A stretch of DNA of 60,522 nucleotides, filler included. It is 5 parts of 5 records of this genome, joined end to end, with 100 filler letters (N's around TTAATTAATTAA, not from the genome) between each part and the next. Parts side by side here need not be neighbours in the genome. Positions count along the whole stretch, not along the records: positions 53,585 to 60,522 come from SRR31156797_5655; 4 more parts are not named here. One strand, given 5' to 3'. The notes beneath the pieces were generated by a model. It saw only the letters and a list, made by a program, of their open reading frames with translations, was not told where the DNA came from and made no database searches. The position numbers were made by a program, and so were the translations under genes. Below are positions 1-60,522 of this stretch, one piece after another. Numbering within the stretch: the first letter of the stretch is position 1; the number at the start of each line of letters is the position of its first letter.

Positions 1-606
1 CTGGATGCAATTATATCTGCCGGATATGCCGGACAGGAAGGAGGAGCTGCGGTTGCCGATGTTTTGTTTGGAGATTACAATCCGGCAGGACGTTTACCGG
101 TTACGTATTACAAATCGGTTGACCAATTACCGGAATTTGAAAATTATGATATGGAAGGCCGTACTTATAAATATTTTAAAGATGAGCCTCTTTATCCTTT
201 TGGTTACGGTTTAAGCTATACCAGCTTCTCATATGCCAACTTAAAAGTAAAAAAAGAGAGTAAAATTGGAGAGACCATCTCAGTTACCGTAGATGTAACA
301 AACACAGGAGATATGAGGGGCGAAGAAGTGGTGCAGCTATACATAAAAGACATGATCGCATCAACGCCTCGTCCGAAATACCAATTGGAAGGTTTTAAAC
401 GTGTGGCCTTAAAAAAAGGAGAGACAAAAAATGTGGAATTTGAATTATCAGCCCGCCAGTTTTCTATTATTGGCGAAAATGATAAACGTGTTATAGAGCC
501 CGGAGACTTTACAATTTATGTTGGTGGTTCGCAGCCTGAAGGAAAAGGTGCAAATGTTATTGCTGCAAATTTAAAGTTAAAGGGAAAAACAACTAAAATT
601 GAATAA
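1..606 (+). CDS. GH3 beta-glucosidase/xylosidase, C-terminal part with Fn3-like domain (5'-truncated)
   Basis: Frame is open from base 1 (LDAIISAGYAGQEGGAAVADVLFGDYNPAGRLPVT); YPFGYGLSYT and GEEVVQLYI are GH3-C/Fn3 motifs. Confidence 0.92.
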   Translation: MDAIISAGYAGQEGGAAVADVLFGDYNPAGRLPVTYYKSVDQLPEFENYDMEGRTYKYFKDEPLYPFGYGLSYTSFSYANLKVKKESKIGETISVTVDVTNTGDMRGEEVVQLYIKDMIASTPRPKYQLEGFKRVALKKGETKNVEFELSARQFSIIGENDKRVIEPGDFTIYVGGSQPEGKGANVIAANLKLKGKTTKIE

Positions 607-630
607 TCTTGCATTAAAAGAATAATAAAT

Positions 631-660
631 AAAGGTGCCGCAGTATGCAGCGCCTTTTTT
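631..660. terminator. Probable bidirectional intrinsic terminator
   Basis: AAAGGTGCCGCA-gta-TGCAGCGCCTTT(TTT) imperfect stem with A/T tracts, between convergent genes. Confidence 0.7.
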
Positions 661-680
661 ATTACCCTTCGCAGTAATGT

Positions 681-3302
681 TTATCGCCCTAAACGGTACG
701 ATAACTTTACCAAAAATACGTTATGTGGTTTTTCGTCAAATAATTCTTTTATATCCTGCTCAAAATCAAATCTTCCAATATTTTCGTATCCACTCCTGTT
801 TTGCGACCAAACCAGATATAGCATCGATCCCGGACGGTATTCCCATCTTAATACCAGGTTTGACAAAAATTCGCGAACGTTAAAATCAGGATTGTCAAAA
901 CTGTAATCAGTACTGCCATTCATGTTTTCATCAATAAAATAAACTTCATCGTCAGGATTATAACTGATTTGCTCGCTGGAGTACAGGTTAAAACGATCAT
1001 AAACATCATCTGCTTTACTGTCGGTAATGTGTTTGAAATTGGAATAATCTCCTGTAGCAATAAACGGTTGTCCCCAATACTGAATGGTTAAGTCGGGAGT
1101 TATATTGTAATTCACCCGAATAGATGTACTAAATGTTTTTCGGTTGATATTAGCCATTATGTAACGTTTATCATCCGAATAATCTTCCTGGGTTACATAT
1201 TGAAGCATTTGATCCATTACTGAGAATTCAGGAGAGATTTCGATCTGAAGCGATTGCAATGGTCGATACCCAATTTCAAAATCAAGACTTTTACGTGAAT
1301 AATAGTCTTTTTCATTGCTAAACTGCATTCCTCCATCAATTCCTACAGTTAGCTTTTTCTGGCTATTTGAAAATATACCGGTATAAAAACCTATCCTGCC
1401 TGGAATTATTAATGATGATCCGCCTCGTAATGCTGAATTTGATCTGGTTTCACCTCTAATATTAAGGTTCCCAAAAACACGCCAGTAATTTTTAAACTGC
1501 GCATAACCATTAATATTTCCAGCCAGCTGCATTAGGGTTCCGCCAAAGTCATAAACTGTCCATTGGTTTAAATTCAAACTGGCACGTCTGAAAATGGAAA
1601 AGGGTTCGTACCAACGATATCCCATCCAAAAAATCTGCATTGCTTCATCAACCGAAGGCGAGAATCCAACATCGTTAATTTCCAAACCGGGAGACTTCCA
1701 GTTAAAAATTGCTGCATACATTAAGCGGCCTCCAACCTTTCCAATGGTAAATTTTCCACCATATCCATTCAGCGATGTCCGGCTGGAATCAAGTGTTACG
1801 TAATCAGCATCGGGTCTTTGATAGGTTCTTGAATAAAAAGTTTGAGTATTCAGAATCGCCTCCTCGGTTCCTTCAACGCGACTAAAATACATTCCAAAGT
1901 CTACCAGCCAATCTTTGTTGTTCCATTTATGAACAAAGTCAATTCCTCCCGTATACGCATTCTTGTGCAAATATTCAAGATGAGAATCCTTTATGTTACG
2001 ATTTACCGAGGTAAGAATTCCTCCCACGTAGGTATTACCGTCATTAAAGTCTTTTTGTACACGTCCAACAAAATAGTTGGTTAATGGCTCTACAGCCTCC
2101 TCTCGTCCGTTTCCTATGCTCTTTATTTCTGCATTCTCTTGCGAAGTAATACTTTCTAAAACTCCAACCGACCAACCATTTTTGGTTTTTCCGGTAACCT
2201 TTGCTGCTCCTAATATTCTGGTAAAATCTGGTATATCAGCATACTCATTATCTTCCAGGTCGGGTGAATAATGCGGACGTCGTCCAATCCGACGCGAATA
2301 GAACAAGTTGTTTGCTGCCAGATCACCATCTCCAAACGAAAGGCTGTATGATAGTATATTTTTTCCTTCGATAAAGAAGGGGCGTTTTTCTTCAAAAAAA
2401 GTTTCATAAGTCGATAAGTTTACCTCCGATGGATCGGCTTCAACCTGCCCAAAATCAGGGTTGATGGTAAGGTCCATAGTAAGGTAATTGGTCAACCCAA
2501 TTTTGGCATCCAACCCAACATCAAAGCTATTGCTCTTTCCGGTGTTAAGAAAAGGATTATCAGGCTCTTTTTCAAAGCGTTCAGCCCGGGCTACCGTATA
2601 TGGAGTAAAGGCAAGAGTATTTTTGGGTTTAATATTTTTGATGCCATTTAAAGTACCAAACTGAGAGGTGAATCCCGATTGTGCTCGTTTCATCGGTTGC
2701 CAGCACGACAATTCATCAATCCTGAAAATATAACGGAAAACCTGAAATCCCCATACTTGTTCTTCACTCTCCTCGAAACGTAATTGGGTAAGCGGTATTT
2801 TCATTTCGGCATTCCAGCCATTCTTTGTTTTTTTCGATTTGGCCAACCAAATCGGGTCCCAGGTATCATCCTCATTATTTCCATCATCAGAATTCAAAAC
2901 ATCGGATCGTACTCCTGCTGCCGAAACCATAAAACCAAAAGATGTTCTTTTATCGTAATAAGAATCGAAAAACACTGCAACCATATCCCCATCCATTTCA
3001 TCACGCCGGGTCATACGCATGGAAACACTGTCCGGATCATCGAACGAACGGATAGCAACGTATATATTATTGGCATCATATAACAGAGCAAATTCAGTTT
3101 GTTTGGTGGGAGCTATTCCTTCATTCGGTTCATGTTGAATAAAGTCGTTCTGCCAATTGGCATTTTGCCATTCGGTTTCTGCAAAAACACCATCAATGGT
3201 AAGGCTTAAATTTTCGGAAGTGCTGGAGGTATAATTTCTTATTTCCTGTGCAAATACAGAAAAACTAAAAACCAGCATAAAAAGTACAGACGCAATCTTC
3301 AT
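681..3302 (-). CDS. CBM9-like/DUF5916 domain outer-membrane-associated protein
   Basis: Signal peptide; N-terminal IDG..W..EMKIP CBM9-like region; TINPDFGQVEAD and FFEEKRPFF DUF5916-type motifs; terminal beta-strand FLVKLSY. Confidence 0.8.
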   Translation of the reverse strand: MKIASVLFMLVFSFSVFAQEIRNYTSSTSENLSLTIDGVFAETEWQNANWQNDFIQHEPNEGIAPTKQTEFALLYDANNIYVAIRSFDDPDSVSMRMTRRDEMDGDMVAVFFDSYYDKRTSFGFMVSAAGVRSDVLNSDDGNNEDDTWDPIWLAKSKKTKNGWNAEMKIPLTQLRFEESEEQVWGFQVFRYIFRIDELSCWQPMKRAQSGFTSQFGTLNGIKNIKPKNTLAFTPYTVARAERFEKEPDNPFLNTGKSNSFDVGLDAKIGLTNYLTMDLTINPDFGQVEADPSEVNLSTYETFFEEKRPFFIEGKNILSYSLSFGDGDLAANNLFYSRRIGRRPHYSPDLEDNEYADIPDFTRILGAAKVTGKTKNGWSVGVLESITSQENAEIKSIGNGREEAVEPLTNYFVGRVQKDFNDGNTYVGGILTSVNRNIKDSHLEYLHKNAYTGGIDFVHKWNNKDWLVDFGMYFSRVEGTEEAILNTQTFYSRTYQRPDADYVTLDSSRTSLNGYGGKFTIGKVGGRLMYAAIFNWKSPGLEINDVGFSPSVDEAMQIFWMGYRWYEPFSIFRRASLNLNQWTVYDFGGTLMQLAGNINGYAQFKNYWRVFGNLNIRGETRSNSALRGGSSLIIPGRIGFYTGIFSNSQKKLTVGIDGGMQFSNEKDYYSRKSLDFEIGYRPLQSLQIEISPEFSVMDQMLQYVTQEDYSDDKRYIMANINRKTFSTSIRVNYNITPDLTIQYWGQPFIATGDYSNFKHITDSKADDVYDRFNLYSSEQISYNPDDEVYFIDENMNGSTDYSFDNPDFNVREFLSNLVLRWEYRPGSMLYLVWSQNRSGYENIGRFDFEQDIKELFDEKPHNVFLVKLSYRLGR

Positions 3303-3320
3303 TTAAAAAGTTTTTCAATA

Positions 3321-3347
3321 AGACTGTATTTGTTAAAAAGTGTTACA
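3321..3347 (-). promoter_or_regulatory. Putative ECF-sigma promoter
   Basis: Minus strand TGTAAC-N17-GTCT, ending about 18 bp upstream of the 3302 start. Confidence 0.45.
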
Positions 3348-3373
3348 CCATTTGCAATTATTTCTACAAATTT

Positions 3374-4051
3374 TTATTTCCGATAGCTGTAGGCCATATT
3401 AATTTTGTTGGCTCCGATATAAAAGAAACACGCTGCTATGGCCATTAACACATGACTAACCGATAAATAATTAAACCACTGATGTGGAGATATTTTATTC
3501 ATAAAAAATAATGCGGCTAACGCAGCAAATGCAACACCTATTAACATAAACTTACTAGCTTCATTTCTTGTTTTCAAAAAAAGATACCCTTCGAGCGAAA
3601 GAACAACAAACATGAGCCCATAACCTGAATGAAATTCAACAAAAAAGAAATTGAGTGTAATAATTGTTAAGGTAAGAAACGTTAAAAATTCGACAATATT
3701 CACAATGCCAAATGCCTTAACAATCCCGGGTGAAAGACGAATTCGGGTATGTTCAATAGCTGCTCTTTCCACAAACATTATTGAAATCATGCTGGTTATC
3801 CACCCCGGTAGTTTCCAATAAAAACTAAACTGGTACATAAAAGCATGTCCCACAATACCTCCAAGAGTAGTGGCAATTCCCATTACCAAAAAATATATTT
3901 TAAAGTAAGTAAATACCCTCCCGGTTTTATCCGAACGATGTAATTTCCATGCAAACAAAAAACATAAAAAAGCAACCAGTAAATCTGTTAATGTAACTAT
4001 AGGTTCATCAATTCGAATGCCGGCCAGATATATTGTATTTATTTTATCCAT
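3374..4051 (-). CDS. Multi-pass membrane protein (DUF6962-like)
   Basis: About 7 hydrophobic helices; EP...TD, GG..H and C-terminal H motifs. Confidence 0.65.
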   Translation of the reverse strand: MDKINTIYLAGIRIDEPIVTLTDLLVAFLCFLFAWKLHRSDKTGRVFTYFKIYFLVMGIATTLGGIVGHAFMYQFSFYWKLPGWITSMISIMFVERAAIEHTRIRLSPGIVKAFGIVNIVEFLTFLTLTIITLNFFFVEFHSGYGLMFVVLSLEGYLFLKTRNEASKFMLIGVAFAALAALFFMNKISPHQWFNYLSVSHVLMAIAACFFYIGANKINMAYSYRK

Positions 4052-4195
4052 TGGTTAAATGCAATATTACGTGTTTTAATCAGTTTCAACAAACAGCAGA
4101 AATAAGATAGTTTTTATCTGTGCTGAAAGTATTATTCTTTCAAATTATGATTAATTTTAACAAAAATCTAAATCACTAAATTAAAAAGCAAATAT

Positions 4196-6847
4196 ATGTC
4201 TGTCCGATTTCTAACAATTCTTATTTTATTTACTGCAGGATTAGGAACTGTCAATGCCCAACCTCTCATTGAAAAAACCAGTTCGGAAGAACGTATTCAA
4301 TGGTACAACGATTACCTCGGAATGAAAGAAAAATCGCTGTACAAACAAATACCCTGGCAATTTATAGGCCCAACAAATATTAGTGGAAGAATGACTGATG
4401 TTGAGGCAGTTACTCCAAAAGGAAAATCGCACACAATATATGTTGCCGGAGCCTCGGGAGGAATATGGAAAACCGATAACGAAGGAGTTAGCTGGAAACC
4501 TGTATTTGAGCACGGTATGTCAACAGCTTTTGGCGACCTGGCACTCGATCCGCAAAACCAGAATACAATATGGGCAGGAACCGGTGAATGCAATATTTTC
4601 AGAAGTTCTAACGCCGGTGCAGGTATTTATGTATCGAAAGATGCAGGTGATAGCTGGGAATACAAAGGTTTAACCAACACAAATACAATTTCCCGTATTT
4701 TGGTACACCCTAAAAATTCGGATATCGTATACGTAGCCGCTGGAGGTAACGAATGGACCAATAACAAAGAGCGTGGAGTGTATAAAACTTCTGATGGAGG
4801 AACAAGTTGGGAAAAGATTTTGTTTGTGGATGAAATGACAGGGGCTTACGATCTGGTTATGGATCCACGAAATCCGGATATTATTTATGCCAGTATGTGG
4901 CAACGGATTCGTAGAAAGTGGAATGATCCAAGAACAGAACCGGATTATACCGAAACCAGTTTATATAAAACGGTTGATGGTGGAAAAACATGGACACAAA
5001 TTAATAATGGTTTACCCGTACCAGAATATCGGGGAAGAATAGGGGTTGATTTGTGTAAAGCACAACCGGAAACACTTTATGCCTTTGTAGATAACTACGA
5101 AAAACTTGCTGAAGAAAATGAGTTAAATCAAACGTTTGATGCTTACGGTAGGCCAAGCAGTGGCAGAATAAAAGGTGCAAGTATTTTTCGTTCCGATGAC
5201 GGAGGCGAACATTGGAAACAGGTAAGTGAGCAAAATGTCTACATGGAAGGAATGTCAGGCACCTATGGCTGGGTATTTGGACAGATACGGGTTGACCCGA
5301 TAAATCCAGATAAAATTTATGCAATGGGGCTGTACCTCAACGTATCAACCGATGGCGGCAAAACTTTTAAAACAATTGGAGATATGCACATGGATCATCA
5401 TGGTTTATGGATTGACCCGGAAAATACCAATTACCTTGTTAATGTAAATGACGGAGGTGTTGCCATTTCATACGATGGGGAAAATTTCCGTACTTTTTAT
5501 GATGAATTACCCTTAGCACAATTTTATAACGTTGGAATGGATATGGCCGAACCTTTTCATGTTTATGGCTCAATTCAGGATCATTTTAGCTTCCGGGGAA
5601 CTGTTGACCTAAAAAATGGCCGAAACCATATTCCGGCTGTTAAGTTTGAAAGTGCACCAGGAGGCGAGGGGAGCAACCATCTTATCCATCCTAACGATCC
5701 AAACATTGTTTATTCTGCCGGATTTTACGGAACAATTTCCCGCACAGAAATGGACAAAGAAGAAACAAAAATTATTATGCCTGCTACGCCCGAGGGAGAA
5801 GAAAGGTTAAGAGGGCAATGGCTGGCTCCATTTATTCTATCGCCACACAATCCCGGAATTATCTACCATGGAACACAATTTATTCATCGTTCGATGAATG
5901 AAGGCGAAACTTGGCAAAAAATTAGTCCGGATTTAACCTACAACCATCCGGATAAAAAAGGAGATATTCCTTACCAAACGATTTTTTCCATCTCCGAATC
6001 GCCACTAACATTTGGATTAATTTATGCAGGCACAGATGACGGACGTGTTTGGGTAACTAAAAACAGCGGAACTGATTGGAAGGAAATTATAAGCGGACTT
6101 CCTTACCGGAAGTGGGTTTCACATATTGAAGCCTCCCGTTTTTCGGAAGGACAGGTTTATATGACACAAAATGGCAAACGCGACGATGATTTTGCTGCAT
6201 ATATATGGAAGTCTGATAACTATGGCCAAACCTGGCAAAGCATAAAGGCAAATATCCCTTACGGTCCCTGTAATGTTATTCGAGAAGATCCAAAAAATGA
6301 AAACATGTTATACGTAGGAACCGATTATGGTGTTTTTGTATCAACAAACAAAGGTAAAAACTGGGAACCACTGGTTGGTAACCTGCCAACTACCTATGTG
6401 CACGACTTTAATATTCATCCTCGCGATGATATTGCAGTTATAGCCACCCATGGAAGAGGGATGTGGGCACTGGACATGACCATGTTAAGAAAAGTTATTG
6501 CCATTGAAACCACCGATTTGAAAGCTGAAATTTTTGACATCCCTCAGGCAAGATTACCATATAACATGCAATATTACGAACGTACCGTAAAAAAAATGGA
6601 AGCTTCTTATTACCTGAAAGCTGAAGAAAAGATTAATATCAGAATAGCAGACCAGAAAGGCAAAGTGATCTATGAAACAAAAAAGAATTCGCAAAAAGGA
6701 CTAAATTCTTTTGATTGGGGCTTGTTGGATACCGATGGTGAGATTATTGAGCCAGGAGCATATTTGCTTCAATTATCGGGAAAGGATTTTAAGATTGTAA
6801 AAGACTTTAATGTAAAACCATACAACATTCCAATACCTTTGGAATAA
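4196..6847 (+). CDS. Secreted VPS10/sortilin-like BNR-repeat beta-propeller protein
   Basis: Signal peptide; many S/T-x-D-G-G-x-T-W Asp-boxes; ATHGRG motif; C-terminal FlgD-like Ig region. Confidence 0.85.
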   Translation: MSVRFLTILILFTAGLGTVNAQPLIEKTSSEERIQWYNDYLGMKEKSLYKQIPWQFIGPTNISGRMTDVEAVTPKGKSHTIYVAGASGGIWKTDNEGVSWKPVFEHGMSTAFGDLALDPQNQNTIWAGTGECNIFRSSNAGAGIYVSKDAGDSWEYKGLTNTNTISRILVHPKNSDIVYVAAGGNEWTNNKERGVYKTSDGGTSWEKILFVDEMTGAYDLVMDPRNPDIIYASMWQRIRRKWNDPRTEPDYTETSLYKTVDGGKTWTQINNGLPVPEYRGRIGVDLCKAQPETLYAFVDNYEKLAEENELNQTFDAYGRPSSGRIKGASIFRSDDGGEHWKQVSEQNVYMEGMSGTYGWVFGQIRVDPINPDKIYAMGLYLNVSTDGGKTFKTIGDMHMDHHGLWIDPENTNYLVNVNDGGVAISYDGENFRTFYDELPLAQFYNVGMDMAEPFHVYGSIQDHFSFRGTVDLKNGRNHIPAVKFESAPGGEGSNHLIHPNDPNIVYSAGFYGTISRTEMDKEETKIIMPATPEGEERLRGQWLAPFILSPHNPGIIYHGTQFIHRSMNEGETWQKISPDLTYNHPDKKGDIPYQTIFSISESPLTFGLIYAGTDDGRVWVTKNSGTDWKEIISGLPYRKWVSHIEASRFSEGQVYMTQNGKRDDDFAAYIWKSDNYGQTWQSIKANIPYGPCNVIREDPKNENMLYVGTDYGVFVSTNKGKNWEPLVGNLPTTYVHDFNIHPRDDIAVIATHGRGMWALDMTMLRKVIAIETTDLKAEIFDIPQARLPYNMQYYERTVKKMEASYYLKAEEKINIRIADQKGKVIYETKKNSQKGLNSFDWGLLDTDGEIIEPGAYLLQLSGKDFKIVKDFNVKPYNIPIPLE

Positions 6848-6993
6848 TCGTTTTAAAACGCGCATTATTTATTAGGTAAATAATTAATACTTATATCTCT
6901 ATACTCAACAAATATCAAGTTATGTAAAGATTTTCAGAGAAGTAGCTACAATAAAGCCTGAATGTCGCCCCTTACAGGAGAAAATCCATCAGG

Positions 6994-7001
6994 TAAGTTT
7001 G
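6994..7001 (+). promoter_or_regulatory. Bacteroidota sigmaA -7 element
   Basis: TAAGTTTG matches TAnnTTTG, 35 bp before ATG 7037. Confidence 0.45.
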
Positions 7002-7036
7002 CAGAATTTTAGCCTTTAACCAGAAAACAAAAAGAT

Positions 7037-7570
7037 ATGAAACCACGATATAGGAATTATATATGGCTGAATAAATTAAGCTTCATCTTTTTATTCTCTG
7101 TTCTTATGTTTGGTTCCACATGGGCATCTTCATCTAAAATGGTGGTTTATTTAATACCGGGACAAGGAGCTGATTCTCGTTTGTATAAGAATTTACAACT
7201 TGATACCGCATTTTCCGTAAAAAACATCCAATACTCTATTCCCAAGAAAGATTGGAATATGGAGGATTATGCGCGGGAACTGGCTAAACAAATAGATTCA
7301 ACACAATCTTTTGCAATAATAGGAGTATCGCTGGGAGGGATGCTGGCTACTGAAATGGCAGATTTTCTGAATCCGGAAAAAGTAATCGTAATATCCAGTG
7401 CCAAAAACCGCAAAGAGTTTCCTTTTCGTTATCGTTTTCAAAAAACCCTGCCTATATACAAACTCATTCCCGGATTTATAATAAAAACCGGAGCCCGGAT
7501 TTTACAACCAATTGTGGAACCGGATCGTGCAAAAGACAAAGAAACATTTAAAAGTATGCTTCGAAATAAG
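7037..7570 (+). CDS. Alpha/beta hydrolase (3'-truncated at contig end)
   Basis: LIPGQGAD oxyanion region; GVSLGG nucleophile elbow. Confidence 0.8.
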
Positions 7571-7670
7571 NNNNNNNNNNNNNNNNNNNNNNNNNNNNNN
7601 NNNNNNNNNNNNNNTTAATTAATTAANNNNNNNNNNNNNNNNNNNNNNNNNNNNNNNNNNNNNNNNNNNN
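7571..7670. other. Artificial contig spacer
   Basis: N44-TTAATTAATTAA-N44 (stops in all six frames). Confidence 0.99.
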
Positions 7671-7744
7671 TGAGATCTGACCTTAACGGGTTAGCAGCCC
7701 CGAAGGGGATCGCAACCCTGAATAACTCATGTAACCACAGCATT

Positions 7745-8257
7745 TTACTCAACAGAAAATTTCTTCAAAATCTCATCCTCAATCTCAGATTTGATCTCCA
7801 CAACCTCACTGGTATTTTCGTTGGGGATCGTCATGGATAAAACATAATGCCTTATTTTCCATTCACCATTATCATACTTTTCGAGTACGCCAGACCCCCG
7901 GCAGATTTTCATCTGGGTATCCAGCAATTCATCAAACCAGGCTGTTTTTCCATCATCAGAAAAGTAAATATTCCTTTCAACCGCCTTAAAACTCCAGGTT
8001 TTTCCCCTGTCAAAATAGGGCCTTGCCCAAATCTTAAAGCTTTCGATATCCCAATTCTCGGTGGGATCTGTGCCAATAAAAACAGCGCTGTCGGCAAAAT
8101 AGCTGAAGTAGGCATTATAATTGGAATTTGCTGCAGCGGCATGCCAGTCATCCAGTATTTGGTTTATTACTTCGCTTTCCTGTTGTTTGTTGATTTTTGT
8201 GCAGGCGTTATTAAAGATAACAAAGCCAATCAAAAGCAATATCCATAATTGTTTCAT
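7745..8257 (-). CDS. NTF2/SnoaL-like family lipoprotein
   Basis: Probable start MKQLW at 8257; hydrophobic leader then Cys; FIGTDPTENW, WFDELL and CRGSGVL motifs. Confidence 0.8.
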   Translation of the reverse strand: MKQLWILLLIGFVIFNNACTKINKQQESEVINQILDDWHAAAANSNYNAYFSYFADSAVFIGTDPTENWDIESFKIWARPYFDRGKTWSFKAVERNIYFSDDGKTAWFDELLDTQMKICRGSGVLEKYDNGEWKIRHYVLSMTIPNENTSEVVEIKSEIEDEILKKFSVE

Positions 8258-8439
8258 TATTGATAATTTAGTACAGATGAAATTAAACCCTAAAATCAAA
8301 ATTAAGTGTTTTTGTGCGTAATATAAATTCATTACAAAGTGTTTTTTTTTTATCCAAACCACAAAAAGCCATCATCGTGAAATATCAGAACATGTGCTGT
8401 ATATTTTAGCTATTATTCTTAAATTCGTGGGAAAAAATC

Positions 8440-8736
8440 ATGAAAATCGAATACCGAAACTTGTATGTTCATTTCTTGGTTTCACGATCTCCTGATATGC
8501 ATGAAAATGAACTCATAACAATTATTGCAACCAGTTCAGAAAAGTTCATAAATGAGCATAAATTGTCAGTTGGGCAATTTGCATGGCAACAAACAGCGCC
8601 AGCTTTTTCAGTTTCTAAATCTGATGTCAACAAGGTTTGTCAGTATATTTTAAAACAACCAGATCATCATAAGAAAGTTACCTTTGAGGAAGAGTATCAG
8701 AAGTTTATGAGGATATTTCAGAATTTTGAAAAATGA
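8440..8736 (+). mobile_element. IS200/IS605-family (Y1 HUH) transposase, internally deleted
   Basis: FAWQ...AFSVS and YILKQPDHHKK (Y1 catalytic Tyr helix) are present; HUH position reads YVH; only 98 aa. Confidence 0.7.
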
Positions 8737-8747
8737 TAAATCTAAAA

Positions 8748-8909
8748 TAAGGTAAGGTTTACCGGGATTAACGAAAAAATATTTTCTATTAAGGTTTAAA
8801 AAAAGCAATAAGGTTTTGATTAGTTTCCAAGAGCAAATTTTTAAAACCTTATTTTTAAAACCAACCTTCATAGAAAAACAATGACTGTGAAAGGCCAAAC
8901 CTTACCTTA
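8748..8909. repeat. Nested long inverted repeat (REPIN/MITE-like)
   Basis: Perfect 13-bp IR 8748-8760/8897-8909; 15-bp IR with one mismatch 8782-8796/8863-8877; perfect 11-bp IR 8807-8817/8843-8853. Confidence 0.85.
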
Positions 8910-9186
8910 GGTCTTGATTCCCTGACTTCCAGATAAGGTATGGTTGATTTGCATTTGTGAATAAACTATCCCTTGCTGCTTAGCAATGTTTGTGTTGATA
9001 CCCTAAGTTTAAGTACACTAAAAACCAGGGGTATATATAAATATCTCATCAATCAATTGTTTTTTGAAAAGTACGCGAATTAACAAAAAGTATTCTGAAG
9101 AAAGTTTGCGAAATGCCCTGAGGGTTGCGTAAGATACGCCAGTCAAGGGCTTACTCAAAGTCAGCCATTGACTTCTGAAAATCCGG

Positions 9187-9236
9187 ATGACATCTCATGA
9201 CAACTCATGACATCTCCTGATTTGGATATGACATCC
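9187..9236 (+). promoter_or_regulatory. 10-bp-phased ATGACA direct repeats (putative activator site)
   Basis: ATGACATCTC, ATGACAACTC and ATGACATCTC at 9187/9197/9207, plus ATGACATCC at 9228; TAGTTTTG -7 box at 9254-9261. Confidence 0.6.
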
Positions 9237-9307
9237 TTCCATCCATCTCACTGTAGTTTTGCTGCATAATCGTTCACAAAATTGTTTAACCATAAAATTA
9301 CAGTAAA

Positions 9308-9673
9308 ATGAAAACTAAACTTTTTTTCTTCGTAATCGCACTTTTTGCAGCAAGTGCAATGTTCGCTCAAAGTACAACCCCCACAACTTCAGACTGCAGC
9401 AAAAAGTTTCTGAAAGAAATCAAAAAAAATATGAACATGATCAACGTGGTGGATTATGTGAAGGAAGACCACAGAATTTATGTAGTCCTGACGTGCGATG
9501 TTGATGAAAACAAAAATGTTGTTCCGGTAAAGGCTGAGGGTATTAATGAGAAGCTAAATGAGGCTGTGATCCAAAACCTTGAAGATCATCCAATAACATG
9601 TAGCAACCCTTCAACAGGAAAACCATTCACAATTCTGCTCAATTTCAAGCATATATCATGGGAAAGTTTGTGA
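9308..9673 (+). CDS. Small secreted hypothetical protein
   Basis: Signal peptide ending MFA-Q; promoter upstream; 121 aa. Confidence 0.7.
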   Translation: MKTKLFFFVIALFAASAMFAQSTTPTTSDCSKKFLKEIKKNMNMINVVDYVKEDHRIYVVLTCDVDENKNVVPVKAEGINEKLNEAVIQNLEDHPITCSNPSTGKPFTILLNFKHISWESL

Positions 9674-9766
9674 GCAGGCATTTAAAACCTGTCGGTTTCA
9701 GTTCCCGGTTTTGACTATTTTTGTCTTGCCGGGATTTCTTTATTAATAACGGCTTTATACATTTTT

Positions 9767-10825
9767 ATGATCAGAAATAGAATAAACTTGCTTCAAACTT
9801 GCCAATGGGTTGTTTTATTTTGTTGTCTGCTCATTTTCCCGGATTCTGTCGGTGCACAGGACCTGGAAAGGGTTGTAGATTTACAGGGTACCTGGAAATT
9901 TTCTGTCGGCGACAATCACGACTGGTCTTCTGATACCTATGATGATAAGGATTGGGATTACATTTCTGTTCCGGCATCATGGGAAAGTAACGGTTTTGAT
10001 GATTATAACGGGTATGCATGGTACAGAAAGCATTTCAACGTCTCAGGTCTGGATGATGACAAAAACTATTTCCTTTTACCTGGTTTTATTGATGATGTGG
10101 ATGAAGTATATTTGAATGGCGAGTTGATTGGGAAATCCGGGATCATGCCGCCACGTGTGGTCACGGCCCATGAAACCTACCGGCAATATTATATCCCTGA
10201 AGGATTACTCAGGAGTAATCAGGAAAACCTGATTGCTGTTCGGGTTTATGACGATTTTCAGCGAGGAGGGATATATGGCGGCCCTGTTGGCGTTTATTAC
10301 AACCGCGAGGATGAGTTACTGGACATAAACCTCGCCGGGTACTGGGAATTTGAAGATTTTAAAAAGCCAGTTGATTCGATTAAAAGAATTTTTGTTCCGG
10401 GATACTGGGAAAACCAGGGTTATCCTGATCTGGACGGGTCAGCTACTTACAAGCGAACTTTCAACATTCCTGCAAAAACAAATGTAGATGAACTCATGCT
10501 TGTTATGGGTTACATCGATGATTTGGACAAGGTGTTTATTAACGGCGTTAGGGTTGGAGCCAAGGAATATCATGAAAACAATTATAAAGATGTCAGGCAC
10601 ATGGATCAAATTTTCAGAGGATATGAAATTCCGCCAGGGGCACTTAAATCGGACTCCGAAAATATCATTGAGGTCAGGGTTGTTGACAAAGGTGGCCTTG
10701 GGGGAATTTACAAGGGGCCGGTTGGGTTGGTAACCAAAGTCAACTATCAAAGGTTACTTGAAAATCATTCCAACAGTATCAATTTATTTGAAGAGTTCCT
10801 GAAAAGCATTTTCGAATGGGATTAA
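9767..10825 (+). CDS. Secreted protein with two beta-galactosidase-type jelly-roll domains
   Basis: Two repeats of L.G.W.F...VP..WE..G....G.A.Y...G.IDD.D.V..NG...VRV.D....GGI..G. Confidence 0.8.
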   Translation: MIRNRINLLQTCQWVVLFCCLLIFPDSVGAQDLERVVDLQGTWKFSVGDNHDWSSDTYDDKDWDYISVPASWESNGFDDYNGYAWYRKHFNVSGLDDDKNYFLLPGFIDDVDEVYLNGELIGKSGIMPPRVVTAHETYRQYYIPEGLLRSNQENLIAVRVYDDFQRGGIYGGPVGVYYNREDELLDINLAGYWEFEDFKKPVDSIKRIFVPGYWENQGYPDLDGSATYKRTFNIPAKTNVDELMLVMGYIDDLDKVFINGVRVGAKEYHENNYKDVRHMDQIFRGYEIPPGALKSDSENIIEVRVVDKGGLGGIYKGPVGLVTKVNYQRLLENHSNSINLFEEFLKSIFEWD

Positions 10826-11859
10826 AACACCAAAATATCGTCCGACAATTATTGGTAATACGATGGATATTTTGTGTGATGTTTACCGGTTCGCAGCTCT
10901 TTGCCCAGGAATTTGTTCCGGTGGAGCGTTTGAGCGGATATTGGAAATTTTCAATTGGAGATGATTTGCAGTGGGCCGATCCTGAATATAATGATGAAGC
11001 CTGGGAAGAGATTGCTGTTCCCGGAAGTTGGGAAGAACAGGGCTTTCATGGTTATGATGGATATGCCTGGTACCGGACTTCCGTAAAATTTCCTGAAGAA
11101 CCTGCCCACGCAAATTTTTACCTGCGCCTGGGATTTATCGATGATGTGGACCAGGTTTTTGTCAATGGAGTGAAAATTGGCCAATCCGGACAGTTCCCGC
11201 CTGATTATTCTACAGCTTTTAAATCATACCGCCTTTACATCATACCGCACAAAGTAAAATCTGATGATGGCATGTTGCATATTGCCGTTAGGGTTTTTGA
11301 TGAAGGTGGTGAAGGCGGATTTATTCATGGTGATATTGATATTGTTGCAGATATGTCATCCATAATTCCGGATGTGGATTTACAGGGTAGCTGGAAATTT
11401 GCGCTTGAAAATTGCAATAAACTGCCCGAAAAGCAGGTGTATGATTCCTGGGATGAAATCACCGTTCCGGGCACCTGGGAAGACCAGGGCTACAAAGATT
11501 ACGATGGCAAAGCCTGCTATGTGCTGGAATTTGATCTCAGTGCTCAATATGCAGCTCAAAGGATGATATTGCTCCTCGGCAGGATTGATGACCTCGACAT
11601 GGTGTATCTGAATGGCAGGTTGATTGGCCAGTCCGGGCCCTTTCGAAAAGAAACTTTTTACCTCAGGAGTGATATTTTCAGACAACAACGCGGGTACTTT
11701 ATTCCCCCCGGCCTGCTCACATCCAATGAGAAAAATGTTTTGGTGGTCCGGGTATACGACTTTGGCGGACTGGGTGGGATCTGGGATGGATCGATTGGCT
11801 TGATTACACAGGAAAACTACATCCAATACTGGCGAAATAAAAGGAATTCGTTGAGGTGA
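10816..11859 (+). CDS. Paralogous secreted protein with two jelly-roll domains
   Basis: Same duplicated motif set as the upstream gene; overlaps its stop. Confidence 0.8.
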   Translation: MGLKHQNIVRQLLVIRWIFCVMFTGSQLFAQEFVPVERLSGYWKFSIGDDLQWADPEYNDEAWEEIAVPGSWEEQGFHGYDGYAWYRTSVKFPEEPAHANFYLRLGFIDDVDQVFVNGVKIGQSGQFPPDYSTAFKSYRLYIIPHKVKSDDGMLHIAVRVFDEGGEGGFIHGDIDIVADMSSIIPDVDLQGSWKFALENCNKLPEKQVYDSWDEITVPGTWEDQGYKDYDGKACYVLEFDLSAQYAAQRMILLLGRIDDLDMVYLNGRLIGQSGPFRKETFYLRSDIFRQQRGYFIPPGLLTSNEKNVLVVRVYDFGGLGGIWDGSIGLITQENYIQYWRNKRNSLR

Positions 11860-11920
11860 TAGATGTAAAAAATTCTCAAAGATTCTTCAACCCTTAAATG
11901 TATCAAGGTTTAAACCTGAC

Positions 11921-11946
11921 CTTCGATAGTCCGAAGATCGTCGAAG
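11921..11946. terminator. Hairpin between convergent genes
   Basis: CTTCGA...TCGAAG stem; no clear U-tract. Confidence 0.3.
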
Positions 11947-12023
11947 CATCAAGAAAATGACAAAATTACAATGACATCAAGCTATTGTAAATTAATGAAT
12001 TAAGGATTTGTAAGTAAGGTATT

Positions 12024-13115
12024 TTAAATTTTGATGAAAATCTTTTTCCGGTATAAAATGAGCAACGGTATCAGCCAGAAAATAATCAACGAAAACGCCC
12101 AGGCAAATGACGCATTGACCGGGCTTAGCCAGGGAGCAAAAAGAATTTCGTACAAGTATTGATGCAAGGATTGCCCTTCCTGCAATTGGATAGCATAAAG
12201 CCCTGAAGCCATAAACCCTGAAGCCAGATAAACCGCAAGGCAGTTCGCGCCGTATGCGGTAAATGGGGTAATCCAATTTCTGCTTTTCTTCACATCCACC
12301 AACCAGTAAATTATCCCAAAGGTGCTAAGCGCCAGCCCTCCTGTGTAAAGTACATACGATGAAGTCCAAAGTGCTTTATTGATCGGGAAAACCAGGTCCC
12401 AGGCCAACCCTGCTAAAGTTAGTAATGCTCCGCCAATCATTAATCCTGAAACCTTTTGATAGTTTTCTCTCCGGCTCCTGATGAATATTCCCGCAAGCAT
12501 CCCCAAAATAGTTGTGGCAATTGAAGGTAGTGTGGATAGCAATCCTTCAGGATCTGACTTTTCCTGCCACATGTGGCCTTCCATGAGCTGAAAATCAAAC
12601 CATGCTGCCAGGTTCGTATCCGGGTTCAGGTTGGGTGAGCCATAGCCCGGAACCGGGACCATTGTCATCAGTGTCCAGTACCCCAATAAAATGATGATGG
12701 CAATGTTTCTTAAGGATTTTTCTTTGAAAAAAAGGAACAGCAGGGCGGCGAAAAGATATACTATGGCAATCCGCTGCAATACACCCGGGATGCGCATGTT
12801 GGCAAAATCGAAATGTGGAAAAAGATAAAATAGCAATCCGAGTACAAAAATCAAAACAGACCTGCGAATGATCTTCATGATGATCGCGCGACCGGGCTGA
12901 CCGGATTGCCTGCGTTTTCCCAATGCAAAAGGAATGGCCATCCCGACAATGAATAGGAAAAACGGAAATATCAGGTCGGTGGGTGTGCAGCCGTGCCAGG
13001 TGGCGTGTCTGAGCACAGGATACACATGTTCCCACGTTCCGGGATTATTCACCAGGATCATAGCCATCATGGTCAATCCCCGGAATACATCAATCGATAA
13101 AATTCTGTTTTTCAT
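12024..13115 (-). CDS. Heparan-alpha-glucosaminide N-acetyltransferase-like membrane acyltransferase (NagX/DUF5009-like)
   Basis: SIDVFRG, HATWHG...DLIFPFFLFIVG, GVLQRIA, DPEGLLST and PINKALWTSS motifs. Confidence 0.88.
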   Translation of the reverse strand: MKNRILSIDVFRGLTMMAMILVNNPGTWEHVYPVLRHATWHGCTPTDLIFPFFLFIVGMAIPFALGKRRQSGQPGRAIIMKIIRRSVLIFVLGLLFYLFPHFDFANMRIPGVLQRIAIVYLFAALLFLFFKEKSLRNIAIIILLGYWTLMTMVPVPGYGSPNLNPDTNLAAWFDFQLMEGHMWQEKSDPEGLLSTLPSIATTILGMLAGIFIRSRRENYQKVSGLMIGGALLTLAGLAWDLVFPINKALWTSSYVLYTGGLALSTFGIIYWLVDVKKSRNWITPFTAYGANCLAVYLASGFMASGLYAIQLQEGQSLHQYLYEILFAPWLSPVNASFAWAFSLIIFWLIPLLILYRKKIFIKI

Positions 13116-13148
13116 TACGTTTCTTCGATCCTAAATTGTGATCTTAAA

Positions 13149-13182
13149 CACCAATGAACCAATAACCAATTAACCAATCAAC
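13149..13182 (+). repeat. Short tandem ACCAAT repeats
   Basis: Four ACCAAT copies with 7-8-bp period in the intergenic region. Confidence 0.7.
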
Positions 13183-13192
13183 TTCCTTTTCC

Positions 13193-14830
13193 CTAAATTC
13201 CCTGTTTGTTGTTTGTGTGCTTGGTGATGAGTTTAATCCTTAAATCCTGGAACAGTTTCATCGCCTTTTCCTGCCTCTCAATGGTTAATTCTGTAATATA
13301 TTCCTTTGCCTCCTTCGGATTTTTCTTGTGCAACTTTTGATATTCTTCATCAATCTCAACCTGATCATCAAAGAAGGATTGTTCCAACGGGTCGCGGGCT
13401 TCATGTAAATCTTTCACTGCATCCTGCCACCGCAGGTAAAGCAGGTTATCCACAAAATCCACGGTCCAGCGCCACGAGTTGTTGTGGAAGACCTGGTCAT
13501 TGTAAATTTTCATACATTCGGCTACGTCGGTGATGCCGGCATACATAGGCACATAAGCGCTGGTGTAGGCGTTATCCACATAAAACCAGTAAATGCCGCC
13601 AACCTCATTGGGTAACCAGGAGCGAAGCTGGGCAATCATACCATATTCGCCACGGGCCCGGGCGGTGTTACGGCGCATATTGATATTTAACACCTTTCTC
13701 ATTTCCTTAGTTGGGAAAGGAGTTGCGATTGGACTTTTAACCATTTGGCCTTCACCGTCCGGGTAATACCAGCAAGGCGCATTTTCTTTGTCGTAGATGG
13801 TGCCTGTAAAAGTGGAGCGCTGAAAAGCCATCACATATTTCACATCAAGCTTTTTTTCTGGTTTAACCGAAAAAGGATAGATCGATAAAGGCTCAACATA
13901 TTGGATGTATTGTTCATCTCCGGCAAATGGATCGGTAGTGTAACGATCCGGCCATTCGGTGTAGTTTGGAGCTACATCGGCATAAAAGGCCCAAAAGCGT
14001 GCTGTAGCCCATTCCCTGGCAACCGGTGCATAAACTTCCTGCCAGATGAATGGCTTTCCGTCATCCGGATCGTACCATCCACGGTCGATGGCTTCCTGCA
14101 TGTAGTTGGATGATGCCCTGAAATTTTCAGGATCAGAGAGGTCAATTTCTTTGATAATACTCCAGTTGGGAATGATCAATGTCTGGTCATCAGGTACACG
14201 CTGTGCCGCCCATATTACACCTGGTTGCCCTGATCCGGGCTTCCAATCATTACCCACGCTGAATAATTCCAGCACCCAGGCTTCATTGGGATCAGCAATT
14301 ACAAGGTCCTCTGATTCACCAACACACGATGGTCTGAATCCATATTCTTCCATCAGTGAGGTGATCAGTTCCAAAGCTTCTCTGGCGGTTTTGCAACGTT
14401 GCAGCGCAAATGCCTGGGCCTGCTCCACCGACATAATTTGATTCGCGACAGACAGGTCCAGTTTAAGTTCTTCGCGCTGGCTGGTGGTGCTTTCGCCAAT
14501 GGTCAACTGATATTCGTTCATCTGCGGATATGCACTCTGGAAGTAAGTGAACGTTTCGCGAACCTGTGGAATCATTCCAAGGGTGTCGCCATAGTTTCCC
14601 AATGGCCTGCCCAGGTCTACCATCCCCCAGTAAACCGGTGTCATGGCCCCTTCCGGGAATTTTTGCCCGGGCACTACATGCACCCGGCAATCGGGTCCTG
14701 CGTCTGAATGTGAAACAATGACTGAGCCATCTGTGGTGGCGTTTTTTCCGGCTACAATTATTGTGCATGATAAAACTGATTGTACCCCAATAAAAAGGAC
14801 GGCTGAAATGATAAAAATGATTCTTTTCAT
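13193..14830 (-). CDS. Secreted C69-family dipeptidase
   Basis: Signal peptide followed by N-terminal nucleophile Cys (CTIIVAGKNATTDGS); MNEYQLTIGEST and WAAQRVPDD motifs; probable start MKRII at 14830. Confidence 0.88.
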   Translation of the reverse strand: MKRIIFIISAVLFIGVQSVLSCTIIVAGKNATTDGSVIVSHSDAGPDCRVHVVPGQKFPEGAMTPVYWGMVDLGRPLGNYGDTLGMIPQVRETFTYFQSAYPQMNEYQLTIGESTTSQREELKLDLSVANQIMSVEQAQAFALQRCKTAREALELITSLMEEYGFRPSCVGESEDLVIADPNEAWVLELFSVGNDWKPGSGQPGVIWAAQRVPDDQTLIIPNWSIIKEIDLSDPENFRASSNYMQEAIDRGWYDPDDGKPFIWQEVYAPVAREWATARFWAFYADVAPNYTEWPDRYTTDPFAGDEQYIQYVEPLSIYPFSVKPEKKLDVKYVMAFQRSTFTGTIYDKENAPCWYYPDGEGQMVKSPIATPFPTKEMRKVLNINMRRNTARARGEYGMIAQLRSWLPNEVGGIYWFYVDNAYTSAYVPMYAGITDVAECMKIYNDQVFHNNSWRWTVDFVDNLLYLRWQDAVKDLHEARDPLEQSFFDDQVEIDEEYQKLHKKNPKEAKEYITELTIERQEKAMKLFQDLRIKLITKHTNNKQGI

Positions 14831-14897
14831 ATTTTGATATTTTGAATATATTAAATACTGTTTTTTATTGTGAGTTATTTGGATCAAGCCTGATTTA

Positions 14898-15935
14898 CTA
14901 TCTAAATATAAATCCTTCCATCAAAGGATCATCCGGATCAAACCAAAATTCGTTTTTGCCTGTAAAATAAGCTGATCCGGTTACTTCCGGAATAACAGCT
15001 TGATGCTTCCCAAAGGTGGTTTCGTCAATTACTTTTACATCCATAATCGTTCCCAGGATACTTTCGATGGTGATACTGACTCCATTTTTTAACTCGCCTT
15101 TGGCAAAATGAATGGCCGCTCGTCCGCTTACGCCTGAACCTGTTGGTGAGCGGTCCACTTCTCCATCAGCAAAGATGCACACATTTCGGCTGTGATATTT
15201 TTGGTTTTTTGCTTCACCGATGAAAATCACACCATATAAAAACCCTAGATCTTCTTCAAAAGGATGCCTGATCTCAAAATTATCCATCACTGCCTTTTTA
15301 ATCTGCTTGCCAAAATCGATCAATTTTTGATAGTGACCCCCGTTTAATTTCAATCCAAGTTGATCTGCTTGCATATAGGCATAAAAAGCACCGCCAAATC
15401 CAATGTCGAAGTGTGTTTTTCCGATTTCAGGGACTTCCACACTTTCGTTTTCCATCAGCATAAACGAGGGTACATTGATAAAAGATGTTGCAGTGACCCG
15501 ACCATTTTTGACCCTCGGCTTGAGGATAACCCGGCCGGGAGGCGCATCTATTTTGATTTCCGGTTCATTTGTTTTTGCTTCAAACAATCCTGTTTCGATG
15601 AGTAACTTTCCCAATGCGATCATCGCATGGCCACACATGGTACTGTAGCCTTCGTTGTGCATAAAAAATACGCCAAAATCTCCGTCGGGAGTGGTGGGTT
15701 GGGTGAGCACAGCGCCATACATATCGGCATGGCCGCGCGGCTCAAACATTGCTCCGGTGCGAATATAATCCAGGTTTTCTTTGAAATACCGCCGTTTTTC
15801 CAGAATTGTATTTCCTTTTATTTCCGGAAGGCCGTCAACGAAAATCCGAAGCGGTTCTCCGCCCGTGTGCATCTCGATGGTTTTGATGCTGTGCCAGCTT
15901 TTCGGAGGCTGGAAATATTGTAGTTTTTGAATCAT
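14898..15935 (-). CDS. Proline racemase family; probable trans-3-hydroxy-L-proline dehydratase
   Basis: HTGGEP and EPRGH motifs; STMCGH (Cys) and DRSPTGSG (Thr in place of the second Cys). Confidence 0.85.
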   Translation of the reverse strand: MIQKLQYFQPPKSWHSIKTIEMHTGGEPLRIFVDGLPEIKGNTILEKRRYFKENLDYIRTGAMFEPRGHADMYGAVLTQPTTPDGDFGVFFMHNEGYSTMCGHAMIALGKLLIETGLFEAKTNEPEIKIDAPPGRVILKPRVKNGRVTATSFINVPSFMLMENESVEVPEIGKTHFDIGFGGAFYAYMQADQLGLKLNGGHYQKLIDFGKQIKKAVMDNFEIRHPFEEDLGFLYGVIFIGEAKNQKYHSRNVCIFADGEVDRSPTGSGVSGRAAIHFAKGELKNGVSITIESILGTIMDVKVIDETTFGKHQAVIPEVTGSAYFTGKNEFWFDPDDPLMEGFIFR

Positions 15936-15950
15936 GGATAGGCCTTTTGT

Positions 15951-16913
15951 CTAAAAATCAACATATGTTCCCACGCCAATTTGTGTTGCTTTTTCATAAA
16001 AATACTTCGCTGCAGCCAGATCAAACAATGCCATCCCCACGGCTTTGAAGATGGTAGTTCCGGATTTTGAAATCGTTTTTTTACCTGTTACAACTTTTGA
16101 AATGCAAATGACCTGATCTTTCTTAATCAATTCCTTTTTAACCGGGTTAATCACATCGCCACTTTCGTGGAAGGCATGATCTGTATCCACCACAATTTGG
16201 CCTGCACTTTTGAAGGCTTCATCGGGGATTTCCTGCATTTCCGGCTTGTAGGATCCGATGGCAACGATTTGTTTGTTTTTATATAATCCTTCCACCTCCG
16301 GCAAAACCGGTGTATTGCTGTTGGTGGCAGTGATAATCAAATCAGACTTTTGAACCAATTCTTTAACTGTGCCGGTTGCCAAAAATTGAGTCTGAGGAAA
16401 GTCTTCAGCCATTCTTGAAATGAAGTCAGTGTAAGGTTTAGGATCATCATTATAGAGGTAAACCAACTCTACAGGCCGCTCGCGCAAAATAAACTGAAGT
16501 TGGTAAAAACCCTGTGTGCCTGTCCCAACCAGGCCCATGTTTTCGATGCTTTGCCTGGCTGTATATCTTACTCCAATGCCTCCCACTGCTCCGGTTCTTA
16601 AACCGGTTAAAATCGCCCCCTCAATCATGGCAAGAGGTTTTCCTGTTTGTCCATCATTTAAAATTACAGAACCATAGATGGGTGGCAGGCCTTTTTGTGA
16701 ATTGCCAGGAAACATCGATACCAATTTGGTGGCAAAATGTTCAGATCCTATGCACGGCATCAATAATAAGGTGTTTTCCCCAAAATCCAGATGAGTACGT
16801 TGGGGCATATCAACTTCGTCATTTTCCAGAGATTTTAGACCAGTTATGATTTGGTTCACAAGTTCATTGTGGTTAATTATTTTATTTAAGTCATTTGCAC
16901 CTAAGATCAGCAT
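15951..16913 (-). CDS. Ornithine cyclodeaminase/mu-crystallin family; probable Delta1-pyrroline-2-carboxylate reductase
   Basis: LTGLRTGA, GTGTQG Rossmann and FKAVGMALFDL motifs; adjacent to the Cys/Thr dehydratase. Confidence 0.82.
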   Translation of the reverse strand: MLILGANDLNKIINHNELVNQIITGLKSLENDEVDMPQRTHLDFGENTLLLMPCIGSEHFATKLVSMFPGNSQKGLPPIYGSVILNDGQTGKPLAMIEGAILTGLRTGAVGGIGVRYTARQSIENMGLVGTGTQGFYQLQFILRERPVELVYLYNDDPKPYTDFISRMAEDFPQTQFLATGTVKELVQKSDLIITATNSNTPVLPEVEGLYKNKQIVAIGSYKPEMQEIPDEAFKSAGQIVVDTDHAFHESGDVINPVKKELIKKDQVICISKVVTGKKTISKSGTTIFKAVGMALFDLAAAKYFYEKATQIGVGTYVDF

Positions 16914-17058
16914 AGCTCAATTTAGTTTTTTAAAACAACAAAAATAAAGAAACCTGTCAGTTAAAAGATCGTTACAGGTTTGTCCTGTAAAAAGAAATTA
17001 TTCGAAAGAAAATCAAAACCTTTCAATTTCTTGAATTTAAAAAAAGTAGAATCTAAAG

Positions 17059-17089
17059 TTTGTCATTTTAAAAATTGTGCTTACTTTTG
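17059..17089 (+). promoter_or_regulatory. Bacteroidota sigmaA promoter for rpmG
   Basis: TTTG(17059-62)-N19-TACTTTTG(17082-89). Confidence 0.8.
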
Positions 17090-17120
17090 CGCCCCTGAAA
17101 AATTATTAAGGTAAACAGAA

Positions 17121-17309
17121 ATGGCAAAGAAAAGTAAAGACGCAAGGGTACAGGTTATTCTGGAATGCACTGAGCACAAGAATAGCGGACAGCCGGGGAC
17201 TTCAAGGTACATTACTACCAAAAATAAGAAGAACACCCCCGATAGGATGGAGTTGAAAAAGTACAACCCGATCCTGAAAAAAATGACAGTACACAGAGAA
17301 ATCAAATAA
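17121..17309 (+). CDS. rpmG: 50S ribosomal protein L33
   Basis: [23 protein letters not shown]. Confidence 0.97.
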
Positions 17310-17321
17310 ACATTCATAGTT

Positions 17322-17474
17322 ATGGCTAAGAAAGTAGTTGCTTCACTCCAATCAGCAGGTAAAGACTTTGCAAAGGTGATCCAGGTTGTTCGTTCAAAGA
17401 AAACCGGAGCTTACACCTTTAAAGAAGATATCGTTCCGAACGACAAAGTTCAGGAATTTATTAAGCAAAAGTAA
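17322..17474 (+). CDS. DUF4295 small protein (not in the ORF track)
   Basis: Translated by hand: MAKKVVASLQSAGKDFAKVIQVVRSKKTGAYTFKEDIVPNDKVQEFIKQK; usual position between rpmG and ftsY in Bacteroidota. Confidence 0.88.
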   Translation: MAKKVVASLQSAGKDFAKVIQVVRSKKTGAYTFKEDIVPNDKVQEFIKQK

Positions 17475-17501
17475 ATCGCATTCCCTTGAGGGATTGTATG
17501 G

Positions 17502-17535
17502 AAAGCCTTTTCCGCCAATGGGGAAGGCTTTTTTT
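17502..17535 (+). terminator. Intrinsic terminator
   Basis: AAAGCCTTTTCC-loop-GGGGAAGGCTTT followed by a T-run. Confidence 0.8.
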
Positions 17536-17564
17536 GTATGGTGATCATTTAAATATATTTCCAG

Positions 17565-18518
17565 ATGGGTATTTTCAATGTTTTCTCCAAAAAGAAAAAA
17601 GAAAAACTCGATGAAGGCCTTGAAAAGACCAAATCGAATGTTTTTTCAAAAATTTCGAAAGCGGTAGCCGGTAAATCTACGGTTGATGATGAGGTGCTTG
17701 ATAACCTCGAAGAAATTCTTGTTACCTCGGATGTTGGGGTGAGTACTACTTTGAAGATCATTGAACGAATCGAAGCACGTGTTGCCCGCGATAAATACCT
17801 TGGAACAGCTGAGCTGAACAATATCCTCAAAGAGGAGATTGCTGCCCTGCTGGAGGAAAATGACAAAGGGGAATTGCTGGGTTTTGATTTTGAAAAGCGC
17901 GAGCATCCCTATGTGATTATGGTTGTGGGTGTGAACGGTGTGGGTAAAACAACGACCATCGGAAAACTGGCGCATCAGTTTAAGCAGGCCGGAAAATCAG
18001 TGGTACTTGGTGCTTCCGATACATTCCGAGCTGCGGCGGTTGACCAGCTCACTATCTGGAGCGAAAGGGTGGGTGTGCCCATCGTAACGCAGGGCATGGG
18101 AGCCGATCCCGCTTCTGTGGCTTTCGATACCATGAAATCGGCTATTGCCAACAATAACGATGTTGCTATTATCGATACCGCCGGACGACTTCACAATAAG
18201 GTAAACCTGATGAATGAGCTCACCAAAATCAAAAAGGTGATGCAAAAAGTGATTCCTGATGCACCGCATGAGATCCTGCTCATCCTGGATGCCTCCACAG
18301 GCCAAAATGCCATCGAACAGGCCAGGCAATTCACCGCTGCCACCGAAGTGAACGCTCTGGCGCTTACCAAACTCGACGGCACAGCCAAAGGCGGTGTGGC
18401 CATTGGAATTTCGGATCAGTTTAAAATTCCGGTGAAATACATTGGCATCGGTGAACAGATGGAAGACCTCCAGATTTTCAATAAAATTGAGTTCGTCGAT
18501 TCATTATTTTCTGAATAA
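17565..18518 (+). CDS. ftsY: SRP receptor FtsY
   Basis: GVNGVGKTTT, DTFRAAA, DTAGR and TKLDGTAKGG motifs. Confidence 0.97.
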   Translation: MGIFNVFSKKKKEKLDEGLEKTKSNVFSKISKAVAGKSTVDDEVLDNLEEILVTSDVGVSTTLKIIERIEARVARDKYLGTAELNNILKEEIAALLEENDKGELLGFDFEKREHPYVIMVVGVNGVGKTTTIGKLAHQFKQAGKSVVLGASDTFRAAAVDQLTIWSERVGVPIVTQGMGADPASVAFDTMKSAIANNNDVAIIDTAGRLHNKVNLMNELTKIKKVMQKVIPDAPHEILLILDASTGQNAIEQARQFTAATEVNALALTKLDGTAKGGVAIGISDQFKIPVKYIGIGEQMEDLQIFNKIEFVDSLFSE

Positions 18519-18526
18519 TCCTGACC

Positions 18527-19822
18527 TTGACAGAACTCCAAAAAATTAATATCATCACCCTTGGTTGCTCCAAAAACCTGGTGGATTCCGAGGTTTTGAT
18601 GCATCAGCTTGAAACTGCCGGATACGTGGTGGATCACAACCCCGAAACCGTTGAAGAGGGGACAGTGATCATCAACACATGCGGATTTATTAACGATGCC
18701 AAAGAAGAATCCATCGAAACCATCCTTGATTTTGCTGAAGCTCGGAAAAACGGAGATATCGAACAGTTGTTTGTAATGGGGTGTCTTGCTCAGCGTTACC
18801 AATCGCAGCTGAAGGATGAAATCCATGAGGTGGACCGGTTTTTTGGTGTTTCGGATATTTCCAGAATTTTAAAATCCCTGAAGGTAGATCTGAAAAAAGA
18901 TCTGGTTGGCGAAAGAGCCGTAACCACCCCCGGGCATTACGCATACCTTAAAATTTCGGAGGGGTGCGACCGGACCTGTTCGTTCTGTGCCATTCCACTC
19001 ATCCGCGGAAAGCATGTTTCAAAATCGATTGATGAAATAGTCAAAGAAGCTGAATTCCTTGCAGCAAAAGGTGTGAAAGAACTGATGCTCATTGCCCAGG
19101 ATTTAACCTATTATGGACAGGACATTTATAAAAAACGCGCACTTGCTCCCTTGCTTGAAAAATTGGTTGCAGTTGATGGGATTCAATGGATCAGGTTACA
19201 TTATGGTTATCCGGCCGGATTTCCTGATGATGTGATTGAGATGATGAAGTCAAACCCCAAAATTTGCAATTACCTTGATATCCCTTTGCAACATATCAGT
19301 GACCCCATACTGAAATCGATGCGGCGTGGACATACAGGTCAGCAAACAAGGAATTTGATTCAAAAGCTCAGATATGAAATTCCTGAAATCGCCTTAAGAA
19401 CAACCCTGATTGTTGGCTATCCCGGCGAATCTGAAGCGGATTTCAATGAACTAAAGGCGTTTGTAAAAGAAGGCCGTTTTGAAAGATTGGGTGTTTTTAC
19501 CTATTCTCATGAGGAAGATACTATAGCTTATCACCTGAAGGATAATATTCCGGATGAAGTTAAGCAACAACGTGCTGATGAGCTGATGGCCATTCAGGAA
19601 AAAATCTCTTTGGAGTTAAACGAGGAAAAGGTTGGGAAAATAGTGCAGGTAATCATCGACCGGAAAGAAGGCGATTTTTGGGTGGGTAGAAGCGAGTTTG
19701 ATTCACCGGAGGTGGACCATGAAATTTTGATCACATCAGATCAAAAACTGGTTCCCGGATCATTTTATGCAGTGAAAATTACCAGTGCTGAAGCCTTTGA
19801 TTTGTTTGGAGAAATTGTTTGA
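18527..19822 (+). CDS. rimO: Ribosomal protein S12 methylthiotransferase
   Basis: LGCSKN, NTCGFI, CDRTCSFC and TRAM-domain DSPEVD motifs; follows ftsY. Confidence 0.93.
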   Translation: MTELQKINIITLGCSKNLVDSEVLMHQLETAGYVVDHNPETVEEGTVIINTCGFINDAKEESIETILDFAEARKNGDIEQLFVMGCLAQRYQSQLKDEIHEVDRFFGVSDISRILKSLKVDLKKDLVGERAVTTPGHYAYLKISEGCDRTCSFCAIPLIRGKHVSKSIDEIVKEAEFLAAKGVKELMLIAQDLTYYGQDIYKKRALAPLLEKLVAVDGIQWIRLHYGYPAGFPDDVIEMMKSNPKICNYLDIPLQHISDPILKSMRRGHTGQQTRNLIQKLRYEIPEIALRTTLIVGYPGESEADFNELKAFVKEGRFERLGVFTYSHEEDTIAYHLKDNIPDEVKQQRADELMAIQEKISLELNEEKVGKIVQVIIDRKEGDFWVGRSEFDSPEVDHEILITSDQKLVPGSFYAVKITSAEAFDLFGEIV

Positions 19823-19944
19823 CGCAACATTCCATCACTCCATCACCCTGTATTTAAACCCGATTTTGCTCTGCCCGAAATTGTAAGCAGCAGCTCCCTT
19901 TCATTTGGGTTATATTCGCAATTCAAACCATAAAACATCACTTC

Positions 19945-20322
19945 ATGAATTTTCTCGGAAACCTGATCTGGCTGATCTTTGGTGGTATTATAACAGCTAT
20001 AGAATATTTTGTAGCCAGTATTGTCCTCATCATCACGATTGTTGGAATCCCTTTTGGAATTCAAACCATGAAACTTGGAATGCTTGCACTCTGGCCATTT
20101 GGCAGCACCACCGTGCAACGGCCTGGGTCATCAGGCTGCCTCTACACCCTGATGAACATTATTTGGATTCTTGTTGGTGGTATCTGGATTTCGATCACAC
20201 ACATAGTTTTTGGGATTCTTTTGTCGATTACCATTATTGGCATTCCCTGGGGGCGGCAGCATTTTAAACTTGCCGGATTAGCACTTACCCCGTTTGGAAG
20301 AGATATCCTACCGGTGAGGTAG
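19945..20322 (+). CDS. YccF domain membrane protein
   Basis: Duplicated NxIW..GG...ITIxGIP.G.Q..K...LAL.PFG. Confidence 0.9.
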   Translation: MNFLGNLIWLIFGGIITAIEYFVASIVLIITIVGIPFGIQTMKLGMLALWPFGSTTVQRPGSSGCLYTLMNIIWILVGGIWISITHIVFGILLSITIIGIPWGRQHFKLAGLALTPFGRDILPVR

Positions 20323-20324
20323 AA

Positions 20325-20524
20325 GGCCTCCCGATGGTCGGTGTAATTTGTTTTCGCAGCGCTCAAACGTCATTGGCCTCCCTTTGGTCGGCGTCATTTG
20401 CTTCGCTTCGCTCGGCGTAATTTGCGCTTCGCGCGTAATTGGCCTCCCTTTGGTCGGTGTTATTTGCTTCACTATGCTCAGTGTCATTTGCTTCGCTTCG
20501 CTCAGCGTCATTTGCGCTGTGCAC
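20325..20524 (-). repeat. Mosaic array of nine mini-hairpin modules separated by 6-bp linkers (REP/BIME-like)
   Basis: Linkers GT(C/A/T)ATT at 20343, 20369, 20393, 20417, 20435, 20459, 20483 and 20507; three module types. Confidence 0.85.
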
Positions 20525-20638
20525 TTTGCTTCTTCTCTTCGTCTTTAAAGTCTCCTCCATCGCCCACTTCTTCTTACTCCAAACTCACTACTGCTTTTTT
20601 TAAAAAGCCGTATGTTTGTCTTGCAAACCTTATCAGCT

Positions 20639-21292
20639 ATGGCATCCATATCAATTGAAGATTTTCTGAAGAACGTGTTTATGTTGATCAGCCTTGGAGG
20701 CAAAGCCACGACCTCTAAGCTTTCCAAACGCCTGAATGTGAGTAACGCTGCCATAACAGATATGTCCAGAAAGCTTGCTACACAGGGCCTCATCAACTAC
20801 GAAAAGTACCGTGCCATTACACTGACTCCAGATGGTGAAAGAATCGCCCTGAGTGTGATCCGCCGGCACAGGCTATGGGAGCTTTTCCTGAATAAAGTGC
20901 TTGAGGTACCCTGGGAAAAAGTGCATGATGAAGCCGAGAAACTGGAGCATCAAACATCCAATTATTTGATCAATGAAATTGATAAATACCTGGGTTTCCC
21001 AGAGGTAGATCCTCACGGTGACCCCATTCCGGATGAGTCAGGAAACCTGCATACACAAAACCTTATCTGCCTCAATGAGGTAAAATTTTCTTCCAAAGTC
21101 ATCATTCGGAGAATTGTTGAACATACTGGTGAAACCATGCATTTCCTGAATAAAAATGAGATTAGCCTGAATCAGGAAATCATGTTTAAATCAAAGATGA
21201 ATAATGAGGGAGCGATTCTTATATCCATAAATAGCAAAGATTTAGAAGTACCAGGGTCTATTGCTGAAAAACTATATATCGAAAAACTTTAG
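20639..21292 (+). CDS. DtxR/MntR family metal-dependent repressor
   Basis: EDFLK, HTH, RHRLWELFL, EAEKLEH and DPHGDPIP motifs; FeoA-like tail; probable start MASIS. Confidence 0.92.
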   Translation: MASISIEDFLKNVFMLISLGGKATTSKLSKRLNVSNAAITDMSRKLATQGLINYEKYRAITLTPDGERIALSVIRRHRLWELFLNKVLEVPWEKVHDEAEKLEHQTSNYLINEIDKYLGFPEVDPHGDPIPDESGNLHTQNLICLNEVKFSSKVIIRRIVEHTGETMHFLNKNEISLNQEIMFKSKMNNEGAILISINSKDLEVPGSIAEKLYIEKL

Positions 21293-21316
21293 CCTCCATT
21301 TGTTAAAACAGCTTAA

Positions 21317-21399
21317 AAAAGTTAAGTTCACTTAAATAATTTGCTTTTCCTGCTGCCTCTCTGTTTATATTTGCAGAAAAGTTAAGCATACTTAAATTT
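21317..21399 (+). promoter_or_regulatory. Two DtxR/MntR-type operators flanking a sigmaA promoter
   Basis: TTAAG-N4-CTTAA palindromes at 21322-21335 and 21382-21395; TTTG at 21340-43 and TATATTTG at 21366-73 between them. Confidence 0.78.
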
Positions 21400-21405
21400 A
21401 GAAGA

Positions 21406-22188
21406 GTGAAGAAACTTACATCTATATTATTTGTAATATTAATTACGGCCTCTGGCTACACTCAGGATGCCGATACACCTGAAATGATCACCGACAGACC
21501 CGATCAAACTGAATCTGCGGCTATTGTACCAAAAGGACACTTACAAATTGAAACCGGATTTATTTTCCAGGGTGATGAAACTAATAAGGTGAAATCCAAC
21601 GAGATTGCATTATTTACTACCTTGCTCCGTTATGGGATAAATAAAAACTTTGAGCTTCGACTGGGTTCCGGCTATTTGGACTTAACAGACAAACCGGAAG
21701 GCGGAGAAGATATTAATACATCAGGATTAGCGCCTTTATTTGCCGGGATAAAAATTAAAATGCTGGAAGAAAATGGAGCAGTTCCTGAAATGGCATTTTT
21801 GCTCACAACTGAAATACCCGGAACCGGAAAAGATAAATTCACACCTGAGTATGTTAGTGCGGATATGCGGTTTGCGGTTGAATACACGCTGACAGACAGG
21901 TTGGGATTTGGGATGAATATTGGCGGAAGATGGAATGGAACGCAACCTGATCCGGGAGGCCTTTATTCGTTTGTATTAGGATACGGCCTGCTTGATAATG
22001 TGGGGGTTTTTGTTGAAAGTTATGGGTTTCTGCCTTCCAATCAACATCCTGATCACAGGTTAGATGCAGGATTTACCTGGTCAATAAAAAACAATCTCCA
22101 GTTGGATGCTTCAGGTGGAATTGGTCTTTCGGAGGTTTCACCGGATTATTTTATTAATGCTGGTTTGAGCTGGCGGATTCCAAACTAA
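21406..22188 (+). CDS. Outer-membrane beta-barrel transporter (Phenol_MetA_deg-like)
   Basis: GTG start; signal peptide; TDRPDQTES and LQIETG motifs; amphipathic strands; C-terminal GLSWR. Confidence 0.75.
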   Translation: MKKLTSILFVILITASGYTQDADTPEMITDRPDQTESAAIVPKGHLQIETGFIFQGDETNKVKSNEIALFTTLLRYGINKNFELRLGSGYLDLTDKPEGGEDINTSGLAPLFAGIKIKMLEENGAVPEMAFLLTTEIPGTGKDKFTPEYVSADMRFAVEYTLTDRLGFGMNIGGRWNGTQPDPGGLYSFVLGYGLLDNVGVFVESYGFLPSNQHPDHRLDAGFTWSIKNNLQLDASGGIGLSEVSPDYFINAGLSWRIPN

Positions 22189-22231
22189 ATCGATCATATA
22201 AACAACTTTTACAACTTAAAACAACAATATC

Positions 22232-23164
22232 ATGAAAATTCATAATATCATATTGCTGGCTTTTACCATCGCAGGAATGGTGTCCTGTAACCAGCCTTCA
22301 GGTGAATCAGCATCAAAATCTGCTAAGTTAAATGTGGTAAGTACCACCACCATGATAACGGATTTGATGAAACAAATTGGTGGTGATAAAATTACAGTTA
22401 AGGGTTTGATGGGTGCAGGAGTTGATCCCCACCTTTATAAAGCCACCGAAAGTGATGTTACCAGGCTTTACAATGCCGACCTCATTATTTACAATGGTGT
22501 TCACCTGGAAGGGAAGATGGACGATATATTTGAAAAAATGAACCAGGGCCGTCAGAAAACCTATGCAATTGGCAATGCAATACCTGTTGAACGGCTATTA
22601 AGTGCCAGTGTCGATTATGCACAACATGACCCTCACATCTGGTTTGATATTGAAAACTGGAAACTGGCTGCAGCATATGTTGCCGAAATTCTGATCCGTC
22701 ATGATGAAACGAATAAAGCTGTTTATAAACAAAACCTGGAGGCTTACCTGGCCGAACTGGATTCCCTCCAGCAAATGGTAGTGGAAAAGGTTGCTACGAT
22801 ACCTGAAAAACAGCGTGTACTCATTACTGCCCATGATGCATTTGAGTATTTTGGACGTGCCTATGGCGTTGAGGTTAAGGGGCTTCAGGGTATCAGCACG
22901 GTTTCCGAAGCAGGGGCTGCCGATGTAAGGAATTTGGCGGATTTTATTTATGAACGTAAAATCCCGGCCATTTTTGTTGAATCTTCTGTCCCGGTCAGAA
23001 ATGTGAAAGCATTACAGGATGCAGTGAACGCCCGTGGTTTTGAAGTGAAGATTGGCGGTGAATTGTATTCGGATGCTCTTGGTACATCAGGAACACCAGA
23101 GGGGACTTACATTGGCATGTTTCAATATAATTTAGAAACGATTACTAATGCTTTAATAAATTAA
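22232..23164 (+). CDS. Mn/Zn ABC transporter substrate-binding lipoprotein (TroA-like)
   Basis: Lipobox Cys; DPHLY, DPHIW, HDAF and LYSD metal-ligand motifs. Confidence 0.93.
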   Translation: MKIHNIILLAFTIAGMVSCNQPSGESASKSAKLNVVSTTTMITDLMKQIGGDKITVKGLMGAGVDPHLYKATESDVTRLYNADLIIYNGVHLEGKMDDIFEKMNQGRQKTYAIGNAIPVERLLSASVDYAQHDPHIWFDIENWKLAAAYVAEILIRHDETNKAVYKQNLEAYLAELDSLQQMVVEKVATIPEKQRVLITAHDAFEYFGRAYGVEVKGLQGISTVSEAGAADVRNLADFIYERKIPAIFVESSVPVRNVKALQDAVNARGFEVKIGGELYSDALGTSGTPEGTYIGMFQYNLETITNALIN

Positions 23165-23200
23165 TCTTATTTTCAACCCCTGTTTAATGAAAGCATTCAT

Positions 23201-23929
23201 ATGAACCGTCCGGTAATTGAAATAAACGACCTTACTGTTGCTTATAAGTTTAAGCCTGTACTTTGGGACATCGATCTTGAAGTTCCCGGAGGCGTGATGA
23301 TGGCAGTTGTTGGCCCGAATGGTGCAGGAAAATCCACACTGATTAAAGCCGTTCTCGACATTGTTAAACCATTAGCCGGAAGCATTAAGTTACTCGGAAA
23401 ACCTTATCATCAGGTTCGTTCAAAAATTGGCTATGTTCCCCAAAAAGGAAGTGTTGACTGGGATTTTCCAACTACAGTGAAGGATGTGGTGTTGATGGGG
23501 ACCTATGGTAAACTGGGGTGGGTGAGAAGGCCCGGGAAGAAGGAAAGGCTCCTGGCCGAACAGGCCATCGACAAAACCGGCCTGACAGACTTGGCATCCC
23601 GGCAAATCAGTCAGCTTTCGGGTGGGCAGCAGCAACGTGTTTTTTTGGCCCGGGCGCTTGTGCAGGAAGCCGAAATTTATTTCATGGACGAACCCTTCCA
23701 GGGCGTGGATGTTACCACCGAAAAAGCAATTATTAATATCCTTAAAGAATTAAAGAGTCGCGGAAAAACTGTGGTTGTGGTTCATCATGATGTGCAAACC
23801 GTAACCGAATATTTTGACTGGGTAACTTTTTTGAATGTTAGGAAAATAGCCGCCGGGCCTGTCGGTCAAACCTTTAACAACAATAACCTTGAACTGGCCT
23901 ACGGTGCAACATTTGCAATCGCAGAATAA
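23201..23929 (+). CDS. Metal ABC transporter ATPase (TroB-like)
   Basis: GPNGAGKST, LSGGQQQR, DEPF and VVHHD motifs. Confidence 0.95.
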   Translation: MNRPVIEINDLTVAYKFKPVLWDIDLEVPGGVMMAVVGPNGAGKSTLIKAVLDIVKPLAGSIKLLGKPYHQVRSKIGYVPQKGSVDWDFPTTVKDVVLMGTYGKLGWVRRPGKKERLLAEQAIDKTGLTDLASRQISQLSGGQQQRVFLARALVQEAEIYFMDEPFQGVDVTTEKAIINILKELKSRGKTVVVVHHDVQTVTEYFDWVTFLNVRKIAAGPVGQTFNNNNLELAYGATFAIAE

Positions 23930-23931
23930 CC

Positions 23932-25056
23932 ATGGATCAACTGGAGTTTTTCATAAGGCTGTTCAACGATTATACCACCCAGACCATTGGACTTGGAACT
24001 ATTTTCCTGGGTTTAATGAGTGGTGTACTTGGTGTTTATGCTATCCTTCGCAAACAAAGCCTGCTGGGTGATGCAGTTGCCCATGCCTCCCTTCCGGGGA
24101 TTGCCATGGCATTTTTACTTACAGGAACTAAAAACACGCTCCTCATTTTTGCCGGGGCTGCACTGGCCGGTTGGGTTGCCACTTTTTGGATTTCAGGGAT
24201 CATAAAGAATACACGCATTAAAATTGATGCCGCACTGGCTATTGTACTTTCAGTTTTTTTTGGATTTGGCCTGGTACTGCTCACATATATTCAGCGCATG
24301 GAAAACGCAAACCAATCAGGTTTGGAATCCTACCTTTTTGGGCAGGCCGCTACCTTGCTGCGGGAGGATGTTAATGCGATGGGAATAATTTCAGGCATTG
24401 CAATAGTTGTAATTCTGTTGTTTTGGAAAGAATTTAAACTGATGACGTTTGATGAACAATTTGCAAAGTCATTGGGGTTTAATCAAAAATTTATCGATTT
24501 GGCCATCAACACACTCATTGTGTTGGCCATTGTTATTGGCCTCCAAACTGTTGGTGTTATCCTTATGAGTGCGTTGTTGATTGCACCGGCAGCTGCGGCC
24601 CGGCAGTGGACAAATCGTATGAGCGGAATGGTCGGGCTATCGGCTTTGTTTGGAATGCTCTCCGGATTAATTGGGACAGCGATATCAAGTGCAGGCAATA
24701 ATTTATCTACTGGGCCGGTGATTGTGTTGGTTGCCGTCAGCATAGTACTGATTTCATTTGTTGTTGCCCCGGAAAGAGGGTGGCTGGCAAAAACGATCAA
24801 TAAAAACAGAAACCGTCGTTCACTCGAACTCAATAAGTTTTTACAGGGATTGTATGAAACCTGCAAAACTCACGATGATGTAAAGCACAAACACTCCATT
24901 CAGATTTTAAAAGCCGTACCTGGATATCACTCTGCAACAATAAAGGCGCTTAAGGAAAATGGATTTATTGAAGTAAATGAAAATCAGTGGAATATTACTG
25001 ATTTTGGAATAACGCAAGCTATTCTCAACGATGGGCAGGGAGGCATTAAAAAATGA
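23932..25056 (+). CDS. Metal ABC transporter permease (TroC-like)
   Basis: SLLGDAVAHASLPG; multiple TM helices; soluble C-terminal tail. Confidence 0.92.
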   Translation: MDQLEFFIRLFNDYTTQTIGLGTIFLGLMSGVLGVYAILRKQSLLGDAVAHASLPGIAMAFLLTGTKNTLLIFAGAALAGWVATFWISGIIKNTRIKIDAALAIVLSVFFGFGLVLLTYIQRMENANQSGLESYLFGQAATLLREDVNAMGIISGIAIVVILLFWKEFKLMTFDEQFAKSLGFNQKFIDLAINTLIVLAIVIGLQTVGVILMSALLIAPAAAARQWTNRMSGMVGLSALFGMLSGLIGTAISSAGNNLSTGPVIVLVAVSIVLISFVVAPERGWLAKTINKNRNRRSLELNKFLQGLYETCKTHDDVKHKHSIQILKAVPGYHSATIKALKENGFIEVNENQWNITDFGITQAILNDGQGGIKK

Positions 25057-26225
25057 CAGCACCACAAATTGAAATTCAGATCATTGCTTCTTTGGTGGCG
25101 GTTGCCTGTGCCATTCCCGGGGTATTCCTGGTTTTGCGCAAGATGGCCATGATCAGCGATGCCATCAGCCATGCTATTTTGCCCGGCATAGTGGTAGGAT
25201 TTTTATTTACAGGATCCATTAATTCACCGCTGCTAATTGTTCTCGCTGCAGTTACCGGGTTAATCACTGTGGTGCTTGTGGAGTTGCTCAGCAAAACGAA
25301 CCTCGTAAAGGAAGATGCGGCCATCGGCCTGGTTTTTCCGGCATTGTTCAGTATTGGGGTTATCCTGATCTCGAGAAATATTTCCAACATCCACATCGAC
25401 ACAGATGCTGTTTTGATGGGAGAACTGGCTTTTGCGCCCTTCGACAGATTCGTGGTTTCAGGCGTAGATCTTGGACCACAAAATGCCTGGGTGATGTTTG
25501 TCATGCTTACCATCAACCTGCTGTTCACCGTAATTTTTTTTAAAGAATTAAAAATCAGCACCTTTGATGCAGGTTTGGCAGCCAGTCTCGGATTTGCGCC
25601 GGTTGCAATGAATTATGCATTAATGGCTACTGTTTCTGTTACAACTGTTGGGGCGTTTGATGCAGTAGGTGCAATTTTGGTAGTAGCCTTTATGATCGTT
25701 CCTGCATCAACAGCCTATTTGCTTACGGATGATTTGAAAGCCATGTTGATGATCACAGTTGTCATAGGAATTATAACCGCAATTGCAGGTTACTGGATGG
25801 CTCGTTTCCTTGATGTTTCAATATCAGGGGCCATGGCTACAATGTGTGGATTGATTTTTTTGGCTGTTTTTGTTCTGGCACCCCATCGCGGATTGTTGTC
25901 CATCAGAAAAAGAAAAATACGACAAAGGGCAGAGTTTACACAAATGACCCTGGCCATGCATATTTCCAATCACAGTGGTGAAACTGATGATATCGAGGAA
26001 CGCAGGGTTAGTCACCTCATCAGGCATTTTGGCTGGTCGACCGAAACTGCCAGTCAGGTTGTAAAAGATGCCGAAAGACGTAAATTATTGAAACTCGATG
26101 GAGAGGTGATGAGCCTGACCGAAAAAGGAAAAAAATTTGTTTTGGCAGCAAATGGATTAATTTCTGCAACCCATCATCCGGGATTTGAAACCCTAAGGAA
26201 GGAATTCATTATTTTTTCTGATTAG
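25053..26225 (+). CDS. Metal ABC transporter permease (TroD-like)
   Basis: DAISHAILPG; ATGA overlap with the previous gene; C-terminal tail with LTEKG. Confidence 0.92.
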   Translation: MTAPQIEIQIIASLVAVACAIPGVFLVLRKMAMISDAISHAILPGIVVGFLFTGSINSPLLIVLAAVTGLITVVLVELLSKTNLVKEDAAIGLVFPALFSIGVILISRNISNIHIDTDAVLMGELAFAPFDRFVVSGVDLGPQNAWVMFVMLTINLLFTVIFFKELKISTFDAGLAASLGFAPVAMNYALMATVSVTTVGAFDAVGAILVVAFMIVPASTAYLLTDDLKAMLMITVVIGIITAIAGYWMARFLDVSISGAMATMCGLIFLAVFVLAPHRGLLSIRKRKIRQRAEFTQMTLAMHISNHSGETDDIEERRVSHLIRHFGWSTETASQVVKDAERRKLLKLDGEVMSLTEKGKKFVLAANGLISATHHPGFETLRKEFIIFSD

Positions 26226-27406
26226 GCTTTTGCTGGAAATGTTAATGTAATTGCTGCACCACGGTCAGGAAGGTTGTCAACCTTTATACTCCCTGAATGC
26301 AGATCCATAGCGAGTTTTACTGCTGCCAGTCCCAGTCCGAATCCTTTGCGTTGCGAATCCGGGCCATCCTTCGAAAAAATATCAAATATTTTATCCAGAT
26401 CAGATTCTGAAAATCCGGGACCATTGTCGGTGATGACCAGCTTTGTTTCAGCATCATCTCCAGTAATCGTATAACTTATCTCGCATCCTTTACCAACAAC
26501 TAAAATGGCATTTTCTGTGATTTTATCAATGATATTGCTGATCAGGTTTTCATCGCCACGAACAGCGTGATTGCTTATTTCCGTACTGATATCATATTTA
26601 AAATTATCCTCCCGGAAACTATACTCCGCTTGTGATGCTATGGCCTGGCAAACAGTTTTTAGATTTACTTCGGTGTAGTTGATCTCATATTTTCCCAGTT
26701 GGATTTCGGTAATCAGTAATGCTGTTTCTGCCAGTGAGATCAGCGTATCAGTAGAATTTTTAAGGCTGTCTAGTTCCTTGATATGTTTGGTATTACTCAA
26801 AGAATCATGGAGAAGTTCGGTGAAACCGTTGATGATATTGAGCGGAGTTCTAAGTTCGTGACTGATGAGTGTAAGAAAATCACTTTTGGCTTTTTCGAGA
26901 ACAGAAAGTTTTTGGTTTGCCCGGGTGATTTCAGTCGTTTTTTCTTTCACCTTTTCTTCAAGTACCTGATTGATGTTTTCCAGCTTTTCCTTTTGCTTCA
27001 TCAGGTCGATCTGGGTTTTAACCCTTAGCAACAATTCATTATCGTTAAACGGTTTGGCAACATAATCGTTAGCACCCAGCTGGAGTCCCTTTACCACACT
27101 CTGCTTGTCGGACTTGGCTGTGAGAAATATGATGGGAATGTGTGCAGAATCAGGATTACTTTTTATCCTCCGGCACACCTCAAAACCATCCATGCCGGGC
27201 ATGAGAATATCGAGCAAAATAAGATCAAACTCCGGTGTCTCAAGTAAATCAAGTGCTTCGGAACCACTTGTGGCAAATGAAATATTGTAACCCTGGGCAA
27301 GTAATACCTGACCAATAATTTGCACATTATGGGCATTGTCATCAATGACCAGGATATTGATCTCTTTATTTTGATACAAGGATTCCATACTTAATTGTGA
27401 ATTCAA
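26222..27406 (-). CDS. Hybrid response regulator/histidine kinase (REC-HisKA-HATPase)
   Basis: VIDD, LLDILMP, SHELRTPL, DNGPG and GFGLGL motifs; start may be 27388. Confidence 0.92.
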   Translation of the reverse strand: MNSQLSMESLYQNKEINILVIDDNAHNVQIIGQVLLAQGYNISFATSGSEALDLLETPEFDLILLDILMPGMDGFEVCRRIKSNPDSAHIPIIFLTAKSDKQSVVKGLQLGANDYVAKPFNDNELLLRVKTQIDLMKQKEKLENINQVLEEKVKEKTTEITRANQKLSVLEKAKSDFLTLISHELRTPLNIINGFTELLHDSLSNTKHIKELDSLKNSTDTLISLAETALLITEIQLGKYEINYTEVNLKTVCQAIASQAEYSFREDNFKYDISTEISNHAVRGDENLISNIIDKITENAILVVGKGCEISYTITGDDAETKLVITDNGPGFSESDLDKIFDIFSKDGPDSQRKGFGLGLAAVKLAMDLHSGSIKVDNLPDRGAAITLTFPAKA

Positions 27407-27409
27407 ATT

Positions 27410-30211
27410 TTATCCCAGGTTTAAAATTTCCGGGAATAATTTCAAAAGTTCCTTAACCAGGGTAATATCAAAGTTTTTTCCTGCCATTGCAACCTTTTGT
27501 GCATACGCTGAAAGTTTTGGCAGATTATGAGTAACGGCAAAATCTTCAATTTCATTTGCAAAATCAATAATTCTGTTCATCGAATTTGTACTGTATACAG
27601 TTTGCCATTTTTGTTTCAATTGTTCAATCTCTGCCCCGGAGTTTTGTAAAGTGCTTTTAATATTGTCATCGATAAATAAATCGATATTGAGATCAACGGT
27701 TTTTTTCTTGATTATTTTTTTCTCCTTAATTTTACTGGGTAATATTTTTGATACCATTTCAAACATGTCATCCAACAATACCGGTTTGGATATCAGGCCA
27801 TGATACAACGCAACCTCATCTTTCTCAAGCCTGTCGAAAATATTGGATGCCGAAAAAGCAATGACTTTAATATCTTGCAAATGTTTATCCTGTTTAATGA
27901 TCCTCGTGGCTTCCATGCCATCCAGTCCGGGCATTTTAATATCCATCATTACAATATCTGGTTGATATTTTCGGCTAAGCTCAATGGTTTCGTTTCCGTT
28001 TGAGGCTTCCAGAATCGTGACTGCCGTATTTTCAAAACAAACCTTTATCAGGCTACGGTTCATCTCCTCATCATCAGCCACCAGGATGGAACCCCCGGTA
28101 AATTCGTATTCCAGTTCTTCATGGATTTCTGATGTTGGTCCCGATTTACCTGCTTGCGATACACCTATGGGGACATCCCTGAAAAGTATGGTAAAAGTAC
28201 TGCCTTTGCCTTTTTGGCTTTCAACAGTAATCTCGCCATTCATCATTTCCGACAGGCGCTTGGATATGGCGAGACCCAGGCCGGTGCCTCCCATCTGTTT
28301 TTGCTCTTTGATGTTAACCTGGCGGAACGATTCAAAAATGTTGGTAACATCTTCTTTTGAAATGCCAATCCCGGAATCGGTAACCCGGATTCTTACATTA
28401 ACTTTTGTAGAATATTCCGATTGGTATTTGTTGAGCACAGGAGCATCAACATTGATTTTTACAAATCCGTTTTCTGTGAATTTAATGGCATTTCCAATGA
28501 TGTTTACCAGGATTTGCCGCAGCCTGATTTCATCTATTACTATCTCCGCAGGCATTTTAGGATCGATTTCAACGTCCAGGTCAATGCCTTTTTCATTGGC
28601 TTTGAGTGCAAAGAGTTCCCTGATGTTCATAATCAGCAGTCTCAGGTTGATGGTTTCAGGTGACAGAAGTATTTTTCCTGCCTCAATTTTTGACATATCC
28701 AGGATATCGTTCAATAGCCGCAACAGATTATAACTGGCCATTTCGATGGATTCGAGGTATTTGGAAGGTTTTGCGTCCTTCAATTGCTTTTTAAGAATGC
28801 TATTGAAACCGATGATGATATTTAATGGTGTGCGAATTTCGTGGCTCATATTGGCCAGGAATAACGATTTAAACTCCAGGGCTTTTTCGGTTTCCTCTTT
28901 CGATGCCCGAAGGTTTTGGTTTAATAATTCCAGTTCCTTTTTACTTTTGATTAGCTCAAAATTTTTAATTCGGAGCCTTCTAAAAAGGGAAACGATGATG
29001 ATGATGAAAATAAGGAAAACGGCTGTTGAAATGATAAAGACATTACGCATTCGCTTGTCCCTGATATTTTCTATTTCCTGTTCACGAACCTCCTGTTTTA
29101 GTTCCAGGTTTTCACGCTCTTTCTTTTCGGTTTCATATTTTGCCTCGATTTCTGCGATTTTTTGTTCCTGGCGAAGCTTATTTATCGAGTCCTTTATCCA
29201 TAGCATAGAATCCCGATAAAAATAGGCCTTCTCGTAGTCTCCTTCTGAAAGAGATTGGTCCCATAGCATTTTATAACAAAACTGCTGTTTTGTAAGGAGG
29301 TCGTGTTCTTTAGCCAGTACTTGCGCCTCATGGATGTACTTGTACCCATTGGTTTTGTCGTTCAAATAGAAATAAACTTCTCCGATATTAAAAAGCCAGG
29401 TCACATGATCAACAACTTCAACATTTTCCATTTCACCTTCGGCAAGTAACAGATATTTCAGGGCATCATACAAATACCTATTAATTTTTTGATGTGAACC
29501 TAAATAAGCATATGTTGTCCCGACATTAGTAAGCAGTTCAAACCTGTGATTTTTGCTGTGCAATTGGTCGAGGAGTTTTATGGTTTGAATCAGGTAATTT
29601 GCGGCTGAATCAAATTCATTTATTTTAGCATAAGCCAATGCCAAACTAGCGCGTTGCATGCCAATAGCAAATGTTGTATTATTGATTTCTTCATTAATTT
29701 TCGACCTCTCATCATCATTATCGACGGTCCTCAAATTCTGTCTGTATTTTTTTAAACTAGCTTGCTTAAAATCAATGGCCTGATTAAAATATGTAATAGC
29801 TTTTTTATAATCACCGATTGCCTCATAGACGTAAGCTAGGTTGTTTATATTTTGTGAAAGTGCAAAAGTATCTTTACTGGCTTCCGCTACCCGAATGGCT
29901 TTTCGCCAGTACTCAAATGTTTTTTCATAATTAGACTCGTACAAATAGGTAATGCCAATTCGATTAAAGAATGACCATTCAAAAAGTGTATTGTTTGCAG
30001 ACCGCGCAAAATTGATTGCTTCATTGCATATTATTCTGCATGAATCCTTGTCCACATTGATTAGATCTTTGGTAATAACTTCATAAGCCTCCAACTTCAG
30101 AGAGTCAGAATAATCCTGTGAATGAATTACGTTCCATAAACTGTCGGAGTTAGTTTGGCTAAAACTATTCATTGTAAACAGTAATATCAGGAAGGGAAGT
30201 ACTTTTTTCAT
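27410..30211 (-). CDS. TPR-sensor hybrid histidine kinase (TPR-TM-HisKA-HATPase-REC)
   Basis: Signal peptide; TPR-like helices; one TM; SHEIRTPL, NAIKFT, GTGLGL and MMDIKMP motifs. Confidence 0.92.
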   Translation of the reverse strand: MKKVLPFLILLFTMNSFSQTNSDSLWNVIHSQDYSDSLKLEAYEVITKDLINVDKDSCRIICNEAINFARSANNTLFEWSFFNRIGITYLYESNYEKTFEYWRKAIRVAEASKDTFALSQNINNLAYVYEAIGDYKKAITYFNQAIDFKQASLKKYRQNLRTVDNDDERSKINEEINNTTFAIGMQRASLALAYAKINEFDSAANYLIQTIKLLDQLHSKNHRFELLTNVGTTYAYLGSHQKINRYLYDALKYLLLAEGEMENVEVVDHVTWLFNIGEVYFYLNDKTNGYKYIHEAQVLAKEHDLLTKQQFCYKMLWDQSLSEGDYEKAYFYRDSMLWIKDSINKLRQEQKIAEIEAKYETEKKERENLELKQEVREQEIENIRDKRMRNVFIISTAVFLIFIIIIVSLFRRLRIKNFELIKSKKELELLNQNLRASKEETEKALEFKSLFLANMSHEIRTPLNIIIGFNSILKKQLKDAKPSKYLESIEMASYNLLRLLNDILDMSKIEAGKILLSPETINLRLLIMNIRELFALKANEKGIDLDVEIDPKMPAEIVIDEIRLRQILVNIIGNAIKFTENGFVKINVDAPVLNKYQSEYSTKVNVRIRVTDSGIGISKEDVTNIFESFRQVNIKEQKQMGGTGLGLAISKRLSEMMNGEITVESQKGKGSTFTILFRDVPIGVSQAGKSGPTSEIHEELEYEFTGGSILVADDEEMNRSLIKVCFENTAVTILEASNGNETIELSRKYQPDIVMMDIKMPGLDGMEATRIIKQDKHLQDIKVIAFSASNIFDRLEKDEVALYHGLISKPVLLDDMFEMVSKILPSKIKEKKIIKKKTVDLNIDLFIDDNIKSTLQNSGAEIEQLKQKWQTVYSTNSMNRIIDFANEIEDFAVTHNLPKLSAYAQKVAMAGKNFDITLVKELLKLFPEILNLG

Positions 30212-30462
30212 TTTTTGCAGGTATGAGAGAACAGTTTCTTTAATTAATTTGATTGGCGATGATCACTGTCTGTTACCGCAACCAGAAAAATCGTTTGATA
30301 AAGGCCTGGTAATCTGGTAAATTGTTGTTGACACGGGATCATCGATACAAAGTTTTAGCAAAAACACCTATCCATAGCTCAAAATGTATGTTGCTATTTT
30401 GAACTCAAAAGTAAAAAAATCATTGAAACAGAGAAGGAAAAGAAAATAATTCAAAAATAAAT

Positions 30463-30492
30463 TTTGATTTTTAAGAAAAGGTTGTACTTTTG
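30463..30492 (+). promoter_or_regulatory. Distal sigmaA promoter
   Basis: TTTG-N18-TACTTTTG followed by CACCC. Confidence 0.75.
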
Positions 30493-30497
30493 CACCC

Positions 30498-30667
30498 GCT
30501 TTTGAGTACAGGTAGCGTTTGAAACCACCCAAAAGCACTGAGTGAGAAGAGAATATTAAAGGAAACCTGACAAGGTGAGGTAATAAAAGGTTTCTAATGA
30601 CAATCCAAAAATTGTCATTTTACCTCGAAAGAAGTGAACTTCATCCTTCCTTTAATCTTCCTTACAC
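30498..30667 (+). ncRNA. Candidate structured RNA or leader between two promoters
   Basis: Several nested complementary stems (see findings); no recognisable ORF. Confidence 0.45.
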
Positions 30668-30709
30668 TTTTACTTTCTTAAACTTTTTGCTGAAATTTTT
30701 TCAGTATCG

Positions 30710-30739
30710 TTTGTTTTGAAAGATTTTATTGTACTTTTG
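30710..30739 (+). promoter_or_regulatory. Proximal sigmaA promoter of the str operon
   Basis: TTTG-N18-TACTTTTG followed by CACCC. Confidence 0.8.
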
Positions 30740-30788
30740 CACCCCCCAAATTTAGAGGGTTAAGCAAATATTAAACCAAAGTCTTAAT

Positions 30789-31166
30789 ATGCCGACAATA
30801 CAACAATTGGTTCGTAAAGGCCGCAAGAAATTAACAGACAAGAGTAAATCACCTGCTCTTGACAGTTGTCCACAACGCAGAGGTGTGTGTGTGCGTGTTT
30901 ACACCACTACACCCAAGAAGCCAAACTCAGCAATGCGTAAAGTTGCAAGGGTAAGGCTTACCAATCAAAAAGAAGTTAACGCTTACATTCCGGGTGAAGG
31001 TCATAACCTGCAGGAACACTCCATCGTAATGATCAGGGGTGGCCGTGTTAAAGACCTTCCAGGCGTAAGGTATCACATCATCAGAGGTGCATTGGATACA
31101 TCTGGTGTTGAGGGCCGTACACAGCGCCGTTCAAAGTATGGAACAAAGCGTCCAAAGAAGAAATAG
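30789..31166 (+). CDS. rpsL: 30S ribosomal protein S12
   Basis: TTPKKPNSA and [10 protein letters not shown]. Confidence 0.99.
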
Positions 31167-31193
31167 TATTAATAAGATATAATTGAAGTAACA

Positions 31194-31664
31194 ATGAGGA
31201 AAGCAAAACCAAAAAAGAGAATCATTCTTCCCGATCCAAGGTTTAATGATACAATGGTTACCAAGTTTGTGAATAATCTTATGCTTCGCGGAAAGAAGGA
31301 AGTTGCTTTCAGGATATTTTACGATGCCATTGATGTTGTAAGCGAAAGACTTAAAGAAGAAGATGGTCTCGAAGTTTGGAAAAAAGCACTCGCTAATGTT
31401 ACACCTGCTGTGGAGGTTAGAAGCCGCAGGATTGGTGGTGCCACATTTCAGATTCCAACAGATATCCCTGCTTCCAGGAAACAATCTATCGGTATGAAGA
31501 ATCTGATTCTTTTTTCCAGAAAGAGAAACGAAAAGTCGATGGCCAGGTGTCTTGCTTCTGAAATACTCGCTGCCTACAAAGAAGAAGGTGGTGCATTTAA
31601 GAAGAAAGAAGATACACACCGCATGGCTGACGCAAACAAAGCTTTTTCACACTTCAGATTCTAA
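31194..31664 (+). CDS. rpsG: 30S ribosomal protein S7
   Basis: [11 protein letters not shown] and [10 protein letters not shown]. Confidence 0.98.
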
Positions 31665-31702
31665 AACTGAATACAATTTATAGCGCATAGCAGTATTAAC
31701 AG

Positions 31703-33808
31703 ATGCCACACGATTTAACACATATCAGGAATATTGGGATTATGGCTCACATAGATGCGGGTAAAACCACAACTACTGAGCGTATTCTCTATTATACCGG
31801 CATCAATTACAAAATTGGTGAGGTGCACGATGGTGCTGCAACCATGGATTACATGGTGCAGGAGCAGGAACGTGGCATCACTATTACGTCTGCTGCTACC
31901 ACTATTTTTTGGGATTATAAAGATAACCAGTACAAAATTAACATCATCGATACTCCGGGTCATGTAGATTTTACTGTAGAAGTAGAACGTTCACTGAGGG
32001 TTTTGGATGGTGCCGTTGCAGTCTTTTGCGCAGTTGGTGGTGTTGAACCACAGTCAGAAACCGTTTGGCGCCAGGCTGATAAATATAAAGTACCCCGGGT
32101 TTGTTTCGTCAATAAAATGGACAGAACCGGGGCTGATTATTTTAAGGTGATCAGTCAGATTAAGGATAAGCTTGGTGCAAATCCCATTCCATTGCAAATT
32201 CCGATTGGAGCTGAGGATGAATTTACCGGTATTGTTGATTTAATTACCAATAAAGCTTACGAATGGGATGAGACCTCGATGGGAATGAAATTCAATGAAA
32301 TTGAAATTCCGGAAGAGGTTAAGGAAACAGTAGCAAGCTACAGGACAAGCCTTATTGAGGGTGTGGCCGAGGAAAGTGACGAATTGCTTGAGAAATTCAT
32401 TGCCGATCCAAAATCAATTTCTGAAGCTGAAATGGTTCGTGCAATCCGAAAAGCAACACTCGAATTGCGAATTACCCCGGTACTTTGTGGCTCAGCTTTA
32501 AAAAACAAAGGCGTTCAGCCACTTGTTGATGCCGTTGCAGCTTTCCTTCCTTCACCAGTTGAACTTCCGCCTGTTAAAGGACTGAATCCCTACACCGAAA
32601 AAGAAGAAACCCGCAAAACAAACCCATCCAATAAATTTTCAGCACTTGCATTTAAAATTGCCACCGATCCGTTTGTAGGCCGGATAGCTTTTATCCGTGT
32701 CTATTCAGGGAAACTGAAACAGGGCGATCAGATTTTGAACACCGGTACTGAGAAAAAAGAGCGGATATCCCGCATTATGCAAATGCACGCCAATAAACAA
32801 AATCCGCTTGAATCGATTGAAGCCGGCGATATTGGTGCATTGGTTGGTTTTAAACAGATCCGTACCGGAGATACCCTCTGCGCTTCCGACAGCCCGATCA
32901 TACTCGAGCGAATTACTTTCCCGGAACCTGTTATTAACATGGCAGTTGAGCCGCGTTTTCAGGACGATGTGGATAAACTCAACGATTCACTTTTGAAGCT
33001 GGTTGAGGAAGATCCTACACTTACACTGCGCACTGATGAAGAAACCGGCCAAACCATATTAAGTGGTATGGGCGAGTTGCACCTGGATATCAAACTGGAC
33101 AGGTTGAAGCGTGAATTTAATGTTGAGTGCAACAGGGGTAAGCCACAGGTAGCCTATAAAGAAGCATTTAAAAATACCATCATACACCAGGAAGTTTATA
33201 AAAAGCAAACCGGTGGAAAAGGCAAATTTGCTGATATCACTTTCGAAATCGGTCCTGCCGATGATGGCGTTACCGGATTGCAATTTATAAGCCAGATTAA
33301 AGGTGGTGCTCTGCCAAAAGAATACATCGAAGCTGTACGCAAAGGTTTCACCAATGCCATGATGAATGGGCCATTAGCGGGTTTTTCGGTTTTCAGTATG
33401 AAAGTGATTCTCAAGGATGGCAGTACACACCCAGTTGATTCAGACCAGTTGGCTTTCGAAATAGCCGCAAATGTTGCATTTAGGAATGCTGTTAAAAATA
33501 TGAAGCTCACATTGCTGGAGCCAATCATGAATCTTGAGGTTACAACTCCTGATGACTATGTTGGCGAAATCAGTGGAGACCTTAATAAACGTCGCGGCCA
33601 GCTTGAAAATGTAAAGACTGAAATGAATACGCAAATATTACGCGCCACAGTGCCGTTGGCCTCCATGTTTGGTTATGTTACAACATTGCGTTCCCTAACA
33701 TCCGGAAGGGCAACATATAACCTGGAATTTTCACATTTCGCAGAATTACCTCAGGATTTGCTTGAGCAAGTGCTGTACAAGATAAAAGGATACGTAGTAA
33801 AAATTTAG
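31703..33808 (+). CDS. fusA: Elongation factor G
   Basis: [26 protein letters not shown] and GMGELHL. Confidence 0.97.
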
Positions 33809-33840
33809 AGATCTTATTCTAATTAAAATTATAATTAAAG

Positions 33841-34146
33841 GTGAGTCAAAGGATCAGAATAAAGCTTAAGTCTTACGATCATAACCTGGTTGACAAATCA
33901 ACCGAGAAAATCGTAAAAACTGTAAAGAATACAGGAGCTGTAGTAAGTGGACCAATTCCGTTGCCTACAAACAAGAAGATTTTTACGGTGAACAAATCCA
34001 CATTCGTAAACAAGAAATCCAGAGAGCAATTCGAATTGTCGTCATACAAGCGCTTGCTCGACATTTACAGTTCGACCACAAAAACAATTGATGCATTGAT
34101 GAAGCTTGAATTGCCGAGCGGTGTTGAAGTTGAAATTAAAGTGTAA
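33841..34146 (+). CDS. rpsJ: 30S ribosomal protein S10
   Basis: GPIPLPT and KSREQFE; GTG start. Confidence 0.98.
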
Positions 34147-34174
34147 TTACTAAGGAACTTAACATTATTATATA

Positions 34175-34804
34175 ATGTCTGGAATAATAGGAAAAAAAAT
34201 CGGTATGACCTCGATTTTTGACGAGAACGGGAAGAACCTTCCCTGTACCGTCATCGAAGCAGGTCCGTGTGTTGTAACACAGGTTAAAACGAAAAAATCC
34301 GATGGGTACGATGCCATTCAGCTGGCTTACGACGAAAAGAAAGAAAAGCGCACCTCGAAATCTCTCAAAGGTCACTTTGATAAAGCTGGTGTATCGCCCA
34401 AGAAAATTGTGAGGGAGTTTACCAGGTTTGAAGCCGGACACCAGAAAAAAGTAGGTGAAGAAGTTGGGGTTGATGTATTTGTTGAAGGCGAATTTATTGA
34501 CGTGGTTGGTATATCGAAAGGTAAAGGTTTCCAGGGTGTGGTAAAACGCCATGGTTTCCGTGGGGTGGGCGATCAAACACACGGTCAGCATAACCGTCTT
34601 CGCGCACCGGGATCAATCGGGGCATCATCATGGCCATCACGCGTTTTTAAAGGCATGCGTATGGGAGGCCGTATGGGCAACGAACGGGTTAAAATGATTA
34701 ACCTCCAGGTGTTGAAAATTGATAAAAGTAATAATCTGATTCTTGTTAAAGGTTCAGTACCAGGACCTAACGGATCATATGTAATTGTTGAAAGATGGAG
34801 CTAA
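34175..34804 (+). CDS. rplC: 50S ribosomal protein L3
   Basis: GKKIGMT and [11 protein letters not shown]. Confidence 0.98.
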
Positions 34805-35424
34805 CAGTTTATAATACCAGCGGACAAAAGACCGATCGTACCGTTGAGCTCGATGACAATATTTTTGGAATTGAGCCAAACGATCACGCGATCTACCTTG
34901 ATGTTAAACTGATCATGGCCAACAGACGCCAGGGAACACACAAGGCAAAGGAAAGAAGCGAAATTGTAGGAAGTACACGTAAGATCAAGCGCCAGAAAGG
35001 TACCGGTACTGCAAGAGCAGGGTCCATCAAGAGTCCGATTTTTAGAGGTGGTGGACGCGTATTTGGCCCAAGACCCAAGAGTTACGAATTTAAACTCAAT
35101 AAGAAAGTAAGGCGATTGGCCAGAAAATCAGCTTTGTCGTACAAGGCAGGTTCTGAAAATATTACAGTACTGGAAGATTTTAATTTCGATGCACCCAGAA
35201 CCAAAGATTTCATTCAGTTGCTGAAGAGTTTCGAACTCGATGGTAAGAAGGTTCTGTTGATCATGCCTGAAACAAAAGAAAACGTATTACTGTCGTCCAG
35301 AAACCTGAAAAAAGTAAAATATATCAACTCAAATAATCTCAACACCTACGACATACTTAATGCAAATCAGATTTTGATGGCAGAGAGTTCGGTGAAGGAT
35401 ATTAACGAGTTATTCAATAACTAA
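34795..35424 (+). CDS. rplD: 50S ribosomal protein L4
   Basis: RQGTHKAK and [10 protein letters not shown]. Confidence 0.98.
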
Positions 35425-35456
35425 TCTGAGTAGTAGAACCCAAAACGAAGGCAAAG

Positions 35457-35747
35457 ATGAATATTCTAAATAAGCCGATCATAACCGAGAAAATGACTGA
35501 GCTTGGCGAAAAGCTCAACAGGTACGGTTTCCTGGTTCATAAAGATGCCAATAAGGTTGAGATCAAAAAGGCTGTTGAAGAATTATACGGTGTTGAGGTG
35601 GTAAAAGTAAATACCATTAACTACACAGGCAAAAGCAAGTCGAGGTATACAAAGACAGGCCTGATCAACGGAAAAACCAAAGCAACAAAAAAGGCTATAA
35701 TCACATTAGCCGAGGGTGAAACAATTGATTTTTACAGCAATATTTAA
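35457..35747 (+). CDS. rplW: 50S ribosomal protein L23
   Basis: PIITEK, ANKVEIKKAVE and KKAIITL. Confidence 0.97.
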   Translation: MNILNKPIITEKMTELGEKLNRYGFLVHKDANKVEIKKAVEELYGVEVVKVNTINYTGKSKSRYTKTGLINGKTKATKKAIITLAEGETIDFYSNI

Positions 35748-35753
35748 GATATA

Positions 35754-36464
35754 ATGGCTTTAAAAAAATTCAAACCGACGACCTCAAGTCAGCGCTTTAA
35801 ATTAATAAGTGCGTTTGATGAAATAACTACCGATAAACCTGAGAAGAGCTTGCTTGAATCAAAGAAGAAATCAGGCGGTAGGAATAATCAGGGTAAAATG
35901 ACCATGCGTTATTTGGGCGGCGGTCATAAACAGAAATATCGTAAGATCGATTTCCGCAGGGATAAAGAAGGTATGAATGCCGAAGTACTTACTGTGGAAT
36001 ACGATCCAAACAGGAGTGCCCGTATTGCACTCGTACAATACGAAGACGGCGAAAAGAGATACATCATTGCTCCTAACGGTATTAAAGTAGGAAACAAGAT
36101 TGCATCAGGAAAAGGTGTTACACCGGATGTAGGAAACACCATGTACCTCAGCGAAATTCCGTTTGGTACCCTGATACATAATATTGAACTCAGGCCAGGG
36201 CAAGGCGGAAAGATGGCAAGAAGTGCCGGATCTTATGCTCAGCTTATGACACGCGATGGCAAGTACGCAGTTATCAAACTTCCATCAGGCGAAACCCGCA
36301 TGCTGCTCCAAACCTGTAAGGCTACCATCGGTATTGTATCAAATATGGATCACAGTCTTGAGATTTCAGGTAAAGCCGGCCGTACCCGTTGGTTGGGTCG
36401 CAGGCCACGCGTAAGGGGTGTGGTTATGAATCCTGTTGATCACCCAATGGGTGGTGGTGAAGGT
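35754..36464 (+). CDS. rplB: 50S ribosomal protein L2 (3'-truncated)
   Basis: [15 protein letters not shown] and [13 protein letters not shown]. Confidence 0.98.
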
Positions 36465-36564
36465 NNNNNNNNNNNNNNNNNNNNNNNNNNNNNNNNNNNN
36501 NNNNNNNNTTAATTAATTAANNNNNNNNNNNNNNNNNNNNNNNNNNNNNNNNNNNNNNNNNNNN
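36465..36564. other. Artificial contig spacer
   Basis: N44-TTAATTAATTAA-N44. Confidence 0.99.
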
Positions 36565-39160
36565 CAAACCCCATCTGTTCAAGCCTGGCGGGAATCCCCA
36601 GGTTTATCCGTTTGTCAAACAGGGCATAGGGCCGTCCCAGAAGCAAAAGCTTGATTTTTTCCCCCCGGCCCTTCAGAAGGGTCTCTCCCTCTTTGATCCA
36701 GAGACGTTTTTTTTCCGTAAAGGCCTTTCGGGCAAGGATAAAGGCGTCTTTTATTTTATCCGGCGCCATGTCCAGGGTATTTTTCAGATCATCCGCCAGC
36801 CCCTCGGCCACCTTTTCCACCGGGGTGTTGTTGAACCGGATCTTGGGCATCAGCAGTTTGTCTCCAAAATCCTGACCCGCCAGATTGTCTATGATGGTTG
36901 CGGCATAGGACGAGTAATAGCAAAAGTAACTGTCCGTGCTTTTTTCCTGGAACAGCTCTTCCCGGTCAAGGCGGTTCACATACCCCTGCTCATTGATCAG
37001 GGTCGGCAGGAAGATATAATCGACCCCTTTCCGGGACAGGGATTCCACCAGGCCGTGGGCCAGGGCCATGGGCGCGCAGAAATCCGCATTGAGCATGTTC
37101 ATCCCCTTGGTGAGTTTCTTCGCCGTACTTTTTTCAACCATCACATTCAGGCCCAATTGCTGGAAAAAATCCTTGAACAAAGAGGTATACTCTTTCATGA
37201 ACAGGGCTTCCGGAATACCGATGACGGCGGCGCCTTTCCTCCTGACCCCGGGGATTTCAAACAGGTCGGTGAATTTTTTCTCAAACGTTGACCCCTTATC
37301 CTGTTTTCCCGCCTTTTTGTCATGGTAATCCCTGCCGCACTTCAATCCCCAGGCCGTTGTCGTATCGCCCACGGTGTAAATCCTGAGATCACACTGGTTG
37401 GAGCAGAGGGTGCAGGTTTCAGAAGACACCTCGCAGGAGAAATCTATTCCTGTAAAATCGGATTTCTGATGGTTCGCCTCCATCAGGGCAACGGCGCATC
37501 CCAGGGCTCCGGTCAGATGGCAGTACTTTGAGACAAAGACCGGCTGATTCAGCTCATTTTCAAACACGGCCACCAGGGCCTTGTTCCTGGCCGTGGCTCC
37601 CTGGAAGTAGATTTTGTTGCCCGGAACGCTTTTTCCCACCACCTTGGACAGGTAGTTGTCCCTGACGCTGTAGAGCACGGCGGCAATGATCTGTTCCCTG
37701 CGCCATCCTTCCGAGAGAAATATGTTGAGATCCCGCTCCATGTATACGGTACACCGGTCCGATGTAAACGGGGCGGTTTCTCCCACAACCATTTGGGATA
37801 TTTCATCCAGGCTCATATCAAGGCGCCTGGCCTGCTCTTCAATGAAGGAACCGGTTCCCGCGGCACAGACATAGTTCATGACGGCATTGGTCACCACCCC
37901 GTTTTTAAGCAGGGTGAATTTTGAATCCTGACCGCCGATTTCGATGATGGTATCCACCTGGGGATCCAGGAATGTGGCGCCCTGGGCATGGGCGGTGATC
38001 TCATTGATGGCCATATCCGCCCCCACGATCTCCTTGATCAGCTCCCTGCCCGAACCTGTGGTGGCAACACCTTTAATTTCAAGGGTCTTTCCTGAAAAAA
38101 TCTCCCTGACCTGGGCCAAAAGCCCTGTCACGGCCTGGACGGGATCTCCCTTGGTCCGCCCGTAAAGACCGGCAAGGATCGTCCCCGCCGTATCCGTCAC
38201 AACCGCCTTGGTACTGGTCGAGCCCACATCGATCCCGATATAGACATCACAGGCCGTTGTTTCGGGGGGGGCGTACAGGGTGATTTCAATTCCGTCGGCC
38301 TCATAACACCGGTCTTCACTGAAATCGGGATAATGGGGAAGATTTATCTCGAGGGGCTGCCGCACCTCTCTTTTTTTTCGGATAATGGTCGCAAGCCCCC
38401 GGCTTTTCTCCCAGGGCAGTTCTCCAAGGGCCGCAGCGCCAATGGCGTTAAAGTAAAGCCCGTCTTCATGCAGCAAAACCTCCCGGCCAAGGGTTCGGCC
38501 GATCTCAGCCACGATTTTCCGGTTCCGGCTCATGCCCCCGATAAAGAGCACGCTTCCGGACAGCTCCCGGCCCTTTATCGTATTGGCAAGGACACTGCGG
38601 GTCACCCCTTCACACAGGCCTGACGAGATTGCCTCTTTTGAGAATCCCTGGGCCTGGGCATGGATAATATCGGACTTGGCAAAAACAGCACACCGGGTGG
38701 CAATGGAGGGCGTTGTTCCGTCAAAGGCAAAGGCCTTTTCCGCCAGGGCTTCAGTGTTAAATCCCAGCCGTTCCGCCTGCTGGTCAATAAAGCTTCCGGT
38801 TCCCGAGGCACAGTCGGAATTGACAAAATGCTCCACATAATTGAAGTCCTCGTCCAGACGGATCATGTAGAAACTCTCGCACCCGATGGACAGGATGTTC
38901 CGGCATTGGATTTTCATCAGGCGCCCGGCCTCAACCGACGCAATCACGGGATCAAGGGGCTTAATCCCGTCCAGTTCAAGCCCGCCCGTAATCCCAAGAC
39001 TTTCTATGGCATCACTTTTATTTTCAATCTGCCGGAGGATGCTATCATAGGTCCCGCTGATATCACCGTTATGGGGCAGACTCCCCTTTACTACCAGTTG
39101 ATTGCCATCTAAAAGAACATATGAGATGTTCTTTGATCCAAAATCAAATCCAGCTTTCAT
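36565..39160 (-). CDS. CoA-substrate-specific enzyme activase (two BcrAD/BadFG ASKHA modules plus DUF2229-like region), 3'-truncated
   Basis: CASGTGSF/RCAVF and CAAGTGSF/RCTVY Fe-S motifs; IDVGSTSTK, EIGGQDSK and CxxCxNxC. Confidence 0.88.
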
Positions 39161-39530
39161 ATCTCATTCCTTCTCAGCTCCGCCGCGCATCTGCTTCCAG
39201 TGGGGCAATTAATATTATTATGCGACTACGTTGAATCTCCAACAATTTCCGGATGCTTGTATCTGTCCCAAAAATCCAACCTGACCCAGTATAATAACGC
39301 TATATTCAAAATGGTAACAATGAAGCTAATTATGAGCTATTAACACCTTATAAAACTAAAACACAAGTCTTCTTTTTTCCTTTTCAAGAATTAAGTCAGG
39401 AAGTGGGAACCATTGTAATGATTCATTTTTCCAAAATCCCAAACTGATACAAGCTTCAAATAGAGGTTTCAGTCGATCCGGGTTGGCGGCACATCTCCCG
39501 CCGATGGCATCTTGCCCGATTTGTGCGTTT

Positions 39531-40232
39531 TCATATTGGATTTAATCTTGCGAGGAAAAAACCTTCAGCAGTTCCGATGAGTTTCTCTGTCGCCCAGCCA
39601 CATTTAAGGGCTTGAGAAGACAATGTGTCAAAGTCTACGTGCAGCCAACGCATCCAGGCGCCGATGTTACCTTCGTGGGATAGACGGAATTTCAGCTCTC
39701 CTGGATACCCTTTGTGGTTTGCAGCTTCAGGAGAGACGGATTCATCAACTGAATTTACCAACAGGCGTCCACCGTGACTGAGAAGCGATTCGCATTTTTG
39801 AAGTAAAATTTTAATTCGGCTTACTGTTTCGCAGATTCCGATGTTATGTCCCAGAATGAGTATGGTATCGTATAATTCACCTGAAAACTCAAAAAAATCA
39901 CACAGCCTGATATCTTTGACCCCACGTTCTTCCATTATTTGCACAGCCTGAGAGTTGATCTCCAATGCGGTAACCTCATATCCTTGTCGTTCAAGTTCCA
40001 GGGCGTGAATCCCGGTCCCTGCACCCATAACCAAAATACGACCGCGGCAATATCGTAAGACTTTTTCCGTCGGATAAAAATCTTTAGCACTTCGGAAAAA
40101 TTCGGAAGCCGGAAGCGATACTTTTCGTCCTGTATCATATTCATGAATAAGTCGGGTCGATTTATTCCCCCTCCAATAAGCAAGAAGTGCTTGGCCAAAC
40201 GGATCAAGAGCTGATAAATTTTGTTTTCTCAT
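39531..40232 (-). CDS. Class I SAM-dependent methyltransferase
   Basis: ILVMGAGTG motif I and YDTILILG; probable start MRKQN with GAGGA RBS. Confidence 0.82.
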   Translation of the reverse strand: MRKQNLSALDPFGQALLAYWRGNKSTRLIHEYDTGRKVSLPASEFFRSAKDFYPTEKVLRYCRGRILVMGAGTGIHALELERQGYEVTALEINSQAVQIMEERGVKDIRLCDFFEFSGELYDTILILGHNIGICETVSRIKILLQKCESLLSHGGRLLVNSVDESVSPEAANHKGYPGELKFRLSHEGNIGAWMRWLHVDFDTLSSQALKCGWATEKLIGTAEGFFLARLNPI

Positions 40233-40243
40233 TTTTTGTCCTC

Positions 40244-40275
40244 GTATAACGGCGGGCATAAGGCGCTGCGGCCAT
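40244..40275 (-). mobile_element. attC-like right half
   Basis: Minus strand CCTTATG-CCCGCC-GTTATAC (L', 6-bp spacer, R') directly before the RBS and ATG of the methyltransferase. Confidence 0.45.
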
Positions 40276-40408
40276 TGGGGTTCCAATTCTCTCGATATGG
40301 CTTAAAAGCTGCTCAACCCCTTCTTTTAATGGTATTGGGTGATCTTCCGTTACTTTTCCATACTCTTCCCCCCAGGCTGAACTGAAATTTTCAAAATCAG
40401 CAATCCCA

Positions 40409-40963
40409 TCAAGGCCCCTCTTGAAAAGCCGTTTTCAAGTCGCTTTTCCAGCCGGGCCAACTGGTTTCGGTTTTCTTGAATCGAGCCTCACGGGTCCCTT
40501 TGGGGGATTTTTTAGTATAGGAGTGGTCAAATATGTACCAGCCGTTAACCCCGAAAATTTTGGTATTTTTGTCGATCACTTTTTCCGGTCGAAAGGAAGG
40601 GCAGACCCTGAATCGGTTTTTGATCCGTTCTGAAAGGGTCCACCCGGAATTGTAGCGGGGGTCAGTAATCCAGAGGTATACGGCTTCTCGATGGGTATCC
40701 TGAGAGAGGATCAGTTGATGGCGGTCATCGAAAAAGCGATATCCTGATTTTACAGGGCCTGCCAGGGTCAACCGGGTGCAGGTTTCTTCGGACATCGCCC
40801 ATCTGGGGACAATCCCGGGTAGCGCTTCTATAATTTCCCAGTTTTCCGGGAGGGCTTTTTCGACCCGGGCGGTAAGGCTGGTAAGATCGAATGCAACGCA
40901 AAGGTCAGTACAAGAAATGCCAGCACATAGCACTGCCAGAATGTAGACCTGTACCTTTTTCAA
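40409..40963 (-). CDS. Hypothetical exported protein
   Basis: TTG start after AAAGGAGG; hydrophobic leader; no family recognised. Confidence 0.55.
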   Translation of the reverse strand: MKKVQVYILAVLCAGISCTDLCVAFDLTSLTARVEKALPENWEIIEALPGIVPRWAMSEETCTRLTLAGPVKSGYRFFDDRHQLILSQDTHREAVYLWITDPRYNSGWTLSERIKNRFRVCPSFRPEKVIDKNTKIFGVNGWYIFDHSYTKKSPKGTREARFKKTETSWPGWKSDLKTAFQEGP

Positions 40964-41160
40964 TTTGGAGCCTCCTTTGATCGTGTGTCCATGCATTAAT
41001 TGGCTAACCCAAAGAATTGGTGTGTGATTCACTCCTCATTTGCTAAGGTTGAATGCGCGACAGAGCTGAGACAATAGCAATGTCTCTCTTTGTGACTTGA
41101 TATTTTGTTCAGACAGACAGGTCGGTTGATTGTAATTTATTATAATAATAACTTAAAAGG

Positions 41161-42018
41161 TTACTCTTTTCTATGGAACTCTATTCCTTTGATATCGCTA
41201 CCTTCTACTTCTAATAAAGTGTTGACAATTGATCCGAAACCAGCATTAATAACAACTGTTTCACCTAAAAAGTCCTTATCATGATGCTCATGCATGTGTC
41301 CACCTATGCAAACCCCAGGTTGATATTTGTCACAAGCTTCTCTTGCAATCAAAGATCCAAAATGCTGCCCCCTCCTTGGAGAACCTTCCCATGTTATCAT
41401 ATCCACCCTCGTATCAAATGGAACATTGTGCGACAAGAAAATAACAGGTCTGTTTGCGCTTTCAAATAATGAAAACACTTTCCCTTTTTCGTCCTCATAA
41501 TCTTTCTTTATTTCGTCAAGATGACCTTTCATTTTTGCTCTCTTTAAATCTTCTTCATATTGCGGATATTCAGGTCCACTTGTTATTCCATGACCTATAA
41601 TTTGGAAACCCTTGAAATCAACAATCTTATGATGAACATCCTTTACATTCTCTAACCCTGAAACCATTTTATTATAAACTTCTATGTTTCTATCATTCGG
41701 AGGCATGGATATTTCATGAACATCCCAATTCCCAGGAACAGCAAAAACAGGAACTCCAAGAGAATTCAGATATTCCAGAATTTCCCTTCCATCCTTTATT
41801 GATTTGTTTACCATTTTTTGAGCTTCTTCTTTTCCAACAACATCATGCCATTGCTTCTGCAAATCAGGATTATCCATATTCTCTTTCATTACCTGAAGAA
41901 TGTACTTCTTAAATCCATCCGAGCAAAAATCACCTGGTGCTATAATCGCATCAAAGTCTTTAAAGTGAATATTTGGCTTCTGTCCATGCAAGTCTCCAAT
42001 AATTAAGAATTTGACCAT
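41161..42018 (-). CDS. Calcineurin-like metallophosphoesterase
   Basis: GDLHG, PGDF, PGNWD, SHNVP and GHMH motifs; visibly AT-richer than its flanks. Confidence 0.9.
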   Translation of the reverse strand: MVKFLIIGDLHGQKPNIHFKDFDAIIAPGDFCSDGFKKYILQVMKENMDNPDLQKQWHDVVGKEEAQKMVNKSIKDGREILEYLNSLGVPVFAVPGNWDVHEISMPPNDRNIEVYNKMVSGLENVKDVHHKIVDFKGFQIIGHGITSGPEYPQYEEDLKRAKMKGHLDEIKKDYEDEKGKVFSLFESANRPVIFLSHNVPFDTRVDMITWEGSPRRGQHFGSLIAREACDKYQPGVCIGGHMHEHHDKDFLGETVVINAGFGSIVNTLLEVEGSDIKGIEFHRKE

Positions 42019-42273
42019 AATTAATCTATGCTCCTTTATTTAAACGTTTTATTCGCTCTCAAATTCCTTTCTAATCAACCCTTCAATTTCACCAGAGATT
42101 GCAGCCCGCCCTTTGCCAAACCTTTCCACGATCTCATTCCTGTGGGACGAGTTTTTGATCTATTATTGAAAATTTCGGGGCGCCAGGCTCGGCATTGCCG
42201 GCACGAGTAGAGCTTCCCGATCAAGTATACCGGCGGGTCAATTGTCAGTCTGTCTTCATGCATTTGATTTCGT

Positions 42274-42362
42274 GCATAACATTTCAATCAAACCGCGGCG
42301 TGAAATACGGAGCGTGGAACGAGCGAAGCTTTTTGCGATCCGTGTGCAAGCGGTTGTTTCGC
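42274..42362 (-). mobile_element. Degenerate attC-like site
   Basis: Minus strand GCGAAAC-AACCG-CTTGCACA...TGATTGAAAT-GTTATGC, 89 bp, imperfect internal pairing. Confidence 0.45.
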
Positions 42363-42517
42363 TGATTAAAAAGTTTCTATATTTTTGTGCTTATGAAAAA
42401 CACGATTTTATCTCTTCAGCGAACATTGAACATGGCCGGAGAAATCCGGTGCACGTTTGTTGGGCAAGGGGTATAAGATCCCTTTATCGCTTGATACGGT
42501 CCTGCCGGGCGGCTCCC

Positions 42518-42561
42518 GTGGGAAGAAAACATGAAGATTTTACCAGTCGTTTTCTTCCCGC
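42518..42561. terminator. Hairpin downstream of the DUF3786-like gene
   Basis: GTGGGAAGAAAAC / GTTTTCTTCCCGC inverted repeat. Confidence 0.4.
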
Positions 42562-42606
42562 TCGGCCGGACTTCTTACTTGGGGTACCCCCCCGGACAAA
42601 ATTTAA

Positions 42607-42927
42607 TCACGCACCATGGCGCAAGGCGATCTTCTCGAACATCAAAGCAATACCTTCATTCATCGTATAGTTTGACTCAATGTCAAGATTCTCATCGGAT
42701 GCGGAATCAAAATAGATGTGAAGGCTGGATTCAAGGCCCTCTTCAGGTTGCCAGTAGCAGACCATCATGGGAAAAAGGGGCAGGGGATGCAGAACAATTG
42801 AAATATCCGAACCAATGTGGCTGTCAATCTGTTTTCCATCGAAAATTTCCAGCATATCTTTGAACAGGTCCGTATAGGTGTCGGCCACCCGCTTCAGCGG
42901 CTTTTCACACCGTTGTTGAAAATGGGC
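42607..42927 (-). CDS. DUF3786-like protein, C-terminal fragment (5'-truncated)
   Basis: Frame open to the contig edge (AHFQQRCEKPLKRVAD); LHPLP..P...YW..EEG..S...FD motif. Confidence 0.7.
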   Translation of the reverse strand, partial: AHFQQRCEKPLKRVADTYTDLFKDMLEIFDGKQIDSHIGSDISIVLHPLPLFPMMVCYWQPEEGLESSLHIYFDSASDENLDIESNYTMNEGIALMFEKIALRHGA

Positions 42928-42928
42928 A

Positions 42929-43028
42929 NNNNNNNNNNNNNNNNNNNNNNNNNNNNNNNNNNNNNNNNNNNNTTAATTAATTAANNNNNNNNNNNNNNNN
43001 NNNNNNNNNNNNNNNNNNNNNNNNNNNN
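42929..43028. other. Artificial contig spacer
   Basis: N44-TTAATTAATTAA-N44. Confidence 0.99.
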
Positions 43029-44515
43029 TTTCCGCCATCGATGAAGCCGATGACGTTACCGACCAACTGGCGCATCTTCTTCGACTGGTCAGCCAGCTCA
43101 CTTGCTGCACTGGCTGATTCTTCGGTTGAGGCAGCAGTGTTCTGAACCGAGCGGTCCAGCGTTGAGATAGCATCGTTGATCTGGCTGACGCCTTGTGCCT
43201 GCTCGTTGCCAGCCACGGCAATCTGGCCGATGAGTTCGTTGACCTGAGTATTCGACTCTCGGATTCCGTCGAGGTACTGGGCGACATCATTGACGATTTC
43301 GACGCCGCTTTGAGAATTGCGGACTGATTCCTCGATCATCTCACTGGTACCACGAGCCGCTTCAGCACTTCGCTGGGCAAGAGCGCGAACTTCTTCAGCA
43401 ACCACGGCAAAGCCTTTACCCGCTTCACCTGCACGTGCAGCTTCAACAGCGGCGTTCAGAGCCAGCAGGTTGGTCTGGAAGGCGATTTCATCAATGACCT
43501 TGATGATCTTCGCGGTTTCGTCGGATGAGTTCTGAATCTTGTTGATGGCATCGGTCATGCGAGTCATGGCTTCGGCGCCAGCCTGGACGGCCTGGTCAGC
43601 ATCAGATGCAGACTTACGTGCCTGCTCGGCATTTGACGCATTCTGCTGGGTCATGCCGGACATTTCTTCCAGGGAGCTTCCGGCCTCTTCCAGGCCTGCT
43701 GCCTGATCCGCAGCGACTTGGGCAAGCTGGTCGGAGTTCTGCGCCATCTGATCGGAGGCGGTCGACACCTGGTCGATACTCTCAGCCATCTGCGTGGACA
43801 ATGTCTTGATCGGACGAATGATCCCCCTGACAATCCACATGGAGACTGCAATACCCAGGATCGCCATTAAGCCGAAGCCCGCCAGTTTGTACGCCATGTA
43901 CGCTTTCTGATCGTGTGCGACGGTTGCCACCAGGGCTGCTTTTTCTTCTTCGACGTTGTCGATGTAGACCCCGCAGCCGATCATGATGTCGGTACCCGGA
44001 ATCAGGGCTGCATAGCTCAGCTTCGGCTGAAGACCCTTACCAGGCTTCTCCCAGTGGTATCCCACGTACCCGCCGCCAGCCTGTGCGGCCGCGACGAGAT
44101 CCTTGATGACGTAGACGCCTTTCTTATCCTGGAATTTGGAATAGTCGGCACCATTCTTCGATTTGTTCGGAGGATTGTTCACACGGATGCAGTTGGAATC
44201 ATACGTGAACACGTACCCCGACTTGTCATCAAAGAACCGAAGAGGATCCGTGTATTCAACAATGATCTTCTTCTTTTCTTCCAGATCGGTAACTCCTTCG
44301 AGCTCTTTGTTCAAGAGACCGATCGCCAGTTCGACAGACGTCTTGAGCGTCTGCTTACTGCCGTCCAGGATCGCTTCGCCGAACTTCGGATAGATGACTT
44401 CATCGGTTACCTTGCTATCCAGGTAAACATTGAAGAATTGCAGTCCGCCAGCAAAGACGATCATCAGGCAAGGAATGACGAGAATCTTTCCGCGTACTCC
44501 CAATTTCTTAAACAT
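43029..44515 (-). CDS. Methyl-accepting chemotaxis protein with sCache_2 sensor (last codons cut at the contig end)
   Basis: TM-Cache (GYVF, YHWEKP, KLSY, GCGVY)-[23 protein letters not shown]. Confidence 0.95.
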
Positions 44516-44588
44516 GTGATGACTCCCTGTTCAATAAGAAACTGTCCGCCCCGATCTATTACTCACAAGTCCCTGATACCCTTTTTAG

Positions 44589-44596
44589 GTATCGGT
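44589..44596 (-). promoter_or_regulatory. Possible sigma28 -10 element
   Basis: ACCGATAC about 74 bp upstream of MCP1; similar GTCGATAC (46446-46453) about 67 bp upstream of MCP2. Confidence 0.35.
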
Positions 44597-44831
44597 ATCC
44601 CTTCCAATGACATCAAGAAAATAGCACTCAAGAAGAAAAGTTATTTCCCCTTAAGGGTGATAACCCAATACAAAAAAAGAGCATTTAGATTTCCAACCAC
44701 AGAGAAGTGGTATTCTTTGAGAAATCAATATGACGAAAGGGATTATAGGACTCTCAAAAGTGAAATGTATTTACTTTGACCGAGTATATCAACACATGTT
44801 TGTTCTTATACTTTAGACAGTATAACTGAAA

Positions 44832-44861
44832 CAGGCTCCGCATGTTGCCACACGGAGCCTG
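44832..44861 (-). terminator. Intrinsic terminator after MCP2
   Basis: CAGGCTCCG / CGGAGCCTG 9-bp stem. Confidence 0.7.
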
Positions 44862-44885
44862 CTAAAAGTCGTTATCTGTTCTCTT

Positions 44886-46379
44886 TTACTTCTTTCCACC
44901 CTGAATGAACTGTGCCACATTTCCAATCAGATCACGAATCTTTCCTGACTGGTCTGCGAGTTCACAGGCGGCACTGGCCGATTCCTCTGTTGAGGCTGCG
45001 GTGCTCTGCACGGAACGGTCCAACGTAACGATCGCCTGGTTGATCTGTGATACGCCCTGCGCCTGTTCGTTACCGGCTACTGCGATCTGACTGATCAATT
45101 CATTCACCTGTGAGTTCGAATCACGAATACCACCCAGATACCGTGCGACATCATTCACGATATCCACACCATTCTTTGAGTTGGTCACCGATTCTTCGAT
45201 CATCTCGCTGGTTCCACGAGCTGCTTCAGCACTACGCTGAGCCAGTGCACGGACTTCCTCTGCAACAACGGCAAATCCTTTTCCAGCTTCGCCTGCGCGA
45301 GCTGCTTCGACAGCCGCATTGAGTGCGAGCAGGTTCGTCTGGAATGCGATTTCGTCAATCACTTTAATGATCTTCGCGGTCTCGTCTGAGGATTGCTGTA
45401 TTTTATTGATCGCCTCTGTCATGCGACTCATTGCCTCTTCACCGGCATGAACCGCCTGATCTGCTTCCTGTGCGGAAACTCGAGCCTGTTCAGCGTTTTC
45501 AGCACTCTGCTGGGTCATGCTGGACATTTCTTCCAGGGAACTTCCAGCTTCCTGAAGTCCAGCCGCCTGGTCCGATGCCACCTGTGCAAGCTGATCGGAA
45601 TTCATGGCCATCTGATCCGAAGCGGTCGCGACCTGGTCGATGCTCTGCTGCATTTCGGAGGTCATTCTCACGATCGGCCTGATGATGCCGGATACGATCC
45701 AGAGAGAAAAGGCGATGCCGACGATGGCAAGCAGGCCGAATCCAGCCGCTTTGTATTTCAAGTAACGATTGCGATCCTTCGTTGCCGCAACGATCATCGC
45801 ATTTTTTTCATCTTCCACGTTATCGATATACACGCCGCACCCGATCATGATTTCTGTACCGGGTATTGTCGAAGCGTAACTCATTTTGGGTTGAACGCCC
45901 TTGCCAGGCTTTTCCCAGTAATATTCGACAAATCCTCCGCCGTTCTGAGCAGCCGTAATCAGATCCTTGATCAGGTAGTTGCCTTTTTTATCCTGGAATT
46001 TCAGATAATTAGAACCATTTTTTGATTTATTCGGCGGGTTATTGATGCGTGTCCCGTCGTATGCGTAGGTGAATACGTATCCTGATTTGTCATCAAAGAA
46101 TCGAAGCGGATCCGTGTACTCAACGATGATCTTCTTTTTTTCTTCCGGATCGGTGACCCCTTCCAGTTCCTTGTTCAAAAGACCGATCGCCAGCTCGACA
46201 GACGTCTTGAGCGTCTGCTTGCTGCCATCGAGAATCGCCTCTCCGAACTTCGGATATACGACGTCCTCGGTCACCTTGTTATCCAGATACACATTGAAAA
46301 ACTGAAGACCACCGGCAAAGACGAGCATCAGACACGGAATGACCAGAATCTTTCCCCGTACCCCGAATTTCCTGAACAT
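44886..46379 (-). CDS. Paralogous sCache_2 methyl-accepting chemotaxis protein
   Basis: Collinear with MCP1 from [10 protein letters not shown] (start 46379, AAGGGAG RBS). Confidence 0.95.
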
Positions 46380-46617
46380 GGTTAACTCCCTTTCTAGAAA
46401 TTCCAGAACCCAAACTACGGTACTTGCCCCATACTTCTGCCTAGGGTATCGACCCGATTCAGGACCCAATTCACTATTCGTTCAGTTGTTTTGCCCGTAA
46501 GTACTCATAACCAAAGTCATCAATTGTCACTTAACAGAGAATACAGATTTCCAGCCTCCAATCGCATTCTTGTTTCACAAGCGACCGAAACTATCGGACG
46601 TTGGATGTTCCCAGCAT

Positions 46618-46656
46618 AAAAAAAGGCGCGAAAGGAAAAATACCCTTTCGCGCCTT
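46618..46656 (-). terminator. Intrinsic terminator after ackA
   Basis: AAGGCGCGAAAGG / CCTTTCGCGCCTT stem with a minus-strand T-run. Confidence 0.85.
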
Positions 46657-46685
46657 GTGAATGTCTCGAAAACGAAGCGTCTCGT

Positions 46686-47876
46686 TTACTTGATCAGCTT
46701 CTCGGTATCCATCGCGATCATCAGTTCCTCGTTGGTCGGGATAACCCAGATCGGAATCTTCGACGACGGGGTGGACAGGCAGATCGGCTCTTTCGCCTTG
46801 AAGTTGTCGTTCTTTGCGTAATCCAGCTCGATACCCAGCGGTTCCAGGCCCTTCGATACCATTTCGCGGATGATGAAGGATTTTTCGCCAACACCACCGG
46901 TGTAGCAGATCCCATCGCAGGTTCCCAGTTCTGCCAGGAAAGCACCCAGGTACTTCTTGATGCGATGTGCGTAGATATCCAGAGCGAGTTTTGCACGTTC
47001 GTGACCATCGACGGCTGCATCTTCGACGTCACGCATATCGTTGGACAGACCGGAAATGCCCTTCACACCACTCTTCTTTTCGAGCGAGGCACGGACTTCA
47101 TCAACGTTCATGCCGAGCGAGATCATGTGGAAAATGATCGCCGGGTCGATGTCACCCGATCGCGTACCCATGACGAGTCCTTCCAGCGGGGTCAGGCCCA
47201 TCGTCTGGTCGATGGCTTTACCGCCCTTGATGCAGGTCATGCTGCAGCCGTTGCCCAGGTGAAGCGTAATCAGGTTCGGAGCGGGCTTGCCCAGAAGTTC
47301 GGCCGCCTGCATGCAGATGTAGCGGTGGCTGGTTCCGTGGAAGCCGTAACGGCGAACGCGGTGTTTTTCGTACCATTCGTAGGGTACGGTGTACATGTAC
47401 GCCTCGGGAGGCATGGTCTGAAAGAATGCGGTATCGAACACGCCGACCTGCGGCTTACCGGGCAGAGCGGCCATCGTCGCACGGATTCCGCCGAGATTGG
47501 CAGGATTGTGAAGCGGAGCCAGGCTTACACAATCTTCAACGACGCTGAGAACTTCCTCATTGAGAACGACTGATTCGACGAACTTTTCGGCACCATGAAC
47601 GACACGGTGACCAACACCATCGATTTCAGAAGCATCCTTGATTGGCGGGGGACTGCCTGCGGAGGTCATCAGGTCCAGAATCTGGCGGATTCCCGCTTCG
47701 TAATCCAGAATCGGATCATTCCGGACGATCTTTTCACCATTGATTTTGTGGGTCGTGGACGAATCCTGCGCCCCAACGCGATCGATAATACCCTCGGCTA
47801 AGGAATCCTTGATGTCCGTATCAAATAACTGGTACTTGATTGACGAACTCCCACAGTTGATGACAAGAATCTTCAT
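46686..47876 (-). CDS. ackA: Acetate kinase
   Basis: INCGSSSIK, GHRVVHG, APLHNP, RYGFHGTSH, HLGNG and PTNEE motifs. Confidence 0.96.
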   Translation of the reverse strand: MKILVINCGSSSIKYQLFDTDIKDSLAEGIIDRVGAQDSSTTHKINGEKIVRNDPILDYEAGIRQILDLMTSAGSPPPIKDASEIDGVGHRVVHGAEKFVESVVLNEEVLSVVEDCVSLAPLHNPANLGGIRATMAALPGKPQVGVFDTAFFQTMPPEAYMYTVPYEWYEKHRVRRYGFHGTSHRYICMQAAELLGKPAPNLITLHLGNGCSMTCIKGGKAIDQTMGLTPLEGLVMGTRSGDIDPAIIFHMISLGMNVDEVRASLEKKSGVKGISGLSNDMRDVEDAAVDGHERAKLALDIYAHRIKKYLGAFLAELGTCDGICYTGGVGEKSFIIREMVSKGLEPLGIELDYAKNDNFKAKEPICLSTPSSKIPIWVIPTNEELMIAMDTEKLIK

Positions 47877-48118
47877 GGCGTCCCTCGTGAAAATGTGACT
47901 ATTCTTCGTAATAACGCATATTCGCGTTTTCCGACCGGCCTGCCTGCTTTTTCAGCAGCCCCCCTGCCACTCGAAATCCGCGGCGAAGGTACACTATCAC
48001 GCTCCATTTCACTTTGCAATATATTCAAAATTACAATAATTGGTCTGAGTTACAATTGCATAAATGGCGGCTTGAGGAATCTGGAATCAGGTCAATACGC
48101 GGAAAAGAGTGTCCGCCA

Positions 48119-49033
48119 CTATTGTTCAATTGTTTCGACTCCGGGTTGGAGTTCCATAAACACTTTGTGGTGAACCCCCTGCCAGCCTGTCGGAATCCTC
48201 TCCAGCATCCTATCTTCATAGATGCTTGCAATCCCGATCCCGTCCAGATTCATATATCCGACGTAGCAATGGCAGGTTTCCATCTGGCATCTGCTTTCGC
48301 TCAGAACTGTGGAAAGATCCGAATCGTACAGGTTTCCGAGAATACGAGCATCAAACCAGCATCGCCGGATAGTGCCCTGTCCATCCACTGCGATCGCTGA
48401 CTTTCCGGTCCGGCACACCCGTCCGGCACTTCGATAGTAAGGCATATTCAAGCGAAACCATGGATCTATCCGTTCGATCCGTCCAATCTGCTTTTCATCG
48501 TAGTAGTCTGCCTCCCGCTTGTACGCATTCACCCACATGTACACATCCGGAGACAGACGATCCCGGAGCTGCTCGATGTTATCCAGGTCTTCAATGATTC
48601 CCACGCTTCCGACACTGTACCTCACTCCCAGATGATCCAATTCATTGCACTGCCGGAGGAAGACCTCCCGTGTCACCTGGGAAGGATGATAGGTACACCA
48701 CAGTCCAACCCTGTCGAGATCACATGCTACCAGCCAGTCGAGCCTGCAGGAGAGATTCGTCTGGGCGACTACACGATTGGCATTCGTCGAACAGCTAATC
48801 TTTTGAATGGCCTGATGATACCAGGTATGAACCAGGGCTTCACCGCGTGGAACAAAGAACACCGACATCCGCTCCGGTGACTCAACAACCCATTTCACAA
48901 AACGTTCCAGAGCCCTCTGATCCTCATCCAAGGTCGCGACTGAATCCTCCCGAGACGCAAACGGGCAGTACCTGCATCGATAATTGCAGCTCGACAACGG
49001 ACCTCGGTACTGGACGGTCAGATCTAATGCCAC
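48119..49033 (-). CDS. STM4011-family radical SAM protein
   Basis: YRGPLSSCNYRCRYCPFA; C-terminal CRTG..RC..C...CHCYVGY (SPASM/twitch-like); probable GTG start at 49033 overlapping the upstream stop. Confidence 0.85.
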   Translation of the reverse strand: MALDLTVQYRGPLSSCNYRCRYCPFASREDSVATLDEDQRALERFVKWVVESPERMSVFFVPRGEALVHTWYHQAIQKISCSTNANRVVAQTNLSCRLDWLVACDLDRVGLWCTYHPSQVTREVFLRQCNELDHLGVRYSVGSVGIIEDLDNIEQLRDRLSPDVYMWVNAYKREADYYDEKQIGRIERIDPWFRLNMPYYRSAGRVCRTGKSAIAVDGQGTIRRCWFDARILGNLYDSDLSTVLSESRCQMETCHCYVGYMNLDGIGIASIYEDRMLERIPTGWQGVHHKVFMELQPGVETIEQ

Positions 49034-50349
49034 TTGTGCCCCCTGGCCAACGCCTGTACACGATCCGAATACAACCACGGACCGATTGAATCTGAACGCT
49101 CCAGCCCTGTCTCGGTCAGTCGGATCGTTTCATTCGAGTATTCAGCCAGTCCCAGGTCCATCAATTCCTGAAGCTGAGGGCAGTCCTCGAGTGGCTTGCT
49201 GTTGAATTCGGTTTCATACATTCTGCAATCCAGGCCCGGCAATCGAAGGATCGACTTGATGATGAAACGACGAATCTGTTCCTGGCGATCCAGACGGAAT
49301 CCATGGGACAAAACACCGAATGCGTCCTCCCCGGTCTGGATGTACTCTTCGAGAATCGCCTGTATGCTTTCGTGACCGACTGCGTATTTCGATGCATAAT
49401 GCAATGTACGGGTATAGGAGCGTGCTCCGCACCCAAGGCCAACCATTCCATCCCGCTGGCAACTGTATTCATGATCCGTGTACTTTCCAGGGCTGCCTTT
49501 CCTGAATAATCTCATCGACACCTGGGTGAAACCCTGCTCAAGCAGCAGATCTCGACCGGCCCGGTATGCTGAAAGCCTCTGGTCATCCCAGTCTCTCTGA
49601 CGTTTCCAGAGCCCGGTTTTCGGGCGGACGTATAGTGGGTAGAGATAAATTTCGTCTGCCCCGGCTTCGATTGCCAGACGCACGGATTGAATCCAGCTTT
49701 CAATCGTCTGACCGCCCCCTCCGTAGATCAGGTCGATGTTCATGAAAGGGAAACCCGCAGACCGGATGGTTTCCAGTGCGGTATCCACAACCGAACGACT
49801 CTGTCGTCTCCCCAGATCTTCAGCCTCCCGGTCACAGAATGTTTGAATTCCCAGGCTGACACGGTGGATACCCTTTTCTTTCAGCAACCCGATACGTTCA
49901 GGCGTTGCCGTCGAAGGGGATGTCTCCACCGAACCGGCGATCTGCCGGGAATTGATTCCCATGTTCTGCAGGATGGAGAAGAGTCGCTCGAGCTGCTTTT
50001 CGACAAGGTAGGTAGGAGTCCCACCGCCAATCGCAAACTGTGCAAACGAAACGTCTCCCAAAGCAACCATGGTAGCATGTGCCTGGCGTTCGACGCTGGC
50101 CAGGTATGCTTTCACGGTATCATCCGACGGCCTGGCAGTACTCAGTAAATTGCAGTACCCGCAACGGTTTTCGCAGAATGGAATATGGACATATCCGAAC
50201 AAAGCGTCTTTCTTTTCCTGCTGCCATGCCTCTTCTAATGACACAACAGGCGTCAACGGGCGATACGCGGTTTTATGTGGATATGCGTAGGCATATCCCT
50301 CGTAACGACTGGCATCGAGCAAAGATGAGGATACAGGATAGCAACTCAT
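49024..50349 (-). CDS. STM4012-family HemN-like radical SAM protein
   Basis: YAYPHKTAYR, YVHIPFCENRCGYC, GGGTPT, NIDLIYG and GLGCGARSYT motifs; TAATG overlap at 50349. Confidence 0.87.
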   Translation of the reverse strand: MSCYPVSSSLLDASRYEGYAYAYPHKTAYRPLTPVVSLEEAWQQEKKDALFGYVHIPFCENRCGYCNLLSTARPSDDTVKAYLASVERQAHATMVALGDVSFAQFAIGGGTPTYLVEKQLERLFSILQNMGINSRQIAGSVETSPSTATPERIGLLKEKGIHRVSLGIQTFCDREAEDLGRRQSRSVVDTALETIRSAGFPFMNIDLIYGGGGQTIESWIQSVRLAIEAGADEIYLYPLYVRPKTGLWKRQRDWDDQRLSAYRAGRDLLLEQGFTQVSMRLFRKGSPGKYTDHEYSCQRDGMVGLGCGARSYTRTLHYASKYAVGHESIQAILEEYIQTGEDAFGVLSHGFRLDRQEQIRRFIIKSILRLPGLDCRMYETEFNSKPLEDCPQLQELMDLGLAEYSNETIRLTETGLERSDSIGPWLYSDRVQALARGHKWH

Positions 50350-51158
50350 TACTGCCCTCCTCTCCTCGGCAATACGAATTCCGCATAGGGGACATTCAGC
50401 ACAACCGGGTGACTCACACGATGCCCGACATATCCTCCTTCGCCATAACACGTCCCATGGTCAGAGCAGATCACACACAGGCAATCTCCCCGCTGCTGCA
50501 ACACCCGGAACAAGGTATCCAGATGTGTATCGACATACGCCAATGCATTGGCCTGGGTTTGCGGGGAATCGTCGCTGGCATCGTCCGTAAAAATGCAGTT
50601 CGGTTGATGAAGGGCCGAAATATTGACGAAGAGAAACACACGCTGCTGGTCAAGCTGCTGCAATCGCTGAACGGCACATTCAACCTGCTTTTCCGTTGAG
50701 TCCGGGCTGGTCACCCCAATCTCTTGCGACCAGTAGCTTTCCTGGAACAATCCGGGGAGAACGCACGAGAGAGGGTTCCGCTTGCTGAAAAAACCGGTTC
50801 CGCCAATGCAGATCGTCCGGTATCCCCGATCTGCCATTCCGCTGACGATGTCTGTTGAATCGAACGTCGCGGTGTTCGGCGTAGTGGTCTCACTGCCTTT
50901 GAACTCTGCGGCAAAAAGCCTGGGATGGTTTCCGGGCTCGACAGGAGTTGGTAGAAAACCGCCGAAAAACGCATGGTGGGCCGCATACGTGAATGTTGAG
51001 GGTGAATGACGCAGCTCCCACTTTCCACCCGGCACTACCCGTTCGAGATTTGGCGTCAGCCCGGATTCCATCGCCTGCTGTGCGACATCATATCGAAGCG
51101 TATCCAGGGTGACGAAAAGAATGTCATGTGAACCGATCATATCACGAGCAGGCAGCAT
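50349..51158 (-). CDS. STM4013/SEN3800-family hydrolase (alkaline phosphatase/sulfatase superfamily)
   Basis: VTLDTLRYD, HSPSTFTYAAH, ALHQP and SDHG..YGE.G..GH motifs; probable start 51158 with GGAGG. Confidence 0.85.
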   Translation of the reverse strand: MLPARDMIGSHDILFVTLDTLRYDVAQQAMESGLTPNLERVVPGGKWELRHSPSTFTYAAHHAFFGGFLPTPVEPGNHPRLFAAEFKGSETTTPNTATFDSTDIVSGMADRGYRTICIGGTGFFSKRNPLSCVLPGLFQESYWSQEIGVTSPDSTEKQVECAVQRLQQLDQQRVFLFVNISALHQPNCIFTDDASDDSPQTQANALAYVDTHLDTLFRVLQQRGDCLCVICSDHGTCYGEGGYVGHRVSHPVVLNVPYAEFVLPRRGGQ

Positions 51159-51768
51159 GAGACACCTCCAATACCTCATCAAGGTGTTCGATCACGAAGT
51201 CTACTTCGCAAGGCAAACAATCCATCGGCCTTCCATGTGAAAGCCAGCATGTGTGCAACCCTGCACGAGATGCCCCCAGCATGTCGTCTACCGGATCATC
51301 TCCAACGAACAGAACATCACTGCCCGGAAGATCCAGTTGCTGCAATGCATATTCGAAAATCCGCACATCGGGTTTCCGGAATCCCACGGCTGACGAGATA
51401 ACAACCGGAAATACATTTTCATCTCCCAGACAGCGTCTGAGCTTTTCCCGTTGTGCACGCTCCCGGCCATTCGTAATCACGCCAGCCCGCATGCGATGGG
51501 TGATTTCCCGAACCACTCTTCGTGATTCGAAGCAGGACTCAACGCATTGAGCGATTCCAAATGAATACTCTTTTCCAGGGACATCAACACCGGAAATGGA
51601 GTCGAGGAAAGCAACGATGGCTTCCCAGCCCTCTTCCGCAACCTGGCGAATCGTGGAGTCATCCGGTTTCAGACCCGCAGTACGGGTAACGTCCTGCAGG
51701 TACCGGACCCGCGCGAACACGATATCGCACAACGTGTTATCCAGATCAAACAACACAGCCTTGAACAA
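51142..51768 (-). CDS. HAD-superfamily hydrolase
   Basis: FDLDNTL, ITNG, KPD and VGDDPVDD motifs; TTG start; overlaps both neighbours. Confidence 0.9.
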   Translation of the reverse strand: MFKAVLFDLDNTLCDIVFARVRYLQDVTRTAGLKPDDSTIRQVAEEGWEAIVAFLDSISGVDVPGKEYSFGIAQCVESCFESRRVVREITHRMRAGVITNGRERAQREKLRRCLGDENVFPVVISSAVGFRKPDVRIFEYALQQLDLPGSDVLFVGDDPVDDMLGASRAGLHTCWLSHGRPMDCLPCEVDFVIEHLDEVLEVSHAACS

Positions 51769-52972
51769 GATTTACCTCGACATTCCTGCCAGACAGTATG
51801 GCTACCTGTAATTCGTAAGGATCCAAATCCGCAAACCGACAGTCGCGCAAGAAATCTCCAAATGCGTTCGCTTCCAGCACCCAGTGTTTGCGTCCACATG
51901 AGCTGATCGCAAGATCAACAGCAACATGAAGACTGCGGCTGAACAAGCTGCCCACACATCTGCATGTTTGAAGCACAGCATTCCAGTTTTCTTCGTCGAC
52001 CCGATGCCGAACACTTTCAAAGCCTGCCCTGCGATTCCCGAGGTGCAGATTGGTAATGGCTGTATCACTCAAGCGGACGACCGTATGGGCGGGCTGCCCG
52101 GAAACGATCAGGATTCGCAGATCGAATCGTTTGTCTCCGGTTCCCGCCTTGGGTACCCATCGCTCGACTTGAACACCCTGCAGGCATAATGCATCGATGA
52201 TCGCTGCAACTTCGATATGATCCCGAATGCGGCGAATGCGGCGGGAGTTGAAGAGCTGGAGCGAGCCGCTGACAACTTCCGCCTCCACCGTCGTCCATGC
52301 CTGGATTCGGCCGCGACTGGTTTCCAAAGCAACAATCCCGGATGCCGCTGAACCATGTCGTAGTTTTACGAATACACGAAAACAACGACGCTGTTTCATC
52401 AAGGAGATCAGCTCTTCAAAGCAGCCGGGTTGTCCAAGGCTCAGTGGAACGGGAATGCCCGCTGACGCCAGGCGTTTGTGGCAGACAACCTTGTCGAACA
52501 ATGTGCGGATGTCATCCGGATGGCTGGTGAAACATGCTCCGTCCCCTCCTCCGCATGCTTGCTCGACATCGTTGAGGACTTCGCAGAAGCCGTGATACCA
52601 CTGACGCGTATTGAGGATAATTCCCTTCCGATGGCTGAGTTGATCCACAGCAATGGGAGAAACGCCTGCCCCGCTTTCGGCCGATACCCGGGGATAGCCA
52701 CGCTTGAGAATTCCCCGGAGAATATCCATCGAGCGTCCCGGACTCTCGATGCGTATCAGCGATCCCGGCTCTACCCGGGTTTTCAGCATCGCAGGTTCCG
52801 CCAGGAGTTCCAGGTATGAAATCACCTCTGGTTCCGGAAGTCCAAACGCCTTGGACGCCTTGCGATAGAATCCAGTCCTTGGATCATCAGGATCCGCAAT
52901 CAAAGCGAGAGGAGTATCCGGGCAGCAGCCCCAGGCACTACTCTGAAACCGCGATATACCGGAATGATTCAC
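51746..52972 (-). CDS. STM4014-family ATP-grasp-like protein (start uncertain)
   Basis: IRIESPG, FDK, FVKLRHGSAASG, VERWVPK, FDLRI, ITNLHLG and LEANAFGD motifs. Confidence 0.82.
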   Translation of the reverse strand: MNHSGISRFQSSAWGCCPDTPLALIADPDDPRTGFYRKASKAFGLPEPEVISYLELLAEPAMLKTRVEPGSLIRIESPGRSMDILRGILKRGYPRVSAESGAGVSPIAVDQLSHRKGIILNTRQWYHGFCEVLNDVEQACGGGDGACFTSHPDDIRTLFDKVVCHKRLASAGIPVPLSLGQPGCFEELISLMKQRRCFRVFVKLRHGSAASGIVALETSRGRIQAWTTVEAEVVSGSLQLFNSRRIRRIRDHIEVAAIIDALCLQGVQVERWVPKAGTGDKRFDLRILIVSGQPAHTVVRLSDTAITNLHLGNRRAGFESVRHRVDEENWNAVLQTCRCVGSLFSRSLHVAVDLAISSCGRKHWVLEANAFGDFLRDCRFADLDPYELQVAILSGRNVEVNLVQGCVV

Positions 52973-53484
52973 CGTCGTACTCATCAGGTTGTTCCTGCCC
53001 ACTCAAGTCAACGTCTATTCCAAGATTCCGCATGTTCTCAAGCATTGGATCCGTCATGAAATGATGATGAAGATCCAGCCTGGTCAGATTGGGAATCCGC
53101 GATGAAGCCAACAGTGCCTCGGCCCCCTCATCCCCAAGGTTCCCCAGAGACAGGTCGAGTTCCTTGATGCGATCGAGTATCGGTGCATCTGCAACAACCT
53201 TCGCAACGGCATCGGCTTCGCAACTGTTCCGCAAGCCGAGAACCTTCAGGTTCGGAAAAAGGGTCCCGGAAAGAATTGGTTGTAGATCATCGACCGAACT
53301 TTCCCACCCGTAACCATCATCACCCAGCCATAACTCGAGATGCTCAAGCTGCGGCAGATCCGCCTCGCAGACTTCCTTCAGTACATTGGCAGGTAGTCCG
53401 CCCGTTTCGATAATCAGTGTTTTCAAACGATCGGACTTCAGGGTTCCCAGCGAAAGATTCTCCATACCCCGAACGCGAAACATT
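52938..53484 (-). CDS. STM4015-family LRR protein (5'-truncated)
   Basis: LEHLELWLG, FPNLKVLGLRN, LDLSLGNL and LDLHHHF repeats; terminal RYIAVSE. Confidence 0.85.
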
Positions 53485-53584
53485 NNNNNNNNNNNNNNNN
53501 NNNNNNNNNNNNNNNNNNNNNNNNNNNNTTAATTAATTAANNNNNNNNNNNNNNNNNNNNNNNNNNNNNNNNNNNNNNNNNNNN
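53485..53584. other. Artificial contig spacer
   Basis: N44-TTAATTAATTAA-N44. Confidence 0.99.
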
Positions 53585-55465
53585 GCAGCGGGATGGCCGG
53601 ATTTCAAAAACAGCAAAACCATTCTTGTCTGGGGTCATAATCCCAAAGCCACGATGAATGCGTTCAACTGGCAGATAAAAGCCGCACGGAAGAATGGGGC
53701 CAGGGTCATTGTGGTTGATCCCCGGTTGACGGATTCTGCCGCCAGGGCGGATATCTGGCTCCAGGTCAAACCGGGGACCGACGGAGCCCTGGCCCTGGGC
53801 ATGATTCATCTTATGCTGAAGCATGAACGCTATGATGACGGCTTTGTACGAAACTGGACCAATGCCCCTTTACTGGTAAGAAACGATACCGGAGATTTGC
53901 TCCGGGGCCCCCTGGGTGAGTCTTCCGGGGAGAACCGGGATATGCTCTACGTGGTGAATGGGGTGAGCAAAACGCCTGTCCCCTGGACACCCGGATCAAA
54001 ATTGGATTGCGTCCCCTGCCTAGAGTGGAGCGGGGAGATTAAACTGGCCGACAAAAAGCGTGTTGGATGTAAAACGGTATTTTCACTGCTCAAAGAAGCG
54101 GTGGCAAGGTATACGCCTGAATTTGTCCGGGCCCATACATCCGTTTCCGGCGAGCTTCTGGAAAAAACGGTCCGCATGATGGCGGATAACGGACCATCAT
54201 GCTGGTTTTCATTTAACGGTGTGGAACAAAACCTGAATGCCACCCAGACCAACCGGGCTTTATGTACGTTTTACGCACTTACCGGGGACTATGACAAAAA
54301 AGGCGGCAATGCGGTTCATTCCCCTGTCCCCCCCCTGGCCTTTCCTTTTGGTTTTGAGTTTGTAACGCCGGAAATGTTCCAAAAAAATATTGCCTTATCC
54401 GCCCATCCGTTAGGACCGGCCGGGACGATTATGTCCGTTCCCCACTACCTGATATGCAAGGCCATTGAAGAGGCGAACCCCTATCCGGTAAAAGGACTCA
54501 TCGTGTTTGGGGCAAACACGGTTTCAGCCCATCCGGACAGCAGAATGACGGCAAACGCGTTTAAGAAACTGGAGTTTCACGTTCATATTGACCTCACCCT
54601 TAATCCCACTGCGGCATTGGCCGATATTGTCCTGCCGTCAACAACTTTCTGGGAGACAGGCCGTATCGGATATCCCCTTGAATTTCAGGAAAATAAATGG
54701 GTATTGCAGTGGCGTGAACCCGCGGCCGCGCCACGGGGTGAAAGCAAAGACGAGTTGTGGATCATTCTCGAGCTTGCCAAACGCCTGGGGGTCTCTGAAA
54801 AATTCTGGGGCGGAAACCTTGATACCGCGTTTGAAAGCATGTTGGAACCACTAAACATCAAGCTGGAAGATTTAAAAAGCGCTGACGGCGGAATCTTTAT
54901 CCAAAGGCCCTTTGAGTATCAAAAATACAAGAAGAACGGCTTCGGGAATATGTCCGGCCGTGTGGAACTGTTCTCCCAGCTTTTAAAGGATATCGGGCAG
55001 GCCCCCATTCCGGAATGGAAAAACCCCTATGAGATTTTCCGTAAGGCCGGAATCGATACATCCGAATATCCGTTTATTCTTATCAATTCAAAACTGCGCG
55101 GGTTTTGCCAGTCCCAGCACAGGGCCATCCCATCCCTGAGGAAACAACATCCCCATCCGTTTTTGGAAATCAATCGAAAAAAGGCAAAAGAGATGGGCAT
55201 CGTCCAGGGAGAGCCCGTCATTCTGGAAACCGTGCATGGCAACATAACGCTGGCGGCCCGGCTGAGCGACGGTATTGCCCCGGATGTCGTCTGCACCCAG
55301 CACGGGTGGTGGGAGGCCTGCCCGGAACTGGGCCTGCCCGGCCATGACATTTACTCATCCAAGGGCCCGAATGTAAACCTTTTGTACAAGAACGATTTTG
55401 TGGATCCCATCAGCGGCTCCGTTCATATGCGGGGATTTCCCTGCAATATCAAAAGACATGGATGA
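53585..55465 (+). CDS. Molybdopterin (bis-MGD) oxidoreductase catalytic subunit (5'-truncated)
   Basis: Frame open from the contig edge (DFKNSKTILVWGHNP); VVDPR, PGTDGALA and ADIVLP motifs; C-terminal dinucleotide-binding domain. Confidence 0.9.
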   Translation, partial: AAGWPDFKNSKTILVWGHNPKATMNAFNWQIKAARKNGARVIVVDPRLTDSAARADIWLQVKPGTDGALALGMIHLMLKHERYDDGFVRNWTNAPLLVRNDTGDLLRGPLGESSGENRDMLYVVNGVSKTPVPWTPGSKLDCVPCLEWSGEIKLADKKRVGCKTVFSLLKEAVARYTPEFVRAHTSVSGELLEKTVRMMADNGPSCWFSFNGVEQNLNATQTNRALCTFYALTGDYDKKGGNAVHSPVPPLAFPFGFEFVTPEMFQKNIALSAHPLGPAGTIMSVPHYLICKAIEEANPYPVKGLIVFGANTVSAHPDSRMTANAFKKLEFHVHIDLTLNPTAALADIVLPSTTFWETGRIGYPLEFQENKWVLQWREPAAAPRGESKDELWIILELAKRLGVSEKFWGGNLDTAFESMLEPLNIKLEDLKSADGGIFIQRPFEYQKYKKNGFGNMSGRVELFSQLLKDIGQAPIPEWKNPYEIFRKAGIDTSEYPFILINSKLRGFCQSQHRAIPSLRKQHPHPFLEINRKKAKEMGIVQGEPVILETVHGNITLAARLSDGIAPDVVCTQHGWWEACPELGLPGHDIYSSKGPNVNLLYKNDFVDPISGSVHMRGFPCNIKRHG

Positions 55466-55490
55466 TTGTCGTTATTATGATGGGGGGGCG

Positions 55491-56519
55491 CTACTTCTCA
55501 TATCTTTTAATCAAGCTGCATGGGGTATACTCGATTTCCATGTCGCGTCTTTCTCCCTTGAACGCCAGTAGTCCACCCTTTGAAATAAGACTGGATTTGA
55601 TAATAAGTTTCCTGAGGGATTGAAAATGTCTGAGTTCCATCAATCCGGCATCGGTTACCCAGGTGCTCGACAGGTGAAGTTCTCTGAGCTTTTTGAGCTT
55701 CCGGAGATATGGGAAGCCCACACCGGTAACCATGTTGTTGTTCAAGGACAGGGAACGAAGATCTCCCAGTCCCGCCAAAAAACGGAAACCATCGTCCGTC
55801 ACCATCGTCTGGGAGAGGTTCAACCGCTCAAGCCGGGACAGGTTTTCAAGATACCCTGTCCCTTCGTCGGTGATGGCGGTCCTCGCCAGTTTAAGGGAAC
55901 GGATATCGGGAAATGCCTTTAGCACCTTCAAATCCGGATCTTCCATGCCGGTGTTGGACAGTTGAAGTTCCTGGATCGGAATGCCGGTATCCAGGAACTT
56001 CAGGTCGCTGCCCGTGATTTTCGTACTGTTCAATAATAACCTGTTGAGTGAATGAAATCCCTTGATTCCGGCAAGCCCCTTGGCGGTGATATCCGAATTC
56101 GAAAGGCTTAGCGTCTTCATCGATGTAAGGTTTTTTATAAAAACCAATAGGGAGTCCGTGTTCTTCATGTGCGTAAACCGCAATTCCTGAATATCGTTGG
56201 GCCGAAGGCATGCGAGTCCTTCCAGCCCCCTGCCGGACGTACTTTTTGCGCCGGAATTGAGTAATACATCGTATCCCCGGGGGATCTCCACGATCCCCCG
56301 GGCAGTGTAATCGCCTCCTGACCAAGGCTCGGAATCGTTTGCCGTTGATTGCCTAATTCGAAGGGTTCCCAAATTATGGCCGCAGGGAAAGTGGATTTCT
56401 TTTTTCCCTGGGAGTATCCTGCCGGATACTGCGGACGCGACCGCTCCGGATCGGGACATAAGGAAGAATGGCGCAGACAGAATGGATATGATGGCTTTCC
56501 GCCGGCTAAGGTTTACCAT
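55491..56519 (-). CDS. Leucine-rich-repeat protein with twin-arginine signal
   Basis: MVNLSRRKAIISIL...AVASA; about 9 LxxLxLxxTxITDxG 24-aa repeats; AGGAG before ATG 56519. Confidence 0.85.
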   Translation of the reverse strand: MVNLSRRKAIISILSAPFFLMSRSGAVASAVSGRILPGKKEIHFPCGHNLGTLRIRQSTANDSEPWSGGDYTARGIVEIPRGYDVLLNSGAKSTSGRGLEGLACLRPNDIQELRFTHMKNTDSLLVFIKNLTSMKTLSLSNSDITAKGLAGIKGFHSLNRLLLNSTKITGSDLKFLDTGIPIQELQLSNTGMEDPDLKVLKAFPDIRSLKLARTAITDEGTGYLENLSRLERLNLSQTMVTDDGFRFLAGLGDLRSLSLNNNMVTGVGFPYLRKLKKLRELHLSSTWVTDAGLMELRHFQSLRKLIIKSSLISKGGLLAFKGERRDMEIEYTPCSLIKRYEK

Positions 56520-56585
56520 GAAGGGACTCCTCATTTATACGGTCTGTTTATTAAGTGTTCAAACTCAGTTTGCGGCAGTCCGGTT

Positions 56586-59500
56586 CTATCCGGATTCCGG
56601 CGGCTGTGGCGCCTGGCCGGTTCTGCGTTCGAGAGCAATATTTATCTTTACGATCGCCTGGCGCGCCATTTTGCGAACCTTCCTGTTTTCATGCCGGGTA
56701 CAGGCCTCCAGCCGTCCCAGCCCCTCTTTTGCCTCTGGGCCAATGGAACCGAGTGCCCTTATGACAGCTTTTCGTGCCGCCATATCCCCCCGGTCATAAA
56801 ACTTTAAAAGCGAAGGAATAGCTGGGGCGGCATTTTCTTTCAATGACGCAATGACACTGACAATGTCCGTTCCCATATCCTTGTCCCCGGCTTCAAGGAC
56901 CTGTACCAAAGGCCGGAGCGCCGAGGGAGGCAGCGGCGTCACCTTGATCGCCCTTAACGCCTCGATTCTAACCATGCGCTCCCCATCGAACAGGGCGTCC
57001 AGAAGCAAATTGACCGGAAGGTCGATCTGCTTCCTGTAGTATTTCAGGAGTTTAACAGACAGCCACCGGTTGTACCATGATGCATCCTTGATCGTTTCCC
57101 AAAGGGGCTGCTCGAACACATTGGCAATGGTCTGAAGCGATATCACTTTCGAGAGCGCTTCCATGTCCAAATCCTTTATCCAGAACCGCTGGATGCCGTT
57201 TTCCCCGGCAAGCATTTTTGATATGGAGAACAACCTTTCCAAACCAATGCGGCGAACTACCGGCCGGGGACTCTTCAGGTCTGCGAGCAGCCCCTCCGTC
57301 ACGCTAGTGTATAAGGCGGCAAGCGCCCTTTTTTCCTTCCGGCGTTCGGCTTCCTTCTCACGAAGTTCGGCTTCCTTTTCCCACGTTCCACTCAAGATCT
57401 GCCGCCAGGCCTTCGCCGCTGGGAATTGTTTGTTCCCGATCTCGCCGGCCTGGAAGACAATGGCGTTCACGGCCGCGCCCCCGGCGGAAGGTTCAGTTTC
57501 AGACGAACGGCCGTAGGGCAAAAGGTTCGCCTGCCAGTCAAGGGGCGCACTCTCTGAAGGGATTGCCGTGTCGGCGTCAACCCTGTAGCTCCCCTTGGCC
57601 ATGTTAAACCATACGCGCCCACCGGAACTCTGAATGTCGCTGACGGAATTCCTGCCGAAGTCGAACACGCTCAACGCATCCCCATCGATGCGAACTGCCA
57701 CACAAGAAGAATAGTTTTCCTTTTTAACACGCATCCATATTGATCCGCCGGCCCCATGGAGGCTTTCAACCCGGACGTTTTCCGCCGGTAAAATTTCGAC
57801 ACCCGAATTCCGGATATGATATGCGGGGCCGGCATGCCCCTCCTCCGTGCGGGTCGAGAACCAAACCTGGTTTCCGAAGCCGTAGATCTCTGAAACCAAG
57901 GCCTCCCTGGTCGGATAAGGAACGGTGCCACCGTCTTCCAGACGGTAGGCCGGGCCGGCGATGTCCCTGTATCCGTCGGCAGAGCGGGAAACGGTCTTCA
58001 TCCAGGTTTTTCCACCGATATCCGTAATGTCCCACGCCAGATCGCCGGGTGCCGGAAACAGCTCAGCCTTGTTATCCCGGATCCTGAAGAGAAGGTCGCG
58101 GTTCAAACCGTCGACCAGAAACCACAGGGCGTCCCCATGCTTTTCGAACCGGCCGCCCGGCAAATCACACCCTTCTATTTTAATGAATCGATCCCCCTCC
58201 TGGATGTACCCACCATGGTTTGTCGATAGGTACGCCCGGCCATCTATTTCCTGCACTTGTTTGACGATGATTTCATGGTCGAGGGCCGGAACGGCGTGAT
58301 AGCCTCCCGAACACCGGTAAAGAGGGCCGTTGGAGGCAAATAATTCATTGTCTTCCCGGGTTAAAAACCAAACGTGCCCGCCCGCTTTCTTAATTTCAAC
58401 GACATTCATGTACCCTGAGATTCTAACCGCTTTATCCTGCTCGACCCGGAAGGCGCCATCCTCTGTGGCCAGCCACAAGCGTTCGTCGATTTCGAAAATA
58501 TCGTTGACCCGTAAATCAGGGGGCGTCAACCGGGTGTAAGTCTCTCCCTCTGCGCAGTAAGCGCCATATTCCGTGGCCAGCCATGCTTTGTTTCCTTTCA
58601 GAAGGATGCGGTACACATTGGTATCTTTCGAAGGAAAGGGGATACAACGTTTCCCTATAATCCGGTAGGCCCTCCCGGACCCCAGGAACCCGCGTCTGAA
58701 TAACCAGAACTGGCCGGGTCCCTGCACGATTTCCGTGGTATTGAATCCAATGTCCGTTTCGCCGTCCGGATAGGGAATGGCGGTGCCGTTTTCAATGCGG
58801 TAGGCAGGGGGGCACGCCCCCGGTCGGACCAACCACTTTTCTCCGTCCACCAGCAGCTCTTTCCAGTCTTTGAATTCCCCGGGCTTGAGGGTGATCCCGG
58901 TTTCCGGATAGCGGACAGCGGGGGGAGAGAACAAAGTGCAGGGGAGACCCCTCAAGGCCACCCAGTCGATCTGGCTGTTCCTCTCAATGGTATCCACGTG
59001 AGTGGCATCGGTTTTCCAGACATTCACGGTCTGATCGTCAGAAATGGTCAGGAGGTGTTCATGATCTTTTGAAAAGCTCCCATAATGGACGAACTGGTTG
59101 CCATGTTTGAGTGTCTTGACATTGACGGGGCCCGTATCTAAAGCCTGCCAGAGTTGGACGCGCCCTTTTTCGCCCATGGTGAGAAAATATGGATTCCTCA
59201 GGGCGTGTGAAAAAACGGCATTGGACACTCCCCCGGAGGAGAGTTCCTTTGCAACGAGCTCCTCGCTTTCATCGAGGGTCAAAAAGAAGGCCTTGCCCGA
59301 TTCCAGAACGACAACGGCATATTTGCCGGAGGCATCTGTAACCGACCGGATAAGGGGATCGCCGGCCCATTCGCCCATGAAAGTGAGGGATTTTCCGGTT
59401 TTCGGGGCCACCAGCCATACGCCGCCGGTGCCGTCCCCTCCGATGATATAATCACCCAAATATCCTGCCACCGTATGTACCGGAGCCTTTGTAAAACGGC

Positions 59501-60521
59501 TGAAACGAAACTCCCCCCGGCATGATCCGTCCAGGCCGTATACTTCCAGATTGAATTGGCGTACGATGAAAATTTCTTTTCCGGAAGTGCTGAACACGCC
59601 GGTCTCTAATCGCCTCGAGGCCCTTCCGGAACAGCCGTTCAACTCAATTGTCTCCAGGGATTCGTTGTTCAGCAAATAGGCTTTCCCCGGGACGGAACTC
59701 CCATCTTTGGACCGCCTTGTTAGGGAAAGGGCATATTTCCCGTCCGGACTGAGCTTGCTGTATAAACCCAACCGGCGGAATCTGGGGGCAAGGTAAGCGG
59801 CTCCTTTCCCGGAAAGTTCCATTTCAATTTTATTGTTTTCCTTGTGAAGAATAAGCGTTTTGTAGGCGCTTCGCAAGGCCAGTTCCGCGCTTTCCGACTG
59901 CTGTCGGCGTACCGCGTCCGCGCTTGTCAACGGACAGAGCCGTTTGGCTTCCAGGGCATCGAAAAAGGATTGAGCCGGGTTACGGTAGACATTTTCAAAA
60001 GCGGTTGCGATCATCCGCTGAAATCTCGCCTGAATTCCAGCTTGCCTGTCCCGCCGGGAGGCGACCACAGAGTACACGGTAAGGGAGACAAGTAAGAGAA
60101 TTACGGAAAGAACGGTCATTACGAGCTTCTTCGTTTTTCCCATCTGAGCAACCTCTTCGCTGATTATATTATCCCTCGATTTTCCATGGAGGGTCGCTGC
60201 GAAGGTGGCCACCTCCTCCTTGAACCCACTATTCTTATTTGACAGATCCTTTTCCGAACGGAATTTTCGCAGATCGACATATTTGGGCGCCGCGCAATAC
60301 TGGCCTTTGAAGACTTCCGGAAGAGCGCTTGTCGTTTGCCAATCGAAATCTTCCGCTTCCCCCGGCGAAATATCTGAGGAACCTGCGCTATCCGGCCAAT
60401 GGATTCGACCATCCGTCAAAACCAGGATCAAATTCTCCTTAGACCGGTTTTTTAACCAATACTCCGTTTCCTTCCGGACCCATTTGGAATCAGCAGCCTC
60501 GGGAGAAGCCAGTAAAATGAA
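56586..60521 (-). CDS. TIR domain-TM-WD40/beta-propeller-HEAT repeat protein (5'-truncated)
   Basis: Frame open to the window end: FILLASPEAADSKWVRKETEYWL (TIR betaC-alphaC); one TM; WD-like LLTISDDQTVNVW; C-terminal HEAT repeats (ARKAVIRALGSIG). Confidence 0.82.
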   Translation of the reverse strand, partial: FILLASPEAADSKWVRKETEYWLKNRSKENLILVLTDGRIHWPDSAGSSDISPGEAEDFDWQTTSALPEVFKGQYCAAPKYVDLRKFRSEKDLSNKNSGFKEEVATFAATLHGKSRDNIISEEVAQMGKTKKLVMTVLSVILLLVSLTVYSVVASRRDRQAGIQARFQRMIATAFENVYRNPAQSFFDALEAKRLCPLTSADAVRRQQSESAELALRSAYKTLILHKENNKIEMELSGKGAAYLAPRFRRLGLYSKLSPDGKYALSLTRRSKDGSSVPGKAYLLNNESLETIELNGCSGRASRRLETGVFSTSGKEIFIVRQFNLEVYGLDGSCRGEFRFSRFTKAPVHTVAGYLGDYIIGGDGTGGVWLVAPKTGKSLTFMGEWAGDPLIRSVTDASGKYAVVVLESGKAFFLTLDESEELVAKELSSGGVSNAVFSHALRNPYFLTMGEKGRVQLWQALDTGPVNVKTLKHGNQFVHYGSFSKDHEHLLTISDDQTVNVWKTDATHVDTIERNSQIDWVALRGLPCTLFSPPAVRYPETGITLKPGEFKDWKELLVDGEKWLVRPGACPPAYRIENGTAIPYPDGETDIGFNTTEIVQGPGQFWLFRRGFLGSGRAYRIIGKRCIPFPSKDTNVYRILLKGNKAWLATEYGAYCAEGETYTRLTPPDLRVNDIFEIDERLWLATEDGAFRVEQDKAVRISGYMNVVEIKKAGGHVWFLTREDNELFASNGPLYRCSGGYHAVPALDHEIIVKQVQEIDGRAYLSTNHGGYIQEGDRFIKIEGCDLPGGRFEKHGDALWFLVDGLNRDLLFRIRDNKAELFPAPGDLAWDITDIGGKTWMKTVSRSADGYRDIAGPAYRLEDGGTVPYPTREALVSEIYGFGNQVWFSTRTEEGHAGPAYHIRNSGVEILPAENVRVESLHGAGGSIWMRVKKENYSSCVAVRIDGDALSVFDFGRNSVSDIQSSGGRVWFNMAKGSYRVDADTAIPSESAPLDWQANLLPYGRSSETEPSAGGAAVNAIVFQAGEIGNKQFPAAKAWRQILSGTWEKEAELREKEAERRKEKRALAALYTSVTEGLLADLKSPRPVVRRIGLERLFSISKMLAGENGIQRFWIKDLDMEALSKVISLQTIANVFEQPLWETIKDASWYNRWLSVKLLKYYRKQIDLPVNLLLDALFDGERMVRIEALRAIKVTPLPPSALRPLVQVLEAGDKDMGTDIVSVIASLKENAAPAIPSLLKFYDRGDMAARKAVIRALGSIGPEAKEGLGRLEACTRHENRKVRKMARQAIVKINIALERRTGQAPQPPESG

Positions 60522-60522
60522 A

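Follow-up and report, generated by a model that had tools for sequence, protein, structure and literature searches.

The window analysed is a 60,522-nucleotide stretch made of five contigs joined end to end, of which positions 43,029 to 53,484 come from SRR31156797_5652; the locus studied occupies 48119..53484. Six genes lie there, all on the minus strand. In the direction of transcription they encode the C-terminal 181 aa of an STM4015-family LRR protein (52938..53483), an STM4014-family ATP-grasp ligase of 412 aa with likeness to RimK, LysX and MptN (51746..52984), a HAD-IA phosphatase that is an optional member of the cassette (51142..51768), a soluble STM4013-family enzyme of the alkaline phosphatase (AlkP) superfamily (50349..51158), an STM4012-family HemN-like radical SAM enzyme (49024..50349), and a radical SAM enzyme of the STM4011 family whose auxiliary Cys set is twitch-like (48119..49033). 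With the most plausible starts, that of the ligase being placed from an upstream AGGA, the genes overlap from STM4015 to STM4011 by 47, 23, 17, 1 and 10 nt. The 5' part of the LRR gene is lost at the contig end, and because a Logan contig from the same sample runs on for 271 bases past 53484, the gene is cut by the assembly and not broken. The contig is followed by a spacer (53485..53584) containing two N runs of 44 bases each, and genes on its far side do not adjoin the cassette. Promoter and terminator scans gave counts at chance level (6 vs 4.2; 7 vs 4.7).

The preliminary description had reported six overlapping genes of one orientation with intact catalytic motifs and had assigned them to the STM4011-STM4015 families, for which it knew of no function; each of these points was borne out. 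In the HMM check, the products assigned to STM4014 (NF038074, 339.5 bits, cut-off 175), STM4013 (NF038075, 404.6 bits, cut-off 250), STM4012 (NF006067, 552.9 bits, cut-off 380) and STM4011 (NF038073, 358.3 bits, cut-off 200) exceeded the NCBIfam cut-offs; STM4015 scored 229.5 bits against a cut-off of 275 (NF038076, E 4e-68) because the truncated gene covers profile positions 104-290 only. The HAD gave 64 bits with TIGR01549 (cut-off 23.3). Both CxxxCxxC motifs, five further Cys in STM4011, the D-x-R, T-N and E-x-N motifs of the ligase, and the AlkP metal ligands are all intact. The five families, their order 4015-4014-4013-4012-4011 on one strand, the translational coupling and the HAD companion are those of the STM4010-STM4015 cassette (NF038073, NF006067, NF038075, NF038074, NF038076), whereas this copy differs in its tail, of R-Y-x-A-V-x-E type, and in a HAD-IA between STM4014 and STM4013, which five other loci share; the Salmonella and E. 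coli cassettes instead end with a HAD-IIB. Literature on the STM4011-STM4015 genes yielded mentions in gene tables and no functional study. The six genes make up an intact copy of a cassette that is widespread and named but biochemically unstudied, the LRR gene here being cut by the contig end. The families are catalogued and the locus itself is one more cassette member; what is new is the chemistry predicted for it. PDB 2RA8, a structural-genomics entry, is a homologue of the STM4015 protein of the window (E 2e-49). As for phenotypes, the only one found was a salt call from Salmonella Tn-seq, unvalidated and not taken as function.

The cassette survey was based on the best 80 of at least 584 loci, a set rich in Actinomycetes and Nostocales, and locus counts are therefore not independent events. 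Within these best 80, all five families occur together in 60 loci, the enzymes are single-copy, the LRR gene is present in at least two copies in 27 loci and reaches up to five while the enzymes remain single, and a HAD lies inside the cassette in six loci and is absent from most. In Salmonella and E. coli the HAD place is held by a HAD-IIB; in Bacteroides the HAD-IIB forms a fusion with STM4011. Cassettes were found in Actinomycetes, Cyanobacteria, Planctomycetes, Chloroflexi, Deinococcus, Firmicutes, Bacteroides, Salmonella and E. coli. In E. coli the cassette is present in 158 of 5426 genomes (about 3% of complete genomes), and all 158 copies are chromosomal, the one inspected lying between ompL and typA, the same site as in Salmonella. 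It occurs in 1 of 201 genomes in the phylum of a Desulfobacterales MAG, namely the centre genome, and in 13 of 121 genomes of one cyanobacterial family, in which all 13 ligase-bearing genomes have the LRR gene and 13 of the 14 LRR-bearing genomes have the ligase. In several Planctomycetes the cassette is divided into an LRR and ligase pair and a three-enzyme block. Among split cassettes, LRR and ligase genes adjoin in six loci vs two in which the ligase stands alone, and STM4011 and STM4015 were both present somewhere in the genome in the split cases tested (5/5).

The LRR protein of the window consists of ribonuclease-inhibitor-like repeats followed by an acidic linker and a Glu-ending tail, the last seven residues of which (R-Y-I-A-V-S-E, 52941..52961, minus strand) directly precede the stop and, judging from tail conservation, form the putative acceptor site. 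In the STM4015 family the linker (median net 4 acidic residues in 12) leads into R-Y-x-x-x-x-E-stop: the terminal E is present in 130 of 137 copies, R at -7 in 127 of 137, and position -6 is Y in 116 and F in 11. Among 141 distant representatives (50% identity level), 137 end in E and none carries a C-terminal domain fusion, the longest read-through being 2 residues. N-terminal additions are frequent, with WGR on 12 of the 39 longest proteins, and BRCT, DM9 and HEAT-like domains also occur. The last residue is not conserved in STM4014 (top residue 16/87), STM4013 (13/72) or STM4011 (17/70). The pattern R[YFW]xxxxE-stop was found in 126 of 6681 ORFs, comprising 125 STM4015 genes and one frameshifted STM4015, and in five whole genomes all five long ORFs with a narrower tail pattern were STM4015, two of them far from the cassette; neither the 87 loci nor these five genomes showed the tail on a pentapeptide-repeat protein. 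Enterobacterial and Bacteroides tails retain the E only, without R; the tail Tyr is Asn in Salmonella and E. coli; and 5 of 16 cyanobacterial STM4015 ORFs have lost the final E, three of these being long copies. Invariance of E181 in one alignment was left out of the evidence as circular, its rows having been picked for the final E. Because the Glu terminus is fixed, the substrate or acceptor role is now favoured among those first suggested for the LRR protein (scaffold, substrate or sensor).

Judged by sequence, the nearest named families of the ligase are RimK (matched by 56 of 69 relatives), MptN (47) and LysX (24), which act on terminal carboxylates; all matches fall under the cut-offs of those families where shown. 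The similarity is remote, since the best RimK/LysX-type match has an E of 3e-9 and the window ligase, at 18 bits against the TIGR00768 cut-off of 143.4, falls outside RimK proper. ATPgrasp_ST and YheCD fit the ligase as well or better, and PDB sequence searches with the ligase and with STM4011 returned no significant relative. The ATP-grasp catalytic set (D-x-R, T-N, D, E-x-N) is present, and D-x-R and T-N align with LysX 1uc8 at a weak E; invariance of E-x-N in the 80 loci is partly circular, as the pattern was used to find them, and holds too in a 97-sequence alignment. R15, R269, R283, K144, K186 and K258 are kept in nearly all relatives, one E. coli ligase having His at the R269 position. 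By analogy, this set resembles the Arg belt that binds acidic C-termini in RimK, LysX and TTL, as described in PMC10375531. As in the glutamylation of RpsF by RimK, a ligase of the same broad group is predicted to act on a protein C-terminal Glu through an Arg-rich site, whereas here an LRR protein dedicated to the system would be the acceptor, and the ligase comes with radical SAM, AlkP and HAD enzymes. LysW, the carrier served by LysX, is a small zinc-finger-like protein ending in EDWGE, and a kinase, a reductase, an aminotransferase and a releasing peptidase also act on it. The cassette shares with LysW systems an acidic protein with a fixed terminal Glu adjoining an ATP-grasp ligase and tailoring enzymes; in contrast, its carrier would be an LRR protein of 300 aa or longer, in many variants, ending in R-Y-x-x-x-x-E, and no kinase, reductase, aminotransferase or releasing peptidase of the LysW type recurs in 87 loci.

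The CxxxCxxC motif of STM4012 is conserved in 63/63 sequences, and its first two PDB matches are HemN (1e-51) and NocN (2e-35). STM4012 falls below the HemN, HemW and HutW cut-offs. It was rejected as a HemN (TIGR00538, 138.7 vs 325 bits; fourth Cys of CX3CX2CX2C absent) and as a HemW (TIGR00539, 159.6 vs 205.4 bits; CXHNX2YW absent), the two motifs being those given in PMC13495026. It has the HemN-like fold and intact cluster motif expected of class C methylases and is predicted to be a class C-like enzyme of one-carbon transfer. The HemN-like fold, CxxxCxxC and GGGTP are shared with the class C enzymes NosN/NocN, YtkT, C10P and ChuW/HutW, but STM4012 constitutes its own family, NF006067, and has no thiopeptide or heme context. 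STM4011 has eight Cys, each conserved in 61/61 sequences. Its model (pLDDT 92.5) best matches BlsE (Z 16.9), SkfB (15.9), DesII (14.9) and MoaA (14.8); Foldseek puts anSME first, which is 20th by Z-score. In pairing a twitch/SPASM-like enzyme with a neighbouring gene whose C-terminal motif is conserved, the cassette recalls the RiPP systems of SkfB, SuiB and PqqE, whereas here there is no short precursor, RRE domain or conserved protease, and the aromatic residue varies: the STM4011 model contains no RRE domain, and no RiPP precursor, RRE, protease or exporter was found in the loci among called ORFs of 70 aa or more.

In STM4013, residues D19, T57, H61, H184, D233, H234 and H246 are each conserved in 67/67 sequences. 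Thr57 lies in T-Y-A-A-H (T-W-P-S-H in enterobacteria), aligns with the T of Xanthomonas NPP T-F-P-N-H and is the probable nucleophile; together with the Asp/His two-metal set, it gives the enzyme the arrangement of NPPs and phosphoethanolamine (PEA) transferases. The model (pLDDT 94) matches choline sulfatase (Z 18.6) and the PEA transferase EptC (Z 18.0) equally well. Because of the resemblance to PEA transferases, a GPI-like or Atg8-like PE link was considered, and it was rated low because STM4013 has no membrane part and cyanobacteria are not known to have PE. FGly sulfatases carry the signature C/S-x-P/A-x-R, and STM4013, with Thr57 and His61 in 67/67, was rejected as such a sulfatase served by an anSME maturase.

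We propose, and give the proposal an even chance, that the ligase forms an amide between the tail Glu and a small amine, probably a phosphorylated one, and that the radical SAM enzymes, the Thr-nucleophile phosphoesterase and the HAD tailor this group on the protein. The proposal draws on a tail held in register with the stop and specific to STM4015, on domain additions that occur at the N-terminus and not at the C-terminus, on the acidic linker and the retained Arg and Lys residues of the ligase, on the nearest named ligase families, and on the association of LRR and ligase genes in split cassettes and in the cyanobacterial family. By likeness to RimK and LysX, STM4014 would form an acyl-phosphate on the alpha or gamma carboxylate of the tail Glu and then the amide. 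The amide partner would probably bear a phosphoester or nucleotide part, because cassettes almost never lack the Thr-nucleophile AlkP and have recruited HADs from two subfamilies, once by fusion; since no amine-making gene is conserved near the cassette, the partner would have to come from general metabolism. Going by family chemistry, STM4012 would add a SAM-derived one-carbon unit, STM4011 would perform a radical oxidation, elimination or cross-link, STM4013 would cut or transfer at a phosphodiester, and the HAD would remove phosphate. Whether the LRR protein would stay modified for good or serve as a LysW-like carrier from which the product is released is about an even call, with a leaning to the retained group because no conserved peptidase or exporter was seen. 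The variable LRR, WGR and BRCT front ends would direct the modified tail to a range of partners, among them perhaps nucleic acid. It is a tentative and rather doubtful extension that this is a new kind of protein modification in bacteria, in which these diversified receptors share the Glu tail as the place where ligase, radical SAMs and phosphoesterases build a group serving as warhead, signal or anchor, which each receptor would bring to the target that it recognises. Against the reading of the tail as acceptor, a docking or degradation motif would account equally well for the fixed terminal Glu, the likeness of the ligase to RimK and LysX is only remote, and BlsE, the top structural match of STM4011, acts on a free nucleoside sugar. 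None of the five families has an assigned function, and two are radical SAM families still uncharacterised. Should the Glu tail prove to be the acceptor, a single mass-spectrometry experiment would yield the substrate of all the enzymes, and C-terminal glutamate chemistry of the RimK/LysW type would extend to large proteins of receptor-like build that undergo radical tailoring.

Unlikely, though with several points in its favour, is the production by the four or five enzymes of a free cofactor- or nucleoside-like small molecule, with the LRR protein as scaffold or regulator and its Glu tail docking on an enzyme. The small-molecule enzymes BlsE, DesII and MoaA among the top structural matches of STM4011, the resemblance of STM4012 to NocN and HemN, the cofactor ligases MptN and CofF among the ligase matches, and an AlkP and a HAD that suit nucleotide or sugar-phosphate substrates all fit this reading, yet it leaves unexplained the never-extended terminal Glu, the multiplication of the LRR gene to five copies beside single enzymes, and the pairing of LRR and ligase in split cassettes. 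Neither an exporter nor a conserved precursor gene was found in the neighbourhoods, and a secreted product of the natural-product pathway that had been suggested is not supported, as no exporter or peptidase recurs there.

A conflict or anti-phage role, with the LRR paralogues as sensors of invader molecules or DNA breaks, is compatible with the tail-Glu mechanism and is considered quite unlikely. The patchy distribution, the diversification of LRR copies with WGR/BRCT fusions, a phage-shared pair of a His-rich protein and DUF6745 within 10 kb in 24 of the best 80 of at least 584 loci, and Ternary-system genes (bpX6, and ivWA twice) flanking three loci argue for it. ESM Atlas returned unnamed clusters and a DUF6745 fusion for the His-rich protein. 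On the other side, PADLOC 2.0 gave only partial radical-SAM matches for the six proteins (E 2e-8 and 1e-3), none informative; IMG/VR has no copy (0 of 26 pattern matches was a relative); and the E. coli copies are all chromosomal. Two matching 'phage' records proved to be Salmonella sequences, and the matched part of them bears no viral annotation. The neighbourhood survey for defence islands that had been called for covered 150 of 175 flanking and intervening genes and, in raw counts, gave no signal: its 20 matches include no recurring defence system and are generic folds (kinases, RecQ, ABC, WD40, ankyrin, TatD, WYL) or single nuclease-like genes. A classical anti-phage system is thus not supported; the WGR/BRCT paralogues and the phage-shared pair still lend some weight to a conflict role.

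Pup- or ubiquitin-like tagging, in which the ligase would join the terminal Glu of the LRR protein to a lysine of an LRR-bound protein, is improbable. Pup is ligated through its C-terminal Glu, and the free terminal Glu, variable recognition domains and paralogue expansion of the cassette would suit such a system, but the Pup ligase has a different fold, and both radical SAMs, the AlkP and the HAD would be left without a role although the five families stand together in 60 of the best 80 of at least 584 loci. Still less probable is regulation of the RimK type, with glutamates or another amino acid added to the LRR tail and a separate target for the STM4013-4012-4011 block; RimK is the commonest named match (56/69) and the two blocks are split in several Planctomycetes, but both occur in the same genome in 5/5 split cases tested and are translationally coupled in most loci.

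A RiPP-like system, in which the tail is a core peptide that receives a Tyr-Glu cross-link (PQQ-like, or a NosN-like methylene ester) and is then cut off, is very improbable. The STM4011 fold resembles SkfB, SuiB and PqqE, and NocN, the second PDB match of STM4012, is a homologue of NosN, which according to PMC10114718 bridges an aromatic ring and the carboxylate of a Glu with a methylene. Against this, the tail Tyr gives way to Phe in 11 of 137 copies and to Asn in Salmonella and E. coli, and neither an RRE domain in the STM4011 model nor a conserved protease was found. That STM4011 acts on STM4013 as anSME acts on sulfatases, as a maturase that oxidises the active-site residue, is hardly credible: anSME is the first Foldseek match of STM4011 and STM4013 matches sulfatase folds (Z 18.6), but anSME ranks 20th by Z-score, and STM4013 is NPP-like, with Thr in place of Cys/Ser and His in place of Arg at +4.

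The contig at 43029-53484 carried the cassette at one end, and its six genes (48119-53484) were all located on the minus strand with overlaps of 47, 23, 17, 1, and 10 nt when the most plausible starts were used, in agreement with the preliminary description of six overlapping, co-oriented genes. The assignment to the STM4011-STM4015 families made there was upheld by profile search: the ligase STM4014, the AlkP-superfamily protein STM4013, and the radical SAM proteins STM4012 and STM4011 exceeded the NCBIfam cut-offs, the HAD gene was placed in HAD-IA, and the LRR gene matched positions 104-290 only of the STM4015 profile. A contig from a source-like run reached 271 bases past the contig end, and the truncation of the LRR gene was therefore attributed to an assembly cut. 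The locus is genuine and intact, and it belongs to a catalogued cassette without known function.

The five contigs were joined by runs of N at 7571-7670, 36465-36564, 42929-43028, and 53485-53584. ORFs that reach into these spacers (36509-39160, 42977-44515, and 53537-53824) are truncated or artefacts, and no two genes separated by a spacer count as neighbours. Downstream of the cassette, its contig carried on the same strand an acetate kinase gene and then a tandem pair of closely related methyl-accepting chemotaxis-like genes (43029-47876); these recurred beside the cassette in no relatives. The next contig (55491-60521) encoded a non-STM4015 LRR protein whose N-terminus is Tat-like and which lacks the Glu tail, together with a long beta-propeller and HEAT-repeat protein that is open at the window end.

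A genome scan yielded at least 584 confirmed relatives, from 600 listed matches, and counts on genome loci refer to the best 80 of these. Within the best 80, the STM4014 ligase was single-copy in 80 loci, STM4013 in 66, STM4012 in 62, and STM4011 in 63; where one of the last three was not single-copy it was missing, in many cases at a contig end. The complete set of five families was found in 60 of these 80 loci, the LRR gene was found in 77 (two to five copies in 27), and HAD-IA was inside the cassette in 6. A HAD-IIB gene closed the cassette in Salmonella and E. coli and was nearby in three other loci, and STM4011 and HAD-IIB were fused in Bacteroides finegoldii (L006:11965-13530). That locus encoded a WGR-LRR protein and an STM4013 fragment only, and STM4012 was absent from it. 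A plasmid-database search returned 13 records, of which six were examined (Salmonella, Deinococcus, Streptomyces, Methylobacterium, Paenibacillus, and Bacteroides). Distribution was patchy: the cassette was present in 158 of 5426 E. coli genomes, in 13 of 121 genomes of one cyanobacterial family, and, in the phylum to which the closest Desulfobacterales MAG belongs, in 1 of 201 genomes, namely that MAG itself. No relative of the cassette was found in IMG/VR.

The STM4015 proteins, of which PDB 2RA8 is an uncharacterised homologue, had at their C-terminus an acidic linker followed by a heptapeptide in register with the stop codon. Among 137 copies, the last residue was E in 130, R occupied -7 in 127, and -6 was Y or F in 127; several of the seven copies without terminal E appeared frameshifted. 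A second, independent collection was drawn from the 150 top representatives at 50% identity by setting aside 9 giant repeat proteins, and 137 of its 141 members had terminal E. Because the tail was part of the search profile, this collection is somewhat biased to tail carriers. Of 6681 ORFs, 126 closed with the pattern, against approximately 1.5 expected by chance; each was an STM4015 gene or a frameshifted fragment of such a gene. A narrower DNA pattern gave 15 matches in five whole genomes vs 11 in the reversed control, and the five matches closing long ORFs were all STM4015, two of them far from the cassette. Counting against a strict tail, E was missing in 5 of 16 cyanobacterial paralogue ORFs (two N-terminal halves and three long copies), and enterobacterial and Bacteroides tails retained E and the register only. 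Additions at the N-terminus or internally were common: 12 of the 39 longest proteins carried WGR, and BRCT, DM9, long LRR arrays, and, judged by eye, HEAT-like ends in Cyanobacteria also occurred. None of the 141 representatives showed a C-terminal domain fusion.

In split cassettes, LRR and ligase genes were adjacent in six loci vs the ligase alone in two, and all five split-cassette genomes examined contained STM4011 and STM4015 somewhere. LRR and ligase genes co-occurred in 13 genomes of the cyanobacterial sample; one genome was LRR-only, its copies being one degenerate gene and one fragment. The ligase retained its ATP-grasp catalytic residues along with several invariant Arg/Lys residues, with weak matches to RimK (56 of 69 members), MptN (47), and LysX (24) and Pfam matches to ATPgrasp_ST (53) and YheCD (34). 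Its D-x-R and T-N lined up with LysX, with an E-value short of significance. The D-x-R arginine holds the acidic C-terminus in RimK, LysX, and tubulin tyrosine ligase, according to the available part of PMC10375531. STM4013 had Thr57 at the NPP nucleophile position together with a two-metal Asp/His set; in structure comparison, its predicted model was as close to choline sulfatase as to PEA transferases. STM4012 was HemN-like and, on score and on motifs taken from the accessible portion of PMC13495026, neither HemN nor HemW; most HemN-like enzymes carry out one-carbon chemistry with two SAMs (PMC10114718, in part). In STM4011, five invariant auxiliary Cys accompanied the radical SAM core. Membership in the RimK, LysW, HemN, HemW, sulfatase-maturase, and RiPP families was rejected by the tests run.

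The cassette probably works in the manner of RimK/LysX, on a C-terminal glutamate, with radical chemistry for tailoring. STM4014 would form an amide between the terminal Glu of STM4015 and a small amine that is probably phosphorylated; the attached group would be tailored on the LRR protein by the AlkP, HAD, and radical SAM enzymes, and would then remain as a modification or depart as a product. Amidation with on-protein tailoring is the most likely reading, with an even chance of being right. Synthesis of a free metabolite, the LRR tail serving only for docking, is unlikely. The closest matches of the STM4011 model were BlsE, SkfB, DesII, and MoaA on Z score and anSME in Foldseek, and these do not decide between peptide and small-molecule substrates. 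Pup-like tagging is quite improbable, RimK-type glutamylation of the tail more so, and a Tyr-Glu RiPP is very doubtful. A maturase pair is the least credible, and a sulfatase signature sought in the STM4013 sequence was absent.

The preliminary description left biosynthesis, modification, and conflict side by side; of these, chemistry on the LRR protein is now favoured, and the defence neighbourhood survey gave no recurring system (150 of 175 flanking genes scanned, 20 generic or single hits). PADLOC returned no informative match for cassette proteins, and membership in known defence families was rejected by the tests run. A conflict role is improbable and is kept in view because the LRR paralogues are variable and receptor-like. 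The statement in the preliminary description that no biochemical function is known held: in the searched literature, outside whose reach most subscription papers lay, the genes appeared in tables only (PMC3844500, PMC12413039, and PMC2784778, each in part). The only phenotype found comes from the accessible part of PMC8653844, where STM14_4823-4828 are listed as required solely in 3% NaCl, and three of these genes as required also in previous gut screens in cattle, pigs, and chickens. The listed lengths agree with those of STM4010-4015 for five genes, and the sixth is off by four residues. The salt call was weighted low because, as described there, it is HMM-smoothed, spans flanking yihPO and ompL too, and comes from the fewest-reads condition, with no single-mutant validation of these genes.

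Within 10 kb of the cassette, 24 of the best 80 loci, from several phyla, encoded a DUF6745 protein paired with a small His-rich protein (phrog_27831), each also known from phages (L012:14786-16268, L021:13822-15300, and 22 more loci); no paper on DUF6745 was found by literature search. In Nostocales, WD40 and ankyrin proteins were interleaved with the LRR paralogues (L034:7816-9021, L045:6470-7675, L121:2387-3646, and L034:13421-14533); the tail pattern was absent from their ends, and the HEAT-like N-terminal domain of the paralogues was common to at least the L121 WD40 protein. Ligase residue R298 was Arg in 69 other ligases and Ala in Salmonella, E. coli, and Bacteroides (L001, L139, and L006), the same lineages that lack tail R at -7; the two changes were possibly one evolutionary event. 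In one STM4015 representative (P0249), a BRCT domain interrupted the LRR and left the tail in place, and in one Planctomycete (L030:11173-12471) the gene directly after STM4014 was a DNA ligase-WGR gene; together these hint at a link to DNA breaks.

What the first reader, a model, noticed from the sequence alone, without database searches (positions are those of the whole stretch)
56586..60522. Hidden TIR domain on a membrane-anchored propeller-HEAT protein (receptor-like architecture)
Seen: the ORF track starts at 60431, but the frame stays open to the window end and reads FILLASPEAADSKWVRKETEYWL. This places the conserved TIR W-x-x-x-E glutamate at 60468-60470. It is followed by one TM helix, WD40-like blades, a second propeller and HEAT repeats. 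Known: this Glu is the catalytic residue of NAD+-cleaving TIR domains (SARM1, ThsB, plant TIRs). Inference: a cytoplasmic TIR enzyme controlled by a large extracytoplasmic sensor, i.e. a bacterial Toll-like receptor analogue for defence or cell-contact signalling.
Basis: partly seen in the sequence, partly recalled or inferred. Interest (0 to 1): 0.75.

Follow-up and report, generated by a model that had tools for sequence, protein, structure and literature searches.

The report
Membrane TIR protein with outside propellers
A bacterial gene, cut off at the edge of the window, encodes a single-pass membrane protein with an immune-type TIR enzyme domain inside the cell and large propeller and HEAT-repeat domains predicted outside; it belongs to a large, untested family laid out like a Toll-type receptor.

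Summary
The minus-strand frame 56586-60521 is open to the window end (1311 aa). [quoted passage not shown] There is exactly one strongly hydrophobic helix (res 133-155). After it come a helical stalk, a 7-bladed WD40-type propeller, an 11-blade Reg_prop-like repeat domain, a charged helix and HEAT repeats.

About 66-100 N-terminal residues of the TIR lie outside the window. A public run holds an identical contig that continues 8.3 kb past the window end.

The gene is a divergent member of a large, apparently undescribed bacterial TIR-TM-propeller family, which this scan has already flagged on other DNA. In relatives the cytoplasmic head is swapped (TIR, nSTAND1 NTPase, possibly a hydrolase), and positive-inside statistics put the head in the cytoplasm. 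This supports a receptor-like sensor-effector.

NADase activity, the ligand and a defence role remain inferred. Five relatives lack the membrane helix. The HEAT tail and the exported LRR neighbour are specific to this locus. The window is a concatenation of contigs; only 53585-60522 is real context (Desulfobacteraceae-like).

The parts
56586..60522 (-). Gene for the TIR-TM-propeller-HEAT protein. 1311 codons are visible plus the TAG stop at 56586-56588. The 5' end lies beyond the window.
   Evidence: An identical public contig runs 8,278 nt past base 60522.
60168..60521 (-). C-terminal half of the TIR domain (res 1-118: betaC strand FILLASP, alphaC helix with W14-x-x-x-E18, then the family's conserved TIR extension up to the basic stretch before the TM).
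60468..60470 (-). Codon of Glu18, in the column of the conserved (catalytic-type) TIR glutamate.
   Evidence: Invariant in 7 of 7 sequences. Glu is in this column in 21 of 26 subfamily relatives. It aligns to the SEWCxYE motif of solved TLR TIR domains.
60057..60125 (-). Single transmembrane helix (res 133-155, LVMTVLSVILLLVSLTVYSVVAS), flanked by KTKK and RRDR.
59820..60056 (-). Stalk helix continuous with the TM helix, plus a small helical bundle (res 156-234).
   Evidence: pLDDT 85-96. This segment is conserved in the subfamily.
58863..59762 (-). Propeller 1, a 7-bladed WD40-type fold (res 254-553).
   Evidence: Z 19.7 to 5naf_A, 259 aligned, rmsd 3.7; Z 18.1 to bacterial PkwA 5yzv_B. Pfam gives only weak WD40-family hits.
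57537..58862 (-). Domain 2: 11 repeats of 34-47 aa (motif V..I...G.vWl.T..G.yR), each a four-stranded blade (res 554-995). The blades are Reg_prop-like. Whether they form one ring or two is undetermined.
   Evidence: pLDDT 88.2, pTM 0.83
57276..57536 (-). Low-confidence linker and a long charged helix (res 996-1082, EKEAELREKEAERRKEKRA).
56619..57161 (-). HEAT-repeat tail (res 1121-1301).
   Evidence: HEAT_2 E 7.8e-10; helical repeats, pLDDT 65-72. Found in 1 of 27 aligned family members, namely this protein only.
55491..56534 (-). Downstream same-strand gene for an exported LRR protein. The likely start is the second ATG at 56519, 7 nt after GAGGAG. The N-terminus MVNLSRRKAIISILSAPFFLMSRSGAVASA looks like a Tat/Sec signal. 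A functional link to the TIR gene is possible but unproven.
   Evidence: No terminator-like or promoter-like site lies in the gap. No LRR neighbour in 3 of 3 related loci examined.

Best explanation
The gene encodes a type II (N-in, C-out) single-pass inner-membrane protein that works as a one-protein sensor-effector.

Layout: the N-terminal TIR domain faces the cytoplasm. A stalk helix carries a large ectodomain into the periplasm: a 7-bladed WD40-type propeller, an 11-blade Reg_prop-like domain and a HEAT tail.

Proposed mechanism (inferred): a periplasmic or surface cue binds the ectodomain and clusters the receptors. Clustering brings the TIR domains together into the oligomer that TIR enzymes need for activity. 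The TIR then cleaves NAD+, with the conserved Glu18 as catalytic residue, and this causes growth arrest or death of the cell. No conserved partner gene is needed.

Shown here: the domain order, the conserved glutamate, the single hydrophobic helix, family membership and the folds. Inferred: topology (strong), NADase activity (moderate), activation by clustering and a conflict/defence role (weak to moderate).
For: TIR identity:
- 45% identity to TIR_2-positive relatives over the visible half.
- A family profile hits solved TIR domains: TLR6 E 0.0014, TLR1 0.0017, plant L6 0.0023, SARM1 0.084. 15 of the first 16 rows are TIR-bearing proteins.
- Glu conserved in 7 of 7 sequences and in 21 of 26 (P0001 and P0092 look like one protein, so 20 of 25).

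Topology:
- One helix with KD 2.39; no second helix (next best 1.06).
- 64 of 67 broad-family relatives have a TM in the first 700 residues. N-flank K+R exceeds C-flank K+R in 49, is lower in 3 and ties in 12. In the close subfamily 32 of 47 have a TM, with 20/4/8.
- The head domains are cofactor-dependent cytoplasmic enzymes: TIR, and nSTAND1 NTPase in P0068 (E 2.6e-46), which is followed by a TM and the same propellers.
- Foldseek's top 10 for domain 2 are all extracytoplasmic sensor or surface propellers: BT4673, BT4663, PorZ (E 5e-12 to 9e-10).

Modular head swapping is typical of sensor-effector conflict proteins.

Stand-alone: no conserved neighbour in 3 related loci, and no hit to a known defence-system model other than weak ThsB-type TIR hits in relatives.

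Precedent in print: periplasm-facing sensors are predicted in conflict systems that carry nSTAND1, NACHT or TIR domains (PMC10907252, passages read). TIR cleaves NAD+ (PMC7159879, passages read).
Against: - The first roughly 66-100 residues of the TIR (box 1, BB loop) are not in the window, so an intact active site cannot be checked. The fragment alone is below Pfam thresholds.
- The C-flank of the helix is also basic (RRDR), so positive-inside is not decisive for this protein alone.
- 5 of 21 TIR-bearing relatives (P0079, P0083, P0085, P0087, P0094) lack the helix. The same sensor module can therefore sit in the cytoplasm.
- The structural matches for domain 2 are only local (TM-score 0.22-0.30; best VIA Z 11.4).
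- There is no defence island around the gene. The real context is only 6.9 kb and the related loci hold mostly metabolic genes.
- No activity, ligand or phenotype data exist.
Confidence: 0.45

Rival explanations
1. Thoeris-like signal producer. The membrane TIR does not deplete NAD+. On ectodomain activation it makes a nucleotide signal (a cADPR isomer or similar) that switches on a separate effector encoded elsewhere, possibly upstream beyond the window.
For: The best Pfam and PADLOC matches of the TIR in this protein and its relatives are ThsB-type. A 2025 preprint reports 29 putative Thoeris types with many different effectors (10.64898/2025.12.03.692087, passages read). The 8.3 kb upstream of the gene is unseen.
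Against: No candidate effector was found next to the gene in 3 related loci. The visible downstream gene is an exported LRR protein, not a known signal-binding effector. That preprint holds 0 occurrences of WD40, propeller or periplasm.
Confidence: 0.2
2. Tether-and-release model. The membrane anchor and ectodomain keep the TIR from self-assembling. Envelope damage or proteolysis of the stalk frees the TIR, which then oligomerises and kills the cell. The ectodomain acts as a guardee of envelope integrity rather than a ligand receptor.
For: In an amoeba TIR protein of bacterial origin, removing the N-terminal TM helix caused toxicity (PMC13142454, passages read). The stalk or coiled coil after the helix varies greatly in length among relatives. 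Soluble TM-less relatives exist.
Against: A 1150-residue conserved ectodomain with two propeller domains is far more than a tether needs. No protease gene is linked.
Confidence: 0.1
3. Non-enzymatic TIR. The TIR is a protein-protein adaptor, and the protein is a surface adhesion, scaffold or signalling receptor unrelated to NAD+ cleavage.
For: The family profile's best solved matches are the TIR domains of TLR1, 6 and 10, which keep the same Glu. The ectodomain is built of interaction modules (WD40, HEAT) and has an LRR neighbour.
Against: The Glu is conserved in 21 of 26 relatives. In relatives the head is swapped for enzymes (nSTAND1 NTPase; possibly an alpha/beta hydrolase, Abhydrolase_6 E 0.0056-0.035, below threshold). 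From recall, not from a call: most bacterial TIR domains tested in vitro cleave NAD+.
Confidence: 0.1
4. Not a receptor. The hydrophobic helix does not span the membrane, or is only a peripheral anchor, and the whole protein is cytoplasmic like ordinary TIR-WD40 sensors.
For: 5 TM-less relatives carry the same sensor module. Propeller 1 resembles the cytoplasmic eukaryote-type WD40 fold and PkwA. HEAT repeats are mostly cytoplasmic (recall).
Against: There are 23 uncharged residues with KD 2.39, modelled as one continuous helix. A helix sits at the same place in 64 of 67 and 32 of 47 relatives, with a positive-inside bias. The blades of domain 2 resemble periplasmic sensor propellers.
Confidence: 0.07

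Closest known systems
Unnamed bacterial TIR-TM-WD40/propeller family (database entries named 'TIR domain-containing protein' or 'WD40 repeat protein', e.g. from Saccharopolyspora and Dactylosporangium; closest full-length relative P0001, 960 aa)
   Same: N-terminal TIR with the same alphaC motif, a conserved TIR extension, one TM helix at about residue 190-240, a stalk, then propellers. 27% identity to P0001 over 907 columns (E 5e-67). 67 relatives found with the N-terminal part. 47 cluster representatives at E<=1e-30 with the propeller part.
   Different: This protein adds a HEAT tail (1 of 27) and has an LRR neighbour (0 of 3 related loci). It is no closer than 33% identity to anything found. 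I found no paper on the family.
Animal Toll-like receptors (TLR1/2/6/10)
   Same: Single-pass membrane protein with a repeat-built ectodomain outside and a TIR inside. The family TIR profile's best solved hits are TLR6 and TLR1 (E 0.0014-0.0017).
   Different: The order is reversed: here TIR-TM-ectodomain (type II), in TLRs ectodomain-TM-TIR (type I). The ectodomain is propellers plus HEAT, not LRR. TLR TIRs act as adaptors, whereas here an enzymatic role is expected. The likeness is convergent layout, not orthology.
Cytoplasmic bacterial and plant TIR sensor-effectors (TIR-NBD-WD40/TPR/LRR; Thoeris ThsB)
   Same: An N-terminal TIR joined to superstructure-forming repeats. [quoted passage not shown] ThsB-type HMM hits appear.
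   Different: There is no NTPase between the TIR and the repeats, and a membrane helix puts the repeats on the other side of the membrane. No ThsA-type effector is seen.
Periplasmic sensor domains of Bacteroides hybrid two-component systems (BT4663, BT4673, BT3049) and PorZ
   Same: Domain 2 has Reg_prop-like blades. These are Foldseek's top 10 hits for domain 2 (E 5e-12 to 9e-10, 11-14% identity). All are extracytoplasmic ligand sensors or surface proteins.
   Different: The global fit is poor (TM-score 0.22-0.30; VIA Z 9.6-9.7 with rmsd 16-18). There are 11 blades instead of 2 x 7. There is no Pfam Reg_prop hit on this protein at E<=1. The output is a TIR, not a histidine kinase.
Conflict-system sensors with periplasm-facing domains in multicellular bacteria (DGR-diversified STAND/nSTAND1 proteins; PMC10907252, passages read)
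   Same: The idea of a cytoplasmic NTPase or effector joined through TM segments to a sensor placed in the periplasm. Relative P0068 is nSTAND1-TM-propellers.
   Different: Those sensors are C-type lectin domains diversified by retroelements. No DGR or lectin domain is seen here.

Membership tests
TIR domain (Pfam TIR_2 PF13676 / ThsB_TIR PF08937) | HMM score at or above the curated threshold | tested here: inconclusive
   The fragment scores 12.7 bits (threshold 28) and 14.5 bits (threshold 21.2), but only profile positions 54-99/122 and 63-96/100 lie inside the window. Relatives that are 44-45% identical over that same stretch carry TIR_2/ThsB_TIR annotation. P0001, P0018 and P0033 pass the TIR_2 threshold.
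TIR domain (Pfam TIR_2 PF13676 / ThsB_TIR PF08937) | Conserved glutamate in the alphaC helix (W-x-x-x-E), the catalytic residue of NAD+-cleaving TIRs (role recalled) | tested here: met
   W14 and E18 are invariant in 7 of 7 sequences. Glu is present in 21 of 26 subfamily relatives. It aligns to SEWCxYE of solved TLR TIRs.
TIR domain (Pfam TIR_2 PF13676 / ThsB_TIR PF08937) | Box 1 (F-I-S-Y strand betaA) and the BB loop | not testable with these tools
   These lie upstream of base 60522. Relatives have FISYS about 55-60 residues before FILLASP. The missing DNA exists in a public contig but no tool returned its letters.
TIR domain (Pfam TIR_2 PF13676 / ThsB_TIR PF08937) | NAD+ hydrolase or cyclase activity | not testable with these tools
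   Needs a biochemical assay.
Bacterial TIR-TM-propeller family (unnamed) | TIR, then one TM helix, then a stalk and beta-propeller(s) in one polypeptide | tested here: met
Animal Toll-like receptors | N-terminal LRR ectodomain, TM helix, C-terminal TIR (type I orientation) | tested here: not met
   The order is TIR-TM-propellers-HEAT. There is no LRR in this protein. An LRR is found only in the separate downstream gene.
Thoeris (ThsB plus effector) | A TIR gene adjacent to a signal-activated effector gene | tested here: inconclusive
   No effector lies downstream or in 3 related loci. The upstream side is outside the window.
WD40 repeat propeller (PF00400 and related) | Sequence match at threshold; 7-bladed propeller fold | tested here: inconclusive
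   Sequence: WD40 scores 13.8 bits against 27, and the other WD40-family models are far below their thresholds. Fold: Z 18-20, about 255 residues aligned, rmsd 3.2-4.2 to 7-bladed WD40 propellers.
HEAT repeats (PF13646 HEAT_2) | HMM score at or above the threshold | tested here: met
   39.3 bits against 27.7, E 7.8e-10, res 1203-1290. Helical repeats appear in the model.
Reg_prop two-component-regulator propeller (PF07494) | HMM match; tandem 7-bladed propellers | tested here: inconclusive
   There is no Reg_prop row at E<=1 for this protein. 1 of 27 aligned relatives hits it at 1.1e-4. Structural hits to BT4673, BT4663 and PorZ rank top but with TM-score 0.22-0.30.

The most novel reading that the evidence does not exclude
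A bacterial outside-in immune or recognition pathway built like Toll signalling. The exported LRR protein encoded 51-66 nt downstream would act as a soluble co-receptor that captures an extracellular ligand (phage, predator or kin surface molecule). It would dock on the lineage-specific HEAT tail or the propellers of the membrane protein. This would cluster the receptors and switch on the cytoplasmic TIR NADase. The result would be an LRR-plus-TIR receptor system split over two genes in a Desulfobacteraceae-like bacterium.
Probability: 0.12. Interest if true: 0.85.

Novelty: new variant of a known kind. Interest (0 to 1): 0.55.

Why it matters
Known bacterial TIR systems sense infection inside the cell. 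A family that places a large repeat-built sensor outside the membrane and a TIR enzyme inside would extend TIR immunity, or TIR signalling, to extracytoplasmic cues. It would also be a convergent counterpart of Toll-like receptors.

The family is large and easy to test: topology fusions, an NADase assay of the cytoplasmic domain with a Glu mutant, and phage or predator challenge in a laboratory host. This copy is a less convenient representative because its 5' end is outside the window. It does add two unusual features, a HEAT tail and an exported LRR neighbour.

Tried and rejected
- No whole genome is held for the window, so the gene could not be extended that way.
- The search for related loci in metagenome contigs with the protein gave one weak locus only (L005, 38% identity over 48 residues, from 110 candidate stretches).
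A smaller 8-sequence alignment gave 4 loci from 189 candidates.
- No near-identical full-length protein appeared in the protein collections. The best hits were 32-33% identical.
- The look-up of sequencing runs listed no RNA holder, so nothing can be said about expression or co-transcription.
- Read laying showed that an identical 13,423-nt contig runs 8,278 nt beyond the window end, but it gives no letters.
- Complex prediction (HEAT tail with the mature LRR protein) was not available and nothing was folded. LRR binding is therefore untested.
- PADLOC: only a HEAT-ARM model hit (E 1.3e-5) for this protein, and weak ThsB hits for relatives. NCBIfam: no hit for this protein, P0001, P0069 or P0082.
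- Pairwise comparison of the LRR neighbour with the LRR-bearing ORF 52938-53483 gave no real similarity (E 0.01). That ORF is an STM4015-family protein on another contig.
- No solved propeller covers domain 2 as a whole (best VIA Z 11.4, rmsd 9.7, 237 aligned). The number of rings stays open because model coordinates are not readable in the script box.
- The assignment of an alpha/beta-hydrolase head in P0081 and P0082 rests on sub-threshold Pfam hits (E 0.0056-0.035) and on a lipase-like AHSFG motif that I recognise from recall.
- Earlier-scan look-ups by place and by sequence returned nothing for this genome.

Full report
WHAT IS IN THE SEQUENCE

On the minus strand a frame runs from the window's last bases to a TAG at 56588-56586. 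The ORF list shows a TTG-started version (56586..60431, 1281 aa) and the same frame open at its 5' end (56586..60521, 1311 aa). The open part reads FILLASPEAADSKWVRKETEYWL.

The window is not one molecule. Four linkers of 44 N + TTAATTAATTAA + 44 N lie at 7571-7670, 36465-36564, 42929-43028 and 53485-53584. They show that it is a chain of contigs, so the true context of the gene is only 53585-60522. This stretch holds:
- a molybdopterin oxidoreductase cut at the contig start (603 aa; relatives have about 795; the best hit is 90% identical and named as a Desulfobacteraceae MAG);
- an LRR gene;
- the TIR gene.

G+C is 36-45% in the first two pieces and 49-55% in the last three, and the gene content differs between them. 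The assembly bin may therefore be mixed.

IS THE N-TERMINUS A TIR DOMAIN?

On the fragment alone Pfam is weak: ThsB_TIR E 0.047 and TIR_2 E 0.18, matching only the second half of the profiles. The answer comes from relatives.

A search with residues 1-420 found 67 proteins (E<=0.001, of 7994 candidates scored). Many are annotated by their sources as TIR domain-containing or WD40 repeat proteins.

The first 125 residues align to residues 67-180 of P0002 (45% identity, E 3e-34) and of P0027 (44%, E 2e-30). P0001, P0018 and P0033 pass the TIR_2 threshold.

In the alignment, I2 S6 P7 A10 S12 W14 V15 E18 are invariant in 7 of 7 sequences. The relatives carry 66-100 further N-terminal residues, including the F-I-S-Y box.

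A profile of these N-termini finds solved TIR domains: TLR6 at E 0.0014, TLR1 at 0.0017, flax L6 at 0.0023 and SARM1 at 0.084. Of the first 16 rows, 15 are TIR-bearing proteins. The W-x-x-x-E stretch lies on the SEWCxYE motif.

So the window holds the C-terminal half of a genuine TIR domain with the glutamate in place. The first half is outside the window and cannot be judged.

THE REST OF THE PROTEIN

There is one strongly hydrophobic segment (res 135-153, Kyte-Doolittle 2.39; 23 uncharged residues 133-155). The next best segment scores 1.06.

An AlphaFold model of residues 112-1311, built on a 54-row alignment (mean pLDDT 78.5, pTM 0.70), shows in order:
- the membrane helix, continuing into a stalk helix and a small helical bundle (res 129-234);
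- a first propeller (254-553);
- a second all-beta domain (554-995);
- a low-confidence linker and a long charged helix (996-1082);
- helical repeats (1121-1301, pLDDT 65-72) that match HEAT_2 (E 7.8e-10).

Propeller 1 aligns to 7-bladed WD40 propellers. Z is 19.7 to TBLR1 (5naf_A; 259 residues aligned, rmsd 3.7) and 18.1 to the bacterial PkwA WD40 domain (5yzv_B).

Domain 2 consists of 11 repeats of 34-47 residues, each a four-stranded blade (domain model pLDDT 88.2, pTM 0.83). Foldseek's first ten hits for it are all extracytoplasmic bacterial propeller sensors or surface proteins: BT4673, BT4663 and PorZ (E 5e-12 to 9e-10). The TM-scores are only 0.22-0.30. An exhaustive structural search gives at best Z 11.4. 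The blades are therefore Reg_prop-like, but the overall arrangement (one 11-blade ring or two rings) has no close solved counterpart and remains open.

THE FAMILY

A full HMMER search with residues 225-1040 found 2615 proteins at E<=0.001, 408 at E<=1e-10 and 47 at E<=1e-30. The best are 29-33% identical and share both propeller domains.

I aligned 26 of these with the window protein:
- 21 have the TIR alphaC motif with Glu in the E18 column. P0001 and P0092 look like the same protein, so this is 20 of 25 independent sequences.
- 1 (P0068) has an nSTAND1 NTPase (E 2.6e-46) followed by a TM helix and the same propellers.
- 4 have another head. For two of them I scanned further and found sub-threshold alpha/beta-hydrolase hits (E 0.0056 and 0.035).

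A hydrophobic helix with KD>=1.6 sits at the aligned position in 16 of the 26. The four non-TIR heads carry a hydrophobic segment just upstream of that position. Five TIR-bearing relatives (P0079, P0083, P0085, P0087, P0094) have none.

HEAT_2 is found only in the window protein (1 of 27).

In GTDB representative genomes a pattern scan found 4 loci from 189 candidate stretches: a Thiodiazotropha MAG, Variovorax sp., an Ectothiorhodospiraceae MAG and a gammaproteobacterial MAG, all at 26-27% identity. In the three loci with flanks, the neighbours are not conserved and none is an LRR protein. In Variovorax the gene follows Tc-toxin-like genes and lies near a CHAT protease gene.

TOPOLOGY

Among the 67 broad-family relatives, 64 have a helix with KD>=1.6 in the first 700 residues. 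The 15-residue N-flank has more K+R than the C-flank in 49, fewer in 3 and the same in 12 (sums 287 against 198). In the 47 close relatives, 32 have such a helix, with 20, 4 and 8.

The head domains need cytoplasmic cofactors: NAD+ for TIR and ATP for nSTAND1. Relatives have no signal peptide ahead of the TIR.

Together with the single helix, this places the head inside and the 1150-residue C-terminal part outside. For this protein alone the flanks (KTKK and RRDR) are not decisive. The five TM-less relatives show that the sensor module can also work in the cytoplasm. I note that as unexplained.

THE NEIGHBOUR

The LRR gene (55491-56534, same strand) starts 51 nt after the stop, or 66 nt if the second ATG is used. 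The second ATG is preceded by GAGGAG at a 7-nt distance. No terminator-like or promoter-like site lies in the gap.

Its N-terminus (SRRKAI, a hydrophobic stretch, then AVA-SA) looks like a Tat/Sec signal. That reading is from motif recall; the hydrophobicity is. It has LRR_4, LRR_6 and LRR_8 hits.

A link with the lineage-specific HEAT tail is an attractive idea.

MECHANISM

Best reading (0.45): a stand-alone type II membrane sensor-effector. A cue binds the ectodomain and clusters the receptors. The TIR domains oligomerise and cleave NAD+, and growth stops.

Rivals:
- a Thoeris-like signal producer with an unseen effector (0.2);
- a tether-and-release guard of envelope integrity (0.1). An amoeba TIR protein became toxic when its TM helix was removed (PMC13142454, passages read);
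- a non-enzymatic adaptor or adhesion receptor (0.1);
- a wholly cytoplasmic protein whose helix does not span the membrane (0.07).

COMPARISON WITH WHAT IS KNOWN

In layout the protein works like a Toll-like receptor, but it is not one. The domain order is reversed and the ectodomain is not LRR.

It belongs to the TIR superfamily and to an unnamed TIR-TM-propeller family. PADLOC and NCBIfam have no model for that family.

Five literature searches found no paper describing bacterial TIR-TM-propeller proteins. The passages I read covered:
- TIR-NBD-WD40/TPR/LRR architectures (PMC9153377);
- bacterial TIR groups with diverse architectures (PMC7075850);
- TIR as an NAD+-cleaving effector in conflict systems (PMC7159879; PMC8195603);
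- periplasm-facing sensors in nSTAND1, NACHT and TIR conflict systems (PMC10907252);
- 29 putative Thoeris types, with no occurrence of WD40, propeller or periplasm (10.64898/2025.12.03.692087).

I read passages only, not whole papers or supplements. A mention in a supplement or in a journal not held in the library cannot be excluded.

This scan has already flagged the same kind of protein on other DNA in at least eight notes. The family-level idea is therefore not new to the scan. I treat those notes as leads, not as evidence.

VERDICT

I class it as a new variant of a known kind: a TIR sensor-effector with the sensor placed across the membrane. This copy is truncated by the window and divergent, with a unique HEAT tail and an LRR neighbour. 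Interest 0.55.

Noticed in passing
window 7571-7670, 36465-36564, 42929-43028, 53485-53584: Each site is 44 N + TTAATTAATTAA + 44 N, so the window is a chain of at least five contigs joined by six-frame-stop linkers. Gene neighbourhoods across these points are not real.
   Followed up: yes
window 1-36464 versus 36565-60522: G+C is 36-45% in the first two pieces and 49-55% in the last three. The first two pieces hold DUF5916/CBM9, sortilin/BNR and GH2-like genes, ribosomal proteins and EF-G. The last three hold BcrAD/BadFG, Cache-MCPs, acetate kinase and a Desulfobacteraceae-like Mo-oxidoreductase. The bin may mix two organisms.
   Followed up: partly
window 53654-55465 (+): A molybdopterin oxidoreductase cut at the contig start. 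603 aa match from profile position 130 on; relatives are about 795 aa. The best hit is 90% identical and named as a Desulfobacteraceae MAG. One source names relatives 'anaerobic selenocysteine-containing dehydrogenase'.
   Followed up: partly
window 52938-53483 (-): An STM4015-family protein (NCBIfam E 4.3e-68, profile positions 104-290 of 290) running into the contig end, with one LRR_6 hit. It is unrelated to the LRR gene next to the TIR gene.
   Followed up: partly
L002 1-16960 (Variovorax sp. J22P240): The relative of the TIR-TM-propeller gene (7626-10433) directly follows a TcA-like gene and a 1982-aa SpvB/TcdB_midN/RHS gene, with overlapping ORF ends. A CHAT protease gene lies downstream on the other strand. 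This is a conflict-type neighbourhood not seen in L001 or L004.
   Followed up: partly
protein P0068 (1407 aa) and P0075, P0081, P0082, P0088: The same TM-stalk-propeller module carries other cytoplasmic heads. P0068 has an nSTAND1 NTPase (E 2.6e-46). The four others share a different head with a lipase-like AHSFG motif; of the two I scanned further (P0081, P0082), both gave only sub-threshold Abhydrolase_6 hits.
   Followed up: partly
proteins P0079, P0083, P0085, P0087, P0094: These TIR-bearing relatives have both propeller domains but no hydrophobic helix or coiled coil between the TIR and the helical bundle. They are soluble versions of the same architecture.
   Followed up: partly
beyond window base 60522: A 13,423-nt contig in public run X1 is identical over 55400-60522 and continues 8,278 nt past the window end. 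The missing 5' end and the upstream genes therefore exist in public data.
   Followed up: partly
window 42977-44515 and 44886-46469 (-): Two neighbouring methyl-accepting chemotaxis genes with sCache_2 sensor domains, on another contig of the chain.
   Followed up: no
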